Part shown: in pieces, positions 1-64,000 of the stretch
Position numbering within the stretch: the stretch's first letter is position 1
Layout: each line of letters begins with the position of its first letter
Assembly (NCBI GenBank): GCA_037379345.1
Contig: CM074513.1
Span: 47,347,195 to 47,411,194 of the forward strand
Direction: 5' to 3'
Length of the DNA: 64,000 nucleotides
Origin: Perna viridis
Lineage: Eukaryota
Notes under the pieces: model-generated
What the model was told of the DNA's origin: nothing
Databases searched by the model: none
Seen by the model: only the letters and a program-made list of their open reading frames with translations
Program-made: the position numbers and the translations under genes

Positions 1-205
1 ATTTTATTCAGAGAATTTAACAACATAGGAAGTTAAAGTAACTACTTTCATCCTGTTTATGTACCTGTATCAGATAATGTTATATCGTTGTCCATTTAAT
101 ACAAGTACCAGTATCATGAGCTATGTAAAATTATATTTGTTTTAATGTAAAAAAATATTACTTCCTGAAACAGCAGTACTATACGTTTTTAAGCTTGATT
201 TTTAA

Positions 206-445
206 GGGGACAATCATTTGATTCTGATGGGGCTAGCAAATTTTGTGGGGTCAGAAAATTTGATTTTGAAACTTTGCCAGTCAAATTTATTTCCGTTCAC
301 TTGATGAAGTATCTTTACTGAGGTCAGAATTTATCTATTTTCTAGGAGATGTAGCTCAGAATATTTATATTCAACATTTTCAGGGCCAGAATATTTATAT
401 CCAAAATCAGCCAGGCCCCCACTTTAGACTCAAATGGTCGTCTCC
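206..445. mobile_element. Non-autonomous DNA transposon (MITE) with TTAA target-site duplication, Kolobok/piggyBac-like
   Basis: TTAA at 202-205 and 446-449 flanks imperfect ~20-bp TIRs: GGGGACAATCATTTGATTCT on the left; the reverse complement of the right end reads GGAGACGACCATTTGAGTCT. No ORF. Confidence 0.75.
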
Positions 446-971
446 TTAAAGGAACAGGGAAAGACTAATTTTGAAATGAAAGAATAGTACTTCGGTACTT
501 TTTCAAAGCCATCTTATAATGGATAATGTTTAGAAATGTAAAAAACGCGCTTCTTTTGCGCGTATCAGTGTATAGACCTGCAGCGGTTGCATATACGTGT
601 ATGATGTCTTAATTAATCATTAAAGCCCGGGACCTAGTTTCGTGCCAACAGGCTACTGGAGTCATTATCTGTCTAGGTTAATGAGCTCATCATAGAAACA
701 GTCTCTATCGTTTACAATGTTCCTACGCGGGACAATACAATGTGTGCCAGGGTTCTATCCCTTACAGAAACCTAGACAACAATGAAAGCACAGGTTTTAA
801 ACCCTTGAGAAGATTCTAATCTTACCCTTACATGAAGATATGTAATTGGTTCAATACTTTAAACCTTAAGGTAGCGATTATGATCTTAACGACACGTAAT
901 AGGATCTACATTCAACACAGTGCAACGTAATACATGAGTAATCGAGGATTTTTCACCTGGTGAAACTCCTG

Positions 972-1006
972 TGACGTCAATCGACTGAAATATTTTATAT
1001 ATAAAG
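972..1006 (+). promoter_or_regulatory. Candidate Pol II promoter: full CRE (TGACGTCA, 972-979) plus TATA box (TATATAAAG, 998-1006)
   Basis: Both motifs are read directly, 18 nt apart, 105-140 nt upstream of the candidate start codons of a small ORF. A TATA-proximal CRE is the classic arrangement of cAMP-inducible promoters. Confidence 0.6.
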
Positions 1007-1143
1007 CTTACTATAGTATTGAAGTGATATATAACAACATATCGTGTTGGTGGGAATCATACAGGATAATCTGATAGATAGAATACTTTGAACGAAAAAT
1101 TTTACTTCTAATGTCAGTACTTGCTCTTACTATGTCAGTTCAA

Positions 1144-1365
1144 ATGGAAAGGCAGAATTCTGATGTGTTCATCCAAAATGGACACGGATATACACCGAGG
1201 AGGAGAAATGCGATGGGGGACATATTCCAGAACGTTGACCATGAGGTTTTGTACAGTAAGCTTTTACAAGAACTTAAAATGAATGGCTGTGAGTCGGAGT
1301 CAGTTAGCCAGGAAAACAACCCGACAAATGATGGCTGTGATGATACTGGAAACAAATTCGGGTAA
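1144..1365 (+). CDS. Putative cAMP-dependent protein kinase inhibitor (PKI)-like microprotein, 73 aa (in-frame upstream ATGs at 1111 and 1132)
   Basis: MERQNSDVFIQNGHGYTPRRRNAMGDIFQNVDHEVLYSKLLQELKMNG... resembles PKI (DFIASGRTGRRNAIHDI ... LALKLAGLDI): RRNA-hydrophobic pseudosubstrate followed by xDI, a leucine-rich NES-like segment, an acidic low-complexity tail and similar length. CRE/TATA upstream and AATAAA at 1757. Confidence 0.6.
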   Translation: MERQNSDVFIQNGHGYTPRRRNAMGDIFQNVDHEVLYSKLLQELKMNGCESESVSQENNPTNDGCDDTGNKFG

Positions 1366-1756
1366 AATAAAACGGTTTTTGGTAATTTCAATAATTTAAC
1401 TTCTGGCAACGCAGTGAGTAATCCAAATGGCTTCTGCCGGTTTTATGAATGTGTTCATACCGGGATATACGAAAACTCTGCATAGACTTAACACTCTTGT
1501 GATCTGGAAAGAACAATTTACGACAGAATGTAATGGGAGAGAAGTATTGTGGAAGAAAAAAACTTTACTCTTATGAACTAAGGTTTGTTTTGAACATTGG
1601 TCTGTGGATTGGGTATATCAGTGTAAATCTTGCTTCCAGTGTTGCTTTTACTCCATGAACATAAAATGCTCAAATTGCATGTCATTGTATGTTTTGTTTC
1701 GTTTTTGTTTTGTATATTTTTATGCTCAGAGTCTTTTTACATATGTTGATTGTTTT

Positions 1757-1762
1757 AATAAA
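1757..1762 (+). terminator. Candidate polyadenylation signal of the PKI-like gene
   Basis: AATAAA about 390 nt after the stop codon, preceded by U-rich sequence. Confidence 0.4.
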
Positions 1763-2559
1763 AATGTAAAGAAGTGAACCTTTAGTGGATAATTCATTAA
1801 ATTCTTACAAAAGAATAGCAATGTAGCTAAGACAGCACAAGGGCAACAGGACAGATTCATTAGTTTTATACTAAAACACAGCAAAATTTTATATTTTGCC
1901 TTTAGATTCCAAATACATAATAAATGCCAATTCCCGTAGCAAGCTTAAAATAAAGAGTATTATCAGCATTAACTACATTGCAAGAATGTTGCAGACCAAA
2001 CAGATCACAATAAACTGATATCATAATGATCACAGTGCATTTAATCACTGGTAAAGCTGTATTAAAGTTCATAAAAAATATATTTTAAATGTTAGCATTA
2101 TTTGACTACATGTATAAGTTCGATATTGGCATGAGCTGATAAGATGCAATTAATGAATATCAACCTGGTCAAGCTTTGTACAGATCGAACATATTGATAT
2201 CAGCTGTTATGAAAACATACAGTGCTAGCAACGATACTACCCACATTCGCTAAACGCTTTTTAGTTAACCGGAAAATGTCGAGGTTTATATCACTTGCAT
2301 ACTCTCAAGTCTCCAGTCACCAGATATTCATTTTTTTATCATTTATATTTATTGGAGTTCAACAGTACATTGGACTGAAAGTATACAGAACATAATCAAC
2401 AATAGATTTCTTTATATTATATGTTTATTTTTATTTATATTTTAGTTCTCTTGATTTTGACTTGAAATCAGGCCCGTTGCTATGCAAACAGAATGTCTAT
2501 GACCACGCCCTTTAAGTGACAAAAAAGAGGACTGCTAGTCTGTAAAAGATATACACGTA

Positions 2560-2960
2560 TAATATGTAGGTTACATTATGTTTTTAAAACGAATTGTTCA
2601 TAAAAACGATAATTAAAGTCGCATACTACAAATATATAAATAATTCAACCAGCTCAGTTCTATAAAGACTATCTAATAGCATGGATGAAACATGTAGAAA
2701 CTATTACATAACTTGATTTGTAAGCGAATAATGTGATGCTTAAATTGAAGTCCCTATTCGCAGAGCTAATACAGCCGACCCCTCCTATTCCTCTATATAC
2801 CATATCCAAGTTTAATTTTACTCTATAGACTGGTGTATCATACTTTGATTCATTCATCATCCTTTCAATGAAATTGGCTCCATGTTATTGTTTGATCACC
2901 AATTATCTATCAACCTTAAGTAACCAGTCTAGTCTTCATCCGATGGTTTGTACTGAATAT
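2560..2960 (-). mobile_element. Highly decayed Penelope-like element RT fragment
   Basis: Translation NLDMVY...NRDFNLSITLFAYKSSYVIVSTCFIHAIR resembles the recalled PLE RT block YLDL...KRDDFNFxIVNFPFLSSNIP...YISQLIR. Confidence 0.35.
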
Positions 2961-3724
2961 AAAACGGCATTGTGCTGATCAATATCAAAAATTCTTCTTT
3001 ATTGGGGATGAATAGTCGACATAAATATGGTTTGTTTATTATATGTAAAAAATGTGCAATAAGATATTCAAACTATGTTTTCACACTTAATGACGACTTT
3101 GCTTTGTTTCATCAAAACAATAACTCGAGATGTACGTTGATATTTCTAACTTGGTATAAGAAGTATGTGAGAATGTTCATTTGTCTTTAAAGTTTGCTTT
3201 TGTTTGTCTTTGGTTAACCGTATTTAGTGGTATTCACCTAATTTGCTTGCAAGATCGACTTAATGGGCCTTGAATGTACATTGTCGTTCTTGCATTTGAA
3301 TGACTAAATTCACAAAATCAATAATAACATATATTGTACAATTCGGGTTTCCCAAAACTAATTGCCTGAATGATGAATATGAAATATTCAATAGAAGTTG
3401 ATTTTCGAATAAGACATGATTCATTACATCAGTAGATTTTTTTATAACAATCAATATTCATGTTTCATGCTCGTGAATCGACAAATATGTATTATGTAAC
3501 CATGGTGACTTTATAGACAGCCATCTAGTCATGCTTATAAGTTACATTAAAACATTTTTATACAATTCTTATTTTTTCTAATTAGAATTGCATCTTTCTT
3601 GTGACTTCAGCTGGGAAGTGCGATGACTGATTTTGAAAATTTTGTTTAGTTTTACACATCTTTTATTTGACGGATTGTCATTTCTGCCCCCACGCTGATT
3701 CCGCTGAATGAGTTTTTCTTCTCC

Positions 3725-3785
3725 TTTTTTTGGTTTGTTTGTTTTGTTTTTGTTTTGATTTGTTTTGTTTTTTTTTTTTTTTTGT
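3725..3785. repeat. T-rich / (TTTTG)n low-complexity tract
   Basis: Seen directly. Confidence 0.8.
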
Positions 3786-5814
3786 TCATTTTTATATGCA
3801 TTGACTGATGTAATAATGTACATTTATAACGCACTAAATAAACTTCAAACTTATAAAACCTACACATATTCTAAGAATGCTGCATAACTTCCACCCCTCC
3901 GAGATAAATAAAATTGACATGTAAAAGTGAAATTCTGTGGTTTTCCAGAGATATTCATTGAATTTGTATTTTTTTAATGTAACATATGATAACCGGACTT
4001 TGTCAATTGACTTCGGGGGTCAATAATACACTAATGACGTCATTGCGGTTTATCCGATGTAGGTCGTCAATCAAAAAGAATTATGAAATTGATAAAAGTG
4101 ATGGTTTGAAGATAATTGATAACGGAAAACCGACAACTTTGTCTGTCTGATCATACATGTAAAAATATGTTGTGACGTCAACCAATTATAGAAATATGTA
4201 ACATACTAACCAGATAACACAGAGAACGAGAAATCATGTAATTCATACACCTTTAAATGCAAATATTAACAAAGTTAATTAAATTATACTTATCCAAAAA
4301 TATAGCAGCGAGCGTTCTCTTAATGTTTCTCCTGTATATGACTATAGTCTTTTGTAATAATCACCTATATTGTTTTCCGAACACACAATTTACTTCTAGG
4401 ATGTCATCTGGGTTTTCTTACTTTCTACTACGATTTGACTCTTAAGTCACCGACCAAATAAAAAAGAAAAGCAATTTTTAGATATTATACTTCCATGATG
4501 TTTCAACAGTTAACTAAATGTGCTATTTTATTGAAATATGCTGTACTGTGTTAGGTTGAATGATTTGACGTTATCAAATAAATTAAATGATGACCCAAAA
4601 TAATGAAATTAAATAATGTTCAAAATCGCTTAAGAAAATTACTTTCTGCTCTGTAAAAGCCGATTGAATACGATGACGTCAAAGCTGGTCTTTGTTCGCA
4701 TACTATCATTATATTAATGTGGTTGATAGATTATTTAATAACCATTTCTTATGAATGTAAAAAAGAATTTAGTCAGGAGACTGGCAAAAAAACTCAGTCC
4801 AAATTATGGTCGATATTTGCTATTACTACATATTTTGTTGGATTCGATAAGATTTTTTTTTTCGTAAGCATCGTGGGGTTATAGTATGTGCATTTAGTAT
4901 TCAATATTTTTATATCATAGTATCTAGTATTTAGTATACGTAGTATTAGAGTATTCTATCCCGATTTTATTTACTTTTACTTATGCATGTATCTCATTGC
5001 TATTGAATATTATTGTATTGAACTGATTTGCACAAATGTAAAATATGTCTCAAGAAGTCGTTTGTATTCTTTGAAGACGGGGTCACATTATCATGGAACT
5101 TGGTATACATGTTCTCATTATGTGAATTGTGGGATGTGTGTCATTAAGTACAATAATAATAATAAAGTGTCACTTACGATTGGTGCATCGGTTTTGCGTC
5201 GACACATTTTCTGATTTCCGCTTTATAAAAAAAACTCTCGGAAACATCAAAAAGAGCATTTTGTTGTTGTTTTTTTTCACGCTATACTACATGTCATTGC
5301 TGCATAAATCCCTACATCAACTGCATACCTTACATGTTCATGCTGTAAGCTTATTTTTTACATGTAGGTAGTCTTTAGCTAGACTAAATTAAATACATAT
5401 AGTCCATGAAAAATGGAGTTAGACATGATTTGTAACACAACGAGTGAGGACCCCCCACATTTTAATTGTTGTCAAAATGCGTTATGAAGTGAAAATGGAA
5501 AATGTAAAATTCCTCTATTACTGATAATTGTTGAAAACATTTTGCTTTTGTTGATCTTTGCGTGTCGTAATTTATCTCTCGGTTTACTCCTGTATGGAAT
5601 AGAATCTGATATACATTTTAATAAGGTTTCTCATACATACCTGGATGTTAAGATATAAAACGGTGAAGTAAAGACGAATACAGCACCATTATATTGTTGT
5701 TTCATCCAAAATTTAGAATAACATACATTCTGTACTGGAGCATTCATGATTTATAACTAATGTGTTGGTTATTAATCTGGAATTCATTATGTAAATATTA
5801 TGTCTCGTTTGTAG

Positions 5815-5906
5815 GTTTTATTACAGATGATTTGGTAACATCAGAAAGCGACGGTAACCAGCAGAAATATCTTGGTGTTTGCCAGTTGCCCGGTTCTAAT
5901 AGAAAG
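5815..5906 (+). CDS. POLL: DNA polymerase lambda, internal exon (palm)
   Basis: AG...GT flanked, 92 nt. Encodes (G)[30 protein letters not shown] versus human [31 protein letters not shown]. Confidence 0.95.
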
Positions 5907-5979
5907 GTGTGTGTTTTAGTCAGTTGTCTACATAATATCAGACTTGGAGATCAAGTATATTGTCGCGCCTTTTTGGCTT

Positions 5980-6056
5980 TTTGATTGTTTGTTGTTTGTT
6001 GTTTGTTGTTTTGTTTTTGTTGTTTTTGTTTTGTTTTTGTTTTGTTGTTTTGTTTT
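5980..6056. repeat. (TTG)/(TTTTG)n microsatellite
   Basis: Seen directly. Confidence 0.8.
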
Positions 6057-7661
6057 TACATCCTATGTCTGTTTGCTACCAAGTCGTTGAAGTAATGAAT
6101 AAATGTGGTGCCAGAATAGTTTGCTGGCACATTTTACTACGGTTATAGCTTTGTGAACTAAAATCAAAGAAGTTTGGGTAGGCTCACCCTAAGGCAAGCA
6201 GTTTCATCTCCTCCATTTTCAAATGTATAATTAATTTTATTTTTTATTTCATAAGACCACAGTTAATCATTCAGCACAGTCATCGATGTAATATTTATTT
6301 ATCTTAATGCCATGCTGACAGATATGACATACAGTTATATGCTTGTTTCGTAGCGTTTCACACACCAAGAGCGATAACTCTAAAATAACATACGCATTCA
6401 TGTTTGAACGTACATACGTATACGATTGTACTTAGTTTATGTCCGTTTCACAACCGTTTTTTGGTGATTTTTTTTATCAGATACACATTTCATGTGCATT
6501 TTAAAAAATCCTTTGTCATTATAGAATTGATCTTAGTTCTACTATACACAAGTTAAGGACCACTAACTAGTAACTTATTGCATTACATAAAATATAAATG
6601 ACACTGGACAGATGAAAACTTTGTACACTGTGTAAGTGCAAAGAAAATGTATGCAAAAATCACAGTCACAAACGTAAAATAGTACGACTTTAATCCTGTA
6701 AACAGATATTGGAGAAAATCATTTAAAATCAAGATTAGTGATAACCTACCTTACCGCTAGCCATTCAGAACTAGGACAGGATATATGATGTAAAGATACA
6801 GTGTAGTGGATTAGTACATGTAAATTAAAATTGGTAGATATATTAATACATGTACATTGTCATATTGTAGAATTAAATAGTCATTAGAATTAAATTTATA
6901 CGTGCACAGAACAACACTTTTATTTTTAATTTTATTTTTTCTACACAGTCAGATTGCATAGAGTAGATTCATATTCTAAAGTTTTTGTTGAGGGGAAATG
7001 GTTGGGTATTTATTATTGAGAAAAGTATGTTTCATAGTCGAGACCATGCTCTTAAATCTAAAATGGGTGCGTTTTGGTATCTTCTATTAAAAGCAGCTTT
7101 ATAAGCATATTGCAAAAGCAAGACTATGAATATGAGAATCCCACAGCATTTTATTTTTAGAATCTTGGTTTTGAAGTTTAAGGACTTTTTTTGACTTTTT
7201 TTTATTTATCGACTTTAAAATCTTTCCGTCAGTCCATTTAATCACATGCTTTCCGTGTTTTTAACGCAAGCAGATATATAATATTTGATGTGTGAGTGTA
7301 TCTTTATGGGTAACAGATTATGCTTGCGTTTGTTTCCGCTTTAATGAGTTTTGATGACATTATGGGCATTGGACGATACAACACCACTCTGCATTTTATA
7401 TACTGAACGCTTCTAGATATTTAAATGTGTAGTAATGGGTTACATATATCAAGTTTATGTTTGGTTCGGCTTATAATCATCACAAAAAATAGGCTCTTAG
7501 TTCAGCAGATACATGGTTTATACCTCTGGGTCGTTTTTTTTATCGTGTGTTTTGGCTCTATTTTTATAAATTACGTAATGCGTTAATGAGATGAATACGT
7601 TTCTGTTAAAATGTCTTTTTCGTTGTATACACTCCTACAATCATGCCGTTTGTCATTGTAG

Positions 7662-7823
7662 CATCGACGACTGGATATCATCGTCGTACCATACAGCGAG
7701 TATGCTTGTGCACTGGTTTACTTCACCGGCTCTGCCCATTTTAACAGATCTCTACGCAACCTTGCGAAAAAATGTGGCATGTCACTGTCTAACCACGCAT
7801 TAAGAAAGGGTGTAGTCAGAAAT
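7662..7823 (+). CDS. POLL: DNA polymerase lambda, penultimate exon
   Basis: AG...GT flanked, 162 nt, phase 0. Encodes [54 protein letters not shown], including the third catalytic Asp (RLD) and the family-X YFTGS motif. Confidence 0.97.
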
Positions 7824-8761
7824 GTAGGTATAAGCACGTCCTCTTTTTCTAACCACACCATAAAGGAGGATACGATCAGAAAGCTTGGTACTTTTATATG
7901 CACCTCTCTTTCTTATCGTGTCCCGAGAAAGGACCCAGTCAGAAAAGATCGAAGTAAACAAACACTCTCTTTCAAATCAAAGGAATTAAATCATGAATGT
8001 TCACGAATGTGCATACATGTATTTTATGGCCAAACATATATTGTGTCGTGAATGGTATAAGTGATTGATGCTGTCTAAAAGTATGTATAGCACCGTTAAA
8101 ATAATAAGGTACCAAGCTAGGGTCTTGGTGTTACCTAAAAACTATCTATAGAAATACCTACAATAGTATTTCATTTAACTGAAAAGCACATATAACTGTA
8201 TTTGATACTAGTGAAAAATACATAAATGCATATTAGAAGTGATTATTTGAAATATGCATCAGGGTAAGTTTAAACAAATCCCTATTCTTTGTGGACTGTG
8301 TTATCTTGTGAATAAGGAGAAATGATGACAAAATGATCTCAGTAAACCAGTTAATGGGACGGAGCATGCATTAGCTCAATATATAGGACAATGTTAAATA
8401 CTTGAAATAGATTGTTCAGGACAAGTATTGTCAGTCTAAATAAATAGTAACCAAATAATGATATGAAATAATGAACCGAGAAGTAAGCGAATATTCAAAG
8501 CCTTTGCATGACATACCAAATCTGGCGACAAAATGCATATGGTCCGTGATGCTGTATTTTTACATAAAGTATGGGTTTTTATATACTACACGATATATTC
8601 TCAACACGAAGTTCTCGAGATTTCGCTGGAGTCAAGCTTGTATAGTCTACATGTATATTGAAAAGCGCAAATACTTCATGTATTATTTTCAGTAAATGCT
8701 ATACTCGCTTTGTTCACGCTTATTACCGTTTGATTCTTTATAGTAATAACCACTTAGAGTC

Positions 8762-9275
8762 TCCCCGTGCAGGTCCGGGTGTTAAAAGAATATGCCTGCA
8801 GCAGCGCTAAGCTTGTCGTAAAAGGCGACTAAATAGTGCTCAGAACCCTAGCCGGGGGCTAGGGCGCTCTGCCCACAGAGCAACTGGGATGTGTGCCCCA
8901 TTAGGTGGAAGGGGTACCCCTGGCGTGTTACATGCTGGGGTTGTCAGGCTATAATACAGAAAACCTGACCGCAAACCATAGTGGTGCACCGTGTTGGGAA
9001 AGATGCCACGTTCCTCGCACGTTGAAGAACCCTACTGTTGTATTCTTCCGGACTAGGAACCATAGGGCTCCGCCACAGGCGGCTAAATTGCCCGACCCTA
9101 CCCACCTCTCCCTATTTCCAGTGGCAATCAAAATTTGTCGACCCCATTGTCCTTGTGTCCCATCCCTTTTTCATTTCATCATCATTTCATGTTCATTTTA
9201 TCATCAATTTCATGTTCATCGTCTGAATATAGCTGAAATATTGCTGCTCGGACGTTAAACCCCAACAAAAACAAA
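8762..9275 (+). mobile_element. Full-length SINE-like retroposon, copy 1 (in a POLL intron)
   Basis: Starts TCCCCGTGCAGGTCCGGG and ends GACGTTAAACCCCAACAAAAACAAA. TSD AACCACTTAGA(G/A)TC at 8748-8761 and 9276-9289. Four other full-length copies in the window. Confidence 0.92.
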
Positions 9276-9945
9276 AACCACTTAGAATCAAATATTTGTA
9301 AGAAATCCCCTAATATAATATTGGCTAACTCATTTTCAAAATCATACGAACTCATGGAGATTTTAAACCAAAAATCATCGAGAACTTTCCAATTACCCGT
9401 AGTGGAAACCTTAAATTGTCAATTTCTTTTACAGAAATATGAGCCATCTGATCTAAAGCTTTTGGTTTATTTTAATTGTGTCATGTTATGGCCTTATTCT
9501 TATAACATGAAAGGCTAAACATACACATGAATTTGATTTGTTTCATTTACCCAGGCAATTCCTTTTGGCTGAAAAATTCTACAATACATGTGATATCATT
9601 TACGTTGCTTCTCAAACAATACAGCAGAATTAACTCTCTTTAGCCACATTTAGATTATGTTCGGTTAAGTCAGTGAACGGCAAATATTGCGAAACTTTTT
9701 AATTTTTTTTTTTTTTGGGGGGGGGAGGAATGGTTTCAGAGTTCGAACTATGTCAAAATATCTGGTGAAAATTTGAAATTGAAATCAACATTGTTTCAAT
9801 TGTATAAACTAACTTGCTATTTAGGCCACGCCCACCTTTTACGAAACTACTTTTTGTTTGTCAACATCCGAAACAACGTTTTCAGTCACATTGTAACGTT
9901 GAAACGTTTTTGTGACATATACAATAAAGGTACATTGTCGAAAAT

Positions 9946-10043
9946 TATTGAAGATATGTGATGAGGGGACGGAACGGGTAAGAAATGCGAGGCTCCGCCG
10001 AGCTATTTCCCCCGTTCCAAGCCGAATACATATATCTTCAATA
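9946..10043. repeat. ~98-bp imperfect palindrome, probable end of a non-autonomous (Crypton-like) element
   Basis: Outer arms TATTGAAGATATGTG / CATATATCTTCAATA, inner arms GGAACGGG / CCCGTTCC, core CGAGGCTCCGCCGAG. Confidence 0.55.
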
Positions 10044-10502
10044 GATAGGTAAACGGTTGTCTATTTTTTTTTTTTCGCAAAATAACTTACTGTAAATAAT
10101 TCTTTTTTTTCTTTTTTTTTTTTTTTTTTGGTTTTTGAATTATATATTTTGAACTTAAACATATTTAAAGGCTACTTTGAATTCACTTCTTGCGAGCTTG
10201 TCTGATTCTTATTCCGGTTTGACCCAATCGGTACACCTCAGCCTTTCTAGTTACACAAAAGAAAAACCTTGGAGGCACTAGGCGGATGGATCCGTCCGGA
10301 ATTTGACCGATCCGATTCTAAAACTATAATTAAACTGGTTGAATTTTTTACCATTACTTTTTTTCTTAGCTCCTCGCTTCGCGCCAATATTTTTGGAAGA
10401 GTTGCTCTTAATTTCTAGTGATATCCAACTAAAATTTTTAGCACCACCTGGTGGATAGAACTATTTTGATTCGCGTATGACTACAATTCTGGCAATTTTT
10501 TC

Positions 10503-10708
10503 AGGACGCTTACCCCACCGGTGCACCTGGTCTATGCTCCCAGTTTTTAGTGGAGTCTGAGTTGCTCATTTGCTTTTATTACTTTGTATGTATGATTTTA
10601 GATACTTTATGTTCTTTGTTGTGTATGTCTGTTTTTCATGTCTGGTCTTCGTCCCTGGATTACATTCTTTTGATTACCGCTATAACCTTTGTTCCCTTGA
10701 TTACTCTT
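10503..10708 (+). mobile_element. 3'-terminal fragment of the Penelope-like family
   Basis: Closely matches about 25727-25926 and the reverse complement of about 29882-30082. All three end at GTTCCCTTGATTACTC. Confidence 0.8.
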
Positions 10709-10777
10709 TCAAGAAGAAATTTTCCTTTCTGCATCCGAGGTTATTTTTAGTGTAGCGGAAATGGCCGAGTAGTTTCG

Positions 10778-10902
10778 ATTGCGGTTTGACTGAATGTCTG
10801 TCGTTGGCTTCGCATGCGATGTGTTATTTTTGGCCGGCTTGTCTGATACCTATTCCGGTTTGACTGAACGTCTTTCGTTGGCCTCGCATGCGATGTTTTA
10901 TT
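10778..10902. repeat. Direct duplication of ~50 bp
   Basis: CGGTTTGACTGAA(T/C)GTCT(G/T)TCGTTGGC(T/C)TCGCATGCGATGT occurs twice. A related piece is at about 10195-10223. Confidence 0.75.
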
Positions 10903-11153
10903 AGATTTGTTTGAAAAAAAAAACAGAGTTTACTGTTACTATCTGATTTGAGATGTTTGTAAGTATAAAAATTAGACGTCTATTACATTCGAGAGTTAGA
11001 CATATGAATTGTTAAATATAAACTACTTTAATTACGAGGGTGACAGTAAGACAGGGTCTTTAACAAATTGGTAGATAGTATTAAAAACTGTAGATTACGA
11101 AAATGAAGTTATATTACCTATTGTCACATGATGACGTCATATGGATATTTCAG

Positions 11154-11261
11154 GGTAGCGAAAAGATATATGAAGGAACAGTAGTCCCAACACCAACAGA
11201 AGAATCAGTTATGACACTCTTGGGTGTACCGTACAGACCTCCCAATGAAAGAGATCATTGA
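11154..11261 (+). CDS. POLL: DNA polymerase lambda, final coding exon
   Basis: TTTCAG acceptor. Encodes GSEKIYEGTVVPTPTEESVMTLLGVPYRPPNERDH* versus human [34 protein letters not shown]. Confidence 0.96.
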   Translation, partial: GSEKIYEGTVVPTPTEESVMTLLGVPYRPPNERDH

Positions 11262-11988
11262 CGCAGTGTCATGTATACAGAATATCATGACACCATTGAC
11301 GTGCCATTAGTCCTAATGTATAATATTAATATGAAATCATAGCTATAAGTAGTAAACTGACGATAGTTGATTGGAAGCTGGTTGGTATTATGCACTGATT
11401 TGATAAAAGTATATCTATTGAATAAGACCACTGAAAACCATCTACTAACTGAAAATAGATTTATACGTCTAGTTGTTATACAAGTATTTTTAACGGGTGT
11501 ATCTTTTCCTTGATGTATATAGTGACATTATTTATAAGATTTTGAGTGATGAATTTCTGTAGATTTTTAGGTTTTTTAAATTACATGTATATTTTGGTAT
11601 AAACTGTTTATAATGAAATGTATAACAACGTTGACAATCTATACGACTTTTAAATATTTTTAAAATTACTTCTAAAAATATGATCGATGATAGAGTAGAG
11701 ACAAAATAATTCTTTTTCTCCGATTCTACCATTTCTATAAGTATGAAAGTATACTATACAAGTACATGTATAATTATGAAAATTAAATCCAGTTACACTT
11801 CTTTGTTCTATTATTTTTAGAATATTTGAATCGTATTAAATGATGCGTAGAACCATTGAATTAGGATTTATGAATTAGTTTCCATTCCACCACACAACTG
11901 TATGTATTTCGGATGTAAGTAGATTGTCCAGATAAGATAATGCTATAGTAAAGCGTATGTTACATGTATAATCGGGATTAACTGTATA

Positions 11989-11994
11989 AATAAA
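11989..11994 (+). terminator. Candidate POLL polyadenylation signal
   Basis: AATAAA about 730 nt after the stop; another at about 12089. Confidence 0.3.
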
Positions 11995-14708
11995 TCTTCC
12001 TTGGGTGGTATCAAAGTTTACATTGTACAAGGATAATTTAGAAGTTCCTACTAAGTGTTATTCCTCTGTATCGTTTATAAGTCGGACTAATAAACAGAGT
12101 TTTTACTTTTCCTCCATGTGAGGAAAATAAGATATACGTTAGTAAATTTACAGTAATGCTGTTTTTCTGAGTTCTAAATCTCTATAGTATTTGTTAATTT
12201 TCACTTATGAATTTGTAGTTTTTAAGGACTTTCTTATACACTTAAAATGTTATGTAGTACAGTTTTATAGTTTAATGAAAAAAATCTTTAAAAAAAAATG
12301 TTAAAAATTCAATAGCATAGGAACTTATGACGCAATTACCCAAAAAATTCATCAAGAACATACAAAAAGTTTCACATTACTCTCAATCAAACTTTTCTGT
12401 GAATGTTTCCATTTGTTTTGGATGAAGTAATAGTCAATTGAATATAAATATTAAAAAAACACGTACTTTTGGTCATTTTTAAGCATGTCGTGTGAAAACC
12501 TTTTTCAAATTACAAAAGGCCTAAATTGGATTGAACACAGGTCAAGCTAAACTATATCGGAATCATGTGGTTTCTATTTATTTTTTTTTACATTTCCTAC
12601 AATACAAATGGTAATACAGTGTGAAAAATTGGCCGTGTGGATACAGGGAAACTTCTTTATAAAGTTCTCCTGAAAATCTGACTGGAAAGAATTTAAATCA
12701 AAAAGTTACAGGAATAAAATGGGCTTTTCTAAAAGTATGATCGTTATATTTTCATCTATTTTTTGTGTCATCTAATTGTCTAAAAGAGTTTATAAAACCA
12801 ATATGATAACCTGTAATAACGTATTTTTGATTAAATGATAAAAAAAAGAAAATCATAGGATGGACACAAGGCCAGACAGTTACATAATATTCTCTACGAA
12901 CATTTATTTTAGTCATCTTTACGTCATCTAAGGGATATTTCTGTAATATAGATTGTCAGTATAGAATACCATAAATACTGCTGCCTTGTAAGAAATCTGG
13001 CTTCAATGATTTTAGTTATGGTAATGTTAAAAATCACAATATAGCGACAGTGACTGAAATAAGATATGTACATTTGTGACATCGCAGAACAACTGTTAAT
13101 ATTTGTGCATAAGAAATTACCCGAGCATGCGGGTAGAAAACATTTATGATAGTAATGTTCACGTTTTACACGTGTAGTAATTTCTTTAATACTCCAATGC
13201 TTGTAAATAGTGTCTATATCCATGTTCAATGAATTACAATTTTTATTATACGACCACAAACAAATTGAGGTCGTATAATAGTACAGGGGCGGATTCAAAA
13301 TTGGCTAAAATTTGCTAAGCATGGGTTGTCAGGGGTTGATTTAGGCGGGTTTAAGTTCAAACTTTAATTTCTCTCTAATTTTACCACAAAAGATATCTAC
13401 ATTACACCCACTCTAGAAGAATATTTCAAAAATTTAACCTCAAAAAATTTTAACTGTGCGCCCCTAATCTAAAAACCCTGTTATAGTATGGCGTTGTCTG
13501 TATTGCCGGTAGACAATTATTTTCGTGCCATAACTTGGGTTTTACTTGATGCTTCTTGATCAGATTTCACAAAAAGGTTCCAAACCACACAAAGAAGTAA
13601 ATACATCTCCAGTTAAAGCATATGGATGCCTATGATATCGTTCCACAATATTCTATGCCCTTAAGGTAATACGGGATGGGAGTAGGGTTGATTTTTGGAT
13701 TAAAATTTTAACCATTTAGGATGAATGACCAGAAACAAGCATTTACCTAAAGTCCGGATAATATATTGACTGTAAGTGAACGGATCGCTTTGAAATTGCT
13801 TCACAAAGTGCCTTATCCCGAAATGGATGCTGTGATTTATTTTGGAGGTTGTGACTGGATAGAAATTAAGAATAAAAGAGAACAACTTTAATACTGGACA
13901 AATTCTTATCCTGTGTCAAATGCCTAATAGTATCATACTTGAAGACTGTATCAAGCTTGAATTGTGTGTTCGACCTCTTCGCTTGCAAAGTATGTTATTG
14001 AAACTACATATTTATGTTTTTTTAATAGTTTAATCCTGAATGTTATAAAATATTGTTTTGTTTAGGATGACATATGCTTTCAATGGTGGTCATTTTATAT
14101 AGTGGAATGACTAGACATGTTTAAATGGCCTTCACACACTCACTACCTTCCATTTAACTTGTCTTTACATAAATAAGTGTTGTCATTGTGTTTATGCAGC
14201 CTATTTAATTGAGAGAAATGGATTTCCCAGTCTTCATTAGCACTTTATATACCTCATATATACCTCACTTTGTTGTACATGTATGTAAGTATTTATATTA
14301 TTTATTATTTTGTACTAGTTAACTGATTATTATTTTTTGATGATTTTTGTGCCTTTTTTAAATAAAATAAAATCTTTGATTTCATGTAGATCTGAAAACA
14401 TTGATTCCCAGAAAGAAACAAATGTTGCCATAATTCTTACTTTACAATTTATATCAAATTTACCTACTTGCTTTATAATGTATAGATTTCAAATGTCAAG
14501 AAAGCCATGCCTCTACTTTTTTATCGAACAATAGATGCTCTTTCCATGAAGTTATGTCGTTAACTGGTCCTCCCGTCCGTCCGTTACAAGTTGTCTACAG
14601 TCAAGCTATGCTAAGTGAAAAGGCTATGTTTATAAATCAATGAAAGTTTTGGTTTTTTCTTGTGTTATTTGATACAACTTAACAATACTTAAACGGATTT
14701 CTTTATAA

Positions 14709-14909
14709 ATTGTACAATATGCCATTCTACCAAAGGGAGGCTGGGATTAAACTGTACAATGTGTCATACCACAAAAGGAAGACTGGGATTAACAAGGTGC
14801 CACACTACCACAGGGAGGCTGAGATTAAATTGTACTATGTTCCATACCATTAAAGGAAGGCTGGCATTAACAAGGTGCCATACCACAAAAGGAAGGCTGG
14901 GATTAAATT
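14709..14909. repeat. Minisatellite with ~42-bp and ~36-bp units
   Basis: Five copies of the core TACCA(C)AAAGGRAGGCTGGGATTAA separated by two linker types. Confidence 0.85.
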
Positions 14910-15623
14910 TTAGGGGTTCTTACTGGACTTAGTAGTATTTAAGGGTCGTAAGAGGGAAAGAAACAAGCACTTTCCTGATGTCTGGTGTTAACTTGAACGA
15001 TTATAAGGGAAAGTGACAATGCGCTACATGTATACCCAAAATGAAAAACAAAAGAACGAATATGGTGAAACGCTACGTATGCACCGGCGTATTATAACCA
15101 AAATACAAACCAGGAAATACTTTATCTCTTCTGCTAACTGACAGCATGGAAGCAAATTACTCGCAAGTGGAAACAATGTACACATTCTCAGCTTTATTTT
15201 GACTACTTTCGATCACCACAATGTCTTTAAAAAGTGCAAGTACACATTCAAATAAGCTCTGCAATGACTGACAACAAAAAGGTTGTAAAATTTATGGTAA
15301 CATATTGATGCCACTTCTACAAATCAAACTAAAAAGTTATATAACGACACGAAGACACAATAATGACCAACATCTCATCACGGTGTGGTTAAACAAGGTT
15401 TTAGGCTTAAACGCCCCCTTTAATGTAAGGTAAAAAATTAACTGAACCAACTATAAAATTAACCCAATAACTCATTTAACCCTAAAATGTGTTTAGATTG
15501 ACTTCAGAGGTTGTGACAGGAACCATTTGGGAAAAGGGGCCAAAAAAGAGGCACCTTTGATTTTGATCAAATTCATACTATTTATAAAATGTCTTATCGC
15601 AATTGAATCGCAAAGCTATATAA

Positions 15624-16109
15624 TGATTGATTGTTGGGGTTTAACGTCCGAGCAGCAATATTTCAGCTATATTCAGACGATGAACATGAAAGGGATGATA
15701 AAACGAACATGAAATGATGATGATGATGAAATGAACAAAGGGATGGGACACAAGGATAATGGGGTCGACAAATTTTGATTGCCACAAGATAAAAGGGAGG
15801 AATGGGTAGGGTTTGGCAGTTTAGCCTCCTGTGGCGGAGCGCAAAGGTTCCTACTCATATCGAATACCACACCAGGGTTCTTTAACGTGCGAGAAACGTG
15901 GCATCTTCCCAACACGGTGCACCACTATGGTTTGCGGTCAGGTTTTCCGTATTATAGCCTGACAACCCCAGCATGTAACACGCCAGGGGTACCCCATTCC
16001 ACCACCTGGGGCACACATTCCAGTTGCTCTGAACACTATTTAGTCGCCTTTTACGACAAGCTTAGCGCTGCTGCAGGCCTATTCTTTTAACACCCGGACC
16101 TGCACGGAG
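15624..16109 (-). mobile_element. SINE-like retroposon, copy 2 (internal ~35-nt deletion)
   Basis: Reverse complement of the family. Perfect 15-bp TSD CGCAAAGCTATATAA at 15609-15623 and 16110-16124. Confidence 0.93.
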
Positions 16110-17084
16110 CGCAAAGCTATATAAAGCTTCAGTGGTGAATCCAGTCCATATTTGCCAAAACATGAGATTGTTAAGGATTCGATCTCTGCTTCGTCTGAAA
16201 CTGTACAAGCGAAAGCTTTAAGTAACAAATACTGTGAGCTCTTCCATTTAATTGTGATTTGTACATCTTTAATCTTATCTTAGTTTCTGCTTAAATGTCT
16301 AAAAATGCGTGACCAATTCTTCCCACATGCAGACATCAATATTCTCATCCATCATGTACACTGCAGCGAATATAGACTCCAAGACAAACCACGACAATTG
16401 CAATTTATATAATTTTTGACAAGAAATAAAAAAAATCATGACTTGAAAACAAACCAATCATTGATAATGTATTTCTCAACATGTATCACATTAAAATCAT
16501 CTTCAGTCTGCAATTAACTTCTTTTGATGTAGACTGTCATAATACTAATGTTTAAATAAAGAACTTGATAAAAATATGTATCGGTCAGTGTTTTCTTTTA
16601 TTCTTCATGTAACCGTACTGTGAATTGGCTTTCACGGCTCTTATTAACTGAAGATGTCTGAAGCGAATTTATTGCACTGAATATTTTTTTGTTGAAATGA
16701 TAGTTCTTGACTCTGCCGCATATTCGTCATAATAGTCTTTACACTTACCATATACTTTGTTGTTTCAGGGAAAGAGTCTGTCTTAGCCCTTTATCAGTAG
16801 CCAAAATCCATCTGCCCATTAGTGAAGGTAAATTACTGGACGTCGGTAAATAAGCCAACAATTTACAGAATTTTTTAGGAAAATTTTCACCGCCTTTGGC
16901 TAAAACAGCTGCTTAGAACTACAGCAAACACCCACAGCAGTGTCGACGTCTAGTATTAATATACTATTCAAGGGACTTAAGCCTTAATTATTCGTCCCAG
17001 ATGTCCCTGTATTCGCCAATCATTCCTCTTCATTGAATTGCATGGGTTTAATGATTTTACCAACAGAAATTCCAACAGAAATTC

Positions 17085-17121
17085 GGCTGCTCGGACGTTA
17101 AACCCCAACAAACAACAAACA
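17085..17121 (+). mobile_element. Extremely 5'-truncated SINE/LINE tail insertion
   Basis: GCTGCTCGGACGTTAAACCCCAACAAACAACAAACA flanked by the TSD AACAGAAATTC. Confidence 0.8.
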
Positions 17122-18522
17122 AACAGAAATTCCCGTTTCTTTTAATGTTTTAATGATCGGATATTATTGACACAGTAATGGCCCTTTACGTGCAGTTTCC
17201 TCGAAAACCGTGTTGATAATGTTATTATTATGGTGACTCAGACATTTTATCGGTCTCGTTTAGTTATGGTCGTGTTATTTGGTCATAATTATACTCTGCC
17301 CTGATGCTTTTTTTTTAAATCCAGCTATGCTTACAGCTTTGTTTGCGATATTAGATGAAAACAATTTAAATTGTAAGTAACTAGCTTCGAAGGGTTGACG
17401 AACATTTCATTTGTGCGTCAAAGCAAATTATTAGTTAACGATGATGTATTGACTACTACGTCGCTTACGTACTCCAGATCAAAACATTGCTGCGGGAAAT
17501 AAAATTTCAACACACACGGGAGTAAAATTGACAAAGGTCGCAATACAATAAAGCTCAGTGATTATCACAACAAACCAAACAAATTCAATTTGTCACTATT
17601 GAAACTTGGTCATAAATTGCATTTACATTCCAAGATTTGATTTGTTTTGTGAAAATTTTGTTCCCGATTGTAACGAGTTCTGTGCCACAGGGCCGATCAT
17701 CGGCCCAAAGTAGTACTCCTTTCAGTGCCAGAGGTCCGATGCATCAGCCCTTTCAAAAACCTGTTGTTTTCTTAGCGTCACAATAGCAAGGCCTTTGTGA
17801 CGACGGAACGTGACATTGAGAGGCAAAAAGGGGAGGGTCCATAAAGGAAAGTTTTGGTAGTTCACCAGTCATTTTTTGTAAGTTTTCCTCGGAGAGAGGC
17901 TCTGAAAAAAATACTTAGTATCCTAGTTGAAAAAAAAACAGCTTCTTGTATATATACCATTACATTTTAATGTGAATAATAAGTAGTATATAATATGTAT
18001 TAGAATATCAAATTTATTAAGAGATTTGGAAAATTACCGTAATTGTTCCGTAGTAGCTTTTTCACATTTGAGTAAGTTACAAACCAAACGTATTGCATTA
18101 TCAGAATCTGCTATAAATACACGCATTTTAGTATCAAGCTTTTGTTAAATATAGTGGATATTCCCAGGATGATTTTCTAATTTTATCAAACCATTCAGAA
18201 ATTTGATCTAAATGGGCATATGCATATTTAAAGTTCTAAACTCACACAAAATGTATAGCAAGCATTATTCATTTAAAATTGCCCAAACAGGTATGCTCGG
18301 TTTACTAGTATATTAAATTTGGTCCCAAAATAAACTTGGTCAAATCAATGTAAGTATAAACAAGAGAAAACGGACAGCCGGACCCCTTGGACGTTTTTAG
18401 GGGAAACAGAATTTTATTGAACTTTAAGTGCTGGACATAGTTTATTCTAACGTTTTAGTCTTTATATTTGTCACTGAGCTGAGAAACCGCCCCAAGCAAA
18501 TTTGTCAATATAGCAATTATCG

Positions 18523-18900
18523 CTAAATGATGTAATACCTAAAAAATTCGGAATGTTGTGAGTGTTTTATGATCCTCTGTAAAAATAGAGAATAGTTGAA
18601 TCGAGGAGTCTGTCCTTGACTTCCGAACTGTACACATGTATTTTCACGAGATGTAAATAAAGTTGTATATAGTGTACTGGGACTTTGCAATAATTGCATC
18701 TCACGCCGGAAACCGTCAATTATAGACCATATGCATAAAGACTGTTTAACCCGCCAATTTAAAGTGTTATATAGGCATTGCAAAAATTTTAAATTTAAGT
18801 ATGTGCCTAATTTGACAACAAAGCTTTTTTGCTGTTCATTCATGCAGCACATGGAACTCTTAGTGCAAAATGGACCAATAACGTGTAAAATCTGCGAAAA
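18523..18900 (-). pseudogene. Possible degenerate SGNH-hydrolase ORF of the Ngaro-type element
   Basis: HVIGP...LGTYLNL...NWRVKQSLCIW, plus YLHL-ENT after a 1-nt shift, echo the recalled Ngaro hydrolase pattern WIVGSS...GxNLxL...WxGxxGMxW...HLGxND. Located downstream of the YR. Confidence 0.4.
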
Positions 18901-19652
18901 CAAATTTATATTGCACCAATTCCCAAGTTATTACTTTAGAGAAAAAGAGGAGAACAACTGTGCAAGCTACACCACTGAGTTTTTTGGTAAGGACATAAAT
19001 AAAACAACATATCCCATAAATGTCATTTATTAAATGACGATAATCAAACGGCAAAAATAAGTAACATATGTACATTGAATTGGAGTGTCACTGTCAGAGA
19101 TGAGACAAATAATATAAATTTGATAATACAGTTGACACTCCCTAAAAAGTATACAAAATTCCTTACAACAAAAAAGGTATGGCCTAAAAAACAGCCATAG
19201 CCGACATTGAACAGTCAATGGCGGCGCCGCCATACCTGGAGTAGCGAGCACAAGGAGGTTCGGGATAAAATCAAAAGAATAAAACAATATTTTCAACACA
19301 TTAGAACACATACATGTAAGAGTAATACTGAAATACAGCGTGTATATTTACCGAAGCAGCCACATGCTGACCAACAGTACATACAATTTAACAGTTACCT
19401 ACATGTATATATGGTATAACCAATATTATGTCGGAAATGAAACATTAGCTAGAGTTGGTGACAACGTTGTCACCCATACGAAATATAATTAATTCTAAGC
19501 AATCAAATCTGTCCCAAGACATGTACCCACTTGTTAACAGGAGGGAATTACACGTACATACAACCATAACTATCAATGTGCTTTAATGCCATGTCACATG
19601 AAAAACAATAATATACGTGTACAATGTACATATAATGTTAAAAACTTATAAG

Positions 19653-19914
19653 GAGCAGGCAAATCCTGGCCTCCTATCTGTTAAGGCAATAAGATGTGCT
19701 ATATTTACATGAAAGTGAATAAGTGAATCCAAACTTGAAAGGTCATTGAACAGGCAAATCCTGGTCTCAGATCTGATAAAAATAAGCACAAGCAATACAA
19801 CAAACGATTACACATAGTACAAAAACTGTAAATAACAGAAATTCATTTGGTATAGGTAAACGTAAATTGTAATAAATGGATGGAAGTCCCCACGAGCAGG
19901 CAAATCCTGGCCTC
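19653..19914. repeat. Three copies of a 21-bp hairpin-forming direct repeat inside the YR element
   Basis: GA(G/A)CAGGCAAATCCTGG(C/T)CTC at 19653-19673, 19748-19768 and 19894-19914. Confidence 0.85.
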
Positions 19915-19945
19915 ATTCAATAAGTAAATTCAACAGCTAAATATA

Positions 19946-20465
19946 CTACAATATAAAAGTATCAATGCTGATATATCTTTCTACTGCATTTGAGTTCCAA
20001 CGGCCAAGCTTCTTAATGTAAGCTTATGAGTAACCTAGGTTGGCAAAATGGGTAGCTGCACCGATGCGAAAACTGTGGCCTTTATAGAAAGTATTTTCTA
20101 TACCCATGAATTGTAAAATTTTGGCCGTTTGTGTTGCAACAAAATGGTGGATTACAGGTTTATGGTTAGAAAACTGAAAGAGAGGTCCATCAGAGTGACC
20201 AAAATGCTGTAAGTATACAAACAAAGCTCTGACAGGACAGAAAGCTAGGTCAGACAAATTAGCTGCCAGATATATTGAGACCGGATGATGTGACTTAATG
20301 TTCTTAAAATGGCACAGCGTCAATGTGACTGTTTCGGGGAGAGGGGAAGACATATCTTTTTCAAAATCGGAAAATTGAACATCACCTGTTTGTATTATTC
20401 TAGTTGAGTCCTCCTTTGACCTCAACAAAATTTCTCCTAAACGCAAGAATGCAGAAAATGATAAC
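19946..20465 (-). pseudogene. Tyrosine recombinase (phage-integrase family) domain, interrupted
   Basis: Catalytic R (FLRLGE), HxxR (HSFR), W (GRW) and Y (ERY) are present. An in-frame TAA at 20024-20026 separates the catalytic Tyr; the natural stop is at 19946-19948. Confidence 0.88.
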
Positions 20466-21060
20466 AAATGGTCAGAAAACAACCACTTATCAGCTAAGAA
20501 GAAAGATTTTCCATTAAAGGAGTCTAGAAAAAAAAATTCCAAGCGCTAAGATCAGGCCTAGCTTCTTCAGTTAACCTGATATAATAATGCGCCTTTGAAA
20601 TTCCCAAAGTAAAACAAATTGATTTCATTATAATATTTTGCAGGAGAAATTGCCCACATGCAGTCAACAAATTCAATATTCAAACTATGAAATCCTATTC
20701 AATTTGTACCTATATATATTTTGACAAAATATTTAGTTGTGGATCGAAAATATTTCAAAAGAAATAAACGGCAGTGCAAAGATGCGATACTTGAGTGTAA
20801 ACAGTATTTTATTCAGTAATATTACATATCAATAGCAAGTGCATTTAAGCAATATTGGGATTGGAGAACAAGTGTCGAATACTTTTACAAACTCCTCTCC
20901 AAGAAAAATATAATTAGAAATGATTATAGACAATCATGTATGAAACATTTCAAAATAGGTGATAACCAAGCACTATTACAGATATACAACTTATTAAAAT
21001 CAAGTTCATTACATTGATTATGCCACACAAAATATTGAAATAGATTTTATAAACTTATGC

Positions 21061-21123
21061 ATCGTCTGAATATAGCTGAAATATTGCTGCTCGGACGTTA
21101 AACCCCAACAATCAATCAATCAA
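21061..21123 (+). mobile_element. 5'-truncated SINE/LINE tail insertion
   Basis: ATCGTCTGAATATAGCTGAAATATTGCTGCTCGGACGTTAAACCCCAA(CAAT)n with perfect TSD TATAAACTTATGC (21048-21060 and 21124-21136). Confidence 0.9.
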
Positions 21124-23396
21124 TATAAACTTATGCTTATCAAGTAAACCTTTTTGTATTTAAAATGAATTCTTGTACTACAATGACATTGTCAGAATTT
21201 ACATTACCAGAAAGGTTAGTATAACAAATAGTCAATAGTAACAGGGTTATATGAAAATAGAGAAAACATATATACTTTGTGATGTCATTTAAAGAAGTAA
21301 ATATTGTAATAACTCGTACCGTATTTTTTTTTGTCAGTGTCTAGTCATCTTTGTAACAGAAACAGTATGCCAATAAATATTTTTAATGACAAGTTATAGA
21401 AGTGGTATATGTATAAACAAATGTACCACATTTTATGATATACAATATCTTGTTGAAGAACATGTAAATGATAAAAAGATTGTCTTAACTTTCTGATTTA
21501 TGCTAAAGTTCCAAGTCACAACTTAAATCAAACATTATAATTAAATTTCAGAGTGTCCCAGTCAGAATTAGGACTGTAAAACGCATTTTTTTTAAATGCG
21601 GACCGCGACTGACCTGCTGACACAGATTGTATGCAGTAACATAGCTTTTGCCTGTTAATATCAAATTAAATTTATACTTGAAAGAAGAACTTAGTTTAAA
21701 TAAAATATAGGGCTATATGAACTGTACTTTAAAAGCCTTAATGAGGACACCAGACTACTACTATATAATTACCTATAATGTTGTTAATTTTCCTTGTACT
21801 GCAGCCTCTCGGGTGTTAGAGCACTCCTCGGTTCTAGAAAACAGCACTAGCAGAACAATTACCATTCGTTACATGATCACCTCAAAGAACAAATCTAAAT
21901 AGATAATTATGGATTGTTTTATCCATGTAGACCTAAAGCTTATAATATTATGTCTGACTTGATTCTAGGAAGTATAATCACTGTAATTTAAATAATTATG
22001 GGATAAATCCAACTGCGGATGAACTGTACTTTAATAATGCTTTGGAGGATGTAATTACTGTGTGTATCTGCATCAAATGCTATCGGGAAATGGCATAACA
22101 GCGCTTTGTACCCAACATAGACTTTCATCATTACATTAGTTGAATTTTCTCAGCTTGAAAAATGTAGGACTTGGTCCTTCCGCCTTTAAACATTATCCAC
22201 CATTTTAAATACTTTAATGATTAGATTCATGATTTTAAGATGTAAGAGCCTAATGACGTTTTAAAGTATTTTATTATAAAGTTACAGGGGAGTAAAATTG
22301 CAACTTTTGGGGGCAGTACAGCAAGAATGTGTCAACTTCAGTATTTTAAAGATACTATTAGATGGCTCATGTCTGTCTAAGTGCAATATTTCGATTAAAC
22401 AACTTCAGTAGTAATTTGGATAAATGAAATGAATTGAAATAGATCTAATAATCTATGAGATATATATGAAAATACAGCAAAGACCTATCTGTCAAACATA
22501 TGTAAAACTTATATGTAAAAAGATAGTAACTTGATAAGATACTTTTTTATCAATAACTTCGTATAATATTACCTTCAATCTTGGGAGGAAGACAATAGAC
22601 GGAGGGAAAGAAGCAAATGCTAAAAAAAATCAGAAAAATTCCAATTTGGAAAAAGAATACTTGTATATGCCGATCGAAGTGAAGATAGAACTGTGAGAAT
22701 ACTTCAGCTGTATATCCTATCATTTAATGATATAATTTATGTTGTAAAAATTCCATCATAAATATGAAATCAAGAACACAACGGTATTTTAAATGTAAAT
22801 TTTCAGATACAGAACGAAGAAAAAGGTCAGGAAATCTGACAAAATGGAACAACCTAAACCAACTGAAAACAAGCATTTCGGGCTTCTCTGTGTGCACTGG
22901 AAAGGTAAATACTATTTTTCCCTTTATTAATACGCGCTTATAATTATACCACTAGGGAGTGATAAGTACGTGAAGTCCCCTAGTAAAGGTCTGTAATAAG
23001 TACCGTCTTTGTTGTACATGTGCTATTATTTTACAAAGTACAAATTCCTGCCATAACCTTAATATTTGTACTAAAAAACTATTGACCAATACTCCGGATT
23101 AAAGTACAAATATTAAAAACAAAATGTAAAACCTTGCTTTACCTCGCAATTATCAGTTATTTTTTGGAATAATAATTCCAAAAGAAATCTTACGTTTCAT
23201 CAACCGGAATGAATAAATTTATTGTACTAACCCAACATTGTATGTCCCAAAATCAAATACGAGTATGGTTGTAAGCTTCTAAACGACTGTACTAATTCTC
23301 CGTAATCGTTTAACGATGGGACTTAAAAGTTCTATAGTTAAAAATGAAGTTGTACCGGGCAGATATTTTGTCATTGGTAACAATTCGTGCAATTTT

Positions 23397-23428
23397 GCGT
23401 GTGTGTGTGTGTGGGGGGGGGGGGGGGG
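23397..23428. repeat. (GT)n followed by poly-G
   Basis: Seen directly. Confidence 0.85.
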
Positions 23429-25193
23429 TTCTACTACGACGTTTCATTTTTTGGTTCCCTTGATTAGTCTTAAAAAGTAATTAGTAGGCCCAGAAACACT
23501 GAGTTGTTTGTTATCCAATCATTCGAATTCGTGGCATATGTGGAAATATCGCCTGCACTAAGTCTAATGGCCAAGGAGGTAATACAATTTACGGCAAATA
23601 AATGACCTTTATGGAATGATTCGAAAGACTATATATATAAATAAACAAAATAAAAAAGGAAATGATCAGAACCGCACAAGACGATGTGTTTAATATAAAC
23701 TGTGTAGTCCTTTTAATCTGGTTAAAACTCCTAGACCTTGCAGTTAGATTATACATACTAAATAAGAATTATTCAGGTTAATTAGTGTTCCTAAGCTTTC
23801 GTTTTTTATTCATTAACTGCTACTATTATGATGAAAAAAATGCATCTTGTGTGGTTTCTGTTGGTCGATGTTCTACATGTACCTAACTAATGGTAAAACT
23901 AATAATATCAAAGTTATTCAAAACTTAAGTTAAAACATTATATGGAAAATACAAGACTTTAGTATGGTTATCTTTTCTAAGATAAAGCAGGTTTAATAAA
24001 AGTACAAATTATCTTACCTAGAAATGCCGACTTTAAAAGTCAATTACAAAAAATGTACTTTTATCAGAGTTATCTCCCTTTCAATTAATCGATATTTACA
24101 GTGTACTGTATACTGATACGATGACTACTGTTACCGTAATCCTGGACTGTGTATCGACGAACAATTTAACTGTTTCCATGTGAATGATGAACAATGACTG
24201 GATTGGGAGGTGCGTTGATCATTGCAGAAAGACGGGGATTCGTTTAACACGGAGGAATTTGGTGAAAGCGCTGTAAAATTGGAATAGACTGTTTATTTCA
24301 TAGTTAATTTAATTTGAAAATGGTGACTTTAATTTCAAATTTATTTGAATTGATATGATGATATTTGAAAGGGCGGGAGCTGACAAGATGAAAACAGGAG
24401 TTATAACCCTAGATTACTTCAATGGATCATATTTTACGCCACCCAGTAGTACCACAAGATGGTGGGGGATTTAGGCGAGGCTTCCTCTTGTTACCAGTTC
24501 TGAATTCATATCATATCATCAAACGGGGTATGGGAGAAAAGCTTGAAAAATGCGGTCCAGTAAAGTCGTGGGTTGTCCTTCCAATTGTTTCTGTAGGGCA
24601 ACACAGAAGAATTTGTTCTACTGTTACCAGTTGAACACCTACCAGTCCTTGGCTTTCATTCTTGACGGTTTGTAAAATATGTGTCATCTTGTCAGCTCGT
24701 GCTTTAATTATATTCCTGTGGCCAATTTTCATCCAAATTTCGCCTTGCATTTATTTGGGCCTTTTATTAAGGTCACCATTGTTTGATATAAAAGTTTAAC
24801 GCCATATTATTTGATTATAATCCATATCGTATTTTTTTTTACACTTCTCAAGTTTTTTTGTTTAAAATTGGCCAAAACTGCAAGACTTGTACATAAAAAC
24901 TACGAGGAATAATAAAATAAAGAATAAAAGTAACTTGGTTGGATTATTAACTGGGTTCAGTATACTTATGGCAAAAAAATACATCAATGTCCGATTTGTG
25001 CATGTAAAATCGGGAGTTTAAATATAACATCATGGCAGCTCAATTCTTGTAAACTTGGTAAATGCAATTGATAACAACACCATTAGCTAGTTTCGACGAT
25101 TAAATACAAATCGAATTTTATCTTTTCCCAAGATAAGGATGGGCACAATATATCACCCGAATGTTAACGAAAATGAGCATATCAGCTTATCAA

Positions 25194-25379
25194 TACCGGA
25201 CAATTCGACCCATAGACATTTCGTATCAGGACAACCCACAGTTCTTTACCATAGCCATACATTTCGGCCCATACATATTTCAGACCATGACAATAGGAGA
25301 ATGCATAAGGACAATAAAAACCGTATATCATATCAAAATGTTACCTCGGGAGCGTTTAAGGTTTCACTTTCCTCATATT
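25194..25379 (+). mobile_element. Dispersed repeat (MITE-like, ACATTTCGG subterminal repeats), copy A
   Basis: Homologous to 43456-43700 (ACCGGACAATTCGACC...ACATTTCGGCC...TCAGACCATGACAAT...GTTTCAC.TTC.TCATATT). Directly abutted by a PLE fragment. Confidence 0.65.
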
Positions 25380-25927
25380 CAGTATTGTCAAATTTCCTTT
25401 CATCTGTGGCAACATCCCCTCAGCACCTGCGTATGGAGTTTTCATATTGCAATTCATACGTTATGCCAGAGCTTGCCGTAACTCCGCAGACTTTTTCTAT
25501 CGCGCTATAATTAGGCTTCTGGCACAGGATTATTGCTACAAGATTGAAGACACCACTAGAGAAGTTTTATGGTCGTCATCATGAACTCGTGGATTGTAAT
25601 GGTGTATCCATCTGCACCATGAAACCTGATTTTTTCAACGAGTCATTAATGTTTTTCCTTTCCTCTTTCGTGTACCTCGGACTTGCATTTTTATAAGCAA
25701 CTCGGTGGGTGTTTCTAGAAAAGCAGAGGACGCTTATCCCACTGGTGCACCTGGTCCATACTCCCAGTTTTAGTGGAGTCCGAGTTGCTCATTTACTTTT
25801 ACTTTGTATGTATTATTTTGGTTATTTTATGTTCTTTGTTGTGTTTGTCTGTTTTCTATGTCTGGTCTTTGTCCCTGCATTACATTCTTTTGATTTCCGC
25901 TAGAATCTTGGTTCCCTTGATTACTCA
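25378..25927 (+). mobile_element. 5'-truncated Penelope-like retroelement: RT C-terminus plus 3' end
   Basis: Frameshifted translation FSIVKFPFICGNIPSAPAYGVFILQFIRYARACRNSADFFYR...RLKTPLEKFYGRHHELVD matches the PLE RT thumb region, followed by the shared 3' terminus. Confidence 0.8.
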
Positions 25928-27199
25928 TTAAAACGGATAATCAAATGTGGAATATCTGACGATCGCGTCTGCTGGAGTTGCGATATATTACGGGATTTTG
26001 TTAATATCAAGTTAGGAAGTAAGTTTTTCATTCTGTTTATTGGTACTCCAACTTTGGTGTTTGTGTTCATTTTAATGTATATTTATTTTTTAGACTAATT
26101 TTGTCGTGTTGGAATATGAAGTTACTTTTAATTCAAATGAGATGCGTTACAATCGCTTCCAATGTTTTAACAGATATTGGTACTATTGAATGAGTAAATA
26201 CCCGTCAGTAAGAAGAAGAATTAACATACAGATCAACAATCCTTTTTGACTTTTGTTTGATAAAAATGTCAGGATCTGCAAGAGCTATAAATTGGGTATT
26301 TTATCACTAAAATGGAGAACCTGGCAATCAGCTCTGGCTATAAACCTTCTTTTTTATTTCGTCGTTTCAAACCTTCCAGAAAAGGATGGAAATCCTTACT
26401 AGTTTTTTTTTTTTTTTTTTAAATAATATCTTTATCACAATTTGCTTACGCTAATTCTAGCACTTCAAACATTGAAAACCTCTGATGGTGTTGTAACCAA
26501 CAGGTACAGTACACAAGAACAATAAGACTTTCGATTTACTATTCTCTTAGTAGACCTATGTATGATAATGAGGCTATTACGTGAAGCTTTGTTGTATTCT
26601 AATGTTAACCCTCACAAAGCCTAATCATAGTCGTTGCTGGAGATAGTCATTATTTTGTGCAAATTAGTTAATCTAAGCTTACAAAGGTATTTAACAGTAC
26701 AATATGCCCTCTGTGTAACCTACAAGCATGGACGCAATAGCTCATTATACTTCAGCGTATATATTGTAAAGTTTTTGTTCCATGGTTCTAGTGTACTGAT
26801 ACTGTTTCAACACTGTTATTTTTTTTAAAATCATTGATTACGCCGAAGTTTTTATCTTTCTTACGAAAAATAAGGAGAGGAAGAAACTCCGTGTTTTAGA
26901 CTATCTAACCATCTTCATTTTAGTTAAGTACCAGTATCAAATATGAATACGTATGCATTCTTAAGAATACATCTTAAGTGACTGTTTAGCCTTTGTTTCA
27001 AACCATTTACGTGTTTTGTTCTACTTATCACCTCATGCCATGTCTGAGTGTATGGCGCTTACTAGTTTAACATAGCAAGTTCATTTCTTAATTTGTGTCA
27101 TTTATGTGTGCTAAGGAAATATTTTGTTGCAATATTTCTATTTACTTTCTGTTCGACATTGACCTCTTTTCCTTTTAAGACGTTTGACTCTCTAAAACG

Positions 27200-27600
27200 T
27201 TGATTGATTCGACGTTGTTCAATCAATTGTGATGACGACTATAAAATTAGTTCCGCATTAACTATTACTCTGTACATCATGATTCGTAGTCTAATGATAT
27301 TGCCCTCGTGTGAATTTTTGAACAGGCCCCCTTTGTTACTCGTGTCGAGGAGCTGCATTAATGTTGCTAGTCTTACATGTATTACTGGATTATACATAGT
27401 TGCAATATGACGGATGCCGCTAACGGAGACGAATATACTGACGTTTCTAGAGCACCTGATGCCACTCCCACTTTTTGCCACGCCCACTTTTTGTGGGAGT
27501 TCATAATGGTAGTGCTTCGATTGTGTGGTGTCTTGCTTTTCTTATCCTCATGATCAGTTCTTATGTGTAATCTATTTAATTCAGTTTCCTACATTGTGTA
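27200..27600 (+). mobile_element. Diverged Penelope-like 3' end (different subfamily)
   Basis: ATGACGGATGCCGCTAACGG...TCTAGAGCACCTGA...ACTCCCACTTTTTG..TGGGAGTTCAT parallels the 3' structure of the 25378 family. Confidence 0.5.
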
Positions 27601-27689
27601 TGTAGATCGCCTTTGGTTCCCGTGTTTATGTTCAGACCATGTTTTTTTCGTGTTTGTATTATACACGCTACTGACGCTTCGGTATTTTT

Positions 27690-28830
27690 GCCGATATTTC
27701 ATACAAATAAAGAAACAGGGTGGTGCACAGTTTGTTCCAATAAGTATTCAATTTGAAACGATGGAACACTTGTCCTCCAAACTCGACAATGCCATTGTCG
27801 ATCAACAGTTCCATTATGTCAAACCATCCGACTCGGTGTACATCTTGTTAGAATAAGTGTTGGCGTTCACTGGAAAAAAAAACTATGCACTAAGGAGACC
27901 AAGAAATGTAATCATTTGTAAGAACACTTGTAAAGATGCGGTTGTCCAATACATGGAATGGATAAACGTATTTTTAATTTTGGCGTTATGTAGTAATATC
28001 TGACAATGAAACATTTTAGCTTTACTAAGTTGAAAATTAATAACACGCCAAGTAGGACTATAGTTGATTGGTAAAGCCATAACAGAAATAATTTGGGTTT
28101 AAAGTCGTTAAGTTGGAGATTGTTTTAGTAAACATTGTGACTGGTGTTAGTGTTGAATAGGAGTGGAACTGATTGCAAATATGGAGGAACTTCAGATTTA
28201 ACAGTTTTATATTGCCAAGGCTGGTAGCATCCATGCAGACCTTTATTACCAAAATTGAGCAAACTATTAGCAAAAATAGTACCGAAGCGTTAACAATGAG
28301 AAAATTCAAATACGTTAAAATCTCAATACATGACCAGAGTGTGCATAAAAGGATGCAAAGACGATCTTGATACACATTGTAGCGATGAATCGAATAAGAT
28401 AAATATCGAAATGAAAATGTAGATGAGGAAAATAAAACGTAATAACACAAAAAATCAAAAGCACGTCGCTCTTGTTCATTATCAGTAACACCAAGGGGTC
28501 AAATAATCTGAGATTGCTGATACCTAGCATGATTGCAGTTGATTTATATCTAAGTGAATTTGGGTCAGTGGCAGATGAGGCCAAACAATATTTATAAAAT
28601 CAATGTAATTTTGAAACAGTAAAGGCATACAGTTCCGTGTGGGTGTGATGAATACGAAGAAGTTGATAAATTTGTGACGGTACACCATCTATTGGAATAA
28701 CAAACGAGGCTAGAGGATTATAACGCTTTTGTAAATCACTGCGTTGGTCACGATGACTTCCAGTGAAAATGTTCATCACATTCACAGTAACTAAAGTTGG
28801 ATTAATCATGTGGTGATATCATGTTTATGT
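27690..28830 (-). mobile_element. Decayed Penelope-like RT fragment
   Basis: The - strand reads LLIDNGIVEFGGQVFH...ILIGTNCAPP..LFLYLYE (cf. IDNIFVxFGGxVFQQxxGIPMGTNCAPLLADLFLYSYE). Further upstream, LVLLIMNKSDVLLIFCVITFY resembles VVPADKAxNNxVFVCKxxY. Confidence 0.7.
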
Positions 28831-29312
28831 ATCCTCCTGACTTTTCAATTCACAACGGAGTTGTCTGATTGGTTAAAATGTGCCTAGATATGACTTATAT
28901 CGACGACAGTATACATTTTTTGAATGGTCATTAGGGGAACAACAAATGTACTAATCAACGCTGAAGGTAAAAGTTGGTATCAAGAGGTAAACCATTTACT
29001 GTTTCATGAATGAACAGTCGACAAATGTTTATCTTATTGAACCATAATGTCTTCATAATTCGTGAGTAGATATTGCGCGTACGTAATAGGTATTTTCGTC
29101 TGATCTCGCCGTTTTTTATTTTAACGTTGTTCAAAGATAAACCCCGTGAGTATCAGAACTCTTTCAATTGATTACTTTGATGACAATGGGAGGGGGAAAC
29201 AGCGAAATATGATTACGGTCAATAGTAAAAACTGTTGAACGGGTGAACAGAACGATCAAAGCTTTTTGGAGTAACTAGTTAAAATATTACAGTTGATTTA
29301 CTATATACAATA

Positions 29313-29836
29313 GCCCCGTGCGAGTCCGGGTATCAAAAGAATAGACCCGCAGCAGCACTAAGCTTGTCGTAAAAGACGACTGAATAGTGCTCTGAACCCT
29401 GGCCTGGGTAGAGTACTCTGCCCACAGAGCAACTGGGTTGTGTGCTCCAGGTGGTGGAATGGGGTAACCCTGGCATGTAACATGCCGGGGTCGTCAGGCC
29501 ATAATACGGAAAAACCTGGCCGCAAACCATAGTGGTGCTCCGTGTTGGGAAAGGTGTCACGTTCCTCGCACGCGAAAGAACCCTACTGTGGTTCTCTCTC
29601 GGAGTAGAAACCATTGGGCTCCGCCACAGGAGGCGAAATTGCCCGACCATACCCAATTGTCCCTGTATCCAGTGGCAATCGGAATTTTTCGATCTCATTA
29701 TCCTTGTGTCCCATCCCATTTTTCATTTTATTATCATTAAATATTTTCATGTTCATTTTATCATCCATTTCATATTCATCGCCTGGATATAGCTCAAATA
29801 ATGCTTCTCGGGCGTTATACCTAAACAATCCATCAA
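29313..29836 (+). mobile_element. SINE-like retroposon, copy 3 (older, more diverged)
   Basis: Colinear with copy 1 from GCCCCGTGCGAGTCCGGG to GGGCGTTATACCTAAACAATCC; TSD degraded. Confidence 0.9.
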
Positions 29837-29881
29837 CTGTACAAAGTAAATACTACAGTATAATAAAACATTATATTGTTC

Positions 29882-30140
29882 AAAGAGTAATCAAGGGAAC
29901 CAAAATTCTAGCGGAAATCAAAAGAATGTAATCCAGGGTCAAAGACCAGACATGGAAACAAACAACACGGAACACAAAAACAACCAAAACAATACATACA
30001 AAGTAACAAAAGTAAACGAGCAACTCGGACTCCACTAAAAACTGGGAGCATGGACCAGGTGCACCGGTAGGGTAAGCGTCCTCTGTTTTTTCTAGAAACA
30101 ATCGCCGAGTTGCTAAAAGAGTCAAGTCCAGAGTAAACGA
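29882..30140 (-). mobile_element. 3'-terminal fragment of the Penelope-like family
   Basis: Reverse complement of about 25670-25927. Confidence 0.85.
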
Positions 30141-30479
30141 TTTAACCCTTTCTTTATTTTTCAACATAAAAAGACCACACTAAGCCTATCTGTAGCAAAA
30201 GTCAACCTTCTCGAAGTGCAGTTCAAGTCGTCATAACTTGTGGTAGCGTGTGATTTTTTATTCAGATTGTTTGTAAAGTAGCCGTCAAATGTTGCAGTTT
30301 TACAATTTTTAATAAAGCATTTTGAAATATACCCTAGTGATTAGTAATAGATTCCTGGCTTGAATTGTTCACTTGAGAAAGTATCACGTCCGGTAATGTT
30401 GGAGATGCACCTTGGCCCGGTTGTCCAAACACTATCCACTGGAAAGTTTGTAAAGATTTGCATAATACTTATCCAATGA

Positions 30480-30696
30480 AAAAATCTTTATCCGCCGGAT
30501 AAATCTAGATCTTAACACTGGGTTCTGACGTATCCAGGGCGATTCCCTGCATGGCCATACAGTCAGCAAAATGGAACATGCTTGACTGCAGTGACGTTCC
30601 AGCAGCTATTTGTATCTCCGTTTTAAGTGTGTGTGTTTCATGACTTAAGGCCTGCTGGGATAATAGTTTCTCAGAGAGAAAATCCATCAACCAGGT
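30480..30696 (-). pseudogene. Possible very decayed non-LTR RT fragment
   Basis: WLMDFLSEK...IAAGTSLQSS...SVKI*IYPAD loosely fits WIxDFLSxR...GVPQGS...LYADD. Confidence 0.3.
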
Positions 30697-32104
30697 GTGT
30701 GTGTGTGTTTTTTTTTAATGGTTAAGGGCTACTTGGATAATAATTTCTTAGGTGGAAAATCAACCAAGCAGAGATATTAACCGAGTGGTACTATCTAGCA
30801 AAAAAAGCTGTGAGACTCATCAGTTAAGCTTAAAGTTTTTGGAGTTGTGAATCCGGTAAGACTTACAGATCTTTTGTCTTGTTTGATAGATATTTGCTTA
30901 TGTCGGTAAATCAAATTTTGTGATCATGTGATGACAAACATAAAACTTTTACACTGATGATTAATATTATTAAAGGCTGAACCATTGACCATATCCTAAA
31001 AGTCATTGTATAAATAACATGTACGACAGTTACGGATCAGCTGTGAAATATAAGCTCAACAAGCTGCAGATGTTGGTATATTGCAACAAAGATAGCGCAA
31101 GCCACATAGAAATCTTTATTCATCAGAAGTTGGTGCACGAACTGTGCATCTGAGATCCAGGAAGGTGATTATCTTTTGCTTTCCTTAAATCATAATGGTC
31201 ACATCTTGTGAATTATCGACGACAGTAGGAACTTGTCATGATAGGAATAATATGATCGTACAATATCGATGACAATCTAAAGTATTCATTTCTTTTTTTT
31301 CTCATTCCTAACATAATAGAACATAATACGCAAGGTTCAATTTATCATGAAAATAATTACACAAATAATCATTCATTTATTTATACGGATGTAAATAGTT
31401 GTGTAATAATTTCTTAAAATATTGAATGCAAACTGGTTTTAAGTTTATAAGCTCTTAAAAAAAAGGTGTTGTGTACATGTTCAGACACATACATGTATGT
31501 AAAACCGTCGAAGGCGAATCAGTGTAGGGTATCTTTCAATATTTTCTATGTAAGTAATAAAATAGTAAAACTATTAACTGATAAAACTTGAAAAAATAAC
31601 CTTTGATTTTATCATAATACTGTGACCTAAATCTACAAATTTCTGGTTGTATGTTAAGGAAACTTCCTTGCTTTAATCCTTTTCATCCAAGTTATCCGGA
31701 ATGAGAAATAATCTCTTACTAATTAGTCCTGCTATTTCCTTGATGTTGTGCATTGATACTATGAATTACTTTCTCGGAGTAAAGGATTCACTTATATATA
31801 CATAACTGTCCGACATAAATTTGGCATCAAATGTACATTATTGAATTTTGGAATTTATATATTGTATTGTAAAAAAGAAAAGGCAATTAACAAACATGTT
31901 TGACTATCAAACTACCTCGGTCCGTTAGTTTAGAAATATAGTCCCTATCTGCTTATAATTAAGAAACTCAATTTTATTATTGTTTTAACTACGGGTTGGC
32001 CATTCATGTAGCATCATGTGAATAATACTTACATGTAACTTTTTCAGAAATCAGGATAATGCTTGTTTCTGACCCTTTTTTGGTCCATAAATCCTTAAGG
32101 GTTC

Positions 32105-32234
32105 AAATCTTAACCATCAATACCGGTCTAGCTTTAGTGGTATAGCAAATCTTAACCATCAATACCGGTCTAGCTTTAGTGGTATAGCAAATCTTAACCA
32201 TCAATACCGGTCTAGCTTTAGTGGTATAGCAAAT
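32105..32234. repeat. Perfect 42-bp tandem repeat x3
   Basis: AAATCTTAACCATCAATACCGGTCTAGCTTTAGTGGTATAGC repeated three times exactly. Confidence 0.95.
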
Positions 32235-33349
32235 TGGAGAGCAATAATCGAGACATGCATTATTTTATTTGAGTTTCATGTAATGTAGCATAATTTTAAT
32301 AAATGCTTGCTTTTTGCCTTAATTCCCTAATGGTTGAGACCATATCTCCCAAAATCAATACCAACCTTCCTTTTTTATTTGAAAACTTGAGTAACTAATA
32401 ATCTAATTACATGTATTTATTACATGGAACTAAGTGTCAAATAACATGCATTGGCAACAGGGATGACAGTGTCAAATCATTGTGACAGAATTTTGTTTCT
32501 TGGTCGAATAACACAATTATCTTTTTTTTTTCAAATTAGTGGAAGGGTCTTCAAGTTATTACGGGTGTTGGGAACAAAGACAGGGTTCTTCAACTTTTAT
32601 CTTGAAAACCATGCATTATACTTGTAGTACATGCTGTAGCTATAGATAAAAAACCCTTTTAGTTGATAATATGAATTATTTGATAGAGAAATTAGATATG
32701 GATATTACAAAAAATGTCTAGTGTATTAGGCCTCTGTAAATTAAAAAAAAAAGTTCCACTTGAACAAATAAAAAAGTTACCAGATTTGTAACATTACCAG
32801 TTGAGACATTCAGGGTAGTCACAGTTCATTTTTGTAGATACAGAAAGGAAATAATACATGTACTCTTCAAATCCAGGTATGAAGAATCTGTGTCATTCAA
32901 ATACTTCTAATAAATTGTACAACTGTAGCGCCCATGTATGGAGAATTTTCGGTATTTTATGAATGCTTGATTTACCAAAAATAGAAAAAGTCGATTTTTT
33001 TTTTTTTTTGGGGGGGGGGTGTGGTGTTGCCCCTTTGATCCGTATAACTCGAAAACCATAAGACATACACGTATCCGATATCTGAATGAAAAATACAGGC
33101 AGGAATTTTCATAACGAATCCAATAAAAAGATGAAATCTGACCAAAAAATTTTAAAAAGTCGAATTTTTGGAGATATGACCCCTTTGACACCATATTACT
33201 CGAAAACAGTAAAAAAAATCACCAAATCTGCAGATAAAATTGCTAACCAGAATTAAATAAAGAACACAATCAAAACAGAATAATCAAAATCGGAAGAAAA
33301 ACAAACATTCTACATGGGTTTTAATATGACCCCTTTTTTTATCCTTGTT

Positions 33350-33550
33350 GGTCTTTATTTTAAAATGGTAGTGGCCATAAACACCAAATTAAATATGAGC
33401 CTTCCTTTAGTGGTCAGTAAATTCATATCAAAATTCATAATATTTGGTCAACAATTACTATATCATCGCATGAAAACCAAGTATATATGGACGACGACGA
33501 CGACACGGACACCGCCGACGATATACAAAATTACAATACCGGTATATGAA
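33350..33550 (+). mobile_element. Probable Helitron/Helentron-derived non-autonomous element (HINE-like) fragment
   Basis: Core sequence followed by a (GAC)n microsatellite and a short terminal segment, as recalled for bivalve HINEs. A related core is at about 32050-32400. Confidence 0.4.
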
Positions 33551-33569
33551 GGACTTTAAGGCTGAATCC

Positions 33570-34087
33570 GCCCCGTGCAGGTCCAGATGTCAAAAGAATA
33601 GACCCGCAGCAGCGCAACGCTTGCCGTAAAAGGCGACCAAATAGTGCTCAGAAACCTAGCTGGGGGCTAGGCGCTCAGCCCTCGGAGCAACTGGGTTGTG
33701 CGCCCCAGTTGGTGGAATGGGGTACCCCTGACATGTTTCATGCTGGGGTCGTCAGGCCGTAATACAGAAAACCTGACCGCAAAACATGGTGGTGCAACAT
33801 ATTGGGAAAGATATCACCTTCCTCGCACGTTAAAGAACTCTTCTGTGGTATTCTCCCGGAGAAGAAACCATAGGGCTCCGCCACAGGAGGCGAAATTGCC
33901 CGACCCTACCCACCTCTTCCTATTTCCAGTAGAATCAATATTTGTCAACTCCATTATCCTTCCGTCCCATCCAATATTTCATTTCATTATCATTTCATGT
34001 TCATTTTATCATCCATTTCACGTTCATCGCCTACAAATAGCTGAAATATTACTGCTCGGGCGTTAAACCCCAACAATCAACCAATCA
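33570..34087 (+). mobile_element. SINE-like retroposon, copy 4
   Basis: Colinear with copy 1. Degenerate TSD ending in AATCC on both sides. Confidence 0.9.
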
Positions 34088-34559
34088 AAGATAAATCCAT
34101 TGATACTAGCCCACAGTTAATCCAAATCCAGATGATCCAGAGTAAACTATATCAAAGAAGTATAATATAGCAAGTAGTTCATGATACATGTATTTCATGT
34201 CAAATTGCAATATATGGACAGGTTGGTCGCCGAAAAAAAAACTAACGGACCTCAGCTACGCTTATGTACATTGCCATATGACCCTAAGCATCATGAACTA
34301 TTTGCTTATTATGCAAGTCAACTGTAGCTTTTGTTTGGTAAATTGTTGCTCTTAAAATTCAGAGACTATTTTTCAAAACGATTCTCTATCATTTAATTAC
34401 ATAACGTTTTTGAAAAAATTTCAAAAGATGGTTTAAAAATTAGATTTTGAAATGCTTTTGTGGGTATAAAATTGAAATTTGACTTCTGGTGTCTCACTTG
34501 AAAACAACGTACATGTAAATAGTGTCAGAACATTTTTCATGGTCATGAATAAATGGTCA

Positions 34560-35084
34560 ATGTGACGCTTACATCTTAACATGTACTTACAACTTTTTCA
34601 ATCAGAACGTTTTGTATTAAAAAAAATATGACATTCGATTCAGTTTGGATGTTTTCATTGACCATTTTGAAAATGGCGGCCGAGACTCACTCGATTTTTC
34701 GGGGGATTTTGTTGGGATCATTGAGCTTAATATACATACCAAGTTCGGTCAAATTCTGATCAGCAATTTTCGAGATATATGAGTTTCAACTTCCGGTGTA
34801 AAAAATGGATACGTTCAGTCCGGCAGCCACTTTGAAAAAAAAAAAATGGCGGCAACTGGAACATTTTTAGACTTCGGCATCCTTCAAAGAATAGCTCAAA
34901 TTTCCTGTGAAGTTTCATCTCAATCAGATGTGTACCTTTTGAGAAAAAGTTTGAGAAAAAGACACTTTCAAAATTTTTATGACAGGAGAATTAAAATAAT
35001 AATAATGAGAAGAAGAAGAAGAGGAAGAAGAAGAAGAAACTATAAGAAAAATATGTCACCGCCATTTCGCGGTCGGCGACTTAA
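34560..35084 (+). mobile_element. Probable HINE-like (Helentron-associated) element
   Basis: Repeated AAAATGGCGGC cores, (AAT)n(AAG)n microsatellite, terminal hairpin GTCACCG...CGGCGAC, then TTAA. Left boundary approximate. Confidence 0.55.
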
Positions 35085-35599
35085 AAATGCACTCTTGCAT
35101 GTCTGCTGAGTTGTAGTTTTATTGTACTTGTAAGTAAAAGCTGATTCCCGTTTTGATTATTGTAGATGTAAGACATCCTTTGATATGTTCTCAGGTGAGT
35201 GTGAATTCTGGACGTTGTCCTAGTAAACAATTTTAAAAAATTGTAAATATTTTCAATGCAAGTTTTTGTCTCGATTTCATTTTTAGATACGAAGATCCTT
35301 CGGTTTTACGACTGAATAACTCCGCTATTCAGTTTGTTTCATTTGTATTAACCTTGTGATTGACAGCATCATATTATGAATTATTATCTTCTTTAACCAA
35401 TAAGAAACGACGAATAACCTCCACTGTGATACATGTAGGTTTCACATAGTCAATATTGAAAAGATTATAAATGTTGAAGTTAAGTTGAATTGAGCCTTGA
35501 CAACAGTTGGTTACATTATAAGCTAATGTTACCTAGCACAAGGAAGCAGAACCAGTCCTGCCCTTCCTTTGATGTGTCACGTATTTTTTCTCTGTTAGC

Positions 35600-36000
35600 C
35601 AAAATGCAAATGTTTTACTAAATGTCGACGATGATCAGCAGCAAATATCATAATATGATATCTTAGATTAACTTCCTCATCATATAAGTCAGTATCATCA
35701 GAACTATGTGTCATTATGCAACTCTTAATTTTCGTTATTAATTAACTTGTAATTTGTTTGTATATGGTCTTGGCAAGACTTGCTACAAGTCTCCCTTCAT
35801 TATGTATATGATACAGAAAATTTATGTAATTAACCACTCTGATAACGCCACCACTAACTTCTGTCAAATTTTCGTTTAAAGAAAAACAAGCTGAACAAGA
35901 TTTGTAAAATATATGGCCGCCACAAATACAGATTTTTCTGATTTTTCTATGAACTAGGTATGATATGACACTTTGTCTTTTTTTTAAGGGGGGTGTGCGG
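35600..36000 (-). mobile_element. Highly decayed Penelope-like RT fragment
   Basis: ISYLV..KICICGGHIFY...NFLYHIHNEGRLVASLAKTIYKQITS, then NN...SKISYYDI after a frameshift, follows the order FLIDNIFVxFGGxIF...EFIQxL..GKxxLAxxFNxTYRYIDDVLSLNN...SASYLDL. Confidence 0.4.
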
Positions 36001-36959
36001 GAAGCATGAGCATGCTCAATAATCCAAGCTTTTGTTGGTGTCTGAGCCGCTCTTTTACTATGTAGTTTCATTCAGTTCGTAGAAGTTGTTTTTAAAGGGC
36101 ATTTTACATTTACATTCAACCAATCATTCCTACCCATAAGACACTGCCATATATGTCATTATTAACAAAGTCATGTAATATTAATCGTAATTTATTATGC
36201 TCAAGAAGTACATGAACGTAAAATTCACGTTGCCATAATGAACAATGCGCTAAATTCATATTTTTACAAAAATAATATTTTAACAATCAATGTTTACAAC
36301 CAACTAACATCATCTAGCCATGACTCTCTGAATGTACTATAAATGCATATTCTGATGACGTTGAAGATTCAGTAAATACATTATTCGGACTTGTCCGTCA
36401 GGCCTTGAGACCGAAAACGACCAAAGAACGTTTCAACTGCTTACGAGTATTCTGGATTTATGATCGGCATGATAATAGTGCAATAAAAAAAACGAAAATA
36501 AAGAACATGGAGAAGGGAAGATAATGTTTTGTAATTTCAACTTAAACTTTTAAATTTTATAGCACTTTCTCTTGCAATACATGTGATTGACAGGTGAAAT
36601 TCTAATGAGTAAGTATCTCCCTTGTTCTGGAGAATAATTGATTATTTCTATAGACTTGAAGGTTTGTATGAGGAAATTGGACTCAGAATGTACCGAATCT
36701 TATGTATGCAGAGATGAAAACGTGAAAGATTGATAGCATTGAATACAATTATAGTTCTAATAAAGATGTCATCAAACTGGACGACTAGAAAATAAATTAG
36801 TGTGAGCAAATGTATCAAAACCTACAACTACATGTAGTACGTGTAAAATATATCTTATATTAAGCAACATAGACCTAAAAATTACGTCAAATAACTATTT
36901 AATTTATACGAATTGGTAAGCAATTTTATCTTTAAGGCAATCTTTACAAAAATAACAAA

Positions 36960-37148
36960 ATTATACAACCAAAACCTAAACATTTGTTCATCGTTCGAAA
37001 GTTGGAAAAAGCGTTGGAGGTCATAACTTGAGGTCAACGTTGTGTAAACCTTCACATGCAACAAAACTCAACTTCAACGTTGATTTAACGTTTAATTGAA
37101 ATGGTTCATGTTCACGTTAAACGGATGTTGAAATGCCTGTTTGGTTAC
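36960..37148. mobile_element. Decayed non-autonomous DNA transposon end with (C)AACGTT(G) subterminal repeats
   Basis: Clustered AACGTT/CAACGTTG-like motifs ending in TGCCTGTTTGGT. Confidence 0.35.
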
Positions 37149-40097
37149 GTTTGAAATAGTGATCTTTACTCTGCTTAAAGTTGCTTCCGGTTCACAAAAT
37201 TTAAAATTCACAAATCCAGAATATCTTCAATAAACTTGTTTTGGGTACATAACTAATTGTCAAAAAAAAATTAAAACAAATTAAAAAAAAAATTAATTAA
37301 TTTCGATGGTTGGCTCATCATTTCAATACGATAACAAGAAATATACTGTTTTACAGAGGAAGAGATAATGCGGTCATGGATTATGCAGTTTTGGTAGAGA
37401 TTGGATTAAAGTAAAACTCTCCTTCTTCTTGTCCTGAACACAAAATCTGTCCAACTACTTGTAGCTACAGCAATAAATACTGTTTGTTCTATGGTAAATT
37501 ACAGCTACGGCAAGAATGAATTAACAGCAAAAACAAGATTAAATTAAAAAAAAAAGCGTCAACAAACAATCCAAATTAACAAAATAAATACAGGTAATGA
37601 CTGAGCACTTAGTCTAATAAAACTAGGTTACAACTTATTAGATACCACTGTTCTATCTGTAAGAACTTAATGTCTATTATACTTGAGTATTTGTTGATAT
37701 CCACTATATATGTACCTCGAATTTTTAAAAAAAAATTCAAAAATTCTACAGATACTATTTGAATACTGGTAGCACATGGTTATTGTATGTACAATTTTTA
37801 ATATGAACAGAATACCCCTCAATTGAACATGGTGCGGGTATCTAAAATTTGGTCATTATTGTTAAAAAGTTATCACCGTTTAATTACATATGTAGGAATA
37901 CCATTCAAAAAGTTACACACACCTTTAGTATCCAAATTTAAAACAAATTGATCTAGGATATATAATAGGGTTGCAAATCGTACAACATGGTTGTATGATA
38001 ATGTAAAAGTTTGTTTAATGGATTTCTTGAATGGTAATTTCGTGTTACACAATCCCTGTTAAAAATGTAAAATATGATACATGTAGTTACATGCTGATTT
38101 TATCTATTTACAAATTATGGCATTATTCATTTGCATTTCTTTCAGCAGTAAAATGAAAATAAACAGCTTCGCTGCATTTAAAAAAAAGTAATAAATAGTG
38201 TACAATCTCTATGATTTTTGCATGCGTATTATGTAAATTATTTGAAGTTATCTCCCTTTGACTGCATGGATGCGATTTTTTTTTATTTTCGTTAAAAATA
38301 TGAAATACGGTTTAAAATGAACAAAATTGTGATGTTACACAGATAGTCTAGGCGTCACGTCGGCAAGCTTATTGTCATATAATTCGAAAATAAACCAACG
38401 CTTAATGGATATTCCCTGATTCGAGATTTTGGTCATTAAAACTAATTGTTCGGAAATAATATCCAATAAAGAAGCGATAAACTTATAGGAATTTAATAAA
38501 TTGCAAATTATTACACAAGAAGTAGGGGATTATTAATCAATGCTTTATTCAATTGCTCCTTCGTTCAATGTAAATGATTAGTCCGGATTATTTATTCATC
38601 GATAGTAATAAAGTCGTCCTTTACATAACAAGCAAAGTGGACGGTCTTCTTGTTTGTTTATAAATAATAAAAACATTGAAAAACAGAAAACTGCTGACAA
38701 CTTTATGTGTTTTCACAGCTGAGTTAAAAACAGAAATATTATGTGAAATTCAATAAGAAAATATTGATGATGCAATCACAGCTCCTTCCTTCAAGAAATT
38801 TCTTGTTATTTTATTTCTATTTCTAATTGTTTAAGAGTGTATTCACCAAAAGGCATGTGATCTAAGCGCATTTAAAAACTTAAATTTTCAAAATTTAATT
38901 TCTTGCTTACAGGCACAATAAGGTCGACCGACCCGGTTAGATTGCTAAAATCATTATAAAAATATTTAAAAATTTGTGTTTAAGACTTTAAATTGATAGT
39001 GAAAAGAGGCTTAAAAACGGATAAATATAGAGAAACATTTCAGTGGATACCACATTGTGTCTTACGTATACACATGTTATCCATAATATATTAATAGTAC
39101 ATGTAGCTTAAGAAGGCAGCTTTTAAATATTTAAACACGGTTTTGTCTTCAATAATGAATGACAATAATATAAAATATTACACACCATATGTCTGTAGAT
39201 ACTGACATAATATTCAACTTGATAAATTGGCATGAACAAAACTTATGAAAACTTATTGTGCACAATGTTTTTTTTTTAAAGATGGACAGTTAATGGTTTT
39301 AGAACGGTTAAATCACATTAATTCTAAAAGCAGTGTTTTACCTTTTCAGCAGCATCATATACAGCAGTAAATATTGATTATAAAATTACAGCTTCCTATG
39401 AAAAAAATACGACAGCAAAAATCATAGAGACAGCAAAATGTACAAAATGGATTCAAAATCCGTCCCTCCGTCAACGACTGAATTAAGTGTAAATGCAAAG
39501 TACCGTGCAGGATTTCAGTAACACATTCCTGGGGTCATAAATTACTAACATATCACGTACTAAAACAATTTTACAAATGTTAGTTACAAATGAAGTAAGG
39601 ATCAACATATATGTACCAAAGCGTACTAGGTAAGTTGATTTACAAAAAACACATTTACTTTATAGTAGGAACATGTCCTAGAAGTACTATCATACACCTG
39701 GAAGTTTATGCGACAACCTGAAATGTGTTACGAAACTTTGTATAAATGTTTATACAGCTTTTAAGTGTATAAATTCGACATGGTTCAAAGTATTATCATG
39801 GTTTATCACAGTCATTCTAATCATACAATGGATTAAACAACAGCTTGTAAGACTTCTCTCCTAAGTTATATCACAGTTGCAAAATTGGTGAACCGCATGG
39901 TCACAAAAACCACGACCAACGTTCTCTGGTGAGACAGAAAATCACAACCCGTACCAAAGGGTTTAGTGAGATAACCAGTACATATGTACCTGTGTCTAAG
40001 TGCATCTTCGTCTCATGACTTATGCTCATTTGGGCAAACTATGACCAGAGGCAAGAAGATACTTGGAATTTCAAAACGTGTCTTTGAGTTGGTTTTA

Positions 40098-41492
40098 TCA
40101 TACTTTACTCTCAGATGGTGTTGAACCATTCCCAAGATGAACTTCGGTCCGTCCTTGGCTGTCGTAACGTACGACTGAAGAGGTAGGCGGACGCAAACAT
40201 TCTCGGTGCCGTAAGTCGGGACCATATTGTTCTACATAACTCTCGGAGCGAATTCTCACATTAATTCCCCTGCAACGCAAGCATAAAATTTCCTTAAAGG
40301 GAGTCCTAAAGTCCCTGTTGAATCTAGCGTATATAACAGGGTTCAAAAATGAATTAAAATATCCTAACCAATTAAAGACACTTAGTATCACAATTGGAAT
40401 AGCATCATCACCAACGAAAGGCCTTATAACGGCAAGAATAAAAAACGGTAACCAACAGGCTGTAAAACCTCCCATAATAATTCCCAATGTTTTTATGGCC
40501 TTTGAATCTTTATGACCAGAAGATCGACGTCTTGTCGGCAAAAAGTTCCGAATTGTAAATCTTCGCTTATGAATTGAAGCAGAACTTTTTGCCAGCATCT
40601 CTACACTTTCGTCATCTTCTTTGTCATTATGATGACCGTTTCTTACATTTCCATTTGGCAAAACAGTACCACTTTCCGTAAGAGAATGTTTCTTGACACT
40701 ATTGGGATAATATACATTGTTTTGTCCTCGATCAATACTTCCTAACTGATTCGTGTTTTCCTTCTTCGCCAACCGGGATGAAACGCGCCAAATCTTATAA
40801 TACACTGCTAACATTACAAACAGAGGAACGTAAAAGGCACCCAACGTTGCATAGATTTGGTAACCTAAGTTCTGACTGATTATGCATGTCCATTCCGGCG
40901 GGTCATCTTTCCATCCAAATAATGGAGGTAAAGAAATCAGAACAGACGAACACCACACCCCTACAATCATTATCCCCATTCGTTTCGGTGTCCGTTTCAT
41001 TGCATATTTGAAAGGGCGTGTTATTACGAAATAACGGTCAACGCTTATCATACACAAATTCAAAATGGAAGCAGTACATAGAATAACATCTAAGGACGTG
41101 AATAATGCACAGATATCGTCTCCGAGGGGCCAGTAGCCTAAAACCTGTTGTATTGTCACAAATGGCATCACAAGAACAGCAACAAGCAAATCCGAAACAG
41201 CTAGAGACAGAATCAAAAGATTTGAAGGGGTTTGTAGTTTCTTTACAATTCCAACAGCTATACACACCAAACAGTTGCCTACTATAGTTCCTAATATTAA
41301 TAACACAAGCACAGTCGTCACTAAAGCTTGTTCCCATGGTTTATAAAACGGACCAGGCGGACCCGACGAATTAGCCCCTGAATCATTTGTTGGAACAGCT
41401 GAGGTTACTGAGCCAAACTGACCTATAGTCAAGTTGCTAGCATTAGAATGCAGAATTTCATACGATATACTCTCCGAGATATTCGCACTCAT
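40098..41492 (-). CDS. HTR7: 5-hydroxytryptamine receptor, 5-HT7-type (Gs-coupled) class A GPCR, 464 aa, no intron within the ORF
   Basis: Seven TM segments; GN (TM1), LAVSD (TM2), amine-binding Asp in SLDVILCTASILNLCMISVDRY, YQIYATLGAFYVP (TM5), CWLPFF (TM6), WLGYFNSFLNPVIY (TM7). The NRDFRTPFKEILCLRC helix 8 is characteristic of invertebrate 5-HT7 receptors. N-terminal N-glycosylation sequons. Confidence 0.93.
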   Translation of the reverse strand: MSANISESISYEILHSNASNLTIGQFGSVTSAVPTNDSGANSSGPPGPFYKPWEQALVTTVLVLLILGTIVGNCLVCIAVGIVKKLQTPSNLLILSLAVSDLLVAVLVMPFVTIQQVLGYWPLGDDICALFTSLDVILCTASILNLCMISVDRYFVITRPFKYAMKRTPKRMGIMIVGVWCSSVLISLPPLFGWKDDPPEWTCIISQNLGYQIYATLGAFYVPLFVMLAVYYKIWRVSSRLAKKENTNQLGSIDRGQNNVYYPNSVKKHSLTESGTVLPNGNVRNGHHNDKEDDESVEMLAKSSASIHKRRFTIRNFLPTRRRSSGHKDSKAIKTLGIIMGGFTACWLPFFILAVIRPFVGDDAIPIVILSVFNWLGYFNSFLNPVIYARFNRDFRTPFKEILCLRCRGINVRIRSESYVEQYGPDLRHRECLRPPTSSVVRYDSQGRTEVHLGNGSTPSESKV

Positions 41493-42056
41493 TTCTGTGG
41501 AATAACAAAATATATAATTGCCTAAAATTCACAGCGTCACATTATGTTTTGACACATATAATTTTGAATAGTCCTTTAATAATGTCCCCAGTTTCGGTAA
41601 ATTCGGACGGTCAGGTCGATTATTGCTTTCTGCTACAATGTTACGAACCTTAATCACTCATAATGTTTGTTGTAAATCACAAGGTCAAGAATTGGCACCA
41701 TTTCACGAAATATGCAGAAAACTGAAAAGAATCTTAATTCAATTTGTAAGAAATCTCCAAAAACACAACTTAGATATAGCCGTTATCTACACTGCCAATT
41801 TCTTCAAAGAGAATATATTCCTTGTTTTTTATCCAACTTGGAGTTATTTGTTAGTGCTGTTTATAATCTGCTTGTTATAATCCTTATTAATGTATTCGAT
41901 AATTCATCCCTTAATAGTTACTCTCAAGAAATACTTTAATTCTCCAAAATAAAGCCACGACAGACTACATGTTTTCTATGTGCACCCACGTGTGGAGTAA
42001 TATTCACAAATGGTATTAAGTCCGTAATTCATTAAATCCTCCCATTCAGGTAGGCG

Positions 42057-42119
42057 CTACAGGTACGCATGGGATAGGAACGAAGTCGGTCGATGATCGT
42101 AATTTAATTCCTCAAGCAT
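42057..42119 (-). promoter_or_regulatory. Candidate uORF (20 aa) just after a strong splice acceptor in the receptor 5' leader
   Basis: - strand TTTTCTATTTTCAG|G acceptor (exon start 42127), then ATG at 42119: MLEELNYDHRPTSFLSHAYL*. Confidence 0.35.
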
Positions 42120-43455
42120 ATCAGAACCTGAAAATAGAAAATGGTTTAATTGCTTAATTTTTGGGCAAGGGAAAGGTGGACATTTTCGAAACCCTAAACA
42201 AACATTATGATCATACACTAAGTGAAAAAAATAAAACAATACACAACAATAACAGTATCAACGAGATAAGTTACCTTATGTTCTCTACACAAAAGATTGA
42301 AGTACATGGACTAGAAAACAGGAGTTTCTAGTCAAACTTGTATATATTGTAGTCCAATAAATAACATTTAATTAGTTGCGATTTGTACTGGTCTGCAATA
42401 CTAAACTACTTTTACAAATCCAGTATTAGTTACACATAAAAACAGAAATCTTTAAAGAAACCTGTATATTACATATTTTTTTTCTATCAATAATATAAAA
42501 CAAATTCTTCAATACAGGCTAATATTCCTTCGTTAACATCAAAGATTGAATGCTTTAATTTCTCAGGGCGTGAATAACGAATTATCTTCAAGACGAGTTT
42601 CCAAACACTGATCTTTGGAAATTTGTAGTAAGTCTGACTTTTGTAATTGATGGTCACTCTCAGCTTAGCACTAATGAACTGACCGATTAAACTAACTGGC
42701 TAACGAATAACATTAGTTCCCTCGACAGTAATTTTAAATGCAGTCCTATGAATTTTTTATATTGTCCAGACCAAATTATACAAATTATACAATGAATAAG
42801 TAAGTACATGAAAGCTGGTACCCTTATATTGATTTTCGTATGCGTGATCCGTATCCGTCAAAAGTAGCATAAAAGCATGAGGGTAATCAATGTACAAATA
42901 CAGCAGAGATAAGAAAGGACACTTATATGTTTATTAAACAGTGTTTTTCTAATTGTGAACTTGGGCTTGTCGATGTTACTCTCATGGAGATACGGACACC
43001 ACCAAAAGCATCAATATCCGGTTTGTACCTGCATTTTCAGGAGCTGAAAAACAGCATAATGGCAGCTTCATTCGCGTATACTTGTGTATGTGCGATTGAG
43101 CGCCACACCAGTCTCGAAAAATATTTGCTAGTTTCGATAATTATATACAAATCAAATCATAGTTTTTTCAAGATAAGGTCTGCTGTATGGCTCCCGGATG
43201 TTTACGAAAATTATGTCACCAATATTACCAATAATTCTCCGGTCAAACAAATTGTGAAACGAAAACGAACCAAAGCGAAACGAAAATATTCGATAAAAGA
43301 AAGAATTGAAACGAAACAATTAGATAAATTGAATCAAATCGTAATAAAAACATAATTAAACTATACTCAATGAAACAGAATGCAGCGAAACTAAATACAA
43401 TAAAAGAAATCTTTTGAGACGTTTCGCAAATTTTAAGAACCATAATGTTAACCAG

Positions 43456-43700
43456 TACCGGACAAATTCGACCAAAAGACATTTCGGACCACGAAAACCA
43501 ATAATTCTTTATGAATGCCGGACATTTCGGCCAATAGACATATCAGACCATGACAATTAGTATAATGCTTTAGGGCAAATATAAATCATTACAAAATTTA
43601 CCATATTTGAAGGTACAACATATCAAATAAGAGCTGACAAAAAATTTGTTTTATTAATGTTTCTTTGGGAGTGTTAAAAAGTTTCACCTTCATCATATTA
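43456..43700 (+). mobile_element. Dispersed repeat (MITE-like), copy B
   Basis: Homologous to 25194-25379. Confidence 0.65.
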
Positions 43701-46700
43701 TCAATATAACAATGAACCATAGTGTTGGGTTTTTAATATCGAATTCAAACGATCTTTACTTATCCCTATGAAGGTGAATCGATAATTAGAGCCAAAACTG
43801 GATTTATTCAACATCCTCCTTAAGAAAAATATCATTAAAAACTCCTTAAAATTAAAACTTACACGTAAAGAAATGTAACTTTTACTATACTTATAGGTTG
43901 CTGTTCCACTTTTAGACGGAAAAGTGATAGCTAACACAAAGTATAGTAAATAAAAAACGGAAGGGAGACAAGGGAACGTATTTACCGGAAGTAGATATGG
44001 AGATCCGGAAATGTGTTTATCGGAAATAGGCAGGGAGATACGTTTACCTGAAATGACGTAACTTTTAGACTATATTTGACAAAGTTTTGAAAAGGCATAG
44101 GTAAAAAACAATGAACCTAATAATAGTAGGAAACGTATCAACAAATCGCGTGGATGCCAAATTAGCTTCAGATCACACAAGTAAGTCAAGAGGTCACCAG
44201 TAAAACCCGACCTAAGTACTGAACATTCGAGCTAATGAACTTGGTGACATATCGGTCTCTAGAAAACAAATAAATTGACTACATATGTAGTTATGTCGGC
44301 AAGTCAGGAGTCCGGCTTCACTATTAGGCTATACCCTGTAACCAGTTTCTATTTACAGAAGTATCAGACCCAAGTCCGTTAATCCCTCGTATGAATTGAA
44401 ATTTGAGAATGTCATAATTAACAATTGAGAAAGGGCATAAACGATCATAATTAATATGCATTTGTCTGGAAAAGACACTACAGGTTGAAAAGGAAAATTG
44501 GGAGAGAGTCGCCAGTCCTCTTAAATTATGATATTTTTATACTGCTTAATTTCATTCTAATTCAGTTTGTTTATTGCATGGAATAAATTAATACTTAAAA
44601 GGGTCTTATCTTTTAATAGCTTGATTATTTTCAGTGCGAATTAAAGTGAAAAAAATTATACGGACATTTAAATAGTTTCAGAGTGGCAAAAGCTGTTTAT
44701 GATAGATATTGCATAGTTGGTATAGAAAAACGGATAAGCGTACGTAACCCTAAAATATTCCATATACGACCGAAAGCCCTCAAAATAGCAAGGATATTAA
44801 ATTATTCCATTCAGGAAATTTAAGCCGCGCGGCATATTTAATACCCAGCTTCCAACGTTCTCGCTTTAGAATGGCAACTATACATACATTTGTATGCACA
44901 GTAAAAGGTTGTGAGCAATCAAGTTGTAATATTACAAAATGATACATTACAGTTTTAATAGCTACAATGCATATATATATATATAGCGCACACGTCTTCA
45001 TCCGGGACTACCAGAGAATTTAAAGTTAATGATCACAAAAATGCATAAAATGATAATGAGAATATTTACTTACGCAAACAAAAATATGTACATGTACACG
45101 CATATGTTCCATTGTTCGTTCATAAATTATTTAATAAATCAATGTAAAAATCTGTCACACTTTTTCTCTTTTTTTACACATTTTAATCAAGTTCACTGCC
45201 AATTAGATTAAAATACAGGAGCGAATATGGGAGGAGATTCCATTCTGCTTTCTCATGGGGGAATTCAGACACTTTGAAAGGAGGGGTGATAGCCGGCTAA
45301 AATGCCAGTTTTACTTAGCCTCTGAATCTAAGTTTGTATACACCACTCTTTGTCATTAGCTTAAATGCGAACACCTGCTTCGTTTGGCTTGATCATTTGT
45401 ATGTTTTTATTTGGGTATGTTTATGCAAAGCCTGGTACAACTGTTTGGAACAATATCATGCATTATTAAGGTATATTAGAACTAACATGTACAAACCACC
45501 AGGTGGAAGACATATGAACAATATCTTTAATTCAGTTGAGATTTTGATCCGACTTTCAAAGTTAAAACTATAAGTTAAGTCATTATTTACCTTGCATGAT
45601 GCTCATTTCGAATTTTCGGTAAACAGCAAAAAAAAATTAATAAATAAATAAATACCTTTACATCTTTTAAACAACGAATACTAGTCTTAGTTTTAAACAT
45701 GTTTTAAAGCAACAAAGCATGTACAATAATTTATTACTTTGAATGGAGTATCATTTAGATTAAACAATTAAGTTTTAAGAAAAAAATATCACCGTGTGTT
45801 TAAGATTTGAACCTTAAATTTTGAGATTTGAATATCCCTCCGTTAGTTTTGTTGTCCTCTGTTCCTACCACCAAAAGAAAGACAATACACAAATAAAATA
45901 ATAAACAAAATATCTATATAGAATAATGTTTTGTAATGTTTTATAAAAAAAGTGAATTTCGCAATTCGAACTTTGTTAAAGGTAGTTTTTCCAGCGTAAA
46001 AAATACAATATACCTTCATCTACACGACTTGTTGAGATTTTAGAACTGATTTCAGTAGTATGAAACAATTAAACAAATGTATTCTCATCATGCATCCATT
46101 ATTACACATAGGGAGGGATACACTTGTAACAATAATTTGTCCAATTTCATATTTGTAGGCCATTACACGTTGACTTATGTTTCCAAGTAACATCTTTAAT
46201 GGCCATTTAAAGCCATATGAACTGAATCAGTAAACATTTCATGCCTACATAGTACTTAGTTTTCATTAACAATTGTAATTTGAACAGATCATACAGTTTA
46301 TAGAAATGTCTTACACTCGACTTAGACCTGTATTACATGTGTCATACTTAGCATAACAAAAAACTTATTTTTTAACATTGAAAACAACCTGTAAAAATCT
46401 AACTTTAATGCTTTTTGTCACTACCAGAATTATTAAGTCGATGGAACTTGCAAGGTCCGAGGAGGAGAAGATCGGATTTCAGAAAAAGGGGGATCGAAAG
46501 TATTACATGTACTTGATGGCGGCAATAAGTTGATGTTCATGTGAAGATATGCTACATATACCACTTAGAGCGAACATTTATTTTTGTTAAGTTGTTTAGG
46601 GCAGCTGTTATTCATTTGAAACCAAATCATCGCTCAAAGATTAATATCAATTTGGTGTGGCTAAAGATTAAAGATTATCAATTAATTAAAACAAAACACT

Positions 46701-47799
46701 AACATTAAAGATGTGCATAACATGTATCGTCAAAGGTATGGGGCATTTGTGCATCTCCCCAAATGCTTTTGGTTTCACCAATGCAATCAACCTACAGCAA
46801 GGTTCTGTTTTCCACAGAACATCTTTGACGCCAGAGGTCTAACTTCTTAACCCTAATAGAAAACATATACTTTAGGATTGTATATCGTAAGTAAAAATGT
46901 GGAAGTGTCAAACCGTCATTAATAGTACATGTATATTCTAATGCACGTGTTAAGGTGCTAGGTATTAGGAATCAATTATCACTAATTAGAAAACAATATC
47001 TACATGTGCTTGAATAACAAAAACATTGATAGTAGTTCGATGACCGCACTGATTATACACGCATCTCATGTCGGAAGATAGAAACATGAAGATGGATTGA
47101 TTCTTTGGCAAAATACAGCATAAACCATGTTATAATTAGAATATGTTCAGAAAAAGCTTACTTTGAATGAAGTTTATCATTGTGAAAGGCATAATTTGTA
47201 TTTCAAAAGAGTCCTCTACTATAAATAAAGTATTTTATAAATATTGAACATCTCATTTCCTCATTCTAATACGAATAACCTGTATTTAAATTTCAAATAT
47301 TAGTGAACACCTCTAAATTCAATTAATTCCCATGACAAACGTTTTGTTCATTTTTATATAATAAATACACACTGACCTGTTATTATGACAACAACTTTTT
47401 GGGACTGGAGTAATTATTATTTCCAAGAGATTAAATGGTGCAGTGTTACAAGATTTGGATAAAATCCTAACTATGAAAAACGTCCTTTCTTCGATGTGAC
47501 ACAACACAACAAGCAGAAAGTGATTCGTAACGGCTATTGATTATAATCATTCGTCCATAGCGAGGAACATACGCACTAATATAAAATTATATCGCTGTAC
47601 CGTGGTCAAACGCCAGCTCAAAATAACACTTGCGCATATCAAACTCGTTAGCAAAAAAAATATCATCTAGAATACAGCCATTTGTAAGATATTGGTATAA
47701 CGGTTAAAGATCCATAATAACAACATTTACTAATAAGTTTGAAATAATAAATGGTATCATGCTATTACTATATTGAAACTTTGCTATTCAACGACCCGT

Positions 47800-47903
47800 G
47801 TTTTAAAAAGGAAGATAACTGCTTTTAAATGGAAGAAAACTGCTTTTACAAGGAAGATAACAGGTTGTAAAAGGAAGTTACCTGCTTTTACAAGTGGAAG
47901 ATG
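47800..47903. repeat. Degenerate 21-bp tandem repeat, about 5 units
   Basis: Consensus approximately GCTTTTAMAAGGAAGATAACT. Confidence 0.8.
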
Positions 47904-49478
47904 TATTCCTTCTACCTATCATTACAACCAAAGATACATCAAGCGGTCCATGGCATCAGAACAGGGATAAAGAAAATTATGTTACGAGTGGGTAGACATA
48001 CATGGATGTATTTATGGATAAACACGCAAATAAAAGAATTTTAAGAAATCATATATCGTTTTAAATTTTTATTCCATTTTACAGAATTGACTAAATGTAA
48101 ACCTCTCTAAAATCATTCAAAATGAAATTATTAAAAAAAAAATTAACATTCAACACATCAGATTTAACATTCAATAAGTTTATAATCCTAACATATATAT
48201 ATACCAAGTAGATAGTTATTTGGTTAAGTGATGTACCGTAAAGTTATAGAAAAAACTCAACATGACTTGCATACAAGAAATATGTCGGTGACTATAAAAA
48301 GTATGTTAATAATTGGTAAAGGTTTGATTACCAATACACGACGATTCAGCTGTCGACTTAATAGCACGGGCTTAGATTTGAACGCCTCTTCCTAATTTGA
48401 GCTTCAAGTAAATTTTAAAGCTTTATATTTTGTACTTGATTTGTATACATAACTCTGTAACCGGAAAAGGGGGAAACGCTGTTCAGTTATTTATACGTGT
48501 CCACACCATAAAACAACAGCGGATTCTAAAGCCTACTATTACTTATTACGATTGCAATATATACGTAGTTCATAATCGCGCTGTAATATCTATTTCATGG
48601 TCTTAATAATTGTGTTATGGTTTGAAATAATTTGGATGAGCAGTTTTTTTCAATTATCAACTCCGAATATCAAATTGTGACAAACTGATGGACAAACTGG
48701 GGATCATGTTAACATCGACTGGTCGAGTGGGGTAAAGAATAGAAAATAAGGAAGCGGTACACCTGTGCAATTCTGCATAGAGTGGTCAATATAAGGAACA
48801 TTGATTCCTCCATTTATGAACTTTTTGCCTTGTAACCATATACAACTCTACAACATAAATTACATTAAAATCATAGCACAAGTCAGTGACCATGTATGAC
48901 CTGGTTCAATGACACTTTATTCGTCGTTTTGGTTTTCTTTCTATTTTTAAATATTCATAAAGAAATGAACAAAATACTTGTCAGTACTATTTTTTTCTTC
49001 TCCGCTACTATTTTCGTTAAAATAACATTAAATTGCAAACTTAGGTGACAGAGTTAGTAAGTAAAATATTTATCTTAATATTAATCGGTTATTGACACAT
49101 AAATGTTAAACACATGGAAGAAGTTGTCTTTTGAGGTCTACAAATAAGGCATATATATAAAACATCTATAATGAAAATCATATTGATACAGGGGAAATTA
49201 TGGCCTTGACTAATTTCGACCATAAAGCATATTTAGAATATTTGTTCATCTGTTATCAAACTGTTTGATAAAGAAATGACAACCTTGAACAGTTTGTGTG
49301 ACTATTGGTGTGTCTTGATAGTCTCAAATCTGGTCATGGTATTATTGACACGAATCACTTCAACCAAAAATACAAGATAGTCCCTCAATATGTACAAATG
49401 ACATTTTCCGTCCAGTAAAAGCATGTCAGATTTATTCATACTCGACAATATTTGTTTAATGCAACAAAACGTAAAAAA

Positions 49479-49706
49479 CACACTTCTAATCAGACTTCTT
49501 GACACACTTCTAATCACACTTCTTGATGCACTTCTAATCAGACTTCTTGACACACGTCTAATCAGACTTCTTGACACACTTCTAATCAGACTTCTTGACT
49601 TCTAATCAGACTTCTTGATGTCTGACTTCTAATCAGACTTCTTGATGTCTGACCTCTAATCAGACTTCTTGATACACTTCTAATCAGACTTCTTGATGTC
49701 TGACTT
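49479..49706. repeat. ~24-bp minisatellite, about 9-10 units
   Basis: CACACTTCTAATCAGACTTCTTGA and variants (...TGATGTCTGACTT...). Confidence 0.93.
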
Positions 49707-49811
49707 GCGAAAACGATCAGAAAGAGGATTGATTAGATTGATTTTCGAGGCCAAAATGAATTAAATGTATTGACAATACTTAATCTGTCTGTACAATATT
49801 TTGGTAGTCAC

Positions 49812-50160
49812 TTAGTAGGATTGGTTACTTGAACCTGTCTGTATTATTTGCATTATACCAGGACAATTTCTAAAACGCATGTTAAGTTTAAAAACAAACA
49901 ATTCTCCATTGCAGAAATATGAAGTAAAATTGGAATCTTGAAGATCAAATAAAAAAACATTCCATATGCTAGCTTCAGGAATACACGACGGTTTACAAAA
50001 CATATCATCTGCAACACATGTAAGCAACGGTCTTACTATTATGAACTGACCATAAATACATTTGAATGTTAAATATTTACTCACGTGATAGTAAAGGTTA
50101 TCATCCGTTTGTACTAAGACAATATGCAGACCATTAGAGTTATGTATAGACATGGCCACT
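49812..50160 (-). mobile_element. Possible highly decayed Penelope-like RT fragment
   Basis: ATTCCTGAAGCT(A)GCATATGGAATGTTT reads IPEA-AYGMF (cf. NIPxAPAYGVF), followed by GELFVFKL (cf. GxLLTxKL). Confidence 0.3.
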
Positions 50161-50865
50161 TGTTGAAGACATGATTAATGAAGGGCATCCAAGGTGTGAA
50201 TTGCTATCTTATATCTACCTGTTAAAATAATTATACATTTGTATCAAACATACGGTGTAAGTCTATATTTCTCCGAAGTTATTCGTAAACAGGATACAAA
50301 ATTGACAATGAAACAGCAGGAGCTCACCTTAGGAAAGGTGGAGAGTCTTCATTCACTGTGATTTTAATATACTGAAGAATTCAAGTTAGGTGATGTACTG
50401 AATTCGACAGTTGTGTCATCGTCCCGAAATCTTATTGTTATGTACTTTATATAATTTTTGTCTAGTTTTGGATTATATAAATTTATGTACCTATTTAACA
50501 CGATAAATAACGTAAGACTTGCCAAAATAGACATCGTTATTCGTTATTGTCTTTTATCTTATTTGTAGTTGAAATAGGAGGACATGGACTCTTAAAGATA
50601 ATTTTGTTTGATCCATCACAACTATTCATAGGGTTTGTTTTTCCTGTTTTTTTTCTCTGTTTGCAAATTGATAATATTGAGTAGCAGGATACTTCAAAAT
50701 AAATTGATTTGTCTGATATTTTGACACCAATTAATTGCAATAACAGGGGAGCTCAATGTACTTATCAACAAATTATACACACAAGCATAACACACACACC
50801 CAAGACAAAATATTTTGAATTATATTGAATTTCTACAGAAATGAAATACATCCTTAAATGACATC

Positions 50866-51381
50866 GCCCCGTGCAGTTTCGGGTGTTAAAAGAATAGGCC
50901 TGCAGTAGCGCTAAGCTTGTCGTAAGAGGCGACTAAATAGTGCTCAGAAACCTAGCCGGGGTCTAGGCGCTCTGCCCATAGAGCAACTGGGATGAGTACC
51001 CATAATGGTGGAATGTGGTACCCCTGGCATGTTATATGCTGGGGTTGTCAGGCTAAAGTACGGAAAACGTGACCGCAAACCATAGTGGTGCACTGTGTTG
51101 GAAAAGATGTCACGTTCCTCGCACGTTAAAGAACCCTGCTGTGGTATTCGATAGGAGTAGGAACCTTTGCGCTCCGCCACAGGAGGCTAAATTGCCCTAC
51201 CTTACCCATCCCTCCCTTTTTCTAATGGCAATCAAAATTTGTCGACCCTATTATCCTTGTGTCCCATCCTTTTTTTTCATTTCATCATTATTTCATGTTC
51301 ATTTTATCATCCATTTCATGTTCATCATCTGAATATAGCTGAAATATTGCTGCTCGGACGTTAAACCCCAACAATCAATCA
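50866..51381 (+). mobile_element. SINE-like retroposon, copy 5
   Basis: Colinear with copy 1. TSD TTAAATGACATC / TTAAATTGCATC (50854-50865 and 51382-51393). Confidence 0.92.
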
Positions 51382-54300
51382 TTAAATTGCATCAATGACC
51401 AACTCCCTCGTTAACAGAAATGAAGATAGACATTAAACACTACATGCACTCCTTATACAAACGGTACTCCAATATCTTCGTCAAATGTCAAAATGACAGT
51501 CACTTGGTATTTAACTGACGTGATACATTCGATAGCATCTCTATACAACAACAAAAAAATCTCCCAAATAAATTACAAATGCCAAGAGCATGGGTAAACG
51601 TGGCGAATTAAACCGTGCATATAATATGCATGAAATCTATGAATCGGTTGTAGCTAAAGAGAGTTAGACTAATCACCTTAAGTGTGTAACAAGGTTCAGG
51701 GCTGGGACAATGGTCATTTCTACCTTGTAAACAATCTACTTAGTGTAATAACTTGTTTGATGTCACTTCTCGGCAAAGACTTTCTAATTTGATAAGTATT
51801 TTGTAGGATAGTTACGAACATTACGACATTATCAAGTACGGGTTTATTGCTATTTTTTCCTACGCTTCATCTTTTCGTTCGGTTAGATTATTGTGGATGA
51901 TTTGTTAAAATTGGATGAAAATAAGGATGGTTATATTGTAGTACAACTTTTACGTTGTTTTACGTGGTTTTTCTGTTTGCTGTAATAGTAAACAGAATGC
52001 GATCATACCGTCTAAAGAAGCTTTAAATCTTCCCCTAAAGGCATTTAAACAATCATCAGGCTTAAATTAGAATCATTACAGGTTCTAATGGCACATATTT
52101 CCTTTACGTATAAAGGCTATGACCTAAATCTTACATGTATAAAATATGACAAGTGGATGTTATGTTCTAAGTGCACTGGATGATCTTCCTGAAATCTGCA
52201 CTATTTATTGAAACACTGCCATTCATAACTGGTCTTTGCCGAAGTGTGAGTTAAAATAGACAATTTGATATCATTACTGTAAACCCTAAGTAGGAGTTAA
52301 ATTACATCGAACAAATACAAGTTTATAAGTAACAAACGCTAGTTGATCGTTGATGTTAAGCCAATACCACTCTTATCACTAAGTTATATGCACATCTTAA
52401 TCATGGTCCATTGAAACACTAAGAATAAAATAAACTGCTAGGTTATATTATTATTGTATATAGATCTCATTACGCCTTTGAATTCTCTATAATGAGATTG
52501 AACTAATTTTACCAGAATAGACTTCCCTACACATTATTCCTGAGTAATAATAAGATTCCGCATCTTTCTCGAAAACATACAACGTTAATTGAAAGCCACA
52601 TTTTATTTGCTCATAATACGTATTGTAGATGGCTCCCGGTAAATGTTGGCATAAAATCACCGTATGTAGAGTCAGCAGTGATATAATTGTTGTCGATGAT
52701 CGAGATTAAAATAGAGAGGACAAACTTAGCCAAAGGGTCTTAGGAATTCATAACATCTCGTTCATATTAATGTAGATTGTATATAATATCATTTGATACT
52801 AAGTAGTGTCTAAAATACATCTATACGTTGTATGTAATTTATGATTTCTAATTCTGTCCACTTTTTTTATAAGCACTAAATATAGTAATAATTATACTTG
52901 TTGATTTAAGGTTTGTAATCATTTTGCTGTAATTCCAACTGCCCAAGTTTCACATGCACATTCGATACCAACATTTTCAATACTCTGATCTCATGGACAT
53001 GTCAATATGTGCAATTTTCAATCCGTAGGCATAACTATATTTTTATGAATTAAGTAGTCTTTTAGTGTATGTTTAAAAATTTGTTAATGCCTCTAACCCA
53101 TATTCTCTAAAACGTCAAACTAATTTACTTCCTGTTGGGAGCCATTAAAGTTTGGGAGTCGTTTCTTTAAACAAAATGGATAGAATGAACTTCATTATAA
53201 ATGCTCACCATAAATAATCTCTTAACCCAACAAAAATAAGATTACCAGAGTATCTAAAATCTCAAAAGCATTCGTTAAGAGGTAATAATTCAGTGATTAT
53301 CATTGAAGATTGACAGAAAGGACTCATACTTTTCTTGTTAGTAAGTGAGGCATGGTTGAAAACATGATCTTAACTTCTGATACCTATCTGGGGATATATT
53401 GGGGTTTGATATTTTTGTTTTTCTTAGAAAATAAATTAGTCAACTTTTTTACATGATTCAGTAATAATCACGCGATAAAATAACAAACTAAAAGATGTTT
53501 GACATAGGAATAAAATTTAATATACATAATAACTCGCAAAATTCATATTTGTTGTTAAATTGTATTGTATCTGATTTCCCTATATGATAAGTGACAATGT
53601 CATATAGCTACGATTTCTGCTTCATTTTGAACACGAAAAGTGCCAATGGATTATCTTACCTCTTTCATCATGAGAATGATTGACGATGTAGATGCCAGCA
53701 TTCTACATTGGCATACTCATTTTTCAACTGACAACTACATTTCTGACGCAACATATCTATAACTTGATACGTTACATTCGGGAGAGACGCTCGACGTCAA
53801 TTTGGGAAAACTAGCGGTTACGCTTCAATAATTACAAGCCAAGTTCCAAAGATTTATAGAGTAAGATGATAGACCAATAGGTTATACACTTTTAAGTCGA
53901 AAAAATAGCACCGGTGTTTAATTATATCATCGATTTCTCAAATCTTCGATGATGGTTGCTTACTTGAGGGAAATGTCAGATTTAATGCTATTACAATGTA
54001 TACGTCTGAAGCTTATCTTAAAGAAAAAATAAAGTAGTAGAAAATTTCATTAGACAAAAACCGTCTGGCCTTTGAAAATATTAGGTGTAAGATAATATAT
54101 GCAACAAACGAAATAAACGACTTCTGTCAACCAATTGCATTGAAGTTACATCTGACTCCACCCATTTGAAATGTACAGCTAGAGCTTGCAACAAGCATGT
54201 CTATTATAACCTCGCTTTAGTTTTCATACATTTCAAACTTGCATCATGTCGTGATATCTATAAAAAAGATTATTATCATTTTCTTTAGAATGATACTATG

Positions 54301-55506
54301 CCCGAAATGTCGGAGTTGTTTACTCTGATAAGAATAAGTAATATAACAACAACAGTAAAGGTAACAGGTAATCAAGTCGTATAAAAGGTGTGATGTAGTC
54401 CTTGTCATCTCCATCGCAAGTTATAATATTGGTAACTGGACACTTGATTGATTGACATACATTAAAGGTTCTTTTGGAGTAACAAAACAACGTTAGTCGA
54501 ACAATGCGATAGTCTCTGAAAATGTATGCAATGGTTAAGCGAGTCAACTAGAAATTCAACATCTGAAGAGGCACCAGAAAGGCTACCCAAAAGGCATATA
54601 TGGACTCTAGAAACGGTCCAGTAAAGTTCATGCATATACTATTCATAACTCAAATGACAACAGGGAATACCTTATTGTTCATACTTAAAGACAGTATTTT
54701 AAAATAAGAAAACTCGTTATTTTCAACATAAAAAAGAAGAAAAAGCAAAAACAAAAATGCAAACAAACATGAATTCTGACTGGTTTGATTTAAGCCGCCT
54801 CTACCCAGTTATAGACGTATATATATATAGATTTCTACTATTTCTACATGGAAGCGGATGCACCCAAATGGAATTGAGAACAAATGAGGTAGCACTTCCA
54901 TATATGGTAAGTGGGCGTTACTTCCGGTTTTCATTTATGCATATTAATTAGGTCGTCGTGATAACACAAATAAATCATTCTAACTTTAGCGCTAAACTAA
55001 TGAGAAAACGTTTGTTACACTCGTATCAAAACATACTATAGTTTTTATCGATATAAGTTTAAAATGATATTTTTGTGTCACGTCTCCTTTAAACAATTAT
55101 ATGATCTTGAGGTGAATATTGAAATAGAATTTGACTGTCAACAATATACTTTCCATTTCAAGCAGTCACGTTTTGTTTAAAGGTTTCATTTATTTAGAAA
55201 CCAGACGAGGTCAACCCAAAAAAAGAAGAAAATTAATTGAACCTTCGGATTGCCGAGCATCTACAGGGTCAAATAAACATTTGTAGATGGAGGCAATCAG
55301 AGCTAAAGAGACAAGAGAAAACTATACGTTAATACATATATATAGAAATACTAAATACGGAAACGAACATTTTAAAGATGACAACAAAAACCGAAAATTT
55401 AAAAGTCGTTTTTAACTATTTTTTTCAAACTGTAGTTAACAGTACAATTATAATTTAATTTAATTTATATCAATGCTTTTGATTAGTTGGTACTTTTTTT
55501 ATCGCG

Positions 55507-55565
55507 ATCGTCTGAATATAGCTGAAATATTGCTGCTTGGACGTTATACCCGAACAAACAAATAA
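55507..55565 (+). mobile_element. 5'-truncated SINE/LINE tail
   Basis: ATCGTCTGAATATAGCTGAAATATTGCTGCTTGGACGTTATACCCGAACAAAC. Confidence 0.8.
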
Positions 55566-58500
55566 AAACTAACCTTTGAACCTTTGTCTTGAAGCAATAA
55601 AGCTCAGAGCATTATGGTTTAATCCAATGCGTTTTTGTTCACTAGCATTTTACAAAAAGTACATGCTGATTGAAATCTCTTTGTTTTGTGAAAAAGAATC
55701 CAATGTGGAATACTGTATGATTGACTATAGAAGTAATAGAGAAATGAAATTAGAATGACATCCTTTTAATCATAGAATTTCACTTCCTACTTTCCTGGTA
55801 AGTTTGGTTTATGAATACAAAGTACTCCAGCATTCTACTTATATGTATATGTTATCTAACTCAATTGTCAAGATAATTAGCATAAAATCTAGAGACTTAC
55901 CAATGTCGTCAACGTGTAATAATGAAATAGGTAGACAACAGAGAAAAATGAACACTTCAAACGTAAATTTCAGTCATCGCATTTTACAATGCTATATAAT
56001 AAATTACATAACATTGTAACTGATGAAACAAAAGCAATTTAACGCTGGCATTTTCAGGCAAATTTAAAAAAAACACACACACACACACAAATTACGGGGA
56101 GCGCCTTTATAATTATTGATTTATAGGTTTGGTTGGCAGTTCACAATACACAACCTACACTGTATCACTATAAACATGTTATGTCTATCTTTTACCCCTG
56201 ACCAACTTAATGAACATTTAGTTTGATGTAATAAGATTTGAAGTGTAGATGTCATTAATTTATGGATAGCGGTTTATGAGCAAGCGTATATTGTTCCATA
56301 CTCGGTTATGCAAGTAAATTTGGTCGAATATTCAAAACCAATCATTATATTAATAATAATTAATTCCTGTATAAATCAATATTGAAATATTATTTAGTAT
56401 TGGATTATTTGAATCGAGGACTGTGGACCAATCGACACTTACCATAGTTTATACAAAACCTATGTTGCCCAAATATAATCAAGTAATTAACTTATTACAA
56501 ATTAAAATAAACCAAGATGAAAAAAATACGTGAATTAAACATGAATTTCATGCTTACTTCGTTAACATTCTATGAAGAACATATCATCATTGTAAAACCA
56601 CCTGGGATAAAAGTTTGATAGACTCATATGTTAATCTGTCATCGATGCTGTGTACTGTGATCAGTATAAAAGTCAATAACATCTGGCTTTAATTACCGTT
56701 TCAAAAACAGAGTACTTACTTTCAATACACTGTAAATAATAATTTGTTTCATATTTCATATTTTGTATTGAGTAAATTGTTTTCGAATACAAATCAATCA
56801 TCTTTTTCAAGTATCTCATCGGTTTGGATCTATTTTTGTCATTTCAATCACAAAAATTGTTGGTGCGAAACTTCAGTCTTTGAAAAAAGAAGGTAGTTTA
56901 CTTACATAGAAAACCAGAAAACCCGTACTTGATTCGATGAAGCTAAAATACGGATTACCAATCCCTTCTTAAACATGACTTGGTTTCCTGATTACATTCA
57001 GTAATTTGTACAAGAGATGATTTTAAAGTACAAATTGAAGAGCCCTTTTTGAAAGAAAAAGTTAAGCAACTGTGATTGAGATGTTGAAAACATCTATCTT
57101 TCTCAAGATTAAATCATCGAAACTCTTACATCTGCACTCTAAACTTATTGAAACCTTTTCGAGTGTAATTAATTTCGAAAGGTTTCAAATGAGAACTGTG
57201 CCATAGATCAAATTATATTGTTTGCCATTTCTAAGAAAATATACAAATCTCGGATAAAAAATTAAAAAAAACCTTGTTTTATTAAAATTCATATTTGTTG
57301 AACTGAGAATACTAGTCAAAATTGACTTCATCTGATATCATCCTCATAAATATGATTAACTTTAGATAAGTTTTTTGGAACAATGCCCGAAATCGGAACT
57401 TAGAGTGTTAATCATAATTAAGAGAAAAAAATGAACAAAGAATTGAAAAAAAAGTAGTTACAGCGAAAGCATAAGAATAAAAAAATGTATGAAACTATTT
57501 TACGTAGAATCTGCCGTTAATGTTTTTATACAACTTAAAGTACAGACATTGCGAAGTATTTTACAAATGAAACGTTTTTCTCGATACTGGATATGTATAT
57601 ATATATACGCTAAGACATAACCTTGTTACAATATGACTTAAAATCCTATACAATTTGTTAATTGCACAAGTTGACATATCATTTCTGTAAATTCTCTGAC
57701 AAGATCAACGAGAAATGATAACGATAGATACAGGGGTCGATGGTCAGACACCATAAACTCTACGATTTATATTGGAGTGCCACTCGTGACATTTAGTGCC
57801 ATAAACCATAACACATCTTAATGGTTATTTCGGGAAATGACCAACCTTTTAAGGCTACGATTTGATCATAAAAGACTAGAAAACAACGATTCTAATCTCG
57901 CGGGAGTAGTCATTTTGTTCAGATTCGTAACTGTTATTGGTTAGAGTTTCTCGCCCTAAAACTCTTAGTTTGAATCCAAATTAGGCAATGAATTAAGATA
58001 TTCTGTATAAGACTGATTGTATTTAGGAGTGTAAGACAAATTTCAATTTTCCAAAGTTGAACAAGTATTATGTTCATACTACCAAAATTTTTTTAAAGCA
58101 GCTCGTTAATTTAATGAACTGAAGATCTTCATTAGTTTTTTAATTAAAGCAACGGGCATGTCAAATTTATTTTATGGCGACACCACTATTGTTGTAACTT
58201 GTATGGAAACTTTAATACTGTCATTTTGCATTCAGCTTATCATTTGATTCCTTAGAAATTTAATAGTTTCGGTCAGCTAGACTTCTTACTCTTTGGGACG
58301 TTTTTTACATGGATTTTTTTAAGTAGGACCACAGAAATATTCAAACTAACTGTAATAAGCCCTTTTTTCAGTCAATTTTAAGGGTGATACTTGATTTGCA
58401 AAATGGACAGTTACCCATGTCGAAGTTGCAAGTTATGTCAATACACAAAAGTGCTAGGTGAACCGACACATACTATCATGCCATAGTTGATATTTCAATT

Positions 58501-59370
58501 ATCAAACAAAATGTTCTGCTGGTATTATGTAGGATTCTATAATACATGTACATGTATATATGATTGAACAAACTTGTTTTCTTATCTAATTCATATGCTT
58601 GATATATAATTGAAGCGGTATTGTACTTCTATGTATTTAAAAGTGCACACTCTTGAAACTCAGGGTACATCAAACGTTGGTTTTTACTTCAATTACGGTA
58701 TATACATTTGAAGAACATGTATAAAGGAATGAAACCTAATCACCATTTGACTATAATTATCATGTCAGTGTTTCTGACGTTCGTTCCCAATGTTGGTTGA
58801 GTATTTCTGACGCATGCTATATAAAGATTTTTACCAATACAAATTTTGTTTAGTAAATGCTTAGGAAACCTGTGTAACATTTTTCTATTAATCGTAAATC
58901 AGAGATATCAGTAAGTCTTTTTATGTAAGAATCCTCACAGTTTAAAAAAAAGAAGAGTGTCAATTGTATGTATTTTGTGATATTATGTACAAAAACGTAA
59001 TGGCTTAAACGCGTTAAAGATGGTTTTAAAGAATGGTCAAATTACCAGTGTTACAATGTTACAAAACAGTGTCCATTACGAATTAATGACATTCTGTGTA
59101 ATTACACTTTAAGATAACGCATACAAAATAAACCATAAGTGATTTTCATTAACAGAAAACGACCAGGATTATGAAAACGTTTTATGTCTGAAAACGAAAT
59201 GATAAACGTTTTGCTGAATACATGTACAGACATTTTACACACTATAAGAGTGAACCGAGATGATGTACAATGAACAAGGGAACTGATCGGTGATGACAAC
59301 AGTATACACTATTGTAAAACAACGCACAAGCCTTCTGTGACTAAAACTAGACTTTGCAGCAAAAACAGAA

Positions 59371-59447
59371 GACCTGTTTGACCTGTTTACATTACCTCAG
59401 GTAGATCAACAGTTAGACCTGTTTACATTACCTCAGGTAGATCAACA
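59371..59447. repeat. Tandem duplication with 36-bp period
   Basis: GACCTGTTTACATTACCTCAGGTAGATCAACA twice, preceded by a partial GACCTGTTT. Confidence 0.9.
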
Positions 59448-62400
59448 AAATGGAATCTTTACTTATGTGTAAACTGAACTCGTGCCTGAAAACGTTAACT
59501 CTCATAGACTTGCATTATCCTTAAATGTTTGGTTAATGGTATAGACATAAGACTGAAGTTGTTATATGTAATCCCTATCCATGCTGTTAAAACTTTATTC
59601 CAGGAGTATAAGATATGCGAGACCTTCACAATAACTTGATCATTGTACAAGTATATGAAAATCTCGGATACATTTATGCAATGTACAACACAAGGCAAAG
59701 CAGACAGTATCTATGTTACATCGAGTTACATTCCTAGCGTGTGTACTTTATATCTAGTATACAGAATGCTAACAGAGATGTGAAAAATTATAGATGTGTA
59801 TTTGTCATTTCAGCCTTAACGAAAGTAAACGCCTAGTATGATAGGGTTATTATTAAAAGCAACAAACTACTAAAATTAGAAATAAGTAAAGCAGCTTTTC
59901 TCCATCTGCTAAAGCCATTTTCACATTAATTGGTATCAATTCATGCATACATTTTTTAGTGTTAATTCCTTGTACCTTTCACATATCAAAGAACTCTACT
60001 TCATAATTTTCTTAAGCTTGTTAGTTATGATACCTTTTGGTTTGACACAGTGTCTGAAAACCTCATTTTAACGTTTGTTCTTGTTCAATTACAAGACTCC
60101 AAATATTAAGAGAAAGTCGATGAACTCTGTAAAATGGCTATTAGAATGATTAAGGCTCATGGAAAATGTTTAATAAACCTTTTTGCCGTCAAAATGATTG
60201 AATAGTCTAAGATTAATTGTCGATTGTGAAGGCGAAAAATAAGATTCATTAAATAAGATGGTCTGATCTTAACATACAAGTGACTATGGCTTGCATAGTT
60301 CAAAACAAATGAGCTTGTAAACAACTCACAGACGCTTAATACAGTGAAAAACTACTTCTCTTTAAGTACGGCTATATGGCAATATAAATTAGGCTTCCAG
60401 TAGAAAATCATACAAATGAATAATATATTCTATGTAAATGGCTGAATTTTGACATCTAAAATGATCTATACATTAATTAGTTGCCTAATTATTTACTTAA
60501 TATACATTACTTCTTGTCTGGTATTTACGACTGTACTGCCGAAATGTCAAATCGAAAAAAGTCACGGAAATCATACAATATGTTCATACTGGAATTTTTA
60601 TAAACCAAAAAACTTGTAGAATTTTCTGGATTGAGGAGTTTTTACTTTTTGATTTTATCAAGTGAAGCTGGATACTGATTAGAGATACAATATAAAACAT
60701 TCAGGATTTTCGCTGCTATGTTAAATAAGAACAAGTATTTCAAAGGGTTATGAAATATACTAACATCTAGAGCAATATAAGTAGACAACATTAATTGGTC
60801 AGTGTGTTCATTTTTGAGATATATACATTTAAAATTTTGGCGGGAAAAGGATTTCTCTTGATTTTCGAAAATCAGAAAACGTTTTATCTAATAAAAATTC
60901 CGAAGATATATGATTTCATAAAATCTTCTGAAATAACACTTTAAGGTATGTTAAATGAAAAAAATAATGAAAAGAATAGTGGAGGTAACTTGGCAAAATG
61001 TATGCTGTGAAATAGAGTCTGGAAATCTGACAAAAATGGGAATGTAATTTCATTGGTAACTCAAATCAATAATAAAATATCTTGCTAATCATAACATTGT
61101 TTGGGCGTTCCATGTGCAAATACCTTTAGTTCTTTAAAAACTGAAATGAGAAATGAGTTAATGCCGAATTAGAAGACGCATAATGTTAAGTACGTGTAGT
61201 GACAAAAATACAAAAAGCTCTAGGTATCACAAGATATTGATAATAGATTACAAAGTTTTTAAATATTCTAAATTTGTCATACTGTATTTCGAATCAAGAC
61301 TGGCAAAGATATTTTATTATTTTGTTTTCGTTTATTTATAAGCTTTACTTATGATATAAATGTGTACTAATATACCGGTGGTGGTCTATATTTGGCAGGA
61401 TTGATAGATTAAAATGTGTAATCCAAAGAACTCTTTAAGAATTTATTCAGCTGTTTAACTATAAAAATCCAAGTGTCATTTACCAGTCAAAACATAATCT
61501 AAAAGAAACGTTTGCATCAATTCAAAATGAGTAAATAAAATTTTGACGTAAACAAATATATAGAACAAGTGAATATATTAAATATGTATGTACACATCCA
61601 TTGCTTCACGTTATACAAAATAACAAATCTGATGTATATCAAAATGCATCTCCATGTCATATCTAATTTAAGTATACAATATATATAAAAATAATCGGAT
61701 TTATAGTGCATTGTTTTGTACTCTGTTTAGTTATATGTATATTTTGAGACAAAATTATCCTATGTTTTTAAATTGGCATACAACTTTAAATGTCAACCAT
61801 TGTAATATTCATAAGATTGGATTTTTTTTGTAGTTATAAGAGGACCGAAAGAGGACAATTCAATAACAGTTGGACCGACGATTGAATAACATTTTTGTTC
61901 TTACGTCATTCCTTGCTTAGTTTTGATTATCGTTGTATTATCAAGCAAAACCAGAAACCAACCAATAAGCATTATTAAACTGTTGATTAACAAACAAATA
62001 ACAAATGGCAACAATAAGAAAACTTAACATAGAAAAACAACTCAGACCTAACCAAAATTAAGAAACAAGAACTAGATGCACCGGTAAGGTAACACAAAAA
62101 AACCTTTCACAACAAATTGATTATACAATACAATAATATCAATATTCATTTCTAATTTTTTCATAGACTTTAAGTATAAAAGCGCATTCATACTATTCGT
62201 TAATGTCTCTAAACAAACCGACGCTTTTAGAATGTAAACGGAGTGATTAGTAAATGAAAATATTGAATAACCATCCAATAACTTAATAATGAGGTTAAAA
62301 CACTCCATTGATTGAATGAAATGCTAATAAAATATATTGGAATTCTGTAAACGACATTTTTATTTGGACAGAAAGAAACATCTATAAGAATATGCTTTTG

Positions 62401-64000
62401 GCTCAACGTGCTGTCTCAAGTAAATCAATGGTATCGGCTAAGTGTGATGAATTTATAACGAAATTAAACTCAGCTATTATTTTTTCCAAGAGTTGTGAAA
62501 GTAACAAAGAATGGCTTTACTGAATAAAAAGCTTAAAAAGAAACAAAGAATAGCTTCACTAAATAATAAGAACAAAAACAGAAATGCAATAAAACATCAA
62601 AAACATAACATTTATATTTGCACCAGATATAACTAAATGCAAAAGCCTGATCTCACAGATAAATACATACAAAACATTAAATAATATATATATATATACT
62701 ATGTAACATTACAAGATTACGAAAGCGAAAAAATATAACCGAGGTGCATTTTTCAGACGCACAAAAATCCCTTTATTTATATCAATAAACGTGTACATAC
62801 CGTACAAAGTGTTTCACTGTGACTTGTCTTTTCGACCTGGGAAAATAAGAATCATGAATTTCGTCACACATATGTATTGCTTATGACAAGAACGACAATT
62901 CGAACAAAAAATGCAGTACATGTATATGTATATTGGACAAAATATCATATTTGTAACGAGGTCAAAGTTTCCACTTTACATATTTGTCCCCCTAATTACA
63001 CAGTCAATTGCCAAATACCTATAGTTTGAGGATTGTGATATATTTTTACCAAAATATTGATATTGTATTTTTTATCTTCAAATACTAATCATAAAACACT
63101 GTAGCCTTCATGGTGACAGTGATCCTCACAAACTAAAAATCAAGATTCCAAGAATCTTAAAACGACTATTGCTTTCAAAGCATGTTACCCAGAGGGCAAT
63201 GATTGTATCTAAAAAATCTCTGGTAAAAAGATAATCATTATAAAAAAGAGAAATCTCACAGAACAAAAAAACAAAACATAAAAAAAAGATGTCTATAAGA
63301 GTACACTTACAGAAATACCCACATACACTGTTTGAACCGTTCATTACTGGCAATTTTGTAGCAAAACTAATTAGATATTTGGCGCTTTATTAAACGTTTT
63401 TCATATTTACAATATACTCGCAAAGTTAACATATTATCGACCCAAGAATATTTTTATATCCGTACTCCACAACAACGGTCTAGTTTTCTTCAACATATGC
63501 AAGAGCTATGAGAACAATTTACTCCAAATAAATGAAAGAAGAAAATAAATGAAGCAGCTAATAGTTCTTACATGACCGAGAAGACTGATGTAATTTCTTG
63601 GGATTACAGGGACTTAGTGAATAATGCACAATGTATGAGGTACGTGTCCATGTAATGCTAATCCCCTTCGCAATATGAGAAACAAAAATATAAAGTAATG
63701 TCCTATAGTTCAGCTATGGTGGATGTGACTATACGATTCGTAATATACACATAAGTATATAAAGTTGCAGCTGTAGTCTAACTTAACTCGAACCCATTTT
63801 ATTATATACACTATATCATCTTGGGATATCCTCTTGTCGTACTAATAAGGTACAGAAACAACTACAGGACTTTGTTTCTCTCAATAAAGCCCCCACTTCT
63901 AAATATGATGCTTAACAAATACTCCTTGTAGCATTTAGTCATATTTGCAATTATGAAATTGAAAGTTTTTTTTAAATTCCTTTATCCAAAGACAACGGAC

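Follow-up and report, generated by a model that had tools for sequence, protein, structure and literature searches.

The stretch of DNA analysed here, called the window below, is 64,000 nt in length, and close to its beginning it carries a compact gene on the forward strand that is almost certainly real and protein-coding. The coding sequence occupies a single exon at 1111–1365, comprising 84 codons and the stop; it was delimited using homologues, dN/dS values and the distribution of nucleotide differences over codon positions. The frame is open from the ATG at 1111, and an in-frame stop codon is located upstream of it, at 1075–1077. An earlier note on this DNA had described an ORF of 73 aa, which runs from the ATG at 1144 to the stop codon at 1363–1365. 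This reading frame is real, but it represents the 3' part of the frame 1111–1365; the start is placed at 1111 because the N-terminus encoded from this codon is common to all eight orthologues, and the protein is therefore 84 aa long. The gene of the closest relative, L007, also starts at the ATG equivalent to that at 1111, which was overlooked by its gene caller. ORFs of 40–90 aa are numerous in the AT-rich DNA of the window, and the length of 73 aa alone is unremarkable; despite this common length, the ORF can be considered coding because it is conserved across species. The gene stretch is a single copy in the 723-Mb assembly. A Logan contig colinear with positions 1067–3402 of the window encodes an 84-aa protein with an identity of 99%.

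The CRE, the TATA box, the 73-aa ORF and the AATAAA signal all lie where the earlier note had placed them, and the peptide strings quoted there are present as well. Direct reading of the window gives the perfect palindromic CRE TGACGTCA at 972–979. The TATA box, read at first as the string TATATAAAG at 998–1006, is delimited here as TATATAAA at 998–1005, 18 nt past the end of the CRE. The AATAAA hexamer at 1757–1762 of the forward strand, also found by direct reading, is one of several candidate poly(A) signals, with others at 1366, 1796, 1919, 1949, 2009, 2061 and 2612; RNA contigs pass beyond it, to positions 2391, 2612 and 3648. An Rfam search of positions 500–5000 matched zero families, and AU-rich elements are not enriched in the 3' region (5 found, 4.6 expected).

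The stretch is present in twenty sequencing runs from nine studies, and four of these runs were compared over 6 kb around the gene. Three of the four are probable RNA runs, judged from their transcriptome-like assembly size. They contain deep unspliced contigs at 906–2391 (182x), 878–2612 (141x) and 631–3648 (311x), which carry neither strand nor true ends and begin at positions 631–906, upstream of the TATA box. In the probable RNA runs, the depth of the upstream flank is about zero and the depth downstream falls away, whereas the run resembling genomic DNA is flat at ~105x across the same stretch. Since the RNA-like contigs are deep at this place and the DNA-like run is flat, the region is strongly transcribed and unspliced. 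The complete, intronless and expressed mini-gene described earlier is thus borne out by the deep unspliced contigs and by the frame kept across lineages.

When the window is compared with the L007 locus using blastn, two segments align, namely the coding sequence (72.7%) and an upstream promoter block at 910–983 (81% over 75 nt), and no alignment of the UTRs between the two is found. Because the promoter block reaches 81% against 72.7% for the coding sequence and the UTRs cannot be aligned, the promoter can be regarded as at least as constrained as the protein. Inside this block, on the forward strand, there are the bZIP-type half sites ACGTAAT (925–931) and TGAGTAAT (935–942), the motif TTTTCAC (950–956) with an overlapping E-box-like CACCTG (954–959), and the CRE. 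The window and L007 share the full CRE palindrome; the core TGACGT does not vary among the seven orthologous loci, which represent three lineages. GAGTAAT is also invariant across the seven loci, the TATA box is kept in 7/7, and the order ACGTAAT, GAGTAAT, TTTTCAC, CRE core, TATA box is common to all of them. The distance from the start of the CRE to the start of the TATA box is 24–28 nt in these loci; the distance from the module to the ATG varies from 110 to 269 nt, while the internal order is constant. Five perfect CRE octamers were counted in the window (at 972, 4035, 4173, 4674 and 11132) versus 0.64 expected, a count matched by none of 100 shuffles. Among the distant multi-repeat relatives, the P0008 gene combines a perfect CRE (−162) with a TATA box (−84), and in P0006, TGACG is located ten nt before TATAAAA.

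Promoters respond most strongly to cAMP when the CRE stands near a TATA box. We infer that the TATA box is the core promoter in use. The CRE and the TATA box, both conserved by descent, fit CREB control well; the CRE is likely to be functional, and, as far as the promoter sequence indicates, the microprotein gene is probably inducible by cAMP and CREB.

An exhaustive HMMER search against 1.84 billion representatives yielded small homologues, three in number and full-length, with identities of 69%, 43% and 44%; three multi-repeat proteins were also found, and a subsequent profile search added six further small members. The full-length homologues are 74–86 aa in length. The members of this family come from Logan, ENA or JGI assemblies, the sole name given to any of them is 'hypothetical protein', and for all ten found by searching proteins there is neither a source in NCBI or UniRef nor a name that indicates function. 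The suggestion of the earlier note that such a gene is small enough to be missed by annotation agrees with this picture. Two seemingly longer members are explained by a TGA stop codon read through by a gene caller that used another genetic code, and P0004, P0009 and P0010 were discarded as spurious, since their scores add up from weak repeats and the motif is missing from them. When the single ORF was compared with Pfam and with PDB sequences, zero matches were obtained; ESM Atlas gave no usable match for the ORF or for P0011, and a scan of metagenomes with the family alignment matched 175 patterns and revealed no relatives. Queries from the multi-repeat proteins found no relative in the mussel's own genome, and the only convincing genome-wide instance of the back-translated core motif is this locus. 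Two other matches of the back-translated motif, both on C11, were rejected, as they fall outside any ORF and the reversed-pattern control gives the same number.

Purifying selection has kept the ORF in three or more bivalve lineages. The dN/dS values are 0.13–0.52 in close orthologue pairs; between the window and L007, dN is 0.17 and dS is saturated. By codon position, the differences from L007 number 17/11/43; both alternative frames are closed. The orthologue alignment and the pattern of constraint define the invariant core RRNA(L/M)G(D/N)IF at residues 31–39 (positions 1201–1227, forward strand). A second conserved element is the C-terminal end N-(K/R)-F-G (1351–1362, forward strand), in which F83 and G84 are invariant; the stop codon directly follows FG in every orthologous locus. 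Residues L51 and E54 are also invariant in the eight orthologues, and the cysteines vary among them. Conservation of the RRNA motif and a dN/dS ratio below 1, which had been proposed earlier as a check, were thus both found.

The AlphaFold2 model built with the family alignment is mostly disordered, with a mean pLDDT of 56.8, and contains a single helix at residues 44–57 (1240–1281, forward strand). This helix is predicted to be amphipathic, and residues 41–50 form the block with the highest pLDDT (82). The conserved hydrophobic positions 47, 51, 55 and 57 show spacing of the export-signal type, although such patterns are common. The helix region aligns to the export-signal region of PKI alpha in a weak PDB match (E 0.24).

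Residues R31, R32, N33 and A34 are invariant in the eight orthologues, and residue 35 is Leu or Met, so that the RRNA-hydrophobic-x-DI core recognized in the earlier note is a constant element of the family. The motif is tandemly repeated three to six times in the relatives P0006–P0008. Across the eight orthologues and the 15 repeats of these relatives, the RR pair is invariant and never contains Lys, and the acceptor position is occupied by Ala or Gly, never by Ser or Thr; the repeats place no constraint on P-1 and have a hydrophobic residue at every P+1. The specificity rule of PKA is R-R-x-S/T-hydrophobic. At the level of sequence, the constraint on the core fits this rule with the phosphoacceptor removed, and this is the most telling point of resemblance to PKI. 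The reservation made earlier that the determinants of high affinity are shifted holds, with Phe20 at P-14, Asn23 at P-11 and Thr28 at P-6, and the Phe at P-14 is replaced by Ile or Ser in other lineages. R-R-x-Ala-hydrophobic segments can arise independently of the PKI family. As a separate observation, the AGC kinase genes of this genome are split into short exons.

The comparison with the PKI family itself (PF02827, cut-off 25 bits) had a different outcome from what the earlier note proposed. The HMMER check against the Pfam PKI model gave no match at E ≤ 10 for either the 73-aa or the 84-aa form, and no small orthologue matched the model at this threshold; in a scan of 11 sequences, eight of them orthologues and three multi-repeat relatives, two matched the model. 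Two multi-repeat relatives reach it at E 0.005–0.01. A scan of the whole genome with the PKI model revealed one locus, G000:C14:34169037-34169192, with 52.8 bits. The C14 peptide keeps the classical Phe at P-11, Arg at P-6 and RRNA-hydrophobic-x-DI, and is 90% identical to the protein of Mytilus galloprovincialis named PKI beta-like by NCBI, an identity that also assigns the host to the mytilid-like bivalves. The identification of the ORF as a divergent molluscan PKI cannot be upheld, as the canonical PKI lies elsewhere and the family model misses the ORF. More sensitive comparisons gave weak signals. In hhalign, the new family and eleven mollusc PKIs were related with a probability of 15% over 13 columns; the family HMM scored 3–6 bits on mollusc PKIs, values equalled by 7–40 of 4000 shuffles. 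The sole match of the family profile among 177,635 distinct PDB sequences was PKI alpha, again a weak one (14.8 bits); the alignment spans the pseudosubstrate, the export-signal region and the acidic tail, and its score may partly reflect acidic composition. The designation 'PKI-like' is therefore retained in part: the core, the size and the disorder resemble those of PKI, but membership in the PKI family failed in all tests run. By these sequence tests, the protein is neither a PKI orthologue nor a member of the PKI family.

TC1 (thyroid cancer protein 1, also TCIM or C8orf4) is described as restricted to vertebrates, where it is presented as a Wnt/Chibby regulator. Its Pfam family, PF15063, is the only one reached by four of the orthologues (12.8–14.8 bits, E 0.03–0.12, profile positions 19–40), at a curated cut-off of 27 bits. 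Matches at E ≤ 10 were obtained for 6 of the 11 scanned sequences, and all of them fall within profile positions 19–46 of 75, the N-terminal core. The six-repeat relative P0007 alone exceeds the cut-off, with 38.4 bits, a sum of weak repeats. The TC1 model matched neither the window ORF nor anything in the whole-genome scan, and membership in the TC1 family is therefore not established. Judged from these profile comparisons, the protein belongs to a small unnamed family of microproteins whose nearest relative is TC1/TCIM.

The best explanation for these observations, which we hold tentatively and consider to have a little less than an even chance of being right, is a CRE-driven microprotein that acts as a PKA pseudosubstrate in a PKI-like inducible feedback. 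A rise in cAMP would bring CREB-type bZIP factors to the CRE and lead to transcription from the TATA promoter. The RR-x-Ala-hydrophobic core of the protein would sit in the substrate groove of a kinase, either the PKA catalytic subunit or a closely related basophilic one, and act there as a pseudosubstrate that cannot be phosphorylated, and the following helix may confer nuclear export. The whole would be an inducible arm of negative feedback working like PKI. Taken separately, the statement that the protein regulates PKA or a close kinase as a pseudosubstrate is, from its sequence, a serious possibility that falls short of being probable.

According to another reading, which is rather unlikely but deserves attention, the protein is a nuclear adaptor similar to TC1/TCIM: the core and the helix would bind a partner that is not a kinase, much as vertebrate TC1 binds Chibby in Wnt signalling, the Arg cluster would serve for nuclear import, and the likeness to a PKA pseudosubstrate would be incidental. 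This agrees with the TC1 matches of the four orthologues and the above-threshold score of P0007, with the small size and disorder common to the two proteins, and with the impression, gained by eye, that human TC1 shares more with the bivalve protein than PKI does. Against the pseudosubstrate reading, it can also be said that basic residues with a leucine-rich helix after them might be nothing more than signals for import and export. The lack of a TC1 match for the window ORF and the empty genome scan weigh against the adaptor, as do the limitation of all matches to the N-terminal third of the profile and the lack of a counterpart to the C-terminal half of TC1. Moreover, the strict RR pair, the restriction to Ala or Gly and the free P-1 position resemble a kinase-groove signature more than an import signal. 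A true PKI paralogue, strongly diverged after duplication of the PKI gene, is improbable. RRNA-hydrophobic-x-DI is common to the microprotein and the PKI of its own genome, and the upstream D-x-(F/I)-(V/I)-x-(N/S)-G resembles, by eye, the N-terminal helix of PKI if three extra residues are allowed; the sole PDB match and the E values of the two multi-repeat relatives point in the same direction. This origin is at odds with the failure of the family model and the low hhalign probability over 13 columns, and the shuffle test is only weakly significant. In addition, mollusc PKIs are highly conserved among themselves and have nothing else in common with the microprotein family.

The conserved (K/R)-F-G before the stop codon and the conserved RR cluster would also suit the precursor of a secreted peptide, in which an N-terminal signal peptide, a convertase site at RR(R) and amidation at the terminal Gly would yield an (R/K)F-amide; residues 1–10 show conservation and mild hydrophobicity. 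This reading is very improbable, given that the hydrophobic run comprises 7–9 residues without a basic n-region, that a dibasic site is lacking near the C-terminus, and that the cysteines are not conserved. Conservation peaks just after the RR pair and not in a short terminal peptide, and the multi-repeat relatives have neither signal-like N-termini nor a Gly-basic processing pattern. Finally, a chance ORF in a non-coding RNA or in an untranslated exon of another gene could be imagined, as ORFs of such sizes are common in AT-rich DNA, the RNA contigs are strandless, and a minus-strand splice joint of low depth lies nearby. The chance of this is negligible: three lineages keep the frame, its length and its two ends, dN/dS stays under 1, third-position differences are in excess, the other frames are closed, and Rfam is empty.

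Returning to the pseudosubstrate reading, a broader version of it can be formulated, in which the bivalve microprotein, the multi-repeat relatives and vertebrate TC1/TCIM would constitute one old family of cAMP/CREB-induced pseudosubstrates for the PKA catalytic subunit; we regard this version as doubtful. The tandem-repeat forms would then be multivalent sinks for the catalytic subunit. Mouse Tcim responds to ciliary cAMP and to forskolin, and is listed together with Crem, Nr4a1, Pde4b and Per1 (PMC9346484). A literature search found no paper linking TC1 to a pseudosubstrate or to PKA.

If the protein binds PKA, bivalves would possess an inhibitor switched on by cAMP beside the constitutive PKI, providing a simple delayed negative feedback in a pathway that is central to plasticity, the control of cilia and the response to stress in molluscs. 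If the one-family version were true, it would describe a second, transcriptionally inducible PKI-like system, offering a biochemical mechanism for the orphan oncogene TCIM and a delayed PKA brake in molluscs. The motif link to TC1/TCIM is in itself a testable biochemical idea for a vertebrate protein of vague mechanism. Independently of what the protein does, the locus illustrates cleanly how a microprotein gene can be conserved and highly expressed yet unannotated, and its promoter is better conserved than its coding sequence.

When the locus is compared with known systems, the promoter is close in layout to the CREB-target immediate-early promoters of the somatostatin and c-fos type, in which a CRE stands near a TATA box: here, a full palindromic CRE precedes the TATA box by about 25 nt in a compact intronless gene, and further bZIP-like half sites lie nearby. 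A point of difference is that the RNA contigs observed here extend beyond the TATA box on its upstream side.

The human TCIM gene consists of a single exon, and the transcript of the bivalve gene is unspliced. TC1 is small and natively disordered, and the microprotein is likewise small and predicted to be disordered. The C-terminal half of TC1, which is helical and said to bind Chibby, is absent from the bivalve protein, which instead has an acidic tail ending in FG. Residues ~22–52 of human TC1, whose sequence is printed in PMC11524581, resemble the window protein when the two are compared by eye: both have His-Gly-Tyr before the basic pair and A-x-G-(N/D)-I-F-x-N-x-D-x-E-x-L after it, whereas the pair itself is Lys-Lys in human TC1 and the invariant Arg-Arg in the bivalve family.

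PKI is similarly small (~75 aa versus 84 aa here) and disordered, as is predicted for the microprotein. It has the same RRNA-hydrophobic-x-DI with Ala at the acceptor position, and the same layout with a leucine-rich helix a few residues downstream and then an acidic tail. The microprotein differs in being devoid of Phe at P-11 and Arg at P-6 and in having a conserved N-terminus of its own, the invariant Gly-x-Ile-Phe that follows the core, and the conserved C-terminal FG. The embedded PKA pseudosubstrates, such as the RI inhibitor site and those of Smoothened and ARHGAP36, likewise consist of R-R-x-Ala-hydrophobic in a disordered region; these motifs are located inside large proteins, whereas here the motif forms the core of a free-standing microprotein.

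Three perfect CRE palindromes lie downstream of the microprotein gene, at window positions 4035-4042, 4173-4180 and 4674-4681, all within 650 nt and approximately 2.7-3.3 kb 3' of its stop codon. Together with the promoter CRE, this makes four perfect CREs in 3.7 kb, where the expectation is 0.64 per 64 kb. An additional perfect CRE palindrome was found farther downstream (11132-11139). At L008, a relative's locus, a perfect CRE is likewise present about 2.3 kb past the stop codon, and TGACGT occurs approximately 820-940 nt past the stop codon in several loci of the same lineage. The downstream CRE group of the window may represent either an additional promoter or an enhancer located 3' of the gene.

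In one probable RNA run, a joint supported at a low depth of 5x skips 1412 nt at window 2953-4364 (4452 to 5865 in L004, the 6-kb stretch around the gene). Its ends are CT..AC, which correspond to a GT..AG intron when read on the minus strand; this suggests a weak spliced transcript that is convergent with the microprotein gene and reaches into its 3' region. On the other side of the gene, short contigs of the DNA run are stacked at window 377-407 (L004 1877-1907) to a depth of 250-550x, against 105x in the background, and a number of loose ends and joints are grouped around the same place. This pile-up and clustering mark a short dispersed repeat located just 5' of the gene.

The protein ends in Phe-Gly directly before the stop codon (window 1351-1365), and this ending is invariant in every lineage. 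Speculatively, the conserved C-terminal glycine could act as a Gly-end degron, which would make the protein short-lived.

Multi-repeat relatives of the protein, all of animal origin, are encoded at L024 3001-4434 (P0006), L022 109-1146 (P0007) and L023 1001-1546 (P0008). They carry RR-x-A-L-(G/A)-D-I-F in 3-6 tandem copies, with a short helix-like segment after every copy. In two of these three genes, a CRE or half-CRE lies ahead of a TATA box. If the motif binds a kinase, these proteins could serve as multivalent binders.

The canonical PKI of the same genome is encoded on another contig, C14, by a plus-strand coding exon at G000:C14:34169037-34169192 (locus L006, 1498-1656), which matches the Pfam PKI family with 52.8 bits. 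This exon retains RRNA together with the Phe and the P-6 Arg, and approximately 45 residues are almost invariant among mollusc PKIs.
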